A stretch of DNA of 63,543 nucleotides, the filler included, from Octopus bimaculoides (taxonomy: Eukaryota): the NCBI RefSeq assembly GCF_001194135.2. It is 6 parts of 5 records of this genome, joined end to end, with 100 filler letters (N's around TTAATTAATTAA, not from the genome) between each part and the next. Parts side by side here need not be neighbours in the genome. Positions count along the whole stretch, not along the records: positions 6,907 to 25,100 come from NC_069001.1; 5 more parts are not named here. One strand, 5' to 3'. Each line of letters begins with the position of its first letter. Position 1 is the stretch's first letter. Shown here one piece after another: positions 1 to 63,543 of this stretch. The position numbers and the translations under genes were made by a program. A model generated the notes under the pieces. It made no database searches. It saw only the letters and a program-made list of their open reading frames with translations, and had not been told where the DNA came from.

Positions 1-345
1 CTTAGTAGTGTTGATTGTTTACTAATTTCGTTGAGAATCGATAAATCTTTTCTCTTTTTTAAAATTTTGTTCTGGATGTTATTTATCCACAAGGTCTGTT
101 TGGGTGGTAGAACTCCTGTTCGGATGGGTTTAAGTGAGTATCCTGCTTCTTTTTCTTCTTTTGTGGCTTCAGTGGCTGCCGCATATATTATGTCATTTAG
201 CTCAGTGATATTGCCTGTTGTTTCTGTGGTTGTTAGTTCCGTGACGGCCAGGTTTATGCTATTTATTATTGATGTTGTTTTATCGTCTATTTTGATTTTT
301 GGGAGATATAATCTGTGGTCCATTCTAAGAATGGCATACGAAATA
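1..345 (-). mobile_element. R4/Dong-clade non-LTR retrotransposon fragment (region upstream of RT)
   Basis: Minus-strand translation ...ELNDIIYAAATEAT...PPKQTLWINNIQNKILKKRKDLSILNEI resembles the LNxLIYAAA...PxWxRRIExKIxxLRKDLS segment of R4/Dong ORFs. Confidence 0.6.
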
Positions 346-399
346 TGTGATAACATATGAATGATGAAGTCCTGATACAGGGGAAACTCCAGCGAAGGC

Positions 400-2230
400 C
401 AATCAAGAACCTCATAGATCCAGTATTATCCAAACCACCAAAAGCACGAGCCCTCTTGCCTGCTCTCCAATCTACAGGCGCATACTTAGAGTAAGGCCAT
501 TCACTCTAACCATTTTTGTCACAGTCATCCATCTTTTCACGAATTCACTGGGTGGAAGCACTTCCCTCTCTACCTTCACTTTCCTTTCCAAGTGGAACTT
601 AAAAATGTTGGTGAAAGCTCTACTTTGTTAGAGATGAGTGGTAGGGTGATTCTCACGAAGGATTCAGCCGTGAGTCGGATTCGCCCCACACACGATAACA
701 GCTGTTCGACATAACTCCACAAGTAAGCAATACTCAGACACTGCACGAATGCATGCAGAAGGTTTTCGTCACTCTGCGCTCATCTCGGTGTCGCAGTGGA
801 GCGCTGCCAGTCCAGGGATTTCTGGAGTTATCCATTGTAGCACCGGGCCTAAAAGTTCTCCGAAACAGGCCATCTTTACCCCGAGAACGTTATCGCTCTT
901 ATCCCCCAACAGATTTCTATATATTGCTACTGTAGAACTTCCTTCGACTGCATTGCTCGACTAGTAGAAGACAGTGAGCGCCTGGTGACACTCCAGATGC
1001 CAAGCGCCTAATTTTTGTCTTTTCTTGACCTAGGATTGCAGCTCCATCAAAGATATGAGCTGCGGGAAGGCGTGTCTAACAAAATACAAACTAGCAACCA
1101 TGGATACTAAGCCCGCCTTCAAGAGGGTGTTGGCAACAGACTGCTTGACCAGAAGAACTCATCCTATCCACAGAAAGCAGGGAAGTAAACGCTCCAGTTC
1201 GGCCAAACGTCGAGTGGAGCAAGGCATAACGGTCAGGCGGTAAGTTATTAAGGAAGTGATGTGAGCATTCGCTACCTCTACTTGACCTTTCTGGAATAAT
1301 TTCTTCTCAGTCCATTTTTGAGTGGGACTGGCCAACCTGCTTGAAACTTGATCTCAGTTCTTGTTNNNNNNNNNNTGTTCACCTGGAGATCCCGGCCAAA
1401 CCTGAGCAATTTCGCCAGTCAGTCTGTCCATCGACCTAATATGCTCTTTGTTAGTACAGGCTTGCTTCCCCAGTTGCCGAGCCACAAGCCTATCAACTTC
1501 TTTGGATTTATCTTAGCTCCTACCATCGCCTTGTATTTCTTTAAAATGGAGTCGACTAATATTATCGTGATATCAACCACATATGCCGACATAGCTCTTC
1601 CGCATCCTAGTTCGAAATGGATGCTCTTCAAGTGATCTAACTTCCGCAAAGGCTCGCGCGCCAGATTGGACAGAAGAGATGAGAGAGGACAACCTTGACA
1701 GATCGAGATATGCAACGGTTCTGAGAGGCGACCATTTGCTTTTACTACCGAGCAACCGCCAGTGTACATTGCTGCGATCCAGCCGCTGAAAACGGGTCTG
1801 AAACAGGCTGCTTTCAGGATTATTGCCAAGTAGCGATGATCGACCCTATCGAAAGCTTCGGACAGATCCAAACTGATCTGGGCTCCACCGATTCCAGATT
1901 TATTGCCCATTCTCTCTATGGTGTAATGCAGGAGGTGGAGGTTGTCGTAGATGGATCTATTGGGGATCACACATGTTTGAGCTTCTCAGACCAAACCATC
2001 TACCACAAGCACCAACCTCTTTGCAAACACCTCGGCCAACATTTTACACTCAGCATTTAGCAGGGTTATAGGACGGAAATTGTCTATAATAACTCCTGTA
2101 TCGGTGTCCTTACTCAGCAAAGTTAACACGCTTCGGCTCACAGACCTGAGAATTCTTCTGTTTTGCTGCCAGTCACCAAACAGATATAGCATATAACCAT
2201 AAAACTTACAGGGCAGACCGTCCAAACCGG
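400..2230 (-). mobile_element. Degraded L1/Tx1-type LINE (RT domain through 3' end)
   Basis: ORFs 1986-2225 (LTLLSKD..NFRPITLLNAECKMLAEVFAKRL) and 1419-1970 (RSIYDNL..SLDLSEAFDRVDHRYL..ICQGCPLSSLL..YVVDITI) are RT motifs. Frameshifts and stops show it is inactive. Confidence 0.85.
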
Positions 2231-2607
2231 ACTATTTGTCTCTCATGCAATCACTCTCGTATCTCAGTTGCTTTTATTCACCTCTCACAGCGTTTGTAGT
2301 CTTTTCGCTTCGGGAATACCACCATATTTATTGGAGAAAACAAAGGGACAGGTTTCTCATCTACGTAATTTCGAGTGGCAGATGGTCTGTGTTCTTTTGA
2401 GGTGGGTGTCCCTTGAAAGGTTCTGGGAATGAAATTTTGTTTTCGATTTTCTGAAGAGTAATTTCACTCTTTGGAAAGTTGTTCAAGAGAGTGTGGCAAA
2501 CTTGGCTTGATGGTCTTATTAGCATTCTCACCATAGAAGTTTTGGAGGTCAATTTTTCAAATTCTTCCCCTTCAATAACAACAAAAACAATAAGAACAAC
2601 AACGATA

Positions 2608-2611
2608 CTGC

Positions 2612-2663
<52 letters not shown>
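2608..2663. repeat. Compound trinucleotide microsatellite (CTG)n(ATG)n
   Basis: Directly visible; source of the poly-Q/H/L/M runs in the ORF track. Confidence 0.95.
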
Positions 2664-3665
2664 AGAAAATTAGGAGAGAATAATACAAAAGTGTTAGAAT
2701 AATATTAAACACTGAACTCAATGCTAGAAATAAGGTAAGAGGGATAAATNNNNNNNNNNNNNNNNNNNNNNNNNNNNNNNNNNNNNNNNNNNNNNNNNNN
2801 NNNNNNNNNNNNNNNNNNNNNNNNNNNNNNNNNNNNNNNNNNNNNNNNNNNNNNNNNNNNNNNNNNNNNNNNNNNNNNNNNNNNNNNNNNNNNNNNNNNN
2901 NNNNNNNNNNNNNNNNNNNNNNNNNNNNNNNNNNNNNNNNNNNNNNNNNNNNNNNNNNNNNNNNNNNNNNNNNNNNNNNNNNNNNNNNNNNNNNNNNNNN
3001 NNNNNNNNNNNNNNNNNNNNNNNNNNNNNNNNNNNNNNNNNNNNNNNNNNNNNNNNNNNNNNNNNNNNNNNNNNNNNNNNNNNNNNNNNNNNNNNNNNNN
3101 NNNNNNNNNNNNNNNNNNNNNNNNNNNNNNNNNNNNNNNNNNNNNNNNNNNNNNNNNNNNNNNNNNNNNNNNNNNNNNNNNNNNNNNNNNNNNNNNNNNN
3201 NNNNNNNNNNNNNNNNNNNNNNNNNNNNNNNNNNNNNNNNNNNNNNNNNNNNNNNNNNNNNNNNNNNNNNNNNNNNNNNNNNNNNNNNNNNNNNNNNNNN
3301 NNNNNNNNNNNNNNNNNNNNNNNNNNNNNNNNNNNNNNNNNNNNNNNNNNNNNNNNNNNNNNNNNNNNNNNNNNNNNNNNNNNNNNNNNNNNNNNNNNNN
3401 NNNNNNNNNNNNNNNNNNNNNNNNNNNNNNNNNNNNNNNNNNNNNNNNNNNNNNNNNNNNNNNNNNNNNNNNNNNNNNNNNNNNNNNNNNNNNNNNNNNN
3501 NNNNNNNNNNNNNNNNNNNNNNNNNNNNNNNNNNNNNNNNNNNNNNNNNNNNNNNNNNNNNNNNNNNNNNNNNNNNNNNNNNNNNNNNNNNNNNNNNNNN
3601 NNNNNNNNNNNNNNNNNNNNNNNNNNNNNNNNNNNNNNNNNNNNNNNNNNNNNNNNNNNNNNNNN

Positions 3666-3725
<60 letters not shown>

Positions 3726-3758
3726 TGTGTGTGTGTATGTGTGTGTTTGGGTGTGTGT

Positions 3759-3794
<36 letters not shown>

Positions 3795-3859
3795 ATGACT
3801 GAATAGTTATATCCACTGGGCAATATACCAACTCTACAACCTTCCCCCCACCAAAAAAC

Positions 3860-4101
3860 AAACTAGAAATGGTATAAGCATGTGCCAAACAAAGCACATG
3901 ATAACGACCGACCAGGCTACGATCATCTGGGATATGCCTGTTCAAACTGACAAAGAAAGCAAAGCTAATCGCTCAGACATTATAACCAAGGATTGAAGAA
4001 ACAAAAACCTACTGCGTGCTAATAGACATTACAGTCCCTTCTGAACAAAATATTACCCCAAAAGTGGAGAAACTGTCAAAGTACAAAGACCTCGAATTGC
4101 T
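3860..4101 (+). mobile_element. Restriction-like endonuclease (RLE) domain fragment of an R4/Dong-type LINE
   Basis: Translates KWYKHVPNKA..ATIIWDMPVQTDKESKANRSDII..IDITVPSEQNI..EKLSKYKDLEI, matching the WYxH..WD..QTD..NRPDI..IDVxVP..EKxxKYxDL RLE pattern; contains a stop and a frameshift. Confidence 0.75.
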
Positions 4102-4449
4102 TGTTGTTTTACTCTTCTTTTCCTAACGAGATCAACGCGGAACATTGCCTTTTATTATATGTCAGATGATTACTGAGTGAGAGAGCAGCGGATACCAATT
4201 AAGTGACATCGGGGTACAAATATACGAAGCCCAATATACCCATCATGACTACCCGTCTGACAAGGGTACACCAGGCGTATGCATCGTCATGATATGTGCA
4301 CGCCGTGGTGATCTCATATCAAGCTAAACCGCGCAAAATTTACTTGAGCGGAATGAGTAGCTCATTCTGTTCAAAAGGTCTCTGAGTATATATATATTAT
4401 TCTTTTATATGTTTCAGCGCTAAGGTTGTGGCCATGCTGGAGCCACATA

Positions 4450-4493
<44 letters not shown>

Positions 4494-4640
4494 TAGGTTG
4501 ATAGATAGATAGATAGTCTTCGATATCGTACGGCTGACCAAAACATTGTGAGTAGATCTGGTAGAATGAGACTGTAAGAGGACATCTATATGTATGTGTG
4601 TATGTATGTATGTATGCTCCTATGCACACACATGCTACGA

Positions 4641-4934
4641 GGATGCATGACCTAATGGTTAGCGTGTTGCACTCATTATTGCAGAATCATAGTTTCAATT
4701 CTTAGACTGGGATGTGCATTGTGTTCTTTAGCAAAACACTTCATCTCATGTTACTCTGCAATCACTTCGCTGACTAACGCATGGTACACCATGCACCTGT
4801 TCAAGCAGCATCAATTTGATGGAGGGAGTAAGATTATGTACAGCACGTACATTTGATCACTATAAACAAATCTTTTGTGTGGGTTGTTCAGCAAAAGCTG
4901 AACGACCATACGTCTCTCCGACGGGAGAATCCAT

Positions 4935-4935
<1 letters not shown>
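4641..4935 (+). mobile_element. Old tRNA-derived SINE
   Basis: A-box-like TGACCTAATGG (4648), B-box-like AGTTTCAATTC (~4691), then a CORE-like TGTGTTCTTTAGCAAAACACTT segment; ends in (TG)n. Confidence 0.5.
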
Positions 4936-4972
<37 letters not shown>

Positions 4973-5254
4973 CGCGTGCGTGCGCGTGCGTGCGGCATGC
5001 ATGCATGCGTGTGCGCGTGCATGCATGCGTGTGTGCATGCATGAGTATGTCTGTGTGTGTATTTATGTAAATATCTGTTTTTACGTGGAGTTATATATAA
5101 AAACAGTTTAACATTAAAACTTACTCTACCTTTTTATAAAGTATATATTTATGAATTTTTGCAAGGAAAAGTTTTGGCATTCTCCCTTTCATCGAAATAT
5201 CTGATGAAGATGAGCAAGTCGAAACTTCGAAGTCCCTGCCAAGCTTTTCTTTGT

Positions 5255-5412
5255 GAGCTGTGACTGTGTGGTAAGAAGCTTGCTTCCCAACCACATGGTG
5301 CCGGGTTCAGTTCCACTGCGTAGTACTTTGGCCAAGTGTCTTCTACTATAGCCGCGGGCCTACCAAAGGCTTGTGAGTGGATTTCGTAGAGGGAAACTAA
5401 AAAAAGACCATT
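5255..5412 (+). mobile_element. tRNA-derived SINE, family A (octopus OK-like; name tentative)
   Basis: Head TGACTGTGTGGTAAG..GGGTTCAGTTCC with pol III boxes, body ..TTGTGAGTGGATTT..GGAAACT. Related copies at ~27100-27245(-), 33840-33990(-), 38920-39075(+), 47140-47265(+), 50330-50462(+), 50510-50680(+), 62706-62870(-). Confidence 0.8.
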
Positions 5413-5750
5413 GTATATATATATATATATTCTATTACTATCTCTATTCCTATTTCTCTTTCTCTTTCCCCTTTCGTTTCCTCTCTCTTCCTTTCTCTAA
5501 TTCTTTTTATCTCCCCTTCTCCCCCTTTCGTTTTTTTCTCTCTCATCCTTTCTCTAATTCTTTTCCTCTCCCCTTCGCCGTTCTCTCTCTGACCCTCTCT
5601 CCGTCACTCTTCTTCCTTTGCTCTCTCGTTGCTTGCACGTGTCCATCAGCCATCTTTCTTTTCCTAACTCGAGTTTTTTTCTTTCCTTCCAATCAGCTGC
5701 AGAGATCAGACGCATTCTTACCTGTCTCCTGTCAAAGCTTGTTCCTCATT

Positions 5751-5975
<225 letters not shown>

Positions 5976-6202
5976 NNNNNNNNNNNNNNNNNNNNNNNNN
6001 NNNNNNNNNNNNNNNNNNNNNNNNNNNNNNNNNNNNNNNNNNNNNNNNNNNNNNNNNNNNNNNNNNNNNNNNNNNNNNNNNNNNNNNNNNNNNNNNNNNN
6101 NNNNNNNNNNNNNNNNNNNNNNNNNNNNNNNNNNNNNNNNNNNNNNNNNNNNNNNNNNNNNNNNNNNNNNNNNNNNNNNNNNNNNNNNNNNNNNNNNNNN
6201 NN

Positions 6203-6260
<58 letters not shown>

Positions 6261-6740
6261 TAAAGGTGGGTGGGGGAGAGAATATTGTGAAAAAGCTGTT
6301 GAAAGTAAAGAAACGAAGGAAGGAAAGAAAAGAAAGAAAGAGAGAAAGAAAGAAAGAAAATGAGAAATAGAAGTTGATCGACAAAATGAGAGAATGAAAA
6401 GCAATGTGGAGAAAGAGAGAGGGATAGGCGAAGACAAAAGGAGAAATAGAAAATTGATAGTGAGGGAGGTGGTAAGAGTGAGAGTGTAAGGGAAAGTGAG
6501 AAGGATGGGAAGAGGGAGAGTAAGCAGGAGGGTGGGAGGGGAGAGAAGGAGGAGAGTCTGAAAAGAGAAGTGATCTGACAGCTGAACCCTAAACGGAGAC
6601 ACCATTAATCCGCTGCGGAAACTGACTGACAGCGACGCCTGGCGGCGAAATCCGCTGTCAGTGGGTTCACAGCCATGTCAGAGGTCGGACTCTAGCAACG
6701 GCCTAAGTGATGGTTTATCCAATGGGATTACGTCAGCTTG

Positions 6741-6806
<66 letters not shown>

Positions 6807-6850
6807 NNNNNNNNNNNNNNNNNNNNNNNNNNNNNNNNNNNNNNNNNNNN

Positions 6851-6862
6851 TTAATTAATTAA
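6851..6862. other. Assembly gap linker TTAATTAATTAA (artefact)
   Basis: Centred in a 44N+12+44N = 100-bp gap. Identical at 25145-25156, 51384-51395, 59709-59720 and 62468-62479. Gives TAA in all six frames. Confidence 0.95.
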
Positions 6863-6906
6863 NNNNNNNNNNNNNNNNNNNNNNNNNNNNNNNNNNNNNN
6901 NNNNNN

Positions 6907-7250
6907 GATGCCTCTGTAATTATTTGTATCTAAAGCGTCACCTTTACCTTTGTAGCAGTTGACTATGATGCTGCTACACCAGCCATTGGGTATGACTCCT
7001 TCGTGTATCACCTGGTTCGTAATACGGGTGACTAGGCTATAGCCAACACTGCCAGATATTTTGAGCATCTCTGCAGTGATTCCTGATGGGCCGGGGGCTT
7101 TCCCGGTCTTCATACTCTTAATTGCTTTATCTACCCTGGTACTATCAACTCGGATAGCTGGTCCCTCTATTGGGTCGACATACGGCAGGCTCTCTTTCTC
7201 CCATTCATTCTCTTTATTAAGCAATCACCTTCAATTGTCAGTACTTATTT
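6907..7250 (-). mobile_element. RTE-clade LINE fragment (start of RT)
   Basis: VDKAIKSMKTGKAPGPSGITAEMLK..IPNGWCSSIIVNCYKGKGDALDTNNYRGI is the canonical RTE pre-RT/RT1 region; open until the gap. Confidence 0.9.
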
Positions 7251-8159
7251 GAAACGCATTGGACCTGAAAATGCATAAACTTGAGAAGAACCAGCCTGCA
7301 GGCACTCCTCTCCTGTTAAAAAGTACATCAACTCCATGCAAAATACATTTAAATGAGCATTCATTATAACGGTCTACATTGTTTACACCTAGTGCTATTA
7401 ACATATAGCAACCTGACTTAAATCCTTAAAACGGATTTATTATTATTTTTGTTCCACACAGAACCATATTTTTCTTTTTCTCTTCAAAATGCTACAGGTA
7501 GTACCAGTTTTACATTGTTTACTGGTAGTGCTACTACATATAGGAACCTGACTTAAGTCCTTTGAACGGACTTATATCTTTCACTGTGTGAAGTTCAATT
7601 CTGTGTTAGAGTTCCAGTTTTATCCGACATTTTTTCTTCAGAATCGTTTTTACTTTTTTTTTCTTCAGAACTTTTCACTGTGTGAAGTTCAAATCCCCAC
7701 CTCGGGATTTTTAACATTTTTCCACTGCGTGAGCTCCAAATCCTTATCGCCACTGATATGTCCTGCATTATGACAACATGACTTCATCGTCTGCATGACT
7801 GGCCTCAACAGCATACCTTGCTAACTGACACTACTTACTGAGTCTGTCCACTATTTATTAGTAGTGGACCAGCCCACTTCTCAACTGGGGGCATCCGCCA
7901 CAACATTATATAAATATATACATATATATATATACACACACACATGATTTATAAAGATAAAATCCTTTAAATATAAATTTTCTTATATATATATAACTAG
8001 GAAGTTAGTTTTTGTTGCAGCAATATCAAAGGAAGGTTAACTAGGAACTAGGAAGTTAGTTTTTGTATGTGAAATGTTCAGGAGCAATAAACACTGAAAA
8101 TGTGCAGAAAACAACTTCTGTCACATTCCAGGGAAAAAACTAGTAGTTGATACCTTCCA

Positions 8160-9447
8160 TTATCTAGGTGACCATGTTAGTAGTGGGGGAGGGTGTGCTG
8201 AAAGTGTAGCTGCTAGAATAAGAATAGCCTGGGCAAAGTTCAGAGATCTCTTACCACTGCTGGTGACAAAGGGCCTCTTGCTCAGAGTAAAAGGCAGACT
8301 GTATGACACATGTGTATGAACAGCCATGCTACATGGCAGTGAAACATGGGCCGTGACTGCTGAGGACATGTGTAAGCTCGCAAGGAATGAAGCCAGTATG
8401 CTCCGATGGATGAGTAATGTCAGTGTGCATACCCGACAGAGTGTAAGTATCTTGAGAGAAAAGTTGAACCTAAGAAGCATCAGTTGTGGTGTGCAAGAGA
8501 GACGATTGCGCTGGTATGGTCATGTGGCGAGAATGGATGAGGATAGCTGTGTGAAAAAGTGCCACACCCTAGCGGTTGAGGCANNNNNNNNNNNNNNNNN
8601 NNNNNNNNNNNNNNNNNNNNNNNNNNNNNNNNNNNNNNNNNNNNNNNNNNNNNNNNNNNNNNNNNNNNNNNNNNNNNNNNNNNNNNNNNNNNNNNNNNNN
8701 NNNNCCTGTGGAAGAGGTAGGCCCAGGAAGACCTGGGATGAGGTGGTGAAGCACGATCTCCGAACATTAGGCCTCACCAAGGCAATGACTTGTGACCCAG
8801 ACCTTTGGAAATATGCTGTGCGTGAGAAGACCCGGCAAGCCAAGTGAAACCAAACTCCAAGGCCTCTGCCAGGGACGTAGCCAGCCCACTTATGCGTTCC
8901 ATTCCTTCATTGGACACTAAACTCCGCTTGCGAAGACCTGTTGAGGCAAGTGAAATCGAAATCAAACTAAATTTGACGACTGGCACCCATGCCAACATCT
9001 CTCATTGTACACTAAACTCGGCTTGCAAAGACCTTTTGGGGCAAGCGAAAGCGAAATCGTGATGGCACCTGTACCAGTGGAGCACTAAGAGCGTGATCGT
9101 TACCAATGTCGCCTCCCTGGCACTTGTGCCGGTGGCACATGAAAAGACATTCGAGCGAGATTGTTGCCAGTGCCGCTGGACTGGCTCCTGTGCAGGTGGC
9201 ACATAAAATAAACCATTTCGAGCATGGCCGTTGCCAGTACTGCCTGACTGGCCTTCATGCCGGTGGCACGTAAAAGCACACACTACACTCTCAGAGTGGT
9301 TGGCATTAGGAAGAGCATCCAGCTGTAGAAACTCTGCCAAATCAGATTGGAGCCTGGTGTAGCCACCTGGTTCACCAGTCCTCAGTCAAATCATCCAACC
9401 CATGCTAGCATGGAAAGCGGACGTTGAACAATGATGATGATGATGAT
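8160..9447 (+). mobile_element. RTE-clade LINE 3' portion (end of ORF plus 3'UTR with (ATG)n tail)
   Basis: LGD..ARIRIAWAKFRDLLPLL..KGRLYDTCV*TAMLHGSETWA..RLRWYGHVARM..GRGRPRKTWDEVVKHDL. The 3'UTR ends CCATGCTAGCATGGAAAGCGGACGTT..(ATG)n. Confidence 0.9.
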
Positions 9448-9587
9448 ATATATATATACACACACACATTTATATGGTAGAGGGGCAAAATGAGGTGTTT
9501 TTACTGAAGTTTTGACTTTGAGACAAAATATATTTGATTTCAAACAGATAGGGAGAAAATAATGAAATCAAAAATTTATATATATAT

Positions 9588-12090
9588 AGTCAATCCAAAG
9601 ATGAACAAGCAAGAAAAAACAATGTGAGGATGTGGAATAAGTACAGTGTTATTGGACGCTCAGGAAAGAAAAGAAAAGAAAGGATTTCATGTTTTGAGTG
9701 GAGCTCTTCATCAGAAATACAGAAAAAGTTCAAAGAAGGGAAGATGGAGAAAGAAAATCACCAACGATACAAATGCAGTCACATACTGAAATGACCGGAA
9801 GGGAAAGGGTGAAGAAAAAGTTCTTTGAAAGACAGGAGAGTGCAAGAGAAGGAGGGATATGTATGGATGTGCGTGATGATAGCACGTGTATGTGCATGTG
9901 GTTGTGGCTGTTTTTGTATGTGTGTGGTTGGACTTAGTATCATTTTAGGTCATAGGAAGAATTTATAGCAAGAATTTTGGTAGGAGAATGGTCAGTAGAA
10001 AGGTACTGGTAGTTTGAAGTATGTGTATGTATATGTAGTGTGTGTGTGTGTGTGTGTTTTGTTTGCAGTGTGTGAGTGTATGGGTATATGTGTACACATG
10101 AGGTTGGCTGTGGAGTAACTGTACGTTACTGTGTGCGTGTGTGTGCTTGTATGTTCAGGTGTGTGTGTACATGTATGTATAATTGTGTGCGTGTATGTAT
10201 GAGTGAGCTGTGTGTGTATGGGAGGTATGTGTGGGTTCATTTGTGTGTGAACAAGAGGTTGTGTAGGGGGTATGTGTATTTTTTTGCGCGTGTATCCATG
10301 TGTATGTGTATGCGTGTGTGCATGGGTTGTGTATATGTGCATGTATGTGTGTGTGTTTGTGCCCATGTGTAATTGTGTGCGTGTCTGTATGGGTGTGTAT
10401 TGAGTGTTGGAGGTACATGTGCGAGTGTTTGTATGTGTGTGTATGTGCAAGCATGTGTATAGGCGTGAACGTGGAGATGTCTGGTTATGTGTGTACGCTT
10501 ATGTGTGTGTGTGTGTGTATAGGCATGTGTCTGTGTGGATTATGTATCTGTGCATTCCAGTGCATGTGTATGTGTGTGCACATGTATATGTGTGTGTGCG
10601 TGTGTAGTATGTGGGAGGTATATGTGTGTGCATGGGTGCATGTGTTTTTTCGTATGTGTGCGTGTATATAGAAATAAAAGCAATAAATTATAAAAAGTAA
10701 TTTTGAAAGGAGATGAAGAAGTTAATGCAATATAAAATGGCGCAATTACAAACAAAAAAATGAAATAAGGTTGCTTAGTTGCAGGAGGTGTAGAGGCAGT
10801 CAATAGGAGGAGGGGGTTGTGTTTAGTCCAAAGGGATAGTTCTTCAAGTCGTGAGTGTGTGGATCCGTGGTGCAGAGCGAGAGCGAGGCCAAAGACAGAG
10901 ATGTTACAAGGGGAGTGGTTGGCCAAGCAGAAGTGATGGGTGACGGGGGTGATCGAACGTAGCCAAACATCCCATAGATGTTCAGTGAACCCGTCGGCCC
11001 TACATATAGTTTACCACAGAGGTTGCATCTAATACAGTATATGAGGCTNNNNNNNNNNNNNNNNNNNNNNNNNNNNNNNNNNNNNNNNNNNNNNNNNNNN
11101 NNNNNNNNNNNNNNNNNNNNNNNNNNNNNNNNNNNNNNNNNNNNNNNNNNNNNNNNNNNNNNNNNNNNNNNNNNNNNNNNNNNNNNNNNNNNNNNNNNNN
11201 NNNNNNNNNNNCGGTTAGGGGAGGGAGAAAGGGCGGTGGTGCGATCAATTTGACATGCGTGGGCAAAAGTATTTTGGACAAGGGTTGAGGCGGGCAAGGT
11301 ACTGGGACTGGGTCTCAAAATCCTGGTCCTGGCTGCACAAGCGTCAGAGGTGGAGGAACTAGGAGTAGGGGATGGCCCGTTTGGTGTGGAAGGGATGAGG
11401 AGGAGAAGTTGAGGTAGAGGTGGGAATCTGTGGGTTTGAAGAAGGCGGTGGTGAGAGTGGGAGGGGTGGTCAATAATAAGAGAGATATCAAGGAAGTTAA
11501 CAGAGGTGTTAGAGATAGAAGTGAATTGGAGAGAAGGGTGGAAGTTAGAAAGGAATGAGATGATGTGGCACAGTTGTTCACGGGAAAGGGAAGTGACACC
11601 TATACAGTTGTCTATGTAGCAACAGTATAGCTCTGGGGTCGGACCGGAGAATTGGGAGAATGCTTGGGCCTCAATGTGGCCAACAAAGAGGTTGGTGAAA
11701 TTGGGGCCCATTCTCATTCCCATTGCGACAGCTCTGCCAAATGAAGAAGGGTGGAGGTGCTGGATGTGGGATCAGGGCGATGGTCAAGGAAGTATTGGAG
11801 GGCTAAGAGACTGTCGTTGTGGGGAATCAGTGTATAGGGATTTGATATCCAAGGTGAAGAGAAGGTATGAGGGGCTGGGAGGGAAGGAAAAGGAATTGAA
11901 GAGGCAAAGGGCGTGATTAGTGTCATGTATGTGAGATGGGAGGGCAGCAACTAAAGGGGACAGGATGCGGTCAAGGTATTTGGAAATGAGTTTGGTGGGG
12001 CAATTACAGGCAGAAATGATAGGGCGGCCAGGTTTATGTATTTTGGGAAGGAAATAGATGGTGGAGGTACGATCTCTTCAGCACAGGTAA
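9588..12090 (-). mobile_element. Penelope-like element (RT + GIY-YIG endonuclease), degraded
   Basis: YFLPKIHKPGRPIISACNCPTKLISKYLD; MGPNFTNLFVGHIE..YIDNCIG..FHPSLQFT..VNFLDISL; LIYCIRCNLCGKLYVG. The terminal region is interrupted by a ~800-bp CA/TG low-complexity tract (~9880-10660). Confidence 0.85.
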
Positions 12091-12495
12091 GGTTGGCTCG
12101 GAGGGGTCCTTTTTTGAAATTAAATTGCCCGACCAACGCACTGCAGTCGTACACGAAGTCTAGGCTACTGAATTGGCCTGGAGGCGGCGTCCAGTTGGAT
12201 GGGCGACGCCCCAGCTACGAAAAGCAATCCCGATTGGGTAACGCTGGGTGCCTCTGNNNNNNNNNNNNNNNNNNNNNNNNNNNNNNNNNNNNNNNNNNNN
12301 NNNNNNNNNNNNNNNNNNNNNNNNNNNNNNNNNNNNNNNNNNNNNNNNNNNNNNNNNNNNNNNNNNNNNNNNNNNNNNNNNNNNNNNNNNNNNNNNNNNN
12401 NNNNNNNNNNNNNNNNNNNNNNNNNNNNNNNNNNNNNNNNNNNNNNNNNNNNNNNNNNNNNNNNNNNNNNNNNNNNNNNNNNNNNNNNNNNNNNN

Positions 12496-12531
<36 letters not shown>

Positions 12532-13540
12532 TTGGAATTTACAAAAAAAACAAACAAACAAAACAAAAGACGAAGACAGGTGTGTAAACAACAAACATGT
12601 ATTAGGACCACTGATGAGGTCACAGAAGTGTGACGAAAGAACTCTGGCCGAAATAGGATTAATGTAATGTAATATAAAGCTGAAACAAATTAACACCAAA
12701 TATACAGTGCATGTATTTTTATTGGCTAAACTGGCAGTATGACCATCCCCAAGTACAATAACATATATATATATATATATCTTCACAAGAGTGATTGAAA
12801 TAAATGGCGATTGTGGAACGTACGCACGCACACATCAGATGAAATGGACGAGTGTGCGAGAAGGGGTGTATTGTCATGTATACGTACATACATCTTTTTT
12901 GTATGTATGTGAGCGTGAGAGAGAATGCCACTTAGGCATCTCTCTTTCTCATACGCACACATACATACGAAAAAGATGAATACATATGTATTTATGTATG
13001 TACATATACATGACAACACACCCCTTGACTGACTGGCGCTCTCTCTCTCTCAAAAACACACACATACATAAATTTATACGAACGTACTTACAAAGACACG
13101 TGTGTATGTGATAGAGAAATGAGGAGCGAGAACGTTGCAAACAATGAATGAAAAACATGAATGAAAAAATCGTATAAATAAAAGCCCTTGTACCGTATAT
13201 TCAGATTTATGAACTTAGTAAATATTTCTTTCAGTAATGTATCATAGTTGTTTGCAAATAATGAATTAAAACCATCAAAATAGAGAGTGAGAAATTTTGC
13301 AAATAAAAACAGAAAATTTTGCTGTTGCTACGTCCATACCAGAAGTTGACATTGAGAAACCATTTTAAAGAAGTGAATCATATATATATATATATAAAGC
13401 AATATTATTTACTTTTACGAAAAAAAAAACAAAAAAACTGAAGACCCTATAATGTATCAGAGGTCAAATTATTCATGCATCCTTTTTCGCGTGAAAAGCG
13501 AATACACACAGGTCTATGCTATTAAAAAAAAAACTGAGTG

Positions 13541-13587
<47 letters not shown>

Positions 13588-13725
13588 GTATGTGTGTACT
13601 GGGAAGACAGAGATACAACATGCTGTAAAAATTAAACTGTAAGTAACTGTTATTTAAATACACGAAAAAAATTATTCTATACCGAATTTCTTCGCCGTTT
13701 GTTTTTCCCATCAATAAAGTAATTT

Positions 13726-13732
13726 TATAAAG
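13726..13732 (+). promoter_or_regulatory. Candidate TATA box of the H1-like gene
   Basis: TATAAAG about 150 bp upstream of the ATG, with CATCAAT ~15 bp further upstream; the region is AT-rich, so this is weak. Confidence 0.35.
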
Positions 13733-13873
13733 CGAAATTCACTTATTGTATAACTCTTGGAGAATCAACACTTTAGCTGAGGCTGCCTGTTGCAGTCAAC
13801 TACGTCCGTGTGTTGCTAATTTCAAGCTGGCTTCAGTCGCCGCTCTACTAGTAGCGTAGTTTTGTGATGAAAG

Positions 13874-14224
13874 ATGACAGACACTACCAACAACACGAAA
13901 TCAATCAGAAGAAGCACACTAAAACACCCGAGATACTCAGAAATGGTAATTGCTGCTATATCAAACCAAGACAAGAACAGATGCTCCAGAAGAGAAATTA
14001 TCAAATACATCATATCGAACTACAACGTTGGAGACAAAATCCAGTTAATTAAACTCCACGTGAAGCGTGCCTTGAACGTTTGGGTGACGAAAGGTATACT
14101 TTCAGAAACAAGGCGCTGCTCAGGCCATGTCAGCACCAACAAAAGGAAACTGATGCACAAAATGAAGAAAACTGGAAAAGTAACACCTTCAAAGTTGGAT
14201 AATTTGAAAACAACAGAAACTTAA
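13874..14224 (+). CDS. Divergent linker histone H1-like protein, 116 aa, with a very short C-terminal tail
   Basis: Winged-helix globular domain: KHPRYSEMVIAAI..CSRREIIKYIISNYNVG..LHVKRALNVWVTKGIL. Intronless and followed by a histone stem-loop. Confidence 0.8.
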   Translation: MTDTTNNTKSIRRSTLKHPRYSEMVIAAISNQDKNRCSRREIIKYIISNYNVGDKIQLIKLHVKRALNVWVTKGILSETRRCSGHVSTNKRKLMHKMKKTGKVTPSKLDNLKTTET

Positions 14225-14248
14225 TAAAATTTGATTATAACATAAAAA

Positions 14249-14264
14249 GGCCCTTTTAAGGGCC
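14249..14264 (+). terminator. Histone mRNA 3' stem-loop (SLBP site)
   Basis: AAAAA-GGCCCT-TTTA-AGGGCC-ACCAA: a perfect match to the metazoan histone stem-loop consensus, 24 nt after the stop codon. Confidence 0.92.
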
Positions 14265-17200
14265 ACCAACGCCATTTTGATTTTATACTCCTACAAAATG
14301 AATGCGATCTCTGGACTATCATTCTTTCCTCTATGCTTAAAATTTAAGTCTTTGTAAAGTATTTTTTTTTTGCATTTAAATCTTCCCGTTTTTGTTTGTT
14401 TTGACAATATTTTATTTATATATCTTCGTTGTATGAGTTCATTTTCTCAAGTTCGCGTGATGTAACACCTTCCAATTTCTGTGGAAAACGATTTGAAAAC
14501 ATGTCTTTCAATCTAGGTTGTTAAATTTGACATTTATTTTACTAGCAACAAAAATTCCAACAGTCATGAATTAGTTCACACGTTTCTTTTAGTGAAATAC
14601 TAGATGAATCACACTTGATTTTGTTCTTCGAAACCTATCAACCGTGAATCTGCGGACCTACGATTAAGGGCGTCCCAGCTATTAGAAAAATAGATTCTTG
14701 AGGTGGGTGAATTTAGTAATCTCTTGTAAGCATTCTGGCTATGTCCCTAGTCCGAAAATAATTTCCAGTCCCCGAATCCATACAAGGGGATATAGATACT
14801 GTCCTTTCATTGATAATCCATTACAAAAAATAAATTTAATATGAAGTCACTGCAGGTTGAAGATGCCATTTGATTCCGTCAGAAACAAGAAATGAGGTAA
14901 ATCGTGCTATTTTCTAAAATAGTGATAAACAGCAATTAGTAGAATGCTTTTTAAAAAATTCTATGTTCATAATTTCACTATTACACTCAGGGCATATTTG
15001 AAATGTTGGGTAGTAAAGCTATTCTATGGAGAATATGACCTATTGATAGCAATTTGGTTTAAAAAGACGAAAAATTTTAATCGTTCTTTGTAGCATCTGA
15101 TGAAATTAGCACTGACAAACCCTTCAAAGACATCTAATCTTAGGGAAGAGAACGAGGTCCCTGAAATATATAATGTATTTCAAGAGTTTCCCAAAACTTG
15201 GGAGAAAAGTCAGAGGTGTTAATCTTATGCCATAAAAGAAGCTGTCGAATATTCCTAACAAAAATAAGTGAAGGAATCTGCTTTGGTTTTACGTTACTTG
15301 GCCTGACTAGAATTCCTGGTATCTAAATACACCAAAATCAATTTCGCCTTTCAAGTACTGAAGTCAATGATATTCATTAACTCCCTTCCCTCTAAACTGC
15401 TGGCCTTGTACTTAAGTATCGGCAAGATCGTATCGAAGAGAATGCTTTGCAATATTTCTTGCTGTTTTTTACGTTCTGAGTTTATATAGCTCCGTGCTCA
15501 ACTTTCCTATTCATCCCTTAGGAACCAAATAAAGCAACAGTCATGTACATCCCTCCCATCAAGAACTTAGGCCTAATCTTTGTATTGACAATGCTACAAA
15601 GTATGTGAGCTGGCCTGTCGGAACAAGATCGGTAAATTTTGATGGCATGCGGGTGCACTTATTAAAATTTACAAGGGTAGATCTACAGGCATGGAAGTGT
15701 CAGTGGCCGGACTTGTCTGAGATGTGTAACAAGACCACAAAACTATATTGCTTGCACTCACCCAGTGTCCATAATTTGCAAACTTGGGGACTTGTGTTAA
15801 ACAGCTGCTACCACATTTACGATTGATCTGTAGATCAACTGAGTCGATCGAAGATCAACTCGTTTCCTTCCTTAGGCAAGAAAGAGGGAAGAGTCATCCT
15901 CTTCCTGCAGGCTATGACAAAGGAAATTAGTGTGCTGAACAAAGCTAATTTTGTAGACTGTTCTAACCTAGATTTTTTTCATATTCGTTTTTTTTTTGTT
16001 GCTCGGGTCAAACCTTTCACTTCTGACAGCTAATAGCATGATAGTGCCACTTTATCTTGTCCTTATATATCTAAGACTACATATCTTCGCATATCTTTTT
16101 TTTCAAAGTCAGTAGCGTTCCGTTTGAGGGAAATTTGGGTGCTGTTTCTAACAGGCTCAACGAGTGAATACAAGATGACGTCCGCCGATTCTTTTATTTT
16201 TTAGCTCGAAAGTAGTGTTGCTGCTTATTCCAGGATAGCAGACATGCTGTAGACCAAAGGCCAAAACCTTCAGGGATCGTGCACTCCGCATATTATCTTA
16301 TATATCCTTTCATAAACCGGTAGTGTGTGATTTGAGACATATGGCTGCTATTTCTAGCAGATTGAACGATCAAGTAGAAATATTTTGTCTAACTCTAACA
16401 TTTACAAGGTGACAGTGAAAGGTTGTGCAGAGAAAAAAGTGTTTGAGGGAGATGATCGACTGACATGTGAATCCTATTGGCAAATGATCTCATATTTACG
16501 AAATATTGTTTGATTATCAATCACCCCACGTCCAAGAATAAGGTACTTGTTGATCAGAATTTTTTTTAGGATAGTTGTGGAAATAATGAACAACCATATC
16601 TTGGCTGAGTTAGTTCCAAACATCAAAGTCGACAACTTTTCAGTAAGAGTAACTCTATGAGTTCAAATTCCGCCCAGGTCGACTTTGCCTTTCGGTCGAT
16701 GAAATCGACTATCCCGCTTCCCCCAAATTTCAGGCCTTGTTGCCTATAGTAGAAAAGAAAGAGTAGCCGGTGCTCGTTGAAATAATTTCACTGAATAAAA
16801 GAAAAATAATGAAGAGAATTCGGCGCACATGCTAGGAATAACAGCCAAATCTCACAAATACTTTGATTCCTTTTAACTTTTAGAAAAATTGAAATTTTTT
16901 CTAAAAGTTTCGACATATACGCTGCATATGTAATCAATCTACTAGCTACACATGCATACATATATTTGTACAGATACGAAACAATTCTAAATTGCTTATA
17001 ACATCTTCACAAATATATAAATCATTATCTTCTAATATCCATGTACCTCGCAGAACTTCAAACCGTGAGTTGTGGGGTCACCTTCATGCCAAGGGAATGA
17101 TCTAAGGAGGTGCGGTAGTCCAGGTTTTTGTAGAGGACCAGTGTGGTTAATAATATCTAAGAGGGGAAAAGGGTAAAGATTCCCTTTGGTCATGAATGAC

Positions 17201-17615
17201 CATGAGATTGCACCTAGAAAGTTCCCCTCCAAGGTACAAGTCTGGGCAAATTTGTTTATGGAAAACCAGCAGTCATCCATGCATACCAAAAGTATAGTTT
17301 ATTTCATACGTTTGCTTAATAATGACAAATTAAGAAGCTTCTGTTAGGATGAGTTCATAAAAGACAGAATTTAACAAGCCAAACTTTAGTTCAGCTCTTA
17401 ATCACTGCACTTCTGAAGCAAAAATACAATACAAATGGAGTGTAAAAATTGAATAGGTTTATTTAACAAGTTTTAAGAGAATAAAATGTTTATGATATTC
17501 ATTTTAAGTTTTGAATTATAATTCAAAATTGTCTTCTGATAGAAAAAGTGTTTATATTGAAATCACTGACCTTTTATATAGGAAAAAAAAATCACACCAT
17601 GATTATATATCAAAT

Positions 17616-18293
17616 TTAATACCAATTTGAATCCGATGACGTATTCTTACGGTATCGATATTCTTTACCATCCTGGTTATATTTGTACACATATTTAGCA
17701 GGAAAATATTCCATGTTTAAGCGATAATGGCGAAGATGTAGAAGTAGATGTCTTTCAAGCGTCTTTTTGTCCATAACTAGTCTTTGTTTCTCAGCTGGCA
17801 CTGTGTCAGGTATAACATTCTTCTCAATTGGTTGTATTTCTTTGCGAATTATGAACTCACCATTGTCTTTGAGTAAACAGTATTCAAAGTCTTTTTCTTC
17901 TGGATAACCATTTGGGAAAGTTATCGGTGTTATCTTTATCAGATGTTTTACTTTATTTAACATTTTGTTAACGCTTGGTGTGTTTTTCAGCACAACTTTT
18001 TGGTCTTGAGGACCGGTAAGATTGAGAGCGAACATCGTAGACTTTTCTTTTTGGGGTCTGCCCTTCAAAGTTTTTACTCGAGTTACCATGTGTAACATAG
18101 AAGGTTCTACAGGAGCAGCTGTTTCAGACTTGTTTAACATCAGCTCTTCTCGTAAAGGCTGTGCCCATTTCATGGCCTTGCTTGCCATTTTCTCCTTTTT
18201 GCCTACAAGCCTGAATCGAACTGAAGAATACATGACAGGGCTTTGATTCAAAAGACAACATCTAAATATTGCAAAAAGATTCTGGGACGCCAT
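17616..18293 (-). CDS. MRPL30: Mitochondrial large-subunit ribosomal protein L30 (uL30m), single coding exon, 225 aa
   Basis: LHMVTRVKTLKGRP..EK..VVLKNTPSVNKMLNKVKHLIKITPITFPNGYP..CLLKDNGEFII matches the uL30m core. The N-terminus is basic and presequence-like. Candidate AATAAA signals at 17458-17463 and 17298-17303 (- strand). Confidence 0.93.
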   Translation of the reverse strand: MASQNLFAIFRCCLLNQSPVMYSSVRFRLVGKKEKMASKAMKWAQPLREELMLNKSETAAPVEPSMLHMVTRVKTLKGRPQKEKSTMFALNLTGPQDQKVVLKNTPSVNKMLNKVKHLIKITPITFPNGYPEEKDFEYCLLKDNGEFIIRKEIQPIEKNVIPDTVPAEKQRLVMDKKTLERHLLLHLRHYRLNMEYFPAKYVYKYNQDGKEYRYRKNTSSDSNWY

Positions 18294-18425
18294 TTTCGTA
18301 AATCAATTCAAGGGCAAATAACTCAAATTATCTGATTATCTCCCCTGAATTAAATCGCCGCGGCGTGTATGGTCACGCCTCGTGTTTAACAACTTTAAAT
18401 AAAATCATTCATTTTTTTGGTAAGT
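18288..18425. promoter_or_regulatory. Candidate bidirectional promoter
   Basis: YY1-type AAAATGGCG overlaps the MRPL30 ATG (CGCCATTTT 18288-18296). A CpG-rich patch lies at 18355-18385 (CGCCGCGGCGTG), and a consensus + strand donor GTAAGT at 18420. Confidence 0.4.
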
Positions 18426-18779
18426 TCCAGCTGTTTTATTTTTGCAATTTCTGTTATTTATGTTGAGTCTGTTTTGTACACAACCGATTTTGATCTATCT
18501 AAATTGTCCGATTCCTTTTGATATATCTGCTAGTAATGGACCAAACTTTACACTGCTCTTGTGATAGTGTAGCAATTCATTCCTGATCAAGCATATCTGT
18601 TAGCTAAAGGTATTCCAGCATGGTCATCCTATCTTTTTTGCTTTTCAGATATTGTGTATCTAAGATCTTGTTTGCCAAGTGTCCTTTATATATGACGATA
18701 GGGTATGATTTAAAGGAGAATTGGTTATCAATTTGCAGATCGAGCGGTCACGCAGGAAATTTCATTAGTTCGTGCCAAA

Positions 18780-19681
18780 GGTAAATATGAAGAATCTTGC
18801 CCAACGACAAATTAAACAATAAGTTTTTTAGGGTAAAATAGGCGCGTATATTACGAAAAACGTATTAAAAACAGGGCAATCTAACCGTTTCAGACATTTG
18901 AATTTTAGGAGGGTTCCGAGTACAATTTGTGAAGGAAATTGTTCGGAGACCTGAGATGAGGTGTAAGTACCTCAAGCAGTATATGGTGAGGTATCTGTTC
19001 ATTAAGTCTATTCCGAATCATGCTGAACGTTTCCATCGCTTTCTTACGAAGAGCAGCAAACTGTATCTGGGACCCTCTAAAAAAGGGGGATATATTTGAA
19101 ACGGGGTGATCCTTCGTTTTAACTCGAAAAATGTAAACAATGTATTCGGTAGTTTCCGTGACCACCTGTTGTCTTGTCAACTCTCAGTTAACCTCTGTCT
19201 GTTGTTCTTCTATCTGTGTGCGTGCTTGTTCCTTCGTGTGTTTGTGTGCTTGTTCTTATTTGTGTGTGTGCGTGCAACACATAAAAACATAACAGGCATA
19301 CACACACACATACACAGAACAAGCACACACGCACAACCCATTAGCTTTCTCTTCCCAATTTTACAGAAGATGGCCTGAAACGGTAAGCTTACTCTATTTT
19401 TTGTTACTTTTTTGTAATATACACGTTTATTTTACCGTAGAACATTAGGCAAATATAAAGCGTATGCACACTGGTTAGGGTTAGTTTTAGGCTATAGTTC
19501 TGGAGTTAGGTGGTGTGTGCATGCGTTTTACCTTCGTCTGCAACCCTCATGAAAATGCGAATGTTTCTGAAACGGTTACTTTGCCCTAATTTTTATTCCG
19601 TTTTTCGTAATCCACATGTCCATTTTACCAGAGAAAACTTTTTTCTTTCAAATTTGTCGTTGTGAATGATTCATATTTACC
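18780..19681. mobile_element. Element bounded by ~135-bp imperfect inverted repeats (MITE/fold-back or HINE-like)
   Basis: 18780-18915 (GGTAAATATGAA..CAACGACAAATT..GGTAAAAT..TTACGAAAAACG..AGGGCAA..TAACCGTTTCAG..GAGGGTT) matches the reverse complement of 19542-19681. Confidence 0.6.
19367..19382 (+). other. Candidate 16-nt micro-exon
   Basis: TTTCTCTTCCCAATTTTACAG|AAGATGGCCTGAAACG|GTAAGC: good acceptor and donor, but it lies inside a repeat-like element. Confidence 0.25.
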
Positions 19682-19806
19682 ATGCCAAAAGCGTTTGGTG
19701 TTTTAGCAAAATAATTTTGTTGAAGTAATTTAGTAGTACCCTTATACTCTGTGTGTTTTAAAACGCATGGATATAGGTGTCGAATTTGTTCCAATAACTT
19801 TCGAGT

Positions 19807-19837
<31 letters not shown>

Positions 19838-20539
19838 ACAGACAGACAGATAGTTCGCTCCGGCCAGTCATGGTATTAGCTGTCAGTAGCCAAAGAATCA
19901 ACTCAAAACCAGCAGTAACGTTCCTTGTCAGATTTTTCTACTTTCACTTCTGACAGCTAATACCATGACAATGCCGTAATTTCTGTCAATTATACCATTT
20001 CTGTAACCCGTCCCTACACGAAATTGTACTTTGTTAGATTTGTAAAACTTCGGTTGGCAGAGGTAAAGAATATGCACATTACACCTTTTCGGTGTAACAA
20101 AGACCCTAACCCTAACCAGGTGTGCATATTCTTAACTTTCGCCCTTCGGTTTTCATTTAAATTCGATGATGATGATGATGATAATAATAATAATGATAAT
20201 GATTCTTTCTAAGTTTAACACACGGTCAAAAGTTTTTTAAGGAGAAGAGCAGGTTGACTACATCAGTTCTCATACTAAATCGGTACTTATTTTACTAACC
20301 CAGAAAGCGGCTGAATTTGAACTTGGAGTGTAATGAGTCGGAAGAAAACTCACAAAGTATTTTGTTCGACTCTAACAATTTTATTAGCTTGCCACCTTAA
20401 TAATAGTAATTATAATGATACTTTCTTTATTAATCACAAAGTGTTGACAAAAGGCTCAAAGACATTAGGGAGCAATACAGTGTGAGATTATATAAAAATA
20501 TACATGTAAACAAGAGAACTTTTTAAAAGTTGACAAAAC

Positions 20540-22320
20540 GAAGAAAAATTCCCAAAAGGAAGAGGGACTTCTGAAGGCTGCTACTGGAAATTCCACCAAA
20601 ACCACCGTCACTGACCACTAAGGCAAGTTCCCCTCCTTCTTCCAGGTGTTCTTCTCCAATCTTCAAGTGCATTCTCAGGGCAGACCAGTTCACTTAGCCA
20701 ATACTCACTACTCATTCTCCTTTCAACAAATTTGTTGGGAGGCAGCACTTCCCTCCTCTTCCTTGTTTTCCTTTTTAAGTGAAACTTGAATGAGTTGACT
20801 AGAGTTTTGGCTAAAAAGGAAAATGTTTGTCTTCAGCCCTTCCAGTCTCATTCACCACTTAACCTCTTTTACCAAGGCCACTAGGCAGATAAAAACTGCC
20901 TGCTCTTCATAACCAATGGAAGGTGGCAGGACAATCTTCACAATGGACCCAGCTGATACCTGGATCTGTTCTATACACGATAGCAGTTGTTTGATATAAT
21001 TTCACAAGTCAGTAGTGCTTGGGTACTGGACAAATGCATGCAGAATGATTTTGTTACCATGTGATTAGGACAGCTGTGTAAAGTGCTGAGCTCTAATTGT
21101 GGAGGGTATTTGTGGAAGGAGTAGACCCAAGAAAACATGGGATGAAATGGTGGAAAAGACACTGGGCCTCACTGAGGAAATGACAAGGGACCAGGAGATG
21201 TGGTGATTTGCTGTACTTGATAAGACATGTCAAGCTAAATAAAATTGCTGTCTTCCACATATAGACTTTTCCTTTCTGGTGCCAGTGCCACATAAAAAAA
21301 GCACCCGTGCTGATGGCATGTAAATAACACTTTGTTAAGTGGTTGGCGTTGGGAAGGGCATCCAGCAATAGAAACCAACAGACATAGTTTGGACAAGCTG
21401 GTCAGCTGCATGTCAAATCATTCAACCTGTGCCAGTATGGAAAGCAGACATTAACCGATGATGAAGAAGATGATGTGTGCATCTTGGACAGGCCCAGCCT
21501 AAGGTACTTCTGTATCTGGAGATTTATCTGGAACCACTCCAATAAGACTGTCAGGCCATGGATTTCTGGAAATTATCCATGGACCCTGATCTATAAGCCC
21601 TGCTGAATAGAACAGGTAGTTGATTTTCATTGACATCCAGAATTTCCTCAAGAATGTTGTTTTTGCATAAAGGAATGCTAATGTGAAACTTCCATCTTCT
21701 GCATTGACTAAGTACTAGATAGCTATGTGCATTTGGTGACATTCCACCCAGGAGTGCAGCTCTGTCAAAATGATGAACTGTGGGAAAAAACATCTGATAA
21801 ATGGTGACCACACATGTTCACTATCACGGAATCCTTGGAGATATTGCAACCTCAATACATGCTTGCACATAATCAGTCACAGCATGCCCAATCCTCCATG
21901 CGACAGATGTTGACAATAGATGGAGTTGTTGACCAATGAAATGCATCTCTTCCACGAGTTGAAAAGCAAATGCTCCAGTTCAGTCAGACTTGAAGACAAG
22001 ACAATGTTCAGGCAATGTAGACATTTGCTAACTCTGCCCAATCTTTCTGGAATAGTTTCCTCCTGGTCTATTTCTTGGTATGACTTTCCACCTTGCTCAT
22101 CACCTCGTGCCAGATCTTCTCTATCTGGAGATCTGGGCCAAACCAGACCCTGAGCAATTTAACTGGCCTGTCTGTTCAAGAATCCATCATGCTGTTGGAT
22201 GCCATGAACCTACCTTTCCAGTTAATGAGCTGCAGGCCCACTAATTTTACCTGGTTGATTATGGCTCTTGTTACTGCCTCATTCTCCCTTAGAATGTAGT
22301 GTCATTCACTCCCAGTGAAT
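20540..22320 (-). mobile_element. Second, older L1/Tx1-type LINE 3' fragment, split by an RTE insertion
   Basis: 20540-20930 resembles the 3' end of the element at 400-750. 22100-22300 resembles 1380-1560 (CTGGAGATCTGGGCCAAACC vs CTGGAGATCCCGGCCAAACC). Confidence 0.6.
21020..21475 (+). mobile_element. RTE LINE 3' end fragment
   Basis: Encodes a degenerate CGRSRPKKTWDEMVEK and ends with the same 3' tail as 9300-9447, followed by (GAT)n. Confidence 0.75.
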
Positions 22321-22725
22321 GAAGTGCAAACAAAAAAGTAAAATAACTAAAATGGTGACAGTACATAGGAATGCATAAGTACAAAACATGAATATAGTAT
22401 AAATAAAGTTCATTACATGTGATAATGATTATATTGATAATTTTGCTAGATACACAAATAGTTCTGCATTTTTTGAAACTGTAAAATAAATTTTTTTTTC
22501 AAATAATAGGTCTGAGTATATTTAGTTGGCCAATGAACTTTGCTGCCACTTTCGATCAGTGTGTGTGTGTGAGGTGTAACAGTATTGTTAGAGAATTCTT
22601 TGTTTTTGTATTTAGGTTGCTTAAGTGTGGCAGATGGTGAAGACTGTTGCTGTGGGGGTATTGATTTGAAAAAAGCTTTCTTTAGTCTAATGATACTGAC
22701 AATTTCCTGTTTTCTCTGTGTCTAG

Positions 22726-22828
22726 GAACATATATTTCTACTTAGCTTTAGGAATGTAAAATGGACCTGAATAACTAGCGTGCAAAGGATGCTTAACTGC
22801 ATCGTTCCTCACAAAAACATGAATCCAG
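22726..22828 (+). other. Candidate internal exon (103 nt)
   Basis: Branch point TACTGAC (22694-22700), tract TTTCCTGTTTTCTCTGTGTCTAG|, donor CCAG|GTATTT at 22829; contains two short ATG-started frames. Confidence 0.45.
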
Positions 22829-23164
22829 GTATTTATGTCAGAAGGAACAAAAGTTTTAATCAATGTAGGTAACTCCTCCTTGTAACTTTACAGTAGATGA
22901 ATATAGCTGGCAGGATCATGCTGTTGATTATTTGTTGTGATTACCATCTAACCAGGTAGTTTAATTGCCATACCATGCAGTAATTCTGCTGGGGAGTAAC
23001 CTAGGTCTTGTTGAGTAGTTGTTCATTATTCTAGTACCCATTCTATCCAAATTGGTATATGCTCATAAAGCTGCTTTAAGCTGGGGATGAAAACATTCTA
23101 TCATTCTATTGGACATGGAGTAATAAGCTGTAATACAAATTCTGTACCTAATGGATTTGTTCAT

Positions 23165-23380
23165 CATTGTCATCATTATCATCATGTAATGTCCATTTTC
23201 CATGCTGGCATGGGTTGGATGGTTTGACAGGAGGTGACAGTGTTAGGAGCTGCACCAGGTGCCATAGTCTGTTTTGATTATTTCTACAGCTGGATGTTCT
23301 TTCTAATGCCAATCACTTTAGGGAGTGTACTGGGTGTTTTTTATGTGGCATCAGCAGCCACAAGATCATCAATTTCATTG
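23165..23380 (-). mobile_element. RTE-type 3' tail or RTE-tailed SINE
   Basis: (CAT)n followed by TTTTCCATGCTGGCATGGGTTGGATGGTTTGAC: the reverse complement of the RTE tail at 9380-9447. Confidence 0.65.
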
Positions 23381-24059
23381 CAAGAAATCCTCTGCTAGGA
23401 GGGGAAGTAGTATTGAAGAGGGTGTGGCTTTGTGCCATTTGTGAAATTTAAGGTATTGAGAGAACAGATATAGGTGTCTTTATGTGAGTACCCCAGTTGG
23501 AAACAAAAGGAAAGTGAGTTGGAGAATAAACTAAAGAGATTAATATTGAGAGAGATGATGGTGGGAATGTGTCAGGACATACCCTCAAGAGACATTGGGG
23601 GTGGTGAGAATAGGTGAGGTGTTATAGAGGCTGGGTAAGTGGACAGGATGAAGTGACTGATGGAGAGAAATATAGGAGAGGCCTGAGAGAAGGAGTTGCT
23701 GTAGGTATGTGAGGGTATTGAAGGAGATAGCAAGCAAGTGAGGAATTGATGATGGAGAGCAGTACAGGAAGGGAAGAGAAAACAGAAGGTGGGAGAAGAA
23801 GGTAATTGGGTTTGGGGAGTAAAAGTAACCGAGTAAGTCACATTGGGTGTAGTATGTGCCTATTCTGTTCTCAGTGATAGAGAAAATGATAGATGTTAGG
23901 GGGTGAGGGAGAAGGTTGACAGAGTAGAGTCCCTCAGGGACAAGCATTTCCAAGGTGGTTTTAGGATATCAATTCTATTGAGGTGGGTGGGGGTCTTCTT
24001 GAATACAGTAATGTGCCAGATATCTTGGTCTGTAAGACTCAGTATTGTCTTCTACAACT

Positions 24060-24360
24060 TTCATCCACTTTAAGTGATCAGCACTTCTTTATGCAAATAT
24101 CTACATCCATAGGCATCACATGACTAAACCAGTGCAGTCTTCTCTCTTGCAAACTGCATTTAATTCTTTTACTTCACTTTTTTCTCAATACACTCATGCT
24201 TTGTTGCACATGTATATTACATTGCACATCCAGTGGAGCATACCAGCTTCATTCTTCTCTAGTCTTCATATGTCTTCTGCATTCAGGGTACACCAAATAG
24301 AATTCCTGCCTACATCTTTTTTACATAATGAGCAGGTCCTGTCTGATTTCTTGCTTAGTA
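24060..24360 (-). mobile_element. RTE LINE fragment (post-RT region)
   Basis: Reverse strand is similar to 8340-8560 (GAATGAAGCTGGTATGCTCC..GCAAGAGAGAAGACTGCACTGG..GTCATGTG). Confidence 0.65.
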
Positions 24361-24747
24361 GGACCTAGGTTATTCCTAAGTAGGTATGAAATTTTGAAAA
24401 TATGTAAGTATCATTTCTATTGCACTTTTTCCTGGAGAGCACCTAAAAAGAAACATTTTGATACTTTATGTGTGAAATTTGGGTGAGTATTTTAGGAAAT
24501 ATAACAATTTGAATAGTCAGTGAAATGATCAAAATGAATAATTAGCCATATTTGTGATGTCATATTTTTGATACTGAGGTGAAAACCATCTTCAGATTAC
24601 ACAGATTAAAAGTGACCATGGTATTAGGGGGTTCCTATAAGGTTGTTATCCACCCCTGAATGGAACTCTCCTGTATGACATGTATGCATGCTCAGTGACT
24701 TGCTTTAACTTCCGCAGACGACTCACATACTGTACTAACTGGTTAAT

Positions 24748-51562: not shown

Positions 51563-52033
51563 GCATGCAGATGTGTGTGCGCGTGTGTACGTGTACTTTC
51601 CTTCAGAAATTAAAAATATTAACGTTTAAGATGATAGAAATAGGATTGCGGTAGACATTACTGGCAAGTATGAAGTTTAAAAATTCTTGTTGAAAAATAT
51701 TGGTTTTAAATTTTAGCACAAGGCCAGCAATTTCAGGGTTAGAGGTAAGTTGATTACATCGACCCCCGAAAACAGGTGGTACTTATTTTATTTACTGAGA
51801 AAGGATGAAAGGCAAAGTCGACCTCAGCGGAATTTGAACTCAGATCGTCAAGAAATACGAAATGCCGCCTAGCATCCTGCCAGCACCCCGCCTTATTTTG
51901 GTTTAAAACAAAAATATTAAAAATTGACTGAAGCGTTCAAACTTTAAATGGAAAGACTATTATTGTTCGATGTGTGTACACCCAAATACATCCATCTTAA
52001 GTGCGCATATCATGGGATTTCAAAATGCAATTT

Positions 52034-54022
52034 TTAAAAATCATCAGCTGACCCTTTGGCATTTTCATCGGGTTCAAATGAACCAGAGTGGACGACTACT
52101 TCAGAGTTTAGATCAACCCTCGAGTATGGTTTATTTGAATGGGTTATTACAGCAGAAGCACCTTGAATAGGGGTCAGTAGCGGCGGCTTCTCCTCCTCTT
52201 GAAAATCTCCAGATAAGGTGGGATAGGAAATTATTCTCGCCTGTTCTTTGTCTTTTCGGATTCTCGCCTCTTCAGAAATATCTAACGATGCAACAGATTC
52301 CGACGATATCGATATATCGTCATCGATTTCTTCAATACGAGGGTTATGTTGCCCTACGTTCGTATCGATAAGAACGGACGGAAATATAAATTGGGAGAAA
52401 GAAAAATTGAATGCTTGCGGTAGTTCTTCAAAATTTGAAGAACCAGGTTGATATGTCCCACAAAGTTCCGTATTATCATCTACCGAAGCTTGCTGGTGAG
52501 ACTGAGCTAATAAATCTAGCGATCTTTCATTAGATTTCGATTCTGAAGAAACCTTGTGTTGCAAGGTCTGAACATTTAAACTTTCCTCAACGGTCGGATT
52601 TTGATCCTTTAGAGTAATAGAGCTCGTTACGGGGTTGGGCATGTCAGGTTCTTGGCGGAGGATATCTGTATTAACTCCAGGTTGTCCTTCACTAGAACTG
52701 CTATACTTTAATTCCCAAAGTCGTAAACTGTCCATAACTTGATCCACTTCATCATACATTTCAGAAAAGGGTTTGGAAATCGAATCATCGCTTTCAAGGG
52801 ATGCGATCGAAGGAGCATAACAAGATGGGGTCGGTTGCCAATAGATTTTTACGTCTTCCCACTTAATAGGGGTTTTTGATTGGGCGATCGATCGTTCTAA
52901 AGCGGCAAAATATTTCCGATTTCTCCTCCCATAAATGAAAGGTAAATTATTGAAATCGACGATCATTAGAGATTTGGTGCCTGAGCGGTTTCGTAAAGGT
53001 ACCATGATGGAAGTTGCAGCTGCCGCCGCCGCCGCAGTTGGACGGTTGCTGTTCAGGTCTATCTTGACTGTTGTTTCTCTGAATCCCTCCAGTTGCCGAA
53101 ATCTAGCTGCGCAGAAAACTTCATCTGTTTGGGTCGCAGCATCAACATTTTCTAGAACTATATCTGCGATCGTTTGCAATTCCACCTCACTTAATGTATC
53201 GTTAATAGATTCACGAATACCTGTTTGGCGAGTAAGAGTGTCCTTAATTTCTGTACGAAAGGCTAGGCCCTTTCGTAAATACATTTTGCAAACATCGTTT
53301 CTTCCATAATAAGGGTTACGGACTTTGGTAATGGCTCCCGCTCTAGTTACTTTGGCTCGCGAATCTACATCACGTAAAATAAATTTATATTTTGATGTAT
53401 AATTATCAACTGAACTCCACAGAGTGTCAACTAAAACTGCCTTTGAGGTTGTCTTTATTTCACTTATATCGTTTTTCTGAACTACGAGTTCCGAATTTTT
53501 AGTGTAATCATGATTTCTAACAAAGACCCTTTTTGACGAGATGGCTGGCTCCATATGTTTTCTGGGCCCCAAACTGCTTTCAGGCACCGCTTTTGACCAG
53601 ACAACTAGATCCGTATCCTTACTGGGCTCTAAATTTCTCTCAGACACCACTTTTGAGGAGACAACTAATTCGGTTTCTTCAGTGTGGTCCCCATTTTTTT
53701 CCGGGGTTTCTTTTGACGGGGATGTAGAAAAATGGCTGGAAATTGCCGGTTTTCTTCTACTTACATCATATTTTGTTTCCCCAAGTTCTTTCGTAACTTC
53801 GGTGGAATCCACAATTTCTACAGGTGAGTCCTCCTCCGAAGAAACAGAAATATGACTTGACAAACTTGGTGGGGCTTCAAAGAAGATTGGCTTTCTTTCA
53901 TTCTCTTCCTCCTCCGTTAACGGTACCAATGATGGAACATCATTTACTTCATCTTCTTTAGCGTTATCCTTCTCCTCGTGGGCTGTTACTGACGAAATAC
54001 CATTGTTAAGGCGTGCGGCCAT
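52034..54022 (-). CDS. Uncharacterised 662-aa acidic/Ser-rich protein encoded in one large exon
   Basis: A ~2-kb stop-free ORF in unique sequence with higher GC than the flanks. Strong acceptor TCTTTTCTTTCGCTTCTTGCAG|ACAAAAATG puts the exon start at 54028 with the ATG at 54022. No recognisable domain. Confidence 0.85.
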   Translation of the reverse strand: MAARLNNGISSVTAHEEKDNAKEDEVNDVPSLVPLTEEEENERKPIFFEAPPSLSSHISVSSEEDSPVEIVDSTEVTKELGETKYDVSRRKPAISSHFSTSPSKETPEKNGDHTEETELVVSSKVVSERNLEPSKDTDLVVWSKAVPESSLGPRKHMEPAISSKRVFVRNHDYTKNSELVVQKNDISEIKTTSKAVLVDTLWSSVDNYTSKYKFILRDVDSRAKVTRAGAITKVRNPYYGRNDVCKMYLRKGLAFRTEIKDTLTRQTGIRESINDTLSEVELQTIADIVLENVDAATQTDEVFCAARFRQLEGFRETTVKIDLNSNRPTAAAAAAATSIMVPLRNRSGTKSLMIVDFNNLPFIYGRRNRKYFAALERSIAQSKTPIKWEDVKIYWQPTPSCYAPSIASLESDDSISKPFSEMYDEVDQVMDSLRLWELKYSSSSEGQPGVNTDILRQEPDMPNPVTSSITLKDQNPTVEESLNVQTLQHKVSSESKSNERSLDLLAQSHQQASVDDNTELCGTYQPGSSNFEELPQAFNFSFSQFIFPSVLIDTNVGQHNPRIEEIDDDISISSESVASLDISEEARIRKDKEQARIISYPTLSGDFQEEEKPPLLTPIQGASAVITHSNKPYSRVDLNSEVVVHSGSFEPDENAKGSADDF

Positions 54023-55724
54023 TTTTGTCTGCAAGAAGCGAAAGAAAAGACACGGTACAGGAGCTCTTTGTCGTGTAAGGAAGAAAACAGCTTCTGTTCG
54101 AACACGTGACTCTTAAATACGACTACCTCTCCCCGCCACCAGACAATTTTGTAAAGAATCATGGGAAGAATTACAACAAAGTTTGTCTCTTTTATCAATT
54201 GCACACAGACTGAAAAAAAAATATTTATTAAAATCGATAAATTATAATACAAAATGGAAATAAGCATATTTTATGTGTTCACGGCTGTGATTTGGAAGTC
54301 GAGCGTGAAAGGAGTAATGACAGCTCAAGCTGCTATGCAGGGGGACCGAACCCGAAATCGTGAGCTTTTGAACCTAAAGGTACACATGTGTGTGTGTGTG
54401 TGTGTGTTATTTTCACGTAGTTTGCGTGGCGCTGCAAAGGATCACGGGATTTGTGGAGAACGTCTTTTCTTGTATTTTTTTTAACACCAGTATCACCATT
54501 GCTACCGTGATGCTTTGCAATGAAATTAAAAGCGCGCGAAATCACGCCTATTTATTATTTGAGTTGGCGGTTCCACTGCTGCAACTAAAAACGATATATT
54601 ATTCTCTCTTTTTTTTTTACGCAAACAGACCGCTGTTGGATAGAAAACGGAGTACTCTTGGATATCCTGCTGTCTTTAATGAAGATTGTTTGAAGGTGAA
54701 AGCTATTTCCTTGTATTAAAGAGAAACAAGACGGAACATGTTGTACATTGATATTACATTGGAGCTATGGAGAAAATTATTCCAACGCCAAATGGTCTCG
54801 CCCACATTGGATGTTGAAACACAAAAAAAAAAAAAATTGATGTTCGATAATGAAATGATTTGGAAAGGAAAACGCCGTAAGTGATAAACTTTCATTACAT
54901 AAAAGAATCAATATTAAACCAATATCGATGCCTAACTATAAATTCCGTTATGTTACTATTTATTTACGTAACACGGAAAATAATCAGAAACTCAGTTTGT
55001 TGTTAGCCACACACTAAAATATTATATTCAATCTCTCTCGACTCCTAGTCAGTCCTCAGCCAAATATTAACCCACGCCCCAAATGTTGCCACAACTCGTT
55101 GCTCCCTTAACGATTTGACCAAAACTTGAACTACCTGTCACTAGGGACACGATGGCAAAACTAAAAATTAGGACTGTAAATTCGAAGGAAATTTGAAATA
55201 TCTTCAGAGATACGTAACCTAATACGCAGAGTTCATGCTTCGCACTCCTGGGATCCTAGTTGTGTATGCTTCCTTTAACGTCCGTGTTTTGCTATATTAA
55301 CCTGGAGCAGTCATTTAAAACCTGACTGCATGGAGCAAACGAAATTCGTTGAAGCAAATTTTGAAAGATTTTTTTTTTCTCGTTTCCGACCTTTTGCTTT
55401 TTAAGTAATTTTTTTTCTCGGAATCTAAGAAATCGGAGCCGCTTTCACAAAGAATAATATTACCGCTCTTTATGTTTATTCAACTCTCACACACTGCATA
55501 ACTAAGAATTGGTGTATCCCACTGCTGATTCTTTTACCCACAACCTTCTCTAAAATATTTAATGAAATTTTTCCTGAGCTAGGTTTTCACTGGGACATTT
55601 TTTTTTTTTTATTTTTTTTTTTTTATAATATCTCCGTTCCTCTTTTATTGAAAAGTTTGCCAATATAAAACTTAAAGGTACGGAAATCTGTATTCAATAA
55701 TTGTGTACCCATTTTTCCACATAC

Positions 55725-55819
55725 TTCACCCTCCTTTACATAAGGAAATCGTTTTTCCACATTTCTTTCAGGGAATTTTCCTGGCCAAAACGAGATGGAA
55801 AGTGACAAGTCCAGCTCAC
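55725..55819 (-). other. Candidate upstream exon of the 662-aa gene (95 nt)
   Basis: Acceptor CTTTTTCTTTTTACAG|GT.., donor GAA|GTATGT. The frame ELDLSLSISFWPGKFPERNVEKRFPYVKEGE ends in phase 0, compatible with ACA AAA ATG of the big exon. Confidence 0.35.
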
Positions 55820-58189
55820 CTGTAAAAAGAAAAAGTTACGGATGTTCCTTCCTTTCCCACCCACCCCTATAAAAATAAAAAGACCCACTTTTTACTTAAT
55901 ATTAAACTTATCGAAGGCGGTGAGCTGGTAGAATCGTTAGTACGCCGGGCGAAATGCTTAGCGATATTTCGTCTGTCTTTACGTTCTGGGTTCAAACTCA
56001 GCCGAGGTCGACTTTGCCTTTTATCCTTTCGAAGTCGATAAATTAAGTACCAGTTGCGTACTGAGGTCGATCTAATCGACTGGCTTCTCTCAAAATTTTT
56101 GGGCCTTGTTCCTAGAATAGAATATAAAATACATCGCAAATTTTGCCGATTATGTGACACAAGGCTGGAACATGTGCAGCAGAAGGATTGGGTGACTCAG
56201 TACAGTTAATTAGGCCTGGTAATTAACTTATTTAATCGGATAGGAGTTAATTACAGGTATCGGTTTATGTGAGAGGGAGGTATAGATGGAAAGAGCGTGG
56301 GGGTTTTGTCCCACTGGCACTCTTCAACCTTTTTTTCCTAGGGGAGACCGGGTCTAGTTGTTACATTTATTCATTTTTTAATTTTTTTTTTGCCTGTGAA
56401 GTAACTTGGAAGGAATTCATCACAAAAGTCATCACTGTTGAAGGGCCAGGTGCCACTGACTGTGTCGCTTCGACATATTCAGCCATATTTAAATTTATGT
56501 AAATATTTTACGTTTTGTCAGGCATATATAATGCAGTTCGAAACGGAATGGTACTGAAACGATTGTAAAAAATATTAAATTTGGTTTATGTGGTTTCTTC
56601 TTTGGTTTGACATAGGTGACCTCGGTGTAGTGTGCTATCATTGCACCAACAGTGTACAATTCGTCTTGTCTGATTCTGATTCTCTGGTCTTGAATTGGGT
56701 TTAGCCTACCTATTCCACCGTTCTTGGAGATATTTTATACTGCTTAGATAACGATGAGAGGATCTTCTTTACGTCTGGTTGAACGGAATCTTATGTCGTA
56801 TCTAATCAGTCGGTCTTTTGTAACTCGCTCTTCATAAGATGACTTTTGAACCTTAGCTTTCATTAGAACTGACTTCAACAGACTATGGCTGAACTTTCAT
56901 TTTCCACCATTGGCGTAGTTAGTGTGTTTGTCTTCGAGGTCGTGGTTTCGATTCTCAGTCTGGGTGATGCAGTGTGTTCCTTAAACACTTCCTCATTGCT
57001 CTAATTTACTAGGCTGCAAATGAGTAACCTCAGCCATAGTGGTTTCCTATACAGAGGCATTGTTGTGATCTCGGTCGCCAACACAAAATAACGGGGTAAC
57101 TGGCCCTATGATCCCAAGGACTCTGCACACTATTTACTAATTTCTTGTCTCTATGTAAATGTATTGCATGGTTTATTTGCCTATCCTACAAATTTGCTTT
57201 AACTTTTGAATTTACTTTCACTTTTTGGTGTCGGTAGGTTTTTTTCCTTTGAAATTCGGGCCGAATGCAGTTATTGTAAGCTCTTTATTTTACTTTTGTG
57301 TCAAAACTTCAATCAATCTACAGCGCTTTTCATTGTCATAATAACCAGATAGTTGTGGGCGCCGTATTATTTGTCTCGCAAGGATCTTGTGAGAACATGG
57401 TTGTTCCTGACGGGGTAATAAATATTGAAAAATGTAACCTTCCCACACTTTTTGGATGGTAAACTGATTTGAGGGAGTTTACTTCGATCAGGCTTACTGG
57501 AGACAGATTTTTACTTTGAGTTGAATGATCAACTTTATATTTTAAAAAATGGCAGTAAAATATAACTATCTGGCATATCTCAATTTCTCATGATCCGAGT
57601 ATGACCTGATACTGTCAGTGGTGATCATTAAGTTGAAATGTGGTGGTGGTTTGCAGCGATTTACAACGAAAATATCCAGTGAAAGTAGTCGGTGTATCCC
57701 AGTGGTAATCCACATGAAATGCTGGTATGTGGATGAGAAGAGGTCCTGAAAGAGTAGGAAATTCAGTCGGGTTCAAATTGGGTAACCACGTGAACGTATT
57801 ATAGTTCAAATATATTGAAAAACAAGTGTATTAGAAAATGAAAGTCTTACATTTCGAGCCTACTCTCTTCAACAGAAAGGAATAAGAGAATATTCCGAGA
57901 GTCAAATTAATACTTATTCATACACCTGTCTTCGTCTTTTGTTCTTCTATAAATTTCAATTAAGGTGGTTAGCTAATAAAATCGTTACCGCACGCCGAGC
58001 AATGGTTAGCTGCATTTTTTTCCAGCTGTACGGTCTGAGTTCTAAATTTCGCCGAGGTATGTTTTTTCCCATTCAGCTTTTCTGGATCAATAAAACATGT
58101 ATGAACCAAGTTCTGGGAGGTCGATATAATAGACTACCCCTACCTTCTATTTCCAATATTCGAGACGTTGTTTTTATAGAAAAAGTATT

Positions 58190-59520
58190 AAGGTGGTCAG
58201 TTAGCAGAATCGTTAACGTATCGGACAAAATTCTTATCGGTATTTCTGGTTCTTTCTATTCCGAGTTCAAATCCCAGAATCAACTGTACCTTTCAATCTA
58301 TCGAGGTTAAGTGCTGGGATTAGCATTTAATCTTAAGCTGTTCATAGAACACATGTATTCCGCTGTAGGATATTAATGAGGTCAAAGATTTTTACCTTAG
58401 CTTATGCAAGGTGTACCAGGTAAGTCGGTTGCTTTCATAGCCTTCGGTTAATCACGGATAAAAATGGCCCACTGTCAAGGGTGATTATTAAGGTGATGAG
58501 CTAGAAAAACAGTTAGCACCACGGACAAAATGCTTAACGACATTTCGTCCGGTTTTTTCAGTTCAGATGCGACCGAGTTCGATTTTTGCCGTACCTTTTG
58601 GGATCGATGTAATAAACTCGTCCGCTGCCCTGAAATTTCTACCCTCGTGCCCAGAGTAGAATTAATAAGGTCACGTGCTGGAAAAATCGGTTGTACAACG
58701 GACAAAAATGTTTGACAGCATTTTTTTCCGGTTATTTACGTCTCGAGTTCAAATTCCGCCGAGGCCAGCTTTTGGGTTTTCTCCTGTTGTAGTCAAATAA
58801 GTACCACTCGAGGGTTGGTGCTTATGTGAACCACTTACCCCTCGTCTAAAAATTGTTAGCCTCGTGCCCGAACTTGTAAGCATTTCTGATGCGGTGAGCT
58901 GACAGAATCGTTAGCGCATCTGACAAACTGTTTGGCGCAATTTCTTCCGGTTCTTCATGTTCGAATCTCACCGAACATCTTCCCTTTCATGCTTTCAACG
59001 AAGATCGATAAAATAAAATGCCAGCCAAGTGTCGAGATCGATTTAATTGACCCCTTTCCCTAAAATTGCAGGCATTGTGCCAAAACTGACAAAATCACTG
59101 AGCGTAAATAGAAAGCAAGTGTTAGGAAGTGTTCTGACTCCATACGTTCTGAGTTCGAAATTCGCCGGCGTCAATGTTTCCTTTTAATTCCTTTGGGGGT
59201 CGACAAAATGAGTATCAGTCAAGAATGGAATCGATGTGATAGTTACTCTCTCCCCTAAAAAAAAAAAAAATGCTGGCCTTGTGCCCAAATCGGAAGCCAT
59301 TATTATTCATCGTAATTTAAGGCGGCGAGCTGGCAGAATCGTAAGCACGCTGGACGGAATGCTTAGCGGTATTTCGCTCGTCGCTACGTTCTGAGTTCAA
59401 ATTCCACCTAAGTCGACTTTGCTTTTCATCCTTTCTGGAACGATAAAGTACCAGTGAAACACTGGGGCCCAATGTAATCGATTAGTCCCCTCCTCCGAAA
59501 TTTCAAGGTTTTGTGCCTTC
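58190..59520 (+). mobile_element. Six head-to-tail SINE family B copies of graded divergence
   Basis: Heads or head remnants at ~58190, 58490, 58665, 58888, 59110 and 59319, all in the same orientation. Confidence 0.8.
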
Positions 59521-59764
59521 AGTAAAAATTATTCATCGTAATTGTGGTGGTCGCGATTATTAATGACGATTATTATTATAATGCTGTTTTTATAGTGATA
59601 GTATTGCTATTTTAATACTTGTTTTAATGTTAGTTTTAATGCTATAATGTAATAGTGGTGTTGGNNNNNNNNNNNNNNNNNNNNNNNNNNNNNNNNNNNN
59701 NNNNNNNNTTAATTAATTAANNNNNNNNNNNNNNNNNNNNNNNNNNNNNNNNNNNNNNNNNNNN

Positions 59765-59997
59765 CCTGTCAAAGGCTTTCTCCATGTCAACGAAAGCCAG
59801 GTACAGAGGTTTATCCTTAGCTAGGTATTTCTCCTGCAACTGTCTCACTAGAAATAAGGCATCAGTAGTGCTTTTACCTGGCACGAACCCAAACTGCATC
59901 TCATCTAAATTGATTCGCTCCCTAATTAGTTGGGCTATGACCCTCTCTGTAACTTTCATAACCTGATCTAACAGCTTGATGCCTCTGTAATTATTTG

Positions 59998-60000
<3 letters not shown>
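59765..60000 (-). mobile_element. RTE LINE RT fragment
   Basis: NYRGIKLLDQVMKVTERVIAQLIRERINLDEMQFGFVPGKSTTDALFLVRQLQEKYLAKDKPLYLAFVDMEKAFDR. Confidence 0.93.
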
Positions 60001-60034
<34 letters not shown>

Positions 60035-60035
<1 letters not shown>

Positions 60036-60315
60036 ACATCATTATCATCATCCGTTTTCCATGCTGACATGGGTTGGATGGTTTGACTAGAGCTGGCCAT
60101 CCAGGGATCTGTCCAGACTCCAATTGCCAATCACTTTACAGAATGTGGTGGGTGCCTTTTACATGCCGCTGGCACAGATGCATTTACACAGCACCAGCAT
60201 GAGTGCATTTTACATAGCACTGGCACCTGTAAAGGACAAGCCCAAATGAATGGATGACAACGGTCTTACTTCTCAAGTACCACATATTACCATAACTCCT
60301 GGGGCCCCTTGTCAT

Positions 60316-60320
<5 letters not shown>
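60035..60320 (-). mobile_element. RTE-type 3' tail or RTE-tailed SINE
   Basis: (CAT)n CCGTTTTCCATGCTGACATGGGTTGGATGGTTTGAC, as at 23165. Confidence 0.65.
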
Positions 60321-60357
<37 letters not shown>

Positions 60358-60496
60358 TGTGTGTGTGTGTGTGTATCACACACACACACACACACATATA
60401 TANNNNNNNNNNNNNNNNNNNNNNNNNNNNNNNNNNNNNNNNNNNNNNNNNNNNNNNNNNNNNNNNNNNNNNNNNNNNNNNNNNNNNNNNNNNNNN

Positions 60497-60530
<34 letters not shown>

Positions 60531-62269
60531 AGGGACTTGGAGTTGTGGCAATGTTGATTTTCTGCAAAAATTGAATTAAATTTCACCAGTTCCAGTTTGT
60601 TTCACACTTACTTCCTGGAATATTTACTTCCATAGATATTGATATATAATCTGCATACTATATATGCAATGTCATACAAAGTATATGTTATAATAGAAAA
60701 TGAACAAGCACAGATACAAAACCAACAATAGATAAATAAGTAATTACATACAAACAAAAAAGAGTTGCACACACACACACACAATTACATGGATACACAC
60801 ATACATGTGAGGAAAAATTAAACACTGAGAATGCGTTTGGGTATATAGGTGAATATGAGCATATGTATTTGTAATACAAACTAATATAGGGAAAATAAAA
60901 AATAATAGCAATCAATACAGAGAAAATACAAACTAATATTGAGAAAACAAACACAGAACCACAGACAATAGAGAGTTACATACACATGTGAACAGAATAA
61001 AGGAGTATGGGTATATGTGTGTATATATGTGCCTGTGTGTACAATGTCTTACACAGAGGAAAAAGCACAAAATAAAGACAAATACATATAGAGGCACACT
61101 AGAAGAGTAGGTACAAAGCTGGTTTTGTAGGAAAGGGAAGGAGGTAAATTGGATTCATGCAATCCCAATATATTATTGGCACTTATTGACCACAGAGTCA
61201 ATAAGTACCAATAAATGTTTTACCACACAATGATAAAAAACTGATTATCAAGTCAGAAATGTGAAACTTCCAAACCATACACAGCAAAGACAGCCAACTT
61301 CATTAGAAGCCAAGAAGTCTCTACATCACTGATTGAACTGCTAGAAATAGCAACAAAATCCCCCACAAATTACATGTTACAGTCTTAAAAAAGGAAGTGC
61401 ATATTGGATAATGTAATCCTAGATGCATTGTCTAAAGAAAAGATGGGATGATCATGGCTAGAATGCTTTTGATCAGAGATCTATTTGAGCTAAGCAACAG
61501 TAACAATAGCAACAACTGCCATCTTTAAAGCTATTAGCCATTGCATGTCAGAGTCTGCAGTGTGATCCTCAGCTAGACAGAAGCATGGTATGTCTGGAAC
61601 AATGGATGTGCAGGTTGCACCTAGTTATTTAGACAAAGCCTCTGTTGCAAAGATTTCTACTCAATCAGAGCTGGCCTGGGGCTATACAGTAACAACAACA
61701 ACGACAACAACAAAAACAACAGCAGCAGCAGTATCTGCAGCCATCTTTGTCGAACTTGCTACTATATGAATGATAATAATAATATCAATGAATATTGATG
61801 ACACAAGATATATTCTGGATAAGGCAACAACACACAAATACAGACACACTCACACACAGACTACACTACATACATACATGTAATATAAACTAACAGAGAA
61901 GTAAGTATACACATACACACATACTCAGACACAGACAGAAACTCCACAAATACAGACACAAGTCATTTCATCAGAGTGAAATGGTTGGAATAGGAAGTGC
62001 TTTCATCGACAAACCATTACGATCAATCAGTGTAAAATAATCAATAACAAATATTAGAGGCTGGGTAGCCAGCAGCATATTGATTTATTACTATAGTGAG
62101 CTACAGTGATGCACATTCCATTACAGTGAAGCAGATGAGATCATTGACAATACACTTTAGAAAACTCACTACAGTGATATCTATTTATCTGTGCGTGTAT
62201 ATGTGTGAGTCAGTGTGCATGTGTGTGTGTGTATGTATGTATATATGTACATATGTATGTATCTATCCA

Positions 62270-62336
<67 letters not shown>

Positions 62337-63543
62337 AAATAGTAAATGAGTATATGCATATATACGTACAGGTATGTGCGTACCGACATCCACCTGTATG
62401 TATAGGTGCATATCTGGGTACAGNNNNNNNNNNNNNNNNNNNNNNNNNNNNNNNNNNNNNNNNNNNNTTAATTAATTAANNNNNNNNNNNNNNNNNNNNN
62501 NNNNNNNNNNNNNNNNNNNNNNNCTTTAGTCGAGCAAATCGACCCCAGGACTTATTCTTTGTAAGCTTAGTATCATTCTATCGGTCCCTTTTGCCGAACT
62601 GCTAAGTTACAGGGGCGTAAACACACCAGCATCGGTTGTCAAATGATGTTGGGAGGACAAAGACAGATATACAAACATATACACACACATATATATATGC
62701 ATATATGACGGGCTTCTTTCAGTTTCCGTCTACCAAATTCACTCACAAGGCTTTGGTCGGCCCGAGGCTATAGTAGAACACACTTGCCCAAGGTGCCATG
62801 CAGTGGGACTGAACCTGGAACCATGTGGTTGGTAACCAAGCTATTTACCCCACGGACACTCCCGTGCCTAAGCAGAATAATATTTTCCAGTAGCATTCTG
62901 TCATACGAAAATGAAGTCATGCATATACAAAAATGAGACCTGATCATGAATTTGTTGCCAAAATAGGAGGCTAGATAAAAACAATTTGTGAATTCAACCA
63001 AAAAATTAAAAAAGAAAAAAAAAAAGAAAAAATAACCCCCCCCCCATTTACTCATGGACATCCACAAACACAAATAAGCTAGACATAACACATAAGGTCT
63101 ACCACAAAAATCAAATGAACCTACGATATAAAGACGAAAAAAGACTTCTGAAGAGGATAATCAAATAATATTACAGTGCAACAAATCTAATAAGAATTTA
63201 AAATTAGTTGTGTACAAAACAACAAAATTCCGATATCTGTCTTTCTTTCACATAACAACACATATACCAACGCTAACACCAACTTCAAAAAAAACCCGTC
63301 ATCCATCTATGTAATATAATATTTTTAAATGACAGAATACACAGCTTGAAAACACATTTAAACAATGTATGTGAAAGCAACAATTTATCTGCATTTAACA
63401 GTCTTTAACTGCAAGGAAACACAGACAAAAGTTGCTAAAATAGTTTAATTCAACAGCAGAGGCAAGAAGTTTTGAATCTATCGTGCTGAATATTAAAAAT
63501 TTGGGGAAAACATGCACATGTCTTAATAGGTGACTAACAATGC

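What the first reader, a model, noticed from the sequence alone, without database searches (positions are those of the whole stretch)
13874..14269. Solitary, nearly tail-less, Cys/Trp-containing histone H1 variant that keeps a perfect replication-dependent stem-loop
Seen: an H1 winged-helix domain followed by only ~30 aa of tail (one TPSK motif, no long Lys/Ala/Pro region), a degenerate beta-hairpin (TRRCSGHVST in place of TKGTGASGSF), two Cys and one Trp, an intact histone stem-loop, and no other histone gene in the 63 kb. Established: canonical H1s have ~100-aa Lys-rich tails, and Cys-containing H1-derived sperm proteins (PL-I) and orphon H1 genes occur in bivalves. Inference: this may be an undescribed cephalopod mini-H1, possibly germline or spermiogenic. 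A perfect stem-loop beside a strongly diverged protein argues for a maintained gene rather than a decayed copy.
Basis: partly seen in the sequence, partly recalled or inferred. Interest (0 to 1): 0.72.

Follow-up and report, generated by a model that had tools for sequence, protein, structure and literature searches.

The report
Conserved tail-less octopus linker histone
Octopus genomes carry a lone gene for a miniature linker histone H1 that lacks the usual long lysine-rich tail, yet it has been kept intact by selection in at least three species, so it is a working gene whose role and expression remain untested.

Summary
Window 13874-14224 (+) is an intronless 116-codon ORF with a significant linker-histone domain (PF00538, E 1.4e-13). 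Only about 30 residues follow the domain. A histone 3' stem-loop lies 24 nt after a double stop codon (RF00032, 33.2 bits against a cut-off of 34, E 2.7e-6). No other histone gene lies in the 18-kb piece.

It is not a decayed copy. Intact 116-codon orthologues with the same stop and stem-loop occur at the syntenic site beside uL30m in Octopus vulgaris (98% aa) and in a third Octopus-like species (94%). dN/dS is 0.03-0.19. The odd wing and tail (codons 74-116) shows 1 amino-acid change against 10 codons with synonymous changes. The 3' UTR, stem-loop and next 47 nt are identical to O. vulgaris.

AlphaFold predicts the three H1 helices but no beta-hairpin, whereas a canonical H1 control gives one.

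The gene is absent within 10 kb of uL30m in Argonauta. The protein already exists as an unnamed UniRef prediction but is unannotated in O. vulgaris, and I found no literature on it. Expression, including the germline idea, is untested.

Verdict: a real, selectively maintained, Octopus-restricted H1 variant, a new variant of a known kind.

The parts
13726..13732 (+). TATAAAG, a candidate TATA box 142 nt upstream of the ATG (inferred promoter element)
   Evidence: Read directly from the sequence. The surrounding block is conserved in the third species, L001. It is absent from O. vulgaris, where the upstream region is rearranged. Function not tested.
13766..13873 (+). Conserved 5' leader / proximal upstream element, homologous to the 108-bp unit that is tandemly amplified in O. 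vulgaris
   Evidence: About 88-90% identical to both orthologous loci at aligned sites. O. vulgaris has 12 copies. A 51-nt core recurs near uL30m in Argonauta. It occurs once in the window. Its predicted RNA fold is no better than shuffled sequences, z = +0.5.
13874..14224 (+). Mini-H1 coding sequence: 116 codons plus stop. N-terminal 17 aa, GH1 helical core about 18-73, altered wing 74-89, short basic tail 90-116
   Evidence: ORF. PF00538 E 1.4e-13. Orthologues 98% and 94% identical with dN/dS 0.03-0.19. AlphaFold helices 21-31, 39-49 and 56-73. Foldseek top hits are H5/H1.0.
14249..14264 (+). Histone 3' stem-loop: 6-bp stem GGCCCT/AGGGCC with loop TTTA. The Rfam match spans 14244..14289
   Evidence: RF00032 33.2 bits, E 2.7e-6. 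The same element scores 33.2 and 32.0 bits in O. vulgaris and the third species. It is the minimum-free-energy hairpin.
14265..14311 (+). ACCA cleavage context and invariant downstream block, the candidate U7/HDE region. It contains a second inverted repeat, CATTTTG/CAAAATG, at 14273-14279 / 14294-14300
   Evidence: Zero mismatches in 94 aligned sites against O. vulgaris over 14225-14320, whereas the next 380 nt are 87% identical. Second hairpin predicted, z = -2.9 for the whole 3' segment. No purine-rich HDE core was recognised, so its function is inferred.

Best explanation
This is a functional, single-copy, intronless linker-histone variant gene restricted, as far as sampled, to Octopus. 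It encodes a 13.4-kDa basic protein (pI 10.5) made of the three-helix H1 globular core, a remodelled and probably non-hairpin 'wing', and a basic tail of about 27 residues in place of the usual ~100-residue Lys/Ala/Pro tail.

Shown: protein-level purifying selection, and conservation of a replication-dependent-type 3' end (stem-loop plus downstream block).

Inferred, step 1: the mRNA ends by SLBP/U7 cleavage after the stem-loop rather than by polyadenylation, so the protein is made mainly while DNA is replicating.

Inferred, step 2: the protein binds nucleosomal or linker DNA through the retained helix-3 and basic residues. Lacking the long tail that neutralises linker DNA, it cannot condense chromatin the way canonical H1 does. 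It would therefore act as a weakly condensing, dynamic or competing linker histone in the cells that express it. Which cells those are is unknown.

The confidence given refers to 'functional, selectively maintained H1-variant gene with a histone-type 3' end'. The competitor or open-chromatin mechanism alone I put at about 0.3.
For: - Domain and fold: PF00538 E 1.4e-13. PDB sequence matches are H1.0/H5. AlphaFold gives three helices with pLDDT about 90. Foldseek top hits are H5/H1.0 globular domains, TM 0.62-0.69.
- Orthologues: an intact 116-codon copy lies at the syntenic site 2.7-3.4 kb from uL30m in O. vulgaris, and another in four Logan contigs of a third species.
- Selection: window vs O. 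vulgaris has 14 synonymous and 2 conservative nonsynonymous changes, dN/dS 0.034, binomial P 3e-8. Window vs the third species gives 0.19, P 0.001. 13 of the 16 differences from O. vulgaris are at third codon positions.
- Wing and tail: codons 74-116 show 1 amino-acid change against 10 codons with synonymous variation.
- 3' end: the stem-loop is retained in all three species. The 3' UTR, stem-loop and 47 nt downstream have 0 mismatches in 94 sites against O. vulgaris, while synonymous sites (dS 0.22) and the farther flank (87%) have diverged.
- No hidden tail: no Lys-rich frame lies downstream, and the stem-loop is 24 nt after the stop.
- Basic residues: most positions used by GH5/GH1 for DNA contact align with K or R here. 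This rests on the alignment plus my own knowledge of the GH5 mutagenesis literature.
Against: - There are no expression data of any kind. The protein collection lacks Octopus RNA-seq contigs even for the housekeeping neighbour uL30m, so absence there says nothing.
- The gene is not annotated in the O. vulgaris assembly.
- In O. vulgaris the TATA-containing upstream block is missing and is replaced by a 12 x 108-bp array, so the promoter is uncertain.
- The stem-loop scores 0.8 bit below Rfam's gathering score.
- No purine-rich HDE was recognised.
- An AATAAA overlaps the stop codon.
- The beta-hairpin wing that contacts DNA in canonical H1 is not predicted, although a canonical control with the same alignment gives it at pLDDT about 95. 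Two basic positions (GH5 K40 and R73 equivalents) are lost. Nucleosome binding is therefore not assured.
- The gene is absent near uL30m in Argonauta, so it is young or mobile.
Confidence: 0.8

Rival explanations
1. A decaying orphon or pseudogene: a stray copy of a canonical H1 gene that lost its tail by deletion and is drifting.
For: The gene is solitary and sits in TE-rich DNA. Its globular domain is only about 37% identical to canonical ones, which are about 65% identical to each other. The wing is degenerate. It is unannotated in O. vulgaris.
Against: Three species keep the same 116-codon frame and stop. dN/dS is 0.03-0.19 with P down to 3e-8. The most aberrant part, codons 74-116, is the most constrained. 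The 3' signals are invariant.
Confidence: 0.03
2. An assembly or sequencing artefact: a normal long-tailed H1 truncated by an indel or mis-join.
For: The window has many short N gaps elsewhere.
Against: Three independent assemblies give the same stop codon: the window, GCA_951406725.2, and four Logan runs. The stem-loop follows the stop after 24 nt, and no Lys-rich frame exists downstream.
Confidence: 0.01
3. A germline or sperm nuclear basic protein of the H1/PL-I lineage. It would be expressed in spermatids or oocytes, with the cysteines forming disulphides in condensed chromatin.
For: Two conserved Cys. Orphan, fast-diverged H1 variants are often germline-specific in other animals, for example a wasp H1 variant (title listed; the rest is my own knowledge). 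Stem-loop histone mRNAs are stored in oocytes in some animals (own knowledge).
Against: The protein is only moderately basic, with 22% K+R, little Arg enrichment and no long basic arms as in PL-I. Cys37 also occurs in canonical-type H1s. Strong purifying selection is unlike the rapid evolution usual for sperm proteins. There are no tissue data.
Confidence: 0.15
4. A co-opted winged-helix protein that no longer acts as a linker histone. Examples would be a DNA- or RNA-binding regulator, or a secreted or antimicrobial histone-like peptide, that merely keeps histone-type mRNA processing.
For: The canonical wing is lost and a 3-residue insertion is present. Two DNA-contact basic positions are lost. 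There is a weak forkhead similarity, E 0.005, below threshold. An unidentified O. bimaculoides 'H15 domain-containing protein' was detected in octopus skin mucus. No link to this gene was shown.
Against: The best matches by sequence and by fold are all H1/H5 globular domains. The histone stem-loop is under strong constraint, which ties expression to histone metabolism. No mini-H1 peptides appear in the held, truncated supplements.
Confidence: 0.12
5. The conservation reflects a non-coding element, such as an enhancer or lncRNA, and not a protein.
For: The adjacent 5' and 3' non-coding blocks are also conserved.
Against: Differences within the ORF are concentrated at synonymous third positions: 13 of 16 against O. 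vulgaris, with 14 synonymous and 2 nonsynonymous. The reading frame and stop are kept in three species.
Confidence: 0.01

Closest known systems
Canonical invertebrate linker histones ('H1-delta-like' of molluscs and annelids) and vertebrate H1.0/H5
   Same: They share the PF00538 globular domain with the conserved HP-YSEM, SR and KYI motifs and helix 3. H1.0/H5 are the best PDB sequence and fold matches. The intronless gene with a 3' stem-loop matches canonical invertebrate H1 genes such as L015 and L016.
   Different: The helical core is only 33-45% identical to them. The GTGASGSF hairpin is replaced. Trp sits in helix 3. There is no ~100-aa Lys/Ala/Pro tail, with 116 aa against 180-250. The gene is solitary rather than in a histone cluster.
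Bivalve 'orphon' H1 genes (Mytilus; Eirin-Lopez et al. 2002, 2004, cited in PMC4106214)
   Same: Both are H1 genes located apart from the core-histone repeats in a mollusc. Both have an H1.0/H5-like globular domain and a retained stem-loop (own knowledge; the references are listed).
   Different: Those encode full-length H1s with long tails and a canonical wing. This one is tail-less with an altered wing and is confined to Octopus.
PL-I and other H1-derived sperm nuclear basic proteins of bivalves
   Same: They are H1-derived, mollusc-specific and may contain unusual residues (own knowledge).
   Different: PL-I keeps a canonical winged helix flanked by long, very Arg/Lys-rich arms. The mini-H1 has neither. 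Expression is unknown.
The isolated globular domain GH5/GH1 used in vitro, and short-tailed variants such as Arabidopsis H1.3
   Same: Like GH5 alone, the mini-H1 is essentially a globular domain. GH5 alone binds the nucleosome but does not condense chromatin, and short-tailed H1.3 binds dynamically (own knowledge). This is the basis of the proposed mechanism.
   Different: GH5 is an experimental fragment with an intact wing. H1.3 still has a ~60-aa basic tail and is polyadenylated. No natural animal H1 of this design is known to me.

Membership tests
Linker histone H1/H5 family (PF00538) | Significant match to the globular (H15) domain | tested here: met
   51.3 bits against a cut-off of 22.4, E 1.4e-13, residues 18-84. 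H1.0/H5 E 3e-9 in PDB.
Linker histone H1/H5 family (PF00538) | Three-helix bundle of the winged-helix fold | tested here: met
   AlphaFold helices 21-31, 39-49 and 56-73, pLDDT about 90. Foldseek top hits are H5/H1.0, rmsd 1.7-2.7 A over 59-65 residues.
Linker histone H1/H5 family (PF00538) | C-terminal beta-hairpin 'wing' (K-GTGASGSF-K) | tested here: not met
   The motif is replaced by TRRCSGHVSTNKRK. No strands are predicted and pLDDT is below 50 from residue 85. A canonical H1 with the same alignment gives E77-81/E88-91 at pLDDT about 95. Caveat: only two sequences in the alignment inform the variant wing.
Linker histone H1/H5 family (PF00538) | Long (~100 aa) Lys/Ala/Pro-rich C-terminal domain | tested here: not met
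   27-32 residues follow the domain. The whole protein has 3 Ala and 2 Pro. The stem-loop is 24 nt after the stop.
Linker histone H1/H5 family (PF00538) | Binds the nucleosome at the dyad or linker DNA | not testable with these tools
   Only alignment-based retention of most basic contact positions is available.
Replication-dependent (stem-loop) histone genes | Conserved 16-nt 3' stem-loop with A-rich 5' and ACCA 3' flanks | tested here: met
   RF00032 33.2 bits, E 2.7e-6, 0.8 bit under the gathering score. It is identical in O. vulgaris and the third species and is the minimum-free-energy hairpin.
Replication-dependent (stem-loop) histone genes | Histone downstream element that pairs with U7 snRNA | tested here: inconclusive
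   The 47 nt after the stem-loop are invariant against O. vulgaris, but no purine-rich core was recognised and no Octopus U7 sequence was available.
Replication-dependent (stem-loop) histone genes | Intronless coding region | tested here: met
   A single uninterrupted ORF with an in-frame stop just upstream of the ATG.
Replication-dependent (stem-loop) histone genes | Residence in a histone gene cluster | tested here: not met
   No core histone and no second GH1 in the 18.2-kb piece or in the 20.7-kb O. vulgaris locus.
Replication-dependent (stem-loop) histone genes | Non-polyadenylated, S-phase-coupled mRNA | not testable with these tools
   No transcript data. AATAAA occurs only overlapping the stop (14223) and at 14829.
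PL-I / H1-type sperm nuclear basic proteins | Very Arg/Lys-rich extensions flanking the globular domain | tested here: not met
   K+R is 22% overall. The N-terminal 17 aa has a net charge of +3 and the tail +7.
PL-I / H1-type sperm nuclear basic proteins | Sperm- or spermatid-specific expression | not testable with these tools
   No expression data.

The most novel reading that the evidence does not exclude
Octopus evolved a natural 'globular-domain-only' linker histone. It would be made in S phase through a histone stem-loop mRNA, with the DNA-condensing tail deleted and the wing rebuilt into a new, invariant motif (TRRCSGHVSTNKRKLMHKMKK). It would act as an antagonist or placeholder for canonical H1 on newly replicated chromatin, for example in rapidly dividing embryonic or germline cells. 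No such class of linker histone has been described in animals.
Probability: 0.25. Interest if true: 0.7.

Novelty: new variant of a known kind. Interest (0 to 1): 0.5.

Why it matters
Linker histones are thought to need their long basic tail to bind stably and fold chromatin. A natural H1 that has discarded the tail and the canonical wing, kept the histone-specific mRNA 3' end, and stayed under strong purifying selection would be a ready-made experiment on what the globular domain does alone in vivo. It also shows that such short, non-polyadenylated histone-type genes escape annotation. This one is missing from the chromosome-level O. vulgaris annotation, so H1 variant repertoires in molluscs are probably under-counted. 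The lineage restriction, with a long branch followed by tight constraint, fits a gene that acquired a new function in the Octopus lineage.

Tried and rejected
- Close homologues: the word-indexed search of 5.8 billion proteins gave only one, P0001. The exhaustive search of 1.84 billion representatives gave no other relative above about 45% identity. High-scoring multi-domain hits score by summing several GH1 domains.
- Identity of the Logan runs SRR11869384/85/90/91: the accession is in no held paper. The contigs include promoter, SINE-like and intergenic DNA, so they look genomic and give no expression evidence.
- Using absence from RNA-seq-derived proteins as expression evidence: rejected. 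Even the housekeeping neighbour uL30m of Octopus is present only from genome assemblies.
- Third homologue search with a GH1 profile: it returned only canonical 'H1-delta-like' proteins of other phyla or classes, many of them truncated models, and no named Octopus H1. The P0012 and P0016 source organisms remain unknown.
- An Octopus canonical 'Histone H1-like' sequence was taken from a paper supplement instead. It is 36% identical over 59 aa.
- The proteomics lead A0A0L8I4T3 could not be matched to this gene. Its sequence is not held, and no mini-H1 tryptic peptides appear in the truncated supplements.
- RNA structure in the conserved 5' element: no better than shuffled sequences.
- Rfam miRNA hits in the piece are far below their gathering scores and lie on TG/TA microsatellites, so they are artefacts.
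- Weak Forkhead and Pox_F16 Pfam hits are below their cut-offs.
- Orthologues beyond Octopus could be looked for only by synteny with uL30m. No tool searches whole cephalopod genomes.
Full report
**What is there**

Window 13874..14224 (+) is a 116-codon ORF. An in-frame TGA lies two codons before the ATG, and the ORF ends in a TAA-TAA double stop.
- Residues 18-84 match the linker-histone globular domain PF00538 at 51.3 bits (cut-off 22.4), E 1.4e-13.
- The best solved-structure relatives by sequence are H1.0 and H5, E 3e-9.
- The protein is 13.4 kDa with pI 10.5. It has 16 Lys and 10 Arg but only 3 Ala and 2 Pro. Cys sits at 37 and 82 and Trp at 70.
- Only about 27-32 residues follow the domain.
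- Twenty-four nt after the stop lies GGCCCT-TTTA-AGGGCC (14249-14264), flanked by AAAAA and ACCAA.
- Rfam RF00032 scores this stem-loop 33.2 bits, E 2.7e-6. That is 0.8 bit under the curated gathering score. It is the only such match in the piece.
- No core histone gene and no second H1 domain lies in the 18.2-kb piece.

The stem-loop is consensus-like rather than demonstrably 'perfect'. 'Solitary' can be stated only for 18 kb. The TPSK motif is not conserved (see below).

**Is it a maintained gene?**

The word-indexed protein search found one close relative, P0001. It is 116 aa, 94% identical, and comes from four ~2.2-kb Logan contigs of runs SRR11869384/85/90/91. These contigs are collinear with the window from 13395 to 15413 and again at 16751-16855. 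They look genomic.

The neighbouring intronless ORF at 17616..18293 (-) is the mitochondrial ribosomal protein uL30m, with PF00327 E 1.2e-12. Its homologues gave syntenic loci in three places:
- Octopus vulgaris (88% aa; GCA_951406725.2, OX597834.1)
- Argonauta hians (71%)
- an unidentified ENA contig (53%)

In O. vulgaris an unannotated, intact 116-codon orthologue lies 2.7 kb from uL30m in the same relative orientation. It is 98.3% identical in protein.

Nei-Gojobori counts:

| Comparison | Synonymous | Nonsynonymous | dS | dN | dN/dS | P (this few nonsynonymous if neutral) |
|---|---|---|---|---|---|---|
| window vs O. vulgaris | 14 | 2 (K44R, I47V) | 0.216 | 0.007 | 0.034 | 3e-8 |
| window vs third species | 10 | 8 | 0.154 | 0.030 | 0.19 | 0.001 |
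| third species vs O. vulgaris | - | - | - | - | 0.14 | 2e-5 |

Thirteen of the 16 differences from O. vulgaris are at third codon positions. The constraint is therefore on the protein and not on an overlapping non-coding element.

The most aberrant part is the most constrained. Codons 74-116 (altered wing plus tail) show one amino-acid change against ten codons with synonymous variation. That single change is T104M in the third species, and it destroys the TPSK site.

All three copies end at the same double stop and keep the stem-loop, at 33.2, 33.2 and 32.0 bits. From the stop to 47 nt past the stem-loop, the window and O. vulgaris have 0 mismatches in 94 aligned sites. The next 380 nt are 87% identical.

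Pseudogene, artefact and 'hidden long tail' readings are therefore excluded for practical purposes.

**How diverged is it, and how widely distributed?**

The exhaustive search of 1.84 billion representatives found nothing between the 94% orthologue and ordinary H1s at 30-45% identity. The top multi-domain hits score by summing several GH1 domains.
- Canonical invertebrate GH1 domains are on average 65% identical to each other but only 37% identical to this one.
- An Octopus 'Histone H1-like' sequence printed in a proteomics supplement is 36% identical over 59 residues.
- No mini-H1 and no GH1 domain lies within +-10 kb of uL30m in Argonauta or in the more distant contig.

The pattern is a long stem branch followed by tight constraint within Octopus.

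The identical protein (P0175) is already in UniRef and MetaClust without a name. It is therefore a predicted but uncharacterised database entry. That, together with 88% uL30m identity to O. vulgaris, suggests the window is another Octopus species, probably O. bimaculoides. This is inference and was not tested.

I found no paper on an Octopus or cephalopod H1 variant of this kind.

**Structure**

With a 61-sequence alignment, AlphaFold2 predicts helices 21-31, 39-49 and 56-73 at pLDDT about 90. It predicts no beta strands, and pLDDT falls below 50 from residue 85.

Foldseek's best PDB matches are H5 and H1.0 globular domains on nucleosomes, with TM 0.62-0.69 normalised to the target and rmsd 1.7-2.7 A.

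As a control, a canonical H1 (P0023) modelled with the same alignment gives the three helices plus the hairpin E77-81/E88-91 at pLDDT about 95.

In the alignment the canonical K-GTGASGSFK is replaced by TRRCSGHVSTNKRK with a 3-residue insertion, and Trp70 replaces a small residue in helix 3. Cys37 is shared with several canonical-type H1s, so only Cys82 is peculiar.

By alignment, most basic positions known from GH5 work to contact DNA are kept as K or R. These are the equivalents of H25, R42, R47, K52, K69, K85 and R94. The equivalents of K40 and R73 are not kept. This uses plus my own knowledge of the literature and is an inference.

**Likely mechanism**

Shown:
- a protein-coding H1-domain gene under purifying selection
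- a histone-type 3' end that is itself under strong constraint

Inferred:
- The transcript is cleaved after the stem-loop by the SLBP/U7 machinery, so synthesis is coupled to DNA replication or to stored histone mRNA pools.
- The protein binds nucleosomal or linker DNA through the helical core and its short basic tail.
- Without the ~100-residue tail it cannot neutralise linker DNA and condense chromatin as canonical H1 does. It would therefore be a dynamic, weakly condensing or competing linker histone.

The isolated globular domain of H5 behaves this way in vitro (own knowledge).

Weak points:
- no expression evidence
- no recognisable purine-rich HDE
- an AATAAA overlapping the stop
- a non-canonical wing
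- an uncertain promoter

On the promoter: the window and the third species share a TATAAAG at 13726-13732. O. vulgaris lacks that block. Instead it has twelve 98%-identical copies of a 108-bp unit homologous to window 13766-13873, abutting the ATG.

**Germline or sperm idea**

Nothing tested bears on it directly. The modest basicity, the lack of Arg-rich arms and the strong purifying selection differ from typical sperm nuclear basic proteins. I keep it as a minority possibility.

One lead could not be resolved. An O. bimaculoides 'H15 domain-containing protein' (A0A0L8I4T3) was quantified in O. vulgaris skin mucus and was more abundant in senescent animals (PMC11431876). Its sequence is not in the held text, and mini-H1 peptides were not found in the truncated supplements.

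**Verdict**

This is a real, selectively maintained, apparently Octopus-restricted linker-histone variant lacking the C-terminal domain and the canonical wing, with a replication-dependent-type 3' end. It belongs to the H1 family by its globular-domain sequence and helical fold, but it fails two of the family's usual features, the long tail and the wing. It meets the stem-loop criterion of replication-dependent histone genes but not cluster residence. It is a new variant of a known kind. It is moderately interesting now, and would be more so if it proves to be expressed and to antagonise canonical H1.

Noticed in passing
L005 13724..15019 (O. vulgaris OX597834.1); homologous to window 13766..13873: Immediately upstream of the O. 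vulgaris mini-H1 ATG lies a tandem array of 12 x 108 bp at 98% identity. The unit is the single-copy 5' leader of the window gene. O. vulgaris lacks the TATAAAG block (window about 13640-13760) that the window and the third species share. A duplicated ~90-bp segment flanks an insertion with terminal inverted repeats further upstream (L005 about 15030-15600).
   Followed up: partly
L006 19851..19901 (+) (Argonauta hians): A 51-nt core of that 5' element (CCTGTTGCAGTC..GTCCGTGTGTTGCTAAT) recurs at 86% identity, 9.2 kb downstream of uL30m in Argonauta. It is in the opposite orientation and is followed by an (AGT)n microsatellite, not an H1 ORF. It could be a remnant of the gene's 5' end, a conserved regulatory element or a dispersed repeat. 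Which one is unresolved.
   Followed up: partly
window 14273..14300: A second conserved inverted repeat, CATTTTG...CAAAATG, lies just downstream of the histone stem-loop. The only two substitutions in the third species in this block fall in its predicted loop. Its role is unknown, and it sits where an HDE would be expected.
   Followed up: partly
window 17616..18293 (-): An intronless 225-aa mitochondrial ribosomal protein uL30m gene, PF00327 E 1.2e-12. It is conserved as a single exon in O. vulgaris and Argonauta and lies head-to-head with a queuine tRNA-ribosyltransferase (TGT) gene in related loci.
   Followed up: partly
window 24748..25026 (+): A 92-aa ORF with a THAP zinc-finger domain, E 3.2e-7. 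It is probably an exon or a domesticated or transposon-derived fragment.
   Followed up: no
window 6907..7224 (-), 8326..8847 (+), 10800..11723 (-), 15413..16751: Reverse-transcriptase-like and other transposon-like ORF fragments are interrupted by short N gaps. A ~1.3-kb stretch with SINE-like sequence is present in the window but is only ~146 nt in the third species.
   Followed up: no
window 12892..12976, 13536..13604, 10306..10373, 19247..19325: Rfam miRNA-family matches (MIR1523, mir-297, mir-466 and others) score 25-40 bits against gathering scores of 76-249 and lie on TG/TA microsatellites. They are low-complexity artefacts.
   Followed up: yes
proteins P0002 (746 aa), P0005 (486 aa), P0008 (508 aa): The database holds predicted proteins with 3-7 tandem, mutually diverged H1 globular domains and no Lys-rich tails. 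Their source organisms are unknown. They may be real multi-GH1 proteins or fused models of tandem gene arrays.
   Followed up: no
PMC11431876 supplements (O. vulgaris skin-mucus proteome): An O. bimaculoides 'H15 domain-containing protein' A0A0L8I4T3 (OCBIM_22034700mg) is reported as more abundant in senescent octopus mucus. Whether it is this mini-H1 could not be determined.
   Followed up: partly
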